Shown here: positions 1 through 64,000 of the stretch, one piece after another | Numbering within the stretch: the first letter of the stretch is position 1 | How the letters are laid out: each line of letters begins with the position of its first letter | From: Octopus vulgaris | Lineage: Eukaryota | Direction of reading: 5' to 3' | Length of the DNA stretch: 64,000 nucleotides | Assembly: GCA_951406725.2 (NCBI GenBank) | Contig: OX597831.1 | Coordinates: 44,206,001 to 44,270,000 of the forward strand | Program-made: the position numbers and the translations under genes | The notes under the pieces: model-generated | Told to the model about the DNA's origin: nothing | The model's database searches: none | What the model saw: only the letters and a program-made list of their open reading frames with translations

Positions 1-13492: not shown

Positions 13493-14090
13493 AGGCGGCG
13501 AGCTGGCAAAATCGTTAGCACAGCGGGCGAAATGCCGCTACGTACTGAGTACAAATTCCGCCGAGGTCGACTTTGACTTTCAACCTTTCGGGGTCGATTA
13601 AATAAGTACTAGTTGCGCACTAATAAGTACTAGTTGTGCACTTAATCCGTTTGTCTGTCCTTGTTTGTCCTCTCTGTGTTTATCTCCTTGTGGATAGTAA
13701 AGAAATATGTATTTCGCCTATCTCTACGTTCTGAGTTCAAATTCCGATGAGGTCGACTTTGCCTTTCATCCTTTCAGGATCGATAAATTAAGTACCAGTT
13801 ACGCACTGGGGTCGATGTAATCGACTTAACCCCTTTGTCTGTCCATGTTTGTCCCCTCTATGTCTAGCTCCTTGTGGGCAATAAAGAAATAAGAATCGTT
13901 AGTATGCCGGGCGAAATGCTTAGCGTATTTCGTCTGTCTTTACGTTCTGAGTTCAAATTCCACCGAGGTCGAACTGGCCTTTTATCCTTTCGGTGTCAAT
14001 AAATTAAGTACCAGTTGCGTACTGGGGTCGATCAAATCGACTGGACCCCTCCTCCAAAAGTTCAGACCTTGTGTCTAGACTAGAAAAAAT
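13493..14090 (+). mobile_element. Head-to-tail trimer of SINE family B
   Basis: Three consecutive GAGGTCGAC..CCTTTC..AAGTAC units. Approximate flanking duplication TAAGTTACTTATAC / TAAGTTATCTATAC. Confidence 0.8.
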
Positions 14091-14448
14091 TAAGTTATCT
14101 ATACTTCTACAATACACAAAGTATTTTAATTTTTTTTATACAATTCCTTATACTTAATTATAAGAATATGGCAGGATATTTTTTTAACACGGGGGCCTAA
14201 GAGAGCAGAATAGGAATCAAATGGGGTTCATAGGGAAAAATGGGTTGAGAATCACCGGTTTAGTCGGACAAATCGACCCCAGTTCTTCTGTGTGTCTCCT
14301 TTTTTTATGCATTGCTGAAATGTCAAATTACCGCGAAGTGGGACTGAGCCAAGAACTACATGGTTCGTAAGCAAGTTTCTTAAACACACACTCATGCCTG
14401 TGCTTATTCTTTATTTAGTACCATTTAGACTCGGATATGTATTTTATA

Positions 14449-14696
14449 CAGTAATCCCTTGACTATCGCGGTCGTTACGTTCCAGACATCCTTCCACCCG
14501 TGATAGGTGGAAATTCGCGAAGTAGAAACAGTACTGTATTGTAGTTTTTATTTTAGTATTTTTGTAATCTATATATATATTTATTGGATCATAAATGCAA
14601 AACAACACCAGGAAAGAATCGACGGAAGCTTAAATAATTAAACCGCGATAAGTGAACCACGATAGGTGAACAGCAATGTGATGAGAGGGATTACTG
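14449..14696. mobile_element. pogo/Tigger-type MITE
   Basis: TA|CAGTAATCCCT...AGGGATTACTG|TA: TIRs with a TA TSD. Confidence 0.8.
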
Positions 14697-14704
14697 TATG
14701 TATG

Positions 14705-14770
<66 letters not shown>

Positions 14771-14772
<2 letters not shown>

Positions 14773-15412
14773 ATATACAAAAAGGGTAAATTATAATTAA
14801 TTTAATAAATTTAATAAATTTCACCTAGTAGTTTTATCGGTATGGAAAAGACCATATTTGGTAAGGATTATATTAATTATAATAAAGGGTTAATTGCAAC
14901 AAGTTGCTCAAAACCACATACCGAAAATATTAGAAATGGCAGCCAAATAGGTCACCATTTCTCCTACTAGTAAAAAAGTCTCCACAAACAAACAGAATTT
15001 GCAACCCGTATATGGTAAAGAGAAAGAAAGTAACGAAATCCCAGCCTACTTGGATTGATTATAGACGAAATCGTTTCTGGATTAGAACCAGAGGTTCATT
15101 TCCTTGTCAATATGATATTTCCTATAAATCTAGAAATGCTAGGGAAAAAAACTCACCCACTACACCGGCTCGATCAGGCGACATCGAACGATCTAATGGT
15201 CTGCCAGCATCTCTATCTTTATATAGACAGGCGAATTCGTATCTCCCTCCAAAATTACCACGTGAGTTGCAAAAACATTATCAACGAAACGAAGTTTCGC
15301 AGATTTATTGTATGGGAGTAATAGCGTACAATATACAAAAAGGGTGAAATATAATTAATTTAATAAAATTAATAAATTTCACCTAGTAGTTTTATCGGTA
15401 TGGAAAAGACCA
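14771..15412. repeat. Element with ~85-bp terminal direct repeats (pLTR-like partial tandem) in (TA)n
   Basis: CAATATACAAAAAGGGT...GGTATGGAAAAGACCATAT at both 14770-14857 and 15328-15414. Confidence 0.85.
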
Positions 15413-15415
15413 TAT

Positions 15416-15446
<31 letters not shown>

Positions 15447-15608
15447 GGCGCAGGATTGGCAGTGAGGTAAGTAGCTTACCTACCAACCACACGGTTCCGG
15501 ATTCAGTCACACTGCGTGGCACCTTCGGTAAGTGTCTTCTACTATAGCCTCGAGCCAACCAAAGCATTGTGAGTGGATTTGGTAGACGGAAACTGAAAGA
15601 AGCCCGTC

Positions 15609-15666
<58 letters not shown>

Positions 15667-15930
15667 ATGTATGTATGTATGTATGTATGTATGTATGTAT
15701 GTATGTATGTATGTATGTATTTATGTATGTATGTGTATATGTTTGTGCGTCTGTCCCCCATCACTTGACAACCGATGGTGGTGTGTTTACGTCCCCGTAA
15801 CTTAGCGGTTCAGCAAAAGAGACCGATAGAATAAGTGCTAAGCTTACAAAGAATAAGTCATGGGGTCGATTTGTTCGACTAAAGGCGGTGCTCCAGCATG
15901 GCTGCAGTCAAATGACTGAAACAAATAAAA

Positions 15931-15932
<2 letters not shown>
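15447..15932 (+). mobile_element. SINE family A
   Basis: Homology to 1288-1690; flanked by (TA)n. Confidence 0.87.
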
Positions 15933-16017
<85 letters not shown>

Positions 16018-16171
16018 CATATATATATATATATGTATAACAAAGTGGAGTTGTAAGGTACCGCACGAGTGGAATTATACATGAAAGAAGGTTTGAAAAG
16101 GCAATTTTAAAAGATGTTTATTTTCTTTACCGGTTTCCCTTTTTAGAAAAAGAATGTCAAAAATAACATGT

Positions 16172-16480
16172 AAAAGCTTGGTTGTGTTAGTAATTGGTTG
16201 TCACAAAATACTACATTACATATATACATTCTTTGATAACAAGAACATGTTAAGAACAGTTTACAAGTGAAAATCTTGGGAAAATATAAAAAAGTTTAAC
16301 AAGTTCATCAAAATATTGGGCATAAAAGCTTGGTTGTGCCAGGTACTGGTTGTCACAAAATATTACAATATACATATACATTCCTTGATGTTAAGAACAG
16401 CTTACAATGGAAAATCTTGGGAAAATATAAAAAGGTTTAACAAGTTCATTAAAATATTGGGCACAAAAGATTACAACATA
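16172..16480. repeat. ~150-bp tandem duplication
   Basis: AAAGCTTGGTTGTG...AACAAGTTCAT.AAAATATTGGGCA occurs twice. Confidence 0.85.
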
Positions 16481-17103
16481 TATATACATTCTCAAGAAAA
16501 TGTTAAGGTTCAGTGGAATATTGGAATATTGGTATTGTATCTGTATATATATCACACACAGAATATTATAAGTTCAAAAAAGTTTACAGCTTAAACTGAC
16601 CTGGTTCACCATGTTATCGTAAAAGACTATTTTTAATTTCAAGGGACGGTGTAGGTGTGTTTGGGTGGGGGGAAGGAAGAGTAATGTGGAACTGAAAAGA
16701 AGTGTTTTTGTCTCTCCTTCAAGCATCAATGATTTGGAGGATTGGTCTTTAGAGGTCAGAATGGTGCGAGTGTGTGTGTATACACATATACATGTGTTTG
16801 TGTTTGTGTGTGTGGGCCGTTTTTGATTGGTCCCAGAGTTTATTATGCTCTAAATAGATGTGTCTGTGTGTGTTTGTAAAATTTGGTAGGATGGTGTGTG
16901 TATATGTGTGCCCGTTTGTCAACCGTGTGTGTGATTGTCTTGGTGTTGTGTATGTGTGTGTATGTGTGAGCATGATTGGTATTTGTCATGGTGCTGTGTC
17001 TGCGCGTGTATGTGTATATATACGTCTGAATGGAGGTCAGAATGGTGTGAGTGTGTGTGTCTGTGTGTGTATATATATACATGTGTTTGTGTGTGTATAT
17101 ATG

Positions 17104-17175
<72 letters not shown>

Positions 17176-17176
17176 T

Positions 17177-17457
17177 GGAGGCACATGGCCCAGTGGTTAG
17201 GACAGCGGACTCACGGTCGTAGGATCGCGGTTTCGATTCCCAGACTGGGCGTCGTGAGTGTTTATTGAGCGAAAACACCTAAAGCTCCACGACGCTCCGG
17301 CAGTACTCTTTCGCCACAACTTTCACTCTTCCTTCTGTTGGCCTACCCGCATAGCCAGCGGGGTGGCGTCATTTGAAGGCTAAAACAATGCGAAGCGCAT
17401 TGTGACCAGCGATGTGTAGCAACATCTGATAACCTGGTTGGTCACGGTCACGGTGAT
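17177..17457 (+). mobile_element. tRNA-derived SINE family C
   Basis: TGGCCCAGTGGTTAGG (A box) and GGTTTCGATTCCC (B box). Related copies on minus at ~25855-26150, 27090-27445, 49436-49700 and 50860-50980. Confidence 0.82.
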
Positions 17458-17644
17458 GTATATATATATATATATAGAGAGAGAGAGTTGAGTACAGAAA
17501 TTCGGGGTGAGTACTTGATATTTGTAAGCACCTGTATATACCGTTTGGTGGTGTAGGTGGTGGAGTAAATTGATCAAAATAAAAACATGATGGAGTAAAT
17601 TGATCAAAATAAAAACTCCTTGGCATCATGTTTTTATTTTGATC

Positions 17645-17704
<60 letters not shown>

Positions 17705-17767
17705 TTTTATTTGTTTCAGTCATTTGACTGCAGCCATGCTGGAGACCGCCTTTAGTCGAACAAATAT

Positions 17768-17808
<41 letters not shown>

Positions 17809-18199
17809 TTACATATATATAAAACAAAAAGAGGCCTGTTCAAATGTTCTACAGCACATTTCGTCTGTCTTCATGTTCAGAGTTCAAATACCACCGAGAT
17901 CGACTTCGCCTTTCATCCTTTCGGAAATCGATGAAATAAGTATCAGTTAAACACTGGGGTCAATGCAATCAATTTACTTTCTCCCCCGAAATTACTGGCC
18001 TTGTGCCAAAATTTGAAATCAGTATTTATTTCCTCCAAAGGCGTCGGCTGGCAGGACCGTTACCGCGCCGAGTAAAATGCTTTGCAGGATTTCATTCTGA
18101 GTTCCGGGTTCGATAAAATATGTATCAGCCAAGCACTGGGGTCGATGTAATCGAGTAACGCCCACTCCCAAAACACTTTAGGCCCATGCCTATTCCTTT

Positions 18200-18389
18200 A
18201 TTCTTTTATTTTTTTTTACTTGTTTCAGACTGTGACCACGCTAGAGCACCGCCTTTAGTCGAACAAATCGAGCCCAGGACTTATTCTTTGTAAACGTAGT
18301 ACTTATTCTATCGGTGTCTTTTGCCGTAAGCACGCCAGAATCGGTTGTCAAGCGATGTTGGGTGGACAAACACAGACACACAAACATAT

Positions 18390-18442
<53 letters not shown>

Positions 18443-18608
18443 TACGACGGGATTCTTTCAGTTTCCATACACCAAATCCACTCACAAGGCTTTGGTCGGC
18501 CTGAGGCTATAGTAGAAGACACTTTCTCAAGGTGCCACGCAGTGAGACTGAACCCGGAAACATGTGGTTGGTAAACAAGCTACTTACCACACAGCCACTC
18601 CTACGCCT
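18200..18608 (-). mobile_element. SINE family A
   Basis: Homology to 1288-1690. Confidence 0.85.
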
Positions 18609-18610
18609 AC

Positions 18611-18678
<68 letters not shown>

Positions 18679-19033
18679 TTGTGTGTGTGTGTGTGTGTGC
18701 GTGTGTTAAGCAAAATATGAGTTAGAGGTTATTCAACCACCTAAGGGATAAACGCATCCGTAGGCTCTACTGGTGTATTACCTCACTGTGTATAGTCCTA
18801 GCTATAAGGTATACAGTAGTTGGCAATTTAAAGGTAAATCTATGGTTAAATATATATAAAAAAGAAAAGAAATAGAGCAGTAATTAACAATGGGAAGTTA
18901 ATCATTGGTATTAAAAAGTCATAGTTTAATTGTAGTTCAGAACCATTTACAACTGTTTCTGTTTAATCAAATCGAAATATATTTGCCTGACGATGTTTGT
19001 TAAACTAAACGAGGTAAATGCAAATATACCTCG

Positions 19034-19098
<65 letters not shown>

Positions 19099-19558
19099 TA
19101 TATATATATACAGTAGAAATATGTTACGAAAAGAAAATATAAAATAGACGTGGAAATGTAAGGGTAAAATATGAAAAGTCAACGAAAATGCACATTGCAA
19201 ATAAAAAAAAGGCTATTTATGACAGGTAAAGGCAAATATATACATTTAGATTGACTGAGGTAGTAATACGAGTCATAAAAGTCATTATTATGAGATGATT
19301 ATAAGATGATAATAAAATAAGAGAACAAAACGGACCATGGTTTACGCTAAGCTATTCATCGTTTGAACAACACCGGTTATATATATATATAAATATAAAA
19401 ATTTATATATAAAGAACGTGAAATACACGAAGGGACGAACACGGAAAACAGACAAGTCATTCGAAGCCTTCAATCTTCAGTCAGAAACCGAATCATCATG
19501 GCAAATTTCGGCTATACATATATACAAATGTACATATGTATATATATATATATACACT

Positions 19559-19640
<82 letters not shown>

Positions 19641-19700
19641 TATGTGTGTATTGTGTATAATGCATATGTGTATATATGTATATATATATATATATACACT

Positions 19701-19774
<74 letters not shown>

Positions 19775-20198
19775 ACGAGCTTCTTTCAGTTCCATCTACC
19801 AAATCCAGTCACAAGGCTTCGGTCTGCCCAAGACTATAGTAGAAGACACTTGCCCAAGGTACCACGCAGGAGGACAGAACCCGGAACCATGTGGCTGGGG
19901 AAGCAAGCTTCTTACCACACAGCCACTCCTGCTCCTATGGTAGAAGGGAAGATTTATTTCTAGCGTAGACACAGGACCATATGTGTGAGAGGTTCCAACC
20001 ACAGTATTTTACTAGCCCTTTATTTCATCGACCCAGTAAAGGAAGAGTCGACTAAAAAGAAGCTAAATTTTACCCTGACAGTATTGGAAATGGGACCATA
20101 AAGGTCTAGAACACCACACGGTATTTTATTCCACCTCTCTGTACAACGATTTCGCCAATATATACATACATACATACATACATACATACATACATACA

Positions 20199-20230
<32 letters not shown>

Positions 20231-20493
20231 CAATCTCCTAACCTTTGTTCTGTTCTTTTATCCTTGACATGTTTCAGTTGTTAGACAATGACCATACTGG
20301 AGCACCGCTTTGAGGAGGTTTTTTTTTCTAGCCGAAAAGATCGTCTCCAGGACTTTTTTTTTTTTTTTTTTTCAAATTTAGTACATATTTTATCGGTTAC
20401 TTCCCGAAACCGCTTACTGGGACGTACACAAACCAACACTGGTTGTCATGCAGTATAGGGGATGACAAACACACCCACACATTAATATATATA

Positions 20494-20527
<34 letters not shown>

Positions 20528-20543
20528 GATATATATATGTATG

Positions 20544-20592
<49 letters not shown>

Positions 20593-20622
20593 CACCTTGT
20601 TTCACATTTATGTGTTTACTCC

Positions 20623-20677
<55 letters not shown>

Positions 20678-20682
<5 letters not shown>

Positions 20683-21345
20683 TAATAAAGGGTTAAAAGC
20701 AACAACTTGCTCAAAACCACATACCGAAAATATTAGAAATAGCAGCCAAAATTGGTCAGTATTTCCTCTACTAGTAAAAAGTCTCCACAAACAAACAGAA
20801 TTTGTAAGCTGTATATGGCAAAAAAAGGCAGAAAATAACGAAAACCCAGCCTCTGGATTAATTATAGACGACTCGTTTCTGGATTAGAACCGAAGGTTCA
20901 TTTCCTTGTCAATATAATATTTCCTATAGATCTAGAAATCCTAGGGGAAAAAACTTACCCGTTACACCAGTACGATCTGCAACATGTCGGCATAGATGTA
21001 CGAATGCTAGCAGTTCCGTTGAGCCGTCCGATGTTGCAGATCGTACTGGTGTAACGGGTAAGTTTTTTCCCTAGCATTTCTAGATCTATAGAAATATTAT
21101 ATTGACAAGGAAATGAACCTTCGATTCTAATCCAGAAACGAGTCGTCTATAATTAATCCAGAGGCTGGGTTTTCGTTATTTTCTGCCTTTTTTTGCCATA
21201 TACAGCTTACAAATTCTGTTTGTTTGTGGAGACTTTTTACTAGTAGAGGAAATACTGACCAATTTTGGCTGCTATTTCTAATATTTTCGGTATGTGGTTT
21301 TGAGCAACTTGTTGCTTTTAACCCTTTTAACCCTTTATTATAATT
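20678..21345. repeat. Long near-perfect inverted repeat (~310-bp arms, ~40-bp spacer)
   Basis: 20678-20985 is the reverse complement of ~21030-21345. Same family as 14771-15412. Confidence 0.92.
21096..21153 (+). ncRNA. Hammerhead-like motif with U3-A8 core (mirror copy 20861-20918 -, third copy ~15057-15115 -)
   Basis: AUUAUA-UUGACAA-GGA...UCC(A)-GAAA-CGAGUC-GUC-UAUAAU. Perfect 6-bp stem I; one extra A before GAAA. Confidence 0.55.
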
Positions 21346-21539
21346 ATTATAACCCTTACCAAATATGGTCTTTTCCATACCGACAAATCTACTAGGTGAA
21401 ATTGATTAATTTTATTAAATTAATTATATTCCACCCTTTATTGTATATATATATATATATATATATATACCGGAGTAAACACATAAATGTGAAACAAGGT
21501 GGAAAAAAGAGTACTCAAATACCAGGGGTAGAGTAATAT

Positions 21540-21707
21540 GCTTTATTTAAAAGCAGCAGAAAATACAACAAAACCTGTTACTCTGTGTTTTCACGTTCCC
21601 GTTCGTCGGACAGTTTTTGCTAGATTCTAGCAAAAACTGTCCGACGAACGGGAACGTGGAACTCAGATTAACAGGTTTTGTTGAATTTTCTGCTGCTTTT
21701 AAATAAA

Positions 21708-21708
<1 letters not shown>
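21540..21708. repeat. Palindromic end of a (TA)n-embedded repeat family (also 1690-1876 and 20590-20626)
   Basis: Arms meet at CTAGATTCTAG (21620-21630). The same symmetry centre occurs at ~1840-1850. Confidence 0.85.
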
Positions 21709-21765
<57 letters not shown>

Positions 21766-22597
21766 GTATGTATATACGTCCGGCTTCCACAGTTTCCGTC
21801 TACTCACAAGGCATTGTGAGTAAAGAAGGAACCCTGACCCTAACCCTAACCGCGAGTAAACGAGAAAGTCGTGGGTGAACGAAGGAGCTATGATCTAATT
21901 TTTTTTTAAAAAGTAAATAATAAAAAAGAAGCTTGAGAACAATGAAGGATCCAGAAGCAACAGAAGGAAGCACAATCTAGTGGAGGATCCATGAATAATG
22001 GAAAAAGCCAAAGACGCTGGTGGTCAATGTAGGAACTTCGGGCAAACGAAAAAGTCACGAGACAAGTAGAGCCACGTATGAACGAAGGAACATATGTGAA
22101 GGAGTCACAATATAACGAAGGAGACTCGAACTAGTGAAGCCAACGTGTCTGTATCAGTGGCCTAGTCGATAAGAACGTTACTATTCTTAACTTAGAAATA
22201 AAGCTTCTTAGTCGAATCCAGTCTTGCATTTAGAAACTAATAGGGGGGGGGGGCAGATTTACTTCTATAAAAGTAGCAAGCTGGTAGAATCGTTAGCCTG
22301 CCGAGCGAAATGCTTAGCGGCATCTCGTCCGTCTTTACGTTGTAATTTCAAATCTTGACAAAGTCGACGGTGCCTTTTATCTTTTCGGTGTCGAAAAAAT
22401 AAATACCAGTTGATCATTGGGGGCCCATGTAATCGATTTCCCCCACCCCCACCCCGTACCCTGAAATCGTTGGTCTTGTGCCAAAATTTGAAACCAATGT
22501 TTAATTCCATAACACTGTGTTTCCATAGATTTAATCCCAAATTATCATCTGATGTCTCCAATCAGAATCTTAGTCCCACGACAGAACCATAGACAAA

Positions 22598-22866
22598 GTA
22601 AGGTAAAAGGTAAAGACCCCCTTCGGTCATGAATGACCATGGGATTGCACCTAGAAAGTTACCCTCCTAGACACAAGTCCGGGCAAGGTTGTTTATGGAA
22701 GGCCAGCAGTCGCCCATGCATACCAGCCTCCCCTCTCCACGCCACCAGTGTTATCCAAGGGAAAGACAAAGGTCGATACAGCTTGGCACCAGTGACGTCG
22801 CAACTCATTTCTACAGCTGAGTGAACTGGAGCAACGTGAAATAAAGTGCCTTGCTCGAGAACACAA
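22598..22866 (-). mobile_element. SINE family D (5'-truncated)
   Basis: Homology to 24945-25205. Confidence 0.8.
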
Positions 22867-24289
22867 CTGATATTATGTACAAATTCAAAAATAAGATCCA
22901 AGATGACAATTAGAAATTTAACGTACTCAAACACAATGTTAAGGAAATAAATATTTTTTTAAATACTTATTCATTAGAATGAATACGAAATATCGGGTTT
23001 CAAATTTTGGTACAATGCCAGCAAAGTCGACCTTGGCGGATTTTGAACACAGAAGATAAAGACGGACGAAATGCAGGTAAGTATTTTGCCTGGTGTGCTA
23101 ACATTTCTGTCAACTCGCCACCTTAATGAATACGAAATATAACCATTCTAACAACAATTCGTTTCTGATTGTCTTGAAGAATAAGAATGTCTGTAATATA
23201 TGAACATCATCAAATTCTTTGTTCAACATCTCTAAGAAGATATATGGTTTGCAACACACACCCGCCAGTATATAATGCTTTTATTTGTAGCTTTTCATCT
23301 TCTCTAGTCCATAGGTTGGGCTTTGATAGTTGAACTGAATCTGGTTGGCAATATGTGGAAAATAAACTACTTTCATTTCTTCTCTTTGGAGCCTTATTCA
23401 GAATTAAACCCGTTTTCTGACTGCTGCATACCGAATCTACTTCAAGTAGCGATTGTATTTATATATCTGCCCCCACTGATGAAAGAACTGCAGGTGTACT
23501 TGGCGCTCATAAAACCATAGTTCGGAATTAGATTCACATTCAAATTTTATTTAGGATATTTAGGATATTTTTGACTACATATCGCAGGATGAAAAACAGA
23601 TTTAGAGGCAGAGGACAATATATTGATTCCATTTCTTAATTCCATACATGCGCACATTTCTTTATTGGTCCTCTACAATCAAGATATGGTTAACCTAAGA
23701 GTATATTTCTTTTAAGACAGTAGGGTGTGATTTGAAGAAAACCCAAGCTACATTTGTAGCCGTGTGAAACAACTGTATATACTTACAAAATGGCGACTCG
23801 ACAAGTTCTGTGTCCCTAGATGAATAGACATTAATTTCACTTTGACGTATATTAATTGCTCATTACTACGCATTAATTATTTCTTGTTATACATTAACTT
23901 TCCCAAAGCAAACATTAACATTTTTAAAGCATAAATTAACCTTCCCTTGACATAGCGATTAACCAATCAGGACATGTAATAAACCAATGTGTAGAATCAC
24001 CTCTGCTACCTCGACACGTTTCATTCCTACAAAGCTATTCCTTCTATAATATAGAAGCTAGGTAACTCGATTTAGTGTCTTAAACGATAACAATATGCGC
24101 AGGCATGGATGTGATGTTTAAAAAGTTCGCAACATCCTGGTTTCGGGTTCGTTCCTGCGACTAGATACCTTAGAGAGGTGGCTTCGACTGTACATTTCAC
24201 TTAGTGGTTCGTCAACCAAATCGATAATATAAATCTCTTCCGATATACATTTTCGCCACCCAATTCTTAAGGAGGGTCGTAAGAATAGA

Positions 24290-24720
24290 GTCTTCAGGTA
24301 CCTTATCCATAGGGTCTAATCAGAAGCAACCGTTCTTACACTTTCCGGCTGGATTCCCAAGCGCGACCAAATGAGACTAAGGACATTACTTAACCATCTC
24401 GGTCGTGGTTTATCCCTAGGTTTCCTGCCAGTTGGCTCGGCTTGAAGAATCTGTATTATGATTCTTTTCTGCGACATTCTAATCACATGGCCGTAGTACA
24501 GGAACTATACCCACTCATTGCGTAGAAGTAGCATCTCGATCTAGAGAGGCTCCCTGATCGCCCTGAACTACGTACCCCGTCGAATAACGTTACTCCGGCA
24601 ATCTTTAGGCAGAACCCCATTTCGACTGATTGTATTTACGAACCTACATTTTCGGCCATTACTCAATATTCACGACCATAACTGAGGTCAGGCGCGTAAA
24701 CTGAATTGAAGATAACAAGT
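24290..24720 (-). mobile_element. Decayed RTE-clade LINE C-terminal fragment
   Basis: The minus strand near 24385-24500 translates YYGHVIRMSQKRIIIQILQAEPTGRKPRDKPRPRWL, the typical RTE GHV.RM...G.RPRGRPR.RW ending. Boundaries are approximate. Confidence 0.7.
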
Positions 24721-24944
24721 TTGGGTGTTTTTACTAACCTTTCCTCTTCGGAACATCAAATATAAATGCAAAACTAAAACAAGAAATATATTTAAAGGGG
24801 TAAAGACTCCCTTCGGTCAAGAAGACCATGGGATTGCACCTCGAAAGTTCTCCTCCGAAGCACAAGTCTGGTCAAGGTTACTTAGAAAGGCCAGCAGTCA
24901 CCCATGCATACCATCCTCCTTTCTCCATATCATTATATGTACAT

Positions 24945-25285
24945 AGGGTAAAGGGTGAACAACCCCATCGGTAAAGAATGGGATTGCACCTAGAATGTTC
25001 CCCTCCGGGGCACAAGTCTGGGCAAAGTTGCTTAAGAAGGCCAGCAGTCGCCAATGCATACCGGCCCCCCTCTCCACGCCACCGATGTTGTCCAAGGAAA
25101 AGGCAAAGGCCGATACAGCTTGGCACCAGTGATGTCTCAATTTATTTTTAGAGCTGAGTGAACTGGAGCAATGTGAAATAGAGTGTCTTGCTCAAGAACA
25201 CAACACACAGCCCGGTCCGGGAGTCGAACACATTGCCACATAACTGCGAGCCCGGCGACCTAACTACTGAGCCATGCGCCTTCAC
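24945..25285 (-). mobile_element. tRNA-derived SINE family D with CORE-like central domain and (TTTACC)n-type tail
   Basis: Minus strand reads tRNA head, then GTGTTCTTGAGCAAGACACT..GCTCCAGTTCACTCAGCT..., then tail. Copies at 22598-22866, 24795-24920, 25655-25850, 33110-33270 (+) and 36515-36670 (+). Confidence 0.8.
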
Positions 25286-26158
25286 AGAGATTTATTACAA
25301 ATACAAATAATTTCTTTGAAACGGCCTGTTGGTTTGCTTACGTCTCTGCAACTTAGCAGTTTCGGTAAAGAAGGCCGCCTGAATAACTAACTTCCATCTT
25401 TTACTTGTCTTCGATCATTAGACTACGGCCATACTGGGACAACGCCTTCAATTATTTTGGTCGAATGAATCGACGCCAATATTTAATTTTTAAGCCTGAT
25501 AATTATTCTATCGTTCTCTTTTGCTGAACCGCTAATGTACGGAGACATGAAAACACCAACACTGGTTGTCAAGCGGTGGTAGGGGATAAAGACAGATACA
25601 AACACACACACATATATACATATATACATACATATATATATATATAGATATTGTTGTGACCCCGCTTCGGTCATGAATTACCATGAGATTGCACCTAGAA
25701 ATTTTCCCTCCGAGGCACTGGGCAAGGTTGTTTATGGAAGACCAGCAGTCGCTCACGCATACCAGCCTCCCCTCTCCACGCCACCGATGTTATCCAAGGG
25801 AAAGGCAAAGGCCGATACAGCTTGGCACCAGTGATATCGCAGCTCATTTATTAACGTGCAAGTGGCTGAGCACTCCACAGACACGTGTACCCTTAACGTA
25901 GTTCTCGGGGAGATTCAGCGTGACACAGAGTGTGACAAGGCTGGCCCTTTTGAAATACAGATACAACAGAAACAGGAAGAAAGAGTGAGAGAAAGTTGTG
26001 GTGAAAAAGTACAGCAGAGTTCACCACCACCCCCTGCCGGAGCCTCGTTGAGCATTAGGTGTTTTCGCTCAATAAACACTCACAATGCCCGGTCTGGGAA
26101 TCGAAACCGCGATCCTACGACCGCAAGTCCGCTGCCGTTGCGCCTCCGCATACATACA

Positions 26159-26266
<108 letters not shown>

Positions 26267-26367
26267 TTATAAATGAGGGTGAAAAATCGATATTAATTTA
26301 ATAATACCGTCAATTTAACACCAAGTGGCTTAGCACAAAAAACTACGGAGGAAATACAAATTTATAC

Positions 26368-26498
26368 ATAAATTATTAGAGAGTTATCCACTATGTGGAT
26401 AACTCTAGTGCTAAAAATAGCTCCGAAGCAACCACAGAAGTTGCTTCGGAGCTATTTTTAGCACTAGAGTTATCCACATAGTGGATAACTCTCTAATA

Positions 26499-26504
<6 letters not shown>
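26368..26504. repeat. Perfect hairpin, ~65-bp arms, inside a (TA)n-embedded insert
   Basis: ATAAATTATTAGAGAG...GAAGCAAC cacagaa GTTGCTTC...CTCTCTAATAATTTAT. Confidence 0.9.
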
Positions 26505-26596
<92 letters not shown>

Positions 26597-41717: not shown

Positions 41718-41882
41718 ATTTGTGCATCTCTATTCAATTATTGTTTTGAAATAACACTTCCTATCTTCCGCTAAATAAGTTGTCACCACAAAATAATAAT
41801 AAAGATAATAGCAACAAATAATGGCAACAATGACAATAATAATAACGACAACAACAACAACAATAACAACAACAACAACAAC

Positions 41883-41916
<34 letters not shown>

Positions 41917-41948
41917 TTTTTAATAATAATAACAATAATAATAATAAC

Positions 41949-42003
<55 letters not shown>

Positions 42004-42305
42004 GTTATAATAATAATATAAGTTGTGATGATTATGATAATGGTGATGATGTTAACGACGACGACGACGACGATTCATTAAATAAATAAAATAAATGAAG
42101 GAATAAATCTCATGCAATAAAAGTATAATCTATTATAATTCACTCATGTTGTCATTGTTATGGTGTGTGTGTATGTGTGTGTGTGTGTGTGTGTGTTTGT
42201 GTGTGTGTGCGCGCGCGTATGGGTTTGACTGTAAACGTTTTTGTATTGTCAACTATGTGTTTAGTGTAATACTGTATGACTACGTAAATGCGCGTATGTA
42301 TATAT

Positions 42306-42367
<62 letters not shown>

Positions 42368-42671
42368 ATATGTATATATATATATATATATATATACATA
42401 TCTATATATATATGTATAGATATATATATATACATATCTATATGAGTGTGTGTGATTGTGCATATGTATTTGTATATTTAGACATGTGTGTACCTATGTA
42501 TGAACAAGCATGTCAAAATACATGCATATACATGTAAATGTCCTTATATACAAACATGTTTTTAATACATACACATATATGTATGTTCATGGGTGTATAT
42601 ATATGCATGTATGTATATACATATCTTAAAAAAATACATATGTATATCTATAAAGAACTGTATATAAAGTA

Positions 42672-42733
<62 letters not shown>

Positions 42734-43112
42734 ATGTGTGTGTGTGTTTGTGTGTATGTATGTGTTTGTGTGTGTGTTTGTCAATACGTGTATATACAGA
42801 AATGTATACATATATATGTATGTACACATGTGTATGTATGTATGTATGTCTGTATGTATGTATGTATGTATGTATGTATGTATGTATGTATGTATGTATG
42901 TATGTATGTATGCATGTATGTATGTATGCAAGCATGCAAATATGTGTTTTCTTGGAGTTTTCTTTACGTTCTTCTTAAGATAGTTCAAGTCGGTCGCAAA
43001 CAAAGTGACGAACGTTCTTGAATCAAGAGAGTTCCCGGTGTTTGTAAATATGTGGTTGAGTTGGTGTGCAGATTGAACCGTTGATGCACACACCCACATG
43101 CATATGTGAGAC

Positions 43113-43187
<75 letters not shown>

Positions 43188-43242
43188 AAGAAGTAAATAT
43201 ATGGCACAACGAAGTACCGATATTTACTGGAAATAGCGAACG

Positions 43243-43280
<38 letters not shown>

Positions 43281-43340
43281 CCCACATATTTCCTTGACGA
43301 AACTATGTCCTTACGGTGGCTTCGTGAATGATATGTATAA

Positions 43341-43429
<89 letters not shown>

Positions 43430-43449
43430 AATATATATATACATATATA

Positions 43450-43603
43450 GTCGAAATTGCGAAGATAATCTGGTACTCAACTGAGGAAAGAAAACTTCGA
43501 ATGACCCGTCCTTGTTTTCTTTGTATCGTCTATCTGGATGATTTGCTGTCCAATTTTTGTATCACCTAACTGTCTGGATGTTTTGCGCTCTTGTCCCATT
43601 TTG

Positions 43604-43648
<45 letters not shown>

Positions 43649-44208
43649 CACACACACATACACACACACACACATATATATATATACATACATTTTCTGC
43701 TTTTACTTCTCTCTCTTCTCTTCCCACGTGACCGGCGCTCGGCCAAGCATGTTTATTCTTTCTTGGTCTGTCCGTTGTCCGTGCAACATCGATATTCGTC
43801 CCTGTGTTTGTGAAACCTTGTATCCCTGCCGTATGGCTTCATTTCCACAGCTTAATTTAATTCGTCCTTAGTTGAAAGATACCTGTTGTTATGTCCTGTT
43901 ATTATTTTTATTGTATTTGTGTAACAATGCCCGTTTTTTGTCCGTCCTTATTTTTGTATACATTCGCTGCTTTCTTCCAAGGCATCTAATGCTCTTAGCT
44001 TAGTTTTTCTTTGAGGCTGGCCAGATTGGAGCAATCTCAAATATAATCAGCCGAAATTGCGAAGATAATCTGGTACTCAACTGAGGAAAGAAAACTTTGA
44101 ATGACCCGTCCTTGTTTTCTTTGTATCGTCTATCTGGATGTTTTGTTGTCTCATTATTGTTTCACCTAACTGTCTGGATGTTTTGCGCTCTTGTCCCATT
44201 TTGTATTT
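43450..44208 (+). repeat. Partial-tandem repeat element (~155-bp direct repeat at 43450-43606 and 44050-44208)
   Basis: Direct repeat visible. Diverged relatives on minus at ~51940-52260 and 19430-19512. Confidence 0.82.
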
Positions 44209-44336
44209 TATATATATACATACATGCATATATACATATATATATATATGCATACATAAACTTACATAAATACATGCATATATGTGTATCTATCTATCTA
44301 TCTATCTATCTATATATCTATCTATCTATCTATCTA

Positions 44337-44415
<79 letters not shown>

Positions 44416-44800
44416 CATGTATATAACTCCGGCATTGATAGTGCCTTACCATGGCCACGGCATTCAGGCTGAAACTAATAAAAGAGTATTATAGATGTGA
44501 GTGAGTGTTTGTGTCTGTGTCTGTTGTGCGTGCGCGCGTGTTTTGTGTACTGTATCTTTTATCTGTTACTCGTTTCAGTCATTTGATTGCGACCATGCTG
44601 GGGCATCGTCTTGAAGTGTATTTAGTCAAATGACTCGAGCCCAGTACTTACTTATCTGAAACTGATACTTATTCTACTACCCCGATCCTTTGCCCAACCG
44701 CTATCTTACGGGGACGTAATCAGACCAACATTGGTTGTCAAGCGTGGTAGAAGGCACAGACAAAAAGATACACACACACAAACACATTTGCATATACATG

Positions 44801-44847
<47 letters not shown>

Positions 44848-44962
44848 TACATACACACATATATATACATCTATATATATGTATATATTTATATAGATAG
44901 ATAGATAGATCGATAGATAGATAGATACATACATATAAATGTATATTTATATACATATATAC

Positions 44963-45007
<45 letters not shown>

Positions 45008-45190
45008 ATGATAGATCGCTAGCCACTACATACATTTTTTCTCTCCTTGTTTCTCTCTTTTCTGTGTTTCTTTCTGTGGAAGAGCGTAGGCACGAAACGT
45101 TAAAGACTTTTTCCCGTGCGTTATATTAATACATCTGTTTGTTTTCTACACCACCTGTCTTCGTCATTTTTTGTGAATTCTCCCTATATA

Positions 45191-47357
45191 TTGATTGATT
45201 GATTGATTGATTGATTCTAGTTTCAGCTTATGAGCTGTGGCCATACTGGGGCACCGCCATTTGGTGTTGCTACTTGGTTTCACTTCATGGAGGCTTTCTA
45301 GCAACTGCTATTTGGTGCATGAGAGAGTTCGATGCAGCTGCCCTCATCTGCCCCTCCTGCCGTGAAGTTGGTTCATCTGGGACACCTGACAGGAAGAGAT
45401 CCAGCTTCATTTTAAAGACATTTGTATCCACCCCATGCAGGTCTCTCAGGTTCTTCGGGAGGATATTGAAGAGCTGTGGGCCTCGGAAGCCCAGGCTATC
45501 ACAGAATCTTGTCCTACATCTTGATGGCAGGTTTGGAGTCCTAGGCACCACGCAGTGGCGCCCAGTTCTGGCATTTGCGTAACTCTCGATGCCAAAGTTC
45601 AGGACACTTCCCTCCAGGATCTTCCAGATGTATATTATGGCATATCTTTCCCGCCTACGCTCCAGGGAATATAATTTTAATCTCTTGAGTCTTTCCCAGT
45701 AGCTTACATTCTGCATAGAGGCTATCTTCTTTGTGTAGCTTCGTTGGATCGCCTCAAGTTCTGTGATCAACTTGACACTGGATGGTGACCATAGCTGAGA
45801 GCAATAGTCAAAGTGGCTTAGGACAAGTGTCTTCCAGAGGACCATCATGGTTTCTTGTTCTCTTGTTCTAAAGGTTCTAAGAATCCAGCCAGCCAGCCGT
45901 CTACATTTCATTGTCAGTTTAGCAACATGTACATGAAAGGTCGCGTCATCACTCATGTGAATACCAAGGTCACGCACTGATTGTGCCTCTGGGATTGCAA
46001 TCCCTCCGGGTCCAGTGTATTCATTGGGTATTGCATTCAGTTTTGCATGCTGATAGTATAAAGCTTGAAACTTTCCAGCATTGAACTGCATGCTATTCTT
46101 TTCAGCCCACTTGTATATTTCGTCCAGCTCACATTGCAGGTGTTTAGTGTCCTCAGGGTTCTGTATTGCCTGTGAGACTTTTGTATCATCTGCATAACTT
46201 GTGATCGTGGCTCTCTGCGTGGCTGAGGGCATGTCTGAGAGGGCCATTATGAACAGTAGTGGTCCCAGAACAGTGCCCTGCGGAACACCGCTCACTATTT
46301 GTGTGTTAATGGAGGTGGCCCCATTGGCTACTACCACCTGACTTCTATCCTTCAGAAAGTCATGAAGCCATTCTCCCAGTTTTCCAACTATGTTGAGATC
46401 ACGCAGTTTGTGACATATCATTCCATGATCGACTTTATCAAAGGCCTTTGCAAAGTCGAGATATATCACTTCCACATTTGAGTGGTTGAGCAGCCGTTTC
46501 AGCACCCAGTCATAGTGTTGTAGGAGCTGAGTTAAACAGCTTCTCCCTGGTCGGAAACCATGTTGGGTGTCGGGCAGCAGGTCATTCTCTTCAAGGAAGG
46601 TGATCAGCTTCCTTCTGACTATTCGTTCCATGACCTTGCTGATGTGTGAGGTCAGAGAGATAGGTCTATAGTTCTTGGCTTCCGCTCTGCTACCTCCTTT
46701 ATGAATGGGGCATATTTTACCTTCCTTCAGTTTTCCTGGAAGTTTGCCAGCTGCAAGGAAGCTCTGAAAGAGGAACTGCAGTGGTCTTGCTAGGACTCTC
46801 TTACATGCTTTTAGGAGGATTGCCGGGAATCCATCGGGGCCAGTAGCTGAGTCTGTTTTCATTTCATCTATAGCCTTGGTTACATCGTCTTCCTTTATAT
46901 CGATGTAATCTATCGTCGCCGCCTCTGATTTTATATCTGCAGTGGTAAAAAAGTCAGTTGGATTGGTGATTTGGAGATGCCCAAGGGGTGGAGTGAAAAC
47001 ACTCTTGAATTGCTCATTCAGTATTTCACTTACCCTCATTGGTTTTCCTGTAAGTGTGCCATCCTTTTCAAGGAGTGGCCCTATTCTACAGTGCACTGTA
47101 GCTGTTTCTTTGGCATACCTGTAGAAAGCTCTGGGGTTAGATTTTATGTTTTCTATAGCCCAGGCTTCTTTGTCTGCTCTTTCTTTTTCATGGGAGAGTT
47201 GCAGACATTTTTCGATTTCCAACAGTTTTATTTTTAGGCGGGACTTTTCACTGCTTTCAATCTGTTTGTTTAGGCGATTTGAAAATTTCGTACGCCGTCT
47301 CATTAAAATTTTCCTCTCTCTGGGGATTTTGTTCTTGTGTGGGGATTTTGTTCTTGT
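45191..47357 (-). mobile_element. 5'-truncated non-LTR retrotransposon (LINE, CR1/L2 group): open RT ORF2 remnant, 3' UTR and (ATCA)n tail
   Basis: ORF 45285..47627 carries the RT motifs [51 protein letters not shown] and RDLGI. Real coding sequence starts at about 47357, where it abuts (TA)n. The (TGAT)n tract at 45191-45215 is an (ATCA)n tail on the minus strand. Clade assigned from remembered motif style. Confidence 0.93.
45285..47357 (-). CDS. Reverse transcriptase (LINE ORF2, N-terminally truncated, no APE domain visible)
   Basis: About 690 uninterrupted codons with RT motifs. The first ~90 aa of the 780-aa track ORF are microsatellite read-through. Confidence 0.85.
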
Positions 47358-47389
<32 letters not shown>

Positions 47390-47485
47390 TACATATATGT
47401 ATATATATGCATATATGTATATATATACATATATATGTATATATACATACATATTTATGTATATATATATATACACATACATATG

Positions 47486-47540
<55 letters not shown>

Positions 47541-47575
47541 ACATATATATGTGTGTGTGTGTAATATTATAATAT

Positions 47576-48410
47576 ACAGGGTGCGGTAAATAAATTGTCG
47601 ACATTTCATACTTTTAATTTTGCGCATGCGTATTGGCTGTTTTTAGCTTTGTCGACTACCCGGTATGGTAGCGTCGGTTGGCACCGTCTGTGAGAAACAA
47701 GCAGCACCATGACGCAATTCACACCGCCAGAAATTTAGAAAGGACATGCTGTACCTCTTGGCATTCGCGCCAGAAGCCCCAGGACGAACATTTCAGGGTG
47801 TTTGGGTGTCAATCTGAGGTCAGTTCAATTTGTGGACATGTAGCGAGAGCGATAAAAATCAAACATCCACTCAACATCATGGTGTTTGGACTAGTGATAG
47901 CGATGTTATGCTTCCATTCATCTTCCTACACGGCCTCAGACTCGACGCGGAGGCCTACATCAAGTTCCTGGAGAAGGTACTGCTGCTCTTTGTCAAGAGG
48001 GTGGCTGCTGGAAGACCCTATGTCTGGCAACAGGACTCTGTACCATGACACACAAACAGAAAAACCCAGTCATGACAGTCAGACAATTTCTGCGACCACG
48101 TCACCCCTAACATCTGGCCACCTAACTCCTTAGATTGGAACTCGCTTCATTGTTATGTGTGGAACGCAACTGAGCGAGGGACCAACAAAACTCCCTGAAA
48201 CACCAAAGATGAACTGAAGGCAAGGATTATGGCAGCATTCACCAACTTAAAAAAGAACACCATCCAGAAGATTCTGAGGTCGTCTGGTGGCCGTGGTTGA
48301 AGCTAATGGCGATTTCCTTGAATAAATTTACTCTTTAGTATTTCAGGATATTTTTATGCAATTTTGGTAAATATATCTGTTAAAATGAGATGCCAGATAC
48401 ACGTGCACAC
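47576..48410 (+). mobile_element. Degenerate Tc1/mariner-superfamily DNA transposon (transposase relic)
   Basis: Fragmented frames give KHPLNIMVFGLV, YIKFLEKVLL..VAAGRPYVWQQDSVP and WPPNS.D.NSLHCYVW, matching QQD.AP.H and WPPNSPDLNPLD. Begins with TA|CAGGGTG. Confidence 0.8.
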
Positions 48411-48559
48411 AATATATATATGCATATCATATATAAATATATATATACATATGTATGTATGTATGTATGTATGTACGTATGTATGTATGTATGTATGTAT
48501 GTATGTATGTATGTATGTATGTATGTATGTATGTATATGTATGTATATATATATATATA

Positions 48560-48590
<31 letters not shown>

Positions 48591-48644
48591 TAAGTATAGG
48601 AAAAAATGGAGCTGAACGAAGATTTAACAAAATTCCTTTATTTT

Positions 48645-48730
48645 ATTTTCGACATATGTTTCGAAGTCTGCAAAGTCCCTAATTCCGATTGAATAAGGAG
48701 TCCATTTTGCAGCTTTCTCTTCAGGAAAAT
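48645..48730 (-). ncRNA. Type I hammerhead ribozyme motif with extended stem II
   Basis: AUUUUC-CUGAAGA-GAAAGCUGCAAA...UUUGCAGACUUC-GAAA-CAUAU-GUC-GAAAAU. Perfect 6-bp stem I, palindromic ACAUAUGU, GUC cleavage triplet. Confidence 0.82.
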
Positions 48731-48947
48731 CCAGGAACTTAATTCTCCAACAAAATGCACAACAATCTTCGTTCAGCTCCATTTTTTCCTATACTTAATA
48801 TATAAAACTTCAAATTTCTGCACTAAGGCACGGATTTTATGCCCCATGGTCGTAACTTTAACCGTGCTCTTTCTGTTGTGATTTTTGCTACCCATGTATC
48901 GGTTATCATTTGAATCATCCGTAGTAAGATAATTCATTTATCTACTT

Positions 48948-49008
<61 letters not shown>

Positions 49009-49009
49009 C

Positions 49010-49220
49010 TTTTTTACTTCTTTCAGTCATTTGACTGTGGCCATGCTGGAGCACCGCCTTTAGTCGAGCAAATCGGCCACAGGACTTATTCTTTGTAAGC
49101 CTAGTACTTATTCTATCGGTCGCTTTTGCCGAACCGCTCAGTTACGGGGACGTAAACACACCAGCATCGGTTGTCAAGCGATGTTGTGAGACAAACACAG
49201 ACACACAAACATATACACAC

Positions 49221-49253
<33 letters not shown>

Positions 49254-49404
49254 CACGACAGGCTTCTTTCAGTTTCCGTCTACCAAATCCACTCACAAGG
49301 CTTTGGTCGGCCTGAAGACACTTGCCGAAGGTGCTACGCAGTGGAACTGAACCCGGAACCATGTGGTTCTTAGCAAGCTACTTACCACACAACCATTCCT
49401 ACGG

Positions 49405-49405
<1 letters not shown>
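49010..49405 (-). mobile_element. SINE family A
   Basis: Homology to 1288-1690. Confidence 0.85.
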
Positions 49406-49442
<37 letters not shown>

Positions 49443-49701
49443 ATCGCATGACCGATCGGACTATCAGATGGTGTTACACAACGCTGGTCACAATGCAATT
49501 TGCATTCTTTTAGCCTTCAAATGACGCCATACGGCTGACTAGGCGAGCAAGCCGATATTCCCCGCTGATCGAAAGTGGGACAGGAGCAACGTGAAATGAA
49601 GTATTTTCCTCAAGAACCCAACGCTCCCTCCCCCCGGTTCTGCGATTCGAACCTACAATTTAGCGATCGTGAGTACAACAGCCTCACCACTAGGCAACAT
49701 G

Positions 49702-49784
<83 letters not shown>

Positions 49785-50083
49785 ATAGGGAGAACCCAAT
49801 ACAGAGATAATAAAATATAGATGGAGGTGTGAGGGTGTGAGCGCAACATGGTACTATATATATATATATGCACGTGTGCATGTATATATATATATAAATA
49901 TATATACATGTATATATATAAGTATATATATAATATAATATATATGTGTATATATATATATATACATATTTACACGTATATACATATATATATATGTATA
50001 TGTCTGTAAACTGTGTGTATATCTGTACATACACACACACACACACGTGTGCGTGATTGTGTATATATCATATATATACTTAC

Positions 50084-50132
<49 letters not shown>

Positions 50133-50146
50133 GAATGTAGATAGCT

Positions 50147-50331
<185 letters not shown>

Positions 50332-50984
50332 TAGATAGATAGATAGTTTCCGACTGGAATAGTCAAACAAAATAATAACATTCATAAATGTTTGACGGTG
50401 AGCAACAGATTCAAATACAACCGGATGTCTTTGAATACAAATAATCTATTTCTCGAAATGTTTTCCATCGGAAACTAAATTTCCTGGCACCATTCCAAAG
50501 TCCCCATCAAAATTCCTCAATAGAACTTACCATTCTACTTTTAGTTCAGCTTCATCCCCGACCCGCCTTCCTTTCATTTTCATCCTATCACTACGAAACT
50601 GAGCAAAATATTGGAGAGTAACCTATAAGACTTTCTGCAGTCCTTTTTACTACTAGAAATAGCAGCCAAATAACACTGACTTCTTCTGTGTTTGTATGCG
50701 CGCACACACATGTATGTATGTATGTATGTATGTATGCGAATAAGTTGTTTGTTCCTTCACGAGCCACGGCTGGCTCATAAGGGTCGGTTTCCCGGTTTCC
50801 TTGGCGTAAAGGTTCCCCACCTGGACGGGACGCAGGTGAGCTGCAAAGATGCCCAAGGGACCGTGTGGAACTTAGGTGTTTCGCTCATGAACACACATAT
50901 CACCCGGTCTGAAATTCGAACCCGCGATCCCTCGACCGCGAGTCCCCTGCTCTAACCACTAGGCCATATGCCTTCACTATGCGA

Positions 50985-51016
<32 letters not shown>

Positions 51017-51025
51017 TTGGTGAAG

Positions 51026-51110
51026 AATGGAGTTTGATATAGCTACTCTCATTTGCACCTCTTGCCGTGAGGTAGGTTCATCTGGGACTCTTGACAGGAA
51101 GATGTCCAGC
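51026..51110 (-). mobile_element. Short diverged fragment of the same LINE 3' coding end
   Basis: Sense-strand translation [27 protein letters not shown] parallels [27 protein letters not shown] at about 45320-45405. Confidence 0.75.
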
Positions 51111-51116
51111 TATATA

Positions 51117-51204
<88 letters not shown>

Positions 51205-51208
51205 CATA

Positions 51209-51259
<51 letters not shown>

Positions 51260-51622
51260 ATATATACATATATATATATAGTACAAAGTAAGATAGGGGT
51301 TATGAGGGTAACCCACTATGGGATATCAGTTATCCAATATACTTCTGGTGAAGTACCCAAATACTAAATACATAAATGCTTATAATTGCAATGCAATTAA
51401 TTCATTTATTGTATTGAATGGGTGAAGGTTAAAAATATTTTACCGTAAATTCATAATACAAATAAGAAAATGGAGGAACAAATTCATTTCGATCATCAAC
51501 TTATGGATATTACAATTTCGTATTATTTATTAATTATATAAATAGGAACACGAAAATCGAACAAAACAATATACATCAATATGCAAATTAATAATAAAAT
51601 AAAAATAATACAAATAAACTGC

Positions 51623-51751
51623 TCCTTACGGCTGTTTCGGCCGATGGTCAAGAGACAATCCAACTTAAATTGCTCAATGCCATTGTAGTATAGTCTTAGG
51701 CATTAAATATTATATTTGTCTATTTAAATAACCAAAGGCCTCGTCAGAGGA
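51623..51751 (-). ncRNA. Type I hammerhead motif with ~90-nt insertion in stem II
   Basis: UCCU-CUGACGA-GGCC...GGCC-GAAA-CAGCC-GUA-AGGA. Confidence 0.72.
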
Positions 51752-52623
51752 TATACATAACGACAAAATTATAATAATAATATTGATATATAAAAAACAC
51801 GCTTCGAATACTATCCAAAAAGAACAAGAAAATAAATGGCAAAGCAGATACTCAAAATAACATATATATATATACATACATAAGAGAACAAGGTGTACGT
51901 TACGCCGCAATAATATATGTATAAAAATTATATATAAAAATACAAAATGGGACAAGAACGCAAAACACACAAAGAGACGACACAAAAAACGGACGGGTCA
52001 TTCGAAGCCTCTAATCTTCAGTCAGGAACCGGATCGTCCTAGCAATTTCGGCTGATTAATCCTGATATCGCTCCGATCCGGCCAGCCCCAAGGAAAAACT
52101 AAGCTGCGAGCATTAGATTTCTTGGGAAAAGGATCGAATGTATACGAAACAAGGACAGAAAAACGGACGATGCCACACGAATATAAATACAAAAAAAAAA
52201 AAAATAAATAAAAAACAAGAATAGTAATAACAGGACAAAAACAGCGGGTGTCTTACGACTTTAGACAGTTTATCTTATCTTAGCTGGCTGAAACAAGTAA
52301 AAGAGTAAATGAGTAAAGTAAAGGTCTAATTATTATTTATATATATCCATACAAACAAAATGCTTTGCGTCAATTTACTGATTCGATAATTTACTATAAA
52401 ATCCCATGGAATTCTTGCCTTTAAAAATTCTAAATGTTTCAGTTGTAAGTAGCCCACATAACTTCAATAGTATCCCTTTTCGCTCCTTTCAAGTCATACT
52501 AAACACTTGTACGAAATGCAAACAGAGTAGAGTAAATATGATTGGTTGAAATTAACTATTATACTTTTTATGTTTTTAAAGAATATTTAGTTTTTACACA
52601 CACACACACACAAACACACACAC

Positions 52624-52673
<50 letters not shown>

Positions 52674-53844
52674 TAAGTAAATAAAAGATGGAGAGATAAG
52701 AGACAAAAAGTTGCTAGACTCCTTTCAGGTGGCGTGTTGGCAGAAGCGTTAGCACGCCGGGTCAAATATTTAGCAGCATTTTGTCCGTCTCTTCGATCTG
52801 AGATCAAATTCCGACCAGGTCGACTTTGACTTTCATCCTTTCCCAGTCGATAAAATATGTACCAGCTAAACACCGGAGTCGATTTAATCGACTTACCCCC
52901 AGTCCATGAGAGAGAGAGAGAGAGAGTGTTATCCTTCGGTTTGCAAGGTAGCTTGGTTCCGTAAGTCTAGCGTACAATCGAAATAATATAAAGGGAAATA
53001 TGTTTTTAATGACATCGATAAACACAAACAAAATTTAAATAATTACACTAGGTAACATAGTTTTATTATGCAAGTTCTGTTTCGCTTACATTTTGTTTTG
53101 TTTTTGCATTATGTGTGTTTTCCTATCAAATTTAGGACGATGAATACAAACAAAAACACGTCATTAGTTTTTGTACACCAAGATAGATTTGTGAATTCAC
53201 AATATTTCTTCTAATACAATTTATTGTAATTCGGCTGCATTATATAACATATAGAAATCATATAATATAATGAACAGTTATGAATAATGCAACTACGTTG
53301 TAATAACTACAGTGACACGATGAATCAAAAAGCATCAATAACCTTTTAATTTTCTTCTAGCACAACTCATACAGTTTCCAAGATACAACTTACCTGAGTA
53401 CTTGCAAAACAATGCTCTTATTTACTATTTACAATGGAATGTTCCAGAACAATAAAACTTAAGCAATTCATCAAATAACTAAACATGTCTTCATGGGCTT
53501 GCCCAGCCAGTCTGTTTATTAATTAATATTCTATTAATAGTATCTCATTGTTTTGCGCCTCGTTATCTGTATAAGTATTTCAATGGATTAATCTATCATG
53601 TTTGATTCAGGAAAGTTCTACGTAGATACAGATGTGTGATACGAGTGTAATTTCAACACATACATCGTTACGCATGATAGAAAATAATAGCTGATATAAC
53701 TGACCAGATACTGGTGCTATTATGAGAAGAATTTTGACATTGTGTTCAGCATAATAAAGTTCTATATTTAAGAGATATGGAATTATGTACATTATTTATA
53801 TTGCTTACATTTGATGGATAGTTGTCCTCATCTTGTTTGTTGTT

Positions 53845-53890
53845 AACACAACGTTTCTGCTGATATACTCTCCAGTCTTCATCAGGTGTC
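53845..53890 (-). ncRNA. Hammerhead motif (same family, stem II mutated)
   Basis: GACAC-CUGAUGA-AGACUG...CAGCA-GAAACGUU-GUGUU. Confidence 0.6.
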
Positions 53891-53930
53891 TTGGGGAAAT
53901 TTCGGACCTGGGTTCGATTCCAGGCAGTGA

Positions 53931-53987
<57 letters not shown>

Positions 53988-53994
53988 CAACAAC

Positions 53995-54035
<41 letters not shown>

Positions 54036-54120
54036 TAATAATAATAACAATAACAATGATAATAATAACAATAATAATAATAACAATAACAACAATAATA
54101 ATAACAACAACAACAACAAC

Positions 54121-54188
<68 letters not shown>

Positions 54189-54191
<3 letters not shown>

Positions 54192-55107
54192 ATGCATATA
54201 ATAAGGTTTTAGCCATAAATTCCTTAGTAGTACCAGTTGTTCTTTATAGCTTCAATGTGCTTAACTGGAATACCAGTGAAATAATGAAAATTGACAGAAC
54301 AATCCGCAAGCTACTGACTTGTAATAAGATGCACCATCCAAAGGCAGACGTGATCGCCTTTACCTTCTGACCCAAAATGCCGATTCTGTAACGATGAGAT
54401 TGAAACAATAGACTACCTAATCTCAGGGTGTAGAGTCTTAGCACCTGCAGAATATAAAGCAAGACATGACAGAGTCGGCCAGTATTTACATTGGACAATA
54501 TGTCGGCATTATAAACCGCTGACAAATGGTGTAAACATCATCCTGAAGCTGTGACTGAGGTAGAAAATGTGTCGATTCTATGGGACTTTCCCGTGCAGAC
54601 CGACAAGACTATAAAAGCTAATAAACCGGATATTATTATAAAAGATCAGACAAAAAGGATGTGTTTATTAATTGACATGAGTATTCCCTGTGATCACAAT
54701 ATAGCGGCGAAAGAATTTGACAAGATTAGTAAATATAAAGACCTACTAATAGAAATTGAAAAAATGTGGCATCTCAAGGCGACTACATTACCAGTGATTG
54801 TAGGATCTCTAGGAATGATAAAAAAAAGGTACTGAAACCTATTTGAAAATAATTCCAGGCTTACCATCCCTACAAGAAGTGCAAAAAATCGTATTAACTG
54901 GAACGGCTCATGTACTAAGAAGAGCACTATCGCTGTGAAAATAACATCCATCCATGAATTTATTTATTTATTAATTTTTAAATACACATTTTATCTGTGA
55001 ATTTGCGCGTGTAATCTGGGAATGCATACAATGCCCTCCTCTGCCCTATGTGTATGGAAAACACTCGGCGAGAAACGGAAGAAAATTTGAAGAAAGAAAG
55101 AAAAAAC
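54189..55107 (+). mobile_element. 5'-truncated, internally deleted R4/Dong-type non-LTR retrotransposon (RLE endonuclease) inserted in (AAT)n
   Basis: Translates to NAYNKVLAINSLVVPVVLYSF, then the zinc-knuckle region CRFC..ETIDYLISGC..YKARHD, then ILWDFPVQTDKTIKANKPDII..LIDMSIP..KISKYKDL (PD-D/ExK) and LQEVQKIVLTGTAHVLR. Flanked by (AAT)n on both sides; Dong-type elements are known to target TAA repeats. Confidence 0.88.
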
Positions 55108-55184
55108 ATAATAATAATAATAATAATAATAATAACATCGAAAAATACCTTAAGAATGATTACCCAGGTTCGAAATTTCCCCAA

Positions 55185-55230
55185 GACACCTGATGAAGGC
55201 TGGAGGATATATCAGCCGAAACGTTGTGTT
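55185..55230 (+). ncRNA. Minimal type I hammerhead ribozyme motif
   Basis: GACAC-CUGAUGA-A-GGCUG-loop-CAGCC-GAAA-CG-UU-GUGUU. Stem I GACAC/GUGUU, stem II GGCUG/CAGCC, palindromic AACGUU stem III. Confidence 0.8.

Positions 55231-64000: not shown

Follow-up and report, generated by a model that had tools for sequence, protein, structure and literature searches.

A hammerhead-type motif carrying the U3-A8 pair plus a conserved extra adenine in a ~560-nt repeat family of Octopus vulgaris

A real hammerhead-type RNA motif was present in the analysed window, i.e., the whole stretch of 64,000 nucleotides of Octopus vulgaris DNA. Its core carried U and A in place of C and G at positions 3 and 8, together with one extra adenine in front of GAAA. 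Judging from the sequence and its relatives, this U3-A8 motif was probably a functional hammerhead in a retrozyme-like family. We assigned a probability of about 0.72 to the following reading: a type I hammerhead with the U3-A8 pair and a bulged A, located in a non-coding retrozyme of ~560 nt that would use Penelope-like enzymes and would cleave itself as a dimer. The U3-A8 variant itself was already known and the conserved bulged A was a small addition.

The motif and its surroundings in the window

In both structure and alignment, three helices surrounded the core and stem I was open, as in type I hammerheads (Table 1). The literal consensus CUGANGA..GAAA..UH was not matched because the core read UUGACAA and was accompanied by the extra A. 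Since U3-A8 was a published variant, this lowered the 'canonical' but not the 'hammerhead' part of the description. The original prediction had reported this core in two neighbouring mirror-image copies and a GUC triplet, all of which could be read directly in the sequence. It also placed a third copy at ~15057-15115, which did have the same core but was found at 15058-15116 on the minus strand. The perfect stem I that it described held in the two near copies, but not in the third one. Relative to the mirror arm, the 21096 copy had two private lesions, namely an A at 21124 that disrupted a distal stem II pair and the absence of one G near 21090, and both of them fell outside the core.

Table 1. 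Coordinates of the hammerhead motif, its copies and the repeat insertions (window positions unless a genomic locus is given)
Feature	Position	Strand	Remarks
Type I hammerhead	21096-21153	+	sequence, covariation, model match
Stem I, AUUAUA / UAUAAU	21096-21101 / 21148-21153	+	sequence
Core UUGACAA (U3-U4-G5-A6-C7-A8-A9)	21102-21108	+	
Swapped core pair, U3 (21102) and A8 (21107)	21102-21107	+	
Proximal stem II, GGA / UCC	21109-21111 / 21131-21133	+	continues into a 3x3 internal loop, then a distal hairpin
Extra A between C11.1 and G12	21134	+	conserved in three families
GAAA, G12-A15.1	21135-21138	+	
Helix III, short, near-palindromic	21138-21146	+	
GUC triplet	21145-21147	+	predicted cut after C17 (21147)
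Extended stem I, 3x3 internal loop	21089-21159	+	one G lost in the 21096 copy
U1.7, predicted loop-loop contact	21154	+	after the contact described in PMC2632901
Mirror-arm hammerhead	20861-20918	-	same elements; identical to commonest family sequence
Third hammerhead copy	15058-15116	-	U3-A8 and extra A kept; C.A mismatch in stem I
First insertion, head-to-head pair of 5'-truncated copies (unit of 560 nt)	20671-21448		junction ~20982-20985
Minus arm end, end motif 1	20671	-	runs into (TA)n
Plus arm end, end motif 2	21448	+	runs into (TA)n
Second insertion, ~645 nt, slightly over one unit	14771-15415	-	(TA)n-type microsatellite flanks
Tandem array of 7 units plus inverted piece	G000 C2:84.288-84.292 Mb		

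A covariance model built from C3-G8 relatives only ranked the three copies at the top of the window (37.5, 37.3, and 29.2 bits), with rough E-values of 3e-9 to 1.5e-6 compared with 0.04 for the next match in the window. A local Rfam scan of 20800-21250 gave zero hammerhead matches at E<=10, and at E<=1 there was no hammerhead among the 150 matches listed of 348 for the whole window; these 150 were microsatellite and hairpin artefacts. In addition, the published 2014 descriptor, as worded in its text, requires 'cuganga' and the U3-A8 motif did not fit it. Thus, the expectation that standard searches would miss the motif proved correct.

An inverted duplication (20687-21327; 99% complementary across 237 nt) had the two near copies as its arms and, therefore, the window contained two insertions rather than three independent copies. 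The second insertion belonged to an older subfamily with 86% identity to the tandem unit. The original prediction had taken the three copies as evidence for selection, but they were identical by descent, two of them being arms of a single inverted insertion, and so they could not show selection.

Several other repeats were located around these insertions. Another palindromic repeat (21549-21713) adjoined the first insertion and had a 94% copy at 1688-1875. At 59310-60050, there were palindromic repeats around (TA)n with ~70% identity to the 3' part of the unit (21263-21469), and they had no hammerhead. In contigs from two sequencing runs, the depth of 21261-21300 was 10-30x that of the rest, suggesting that the motif at this place was common to a far more abundant family. 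Within the ribozyme itself, the GGA-AAU/UAA-UCC internal-loop motif occurred twice, in stem I (21089-21159) and in stem II (21109-21133), and this doubling could provide an alternative pairing or a repeated binding site.

The window also had further hammerhead-like and inverted features. The motif at 27692-27742 on the plus strand (core at 27699) had the G3-C8 core GUGAACA, an extra G after A9, and a palindromic AAUAUU helix III. Its pattern produced 7,905 genome matches versus 0 for the control, with G3-C8 in 93 among the 100 listed, and a literature search for the G3-C8 core returned a laboratory variant only. A type I motif with the canonical CUGAAGA core and a long stem II (48639-48733, minus strand, core at 48724) was inside a 41-nt inverted repeat, and related pieces were present in several loci. 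At ~55184-55228 on the plus strand (core at 55190), there was a minimal hammerhead typical of the Penelope type, in which an extra A followed A9. Finally, 29722-30350 and 45192-45820 formed a 629-nt inverted pair that was 99% complementary and 14.8 kb apart.

The repeat family and conservation of the fold

The motif was carried once per unit by a protein-free repeat of ~560 nt with more than 100 genomic copies. In the tandem array, 7 head-to-tail units with 559-560 nt spacing were ~99% identical and each had the core. In ORF scans of the retrieved loci, the unit contained no long frame. When the 2.8-Gb genome was searched with an exact pattern of 19 bases that left positions 3 and 8 free, there were 109 matches versus 0 for the reversed control; among the 100 listed of these 109, there were 98 U3/A8, one C3/A8, and one A3/A8. 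After identical contexts were merged, 155 copies became 125 distinct ones, namely 120 with U3-A8, 3 with U3-G8, 1 with C3-A8, and 1 with U3-U8. The copies retrieved with ribozyme-free queries had U3-A8 in 36/37 cases and the extra A in 37/37; they came from 60 loci, the rest of which were truncated, inverted, or duplicates. Five subfamilies, with up to 7 copies each, formed a ladder on the midpoint-rooted tree and the most distant of them were ~70% identical.

No C3-G8 copy was found within the U3-A8 family and, therefore, it had no internal 3-8 covariation. Both fetched G8 copies of the family were U3-G8, and a within-family G8 pattern, which excluded subfamilies with G at 2.1, had 5 matches with 1 family member (U3-G8) among them.

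Covariation was evaluated in an alignment of 47 natural copies from three families, picked by hand, of which 44 were distinct. There, 17 of the 20 pairs changed on both sides, and 94.6% of the cells were paired versus 76.9% after shuffling (which ignored relatedness) and 28-45% in the slid controls. Pairing was observed in 97% of the cells of stem I, 100% of proximal stem II, and 96% of helix III. The 3-8 pair was U-A in 30 of the distinct copies, C-G in 14, and unpaired in 0, while the 10.3-11.3 pair was A-U in 38 and C-G in 6. The stem I pair beside the core switched from A-U to G-C among the subfamilies, the distal helices changed on both sides, and N7 varied. Helix III also varied among the subfamilies yet stayed self-complementary (ACGCGU, ACGAUCGU, ACGUACGU, ACGAAUUCGU, AUUGAUCAAU, and AUCCGGGAU), with duplex energies from -7.5 to -11.8 kcal/mol. 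The family alignment thus revealed stems changing on both sides, but the 3-8 change appeared in it as one double change, a single event on the tree, rather than as repeated covariation. The C3-G8 state was presumably ancestral, as judged from the general consensus and not from a root.

Between the five subfamilies, the core differed at 0/15 positions compared with 83/206 outside the ribozyme (p 0.0013), but the search pattern that revealed subfamilies B-D already prescribed 11 of these 15. The 4 pattern-free positions (3, 8, 16.1, and 17) were invariant, which alone was not significant at 40% background variability. The lower private variation of the core (1.8% vs 4.8%) was set aside because retrieval favours intact cores. 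Therefore, it was the compensatory changes that carried the maintenance argument, since no search pattern fixed them. They favoured the earlier claim that the motif was maintained and not decayed, as did the C3-G8 relatives in the same frame, and the family sequences backed maintenance better than the three-copy argument had done; the second half of that claim, selection for catalysis, was something that we infer.

Predicted folding gave a mixed picture. The minimum-energy fold of the monomer was not the hammerhead (-14.6 vs -11.7 kcal/mol; exact-fold probability of 0.003) and it paired the core with helix III. This predicted misfolding would fit a monomer-off design, yet it was the main result against activity. 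Folding z-scores of single copies were weak (-0.4 to -1.9), and the whole unit folded as a circle at z = -5.0 versus 40 shuffles. A tertiary contact between a loop 1 U (U1.7) and a loop 2 A is described in PMC2632901; every subfamily had U1.7 as its most frequent base, the A on the 3' side of loop 2 was invariant in our alignment, and neither position covaried. Contigs of 535 and 590 nt spanned the unit in four runs that we guessed to be RNA, a circle and a tandem array being indistinguishable there, so that these contigs were set aside as evidence for expression. Four runs labelled as other organisms had no difference at 21102, 21107, and 21134 at >=5%, which was a hint only given the uncertain kind of these contigs.

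The extra adenine and the related C3-G8 families

The original prediction mentioned the extra A before GAAA as a caveat. It turned out to be a conserved family trait rather than a sign of decay: the A was kept in 123/125 copies of the U3-A8 family, in 54/55 copies of family F (about half of its loci came from a pattern requiring this A), and in 23/23 copies of family G. The latter two families were reached by a genome search for C3-G8 plus the extra A (43 matches vs 2 for the control). Family F had CUGAUGA or CUGACGA with GGA/UCC as stem II, and C-G at 3-8 was present in 45/55 distinct copies by BLAST mapping and in 49/55 after correction of four mis-registered rows. Family G had GGC/GCC as stem II and C-G at 3-8 in 22 copies. 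In the majority sequence of none of the three families was G10.1-C11.1 directly followed by G12, an A being inserted between them. The alternative register that pairs the extra A was paired in only 47% of the cells and had no double change. This low pairing and the A-U/C-G switch at 10.3-11.3 showed that the extra A was bulged from a 3-bp stem II.

By BLAST mapping, 9 family F copies appeared as C3.A8, of which 4 were in fact CUGAAGA plus one A and had been mis-registered. Among the remaining copies, 4/5 had C7 next to the change and occupied scattered branches of the tree. These single changes (loci L116, L117, L130, and L134) were consistent with CpG-type decay after insertion. The C7/A8 association in family F was not significant (p 0.45 on uncorrected counts), and the CpG route to A8 was not established since the deeper-branching U3-A8 subfamilies had U7.

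The first profile test of homology outside the ribozyme was discarded: it was confounded by (TA)n and the reversed controls matched too. Trimmed profiles matched 5/19, 7/42, and 2/19 copies at a best E of ~0.003, with 0 matches in three directions and 0 in the controls. A common 3' motif was found in 109/125, 42/55, and 19/23 copies of the three families versus 45/2000 in the background. Thus, the common ancestry of the families rested mainly on the ribozyme and the 3' motif because the homology elsewhere was weak. As a separate observation, the canonical motif CUGAAGA at ~9438-9498 on the plus strand (core at 9444; relative in L053) had a 7-bp stem II and an extra C before GAAA, so that an insertion between 11.1 and G12 also existed in an unrelated family.

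If counted on the 3' strand, the bulged A would bring the loop-2 A to the place that it would have with a stem II of 4 bp. One could go further and propose a retrozyme lineage with a distinct domain II (3 bp, a bulged A by G12, and a 3x3 A-rich loop), in which the bulge would replace the fourth pair, keep the spacing of the loop-2 A to U1.7, be required for cleavage, and stay fixed while C3-G8 changed to U3-A8; such a lineage would offer a natural series, overlooked by Rfam, for probing core tolerance. We regard this proposal as tentative and rather doubtful.

The position of the extra A next to the general base G12 suggested another explanation, in which selection would maintain the fold for something other than catalysis, e.g., RT binding or RNA-circle shaping, and cleavage would be negligible because the A disturbs G12. 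It was published that core insertions can impair cleavage, and the GGA-AAU/UAA-UCC loop in both stems could be a protein site. However, the motif retained its catalytic nucleotides as well as the U-H site and a helix III of the dimer type, which was unexpected for binding only. Moreover, some core insertions are tolerated and an AGAAA row exists among the published Penelope hammerheads. We considered this role unlikely.

It was less likely still that the ribozyme was dead and carried passively, with U3, A8, and the extra A being decay of a master copy amplified without selection. Such a history would agree with the origin of all U3-A8 copies from one lineage, with the predicted misfolding of the monomer, with the reported spread of Naiad elements without canonical hammerheads, and with the single C3.A8 copies of family F, according to which G8 to A arises easily. 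On the other hand, it did not account for stems I, II, and III staying paired across ~70%-identical subfamilies, for the extra A common to two C3-G8 families, or for the palindromic helix III that recurred in different sequences.

Mobility and comparison with published systems

According to the favoured reading of a self-cleaving retrozyme, two palindromic helices III in transcripts of tandem units would pair to give the dimeric active form. The cut after GUC (C17) would free a unit-length RNA, which may circularise, and a Penelope-like RT/GIY-YIG protein, initiating at two internal sites, would copy this RNA into TA-rich DNA. The U3-A8 pair would represent a swap that was tolerated, became fixed a single time in a master copy, and was passed on from there. 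The copies in the window were dispersed offspring and at least two of them were already decaying.

The ends of the copies were informative with respect to the helper element. The two end motifs were ~97 nt apart, and (TA)n followed in 51+14 of 125 copies (motif 1 and motif 2, respectively); 44/125 copies ended otherwise and the first end motif was missing in 16/125. Most copies were 5'-truncated or inverted. The end motifs followed by (TA)n and the inverted, 5'-truncated copies thus matched the features of Penelope insertions, along with a retrozyme layout, and we infer that the helper was a Penelope-like enzyme. The genome contained an abundant RT-GIY-YIG family of the Penelope-like type, and its open frames were long. 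It was seen at L038/L152 (G000 C16:8.68-8.69 Mb) as a 5'-truncated ORF of a very abundant family, which had 19,888 first-look candidates and frames up to ~1,200 aa; its 3' side had no consistent type I hammerhead of the kind tested. Among the fetched loci, no autonomous partner of the unit was found.

It was very improbable that the unit was the pseudo-LTR of a yet-unfound autonomous Penelope-like element and the copies its truncated ends: most copies were 5'-truncated or inverted, retrozymes reportedly derive from pseudo-LTRs, and one copy was downstream of the Penelope ORF at L038, but a pure ORF-free tandem array existed, the unit was present only at the seed locus among 30 loci of that Penelope family (29 further loci were without it), and RT matches elsewhere among the fetched loci, most of them viewed with 1.5-kb flanks only, were limited to three places, with both extended ones separated from the unit by (TA)n.

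The novelty of U3-A8 implied by the original prediction was not upheld. The text of Perreault et al. 2011 (PMC3088659) gives the first report of natural covariation from C3-G8 to U3-A8 and states that swaps at 3-8 had already been active in vitro; the C3-G8 pair and its confirmation are also described in the text of PMC3884650. According to Cervera and De la Pena 2014 (PMC4209133), there are ~1,300 U3-A8 matches in Penelope elements of Schistosoma, and a dimeric active form with a palindromic helix III is described there for animal type I hammerheads. The bulged A had a thin precedent in print, since the text of PMC4209133 permits 'a possible extra N11' in its descriptor and has AGAAA in 1/56 rows. 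The text of Perreault et al. 2011 (PMC3088659) names insertions at 2a/2b, 6a, and 13a and none between 11.1 and G12. In our literature search of texts, no paper dealt with the ~560-nt family or with an A conserved at the 11.1/G12 junction.

The Cercyon elements of Schistosoma mansoni, as described in PMC4209133, were alike in having U3-A8, the type I layout, and a palindromic helix III, as well as in being Penelope-related animal repeats with motif pairs on opposite strands. However, their motifs are minimal, with an additional base that lies between 9 and 10.1 on the 5' side of stem II, whereas the Octopus vulgaris unit had a 6-bp stem I with a distal helix, a helix III of 3-5 bp, and the extra base on the 3' side. 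Minimal Penelope hammerheads cleave poorly in vitro. The cleavage rates of mussel or coral retrozymes are 0.1-0.8 per min.

Metazoan non-LTR retrozymes (text of PMC7229834; Li et al. bioRxiv 10.64898/2026.07.22.740005) were likewise protein-free tandem repeats, with a single type I hammerhead in each unit, dispersed monomers, a highly self-paired unit, and coexisting Penelope-like elements. The unit of ~560 nt exceeded the range of 170-400 nt given for retrozymes of invertebrates, which is descriptive and not defining; moreover, the unit differed by its variant core. Penelope-like insertions (Craig et al. 2021, PMC8557442; Frangieh et al. 2024, PMC11167929) were described with the same 5' truncation, inverted 5'-end copy, (TA)n targets, and two preferred 3' ends, and internal initiation at two sites was demonstrated for a Penelope protein. 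Unlike these elements, the unit had no ORF and its ends were ~97 nt apart compared with the 30-40-bp tail.

Since the flagged U3-A8 variant was published, its occurrence here changes little. If cleavage is confirmed, the three families would represent naturally matched ribozymes, with C3-G8 or U3-A8 beside an identical bulged A, and, as such, a simple test of core tolerance next to G12. Moreover, counts based on Rfam and CUGANGA overlook whole mobile families in animal genomes.
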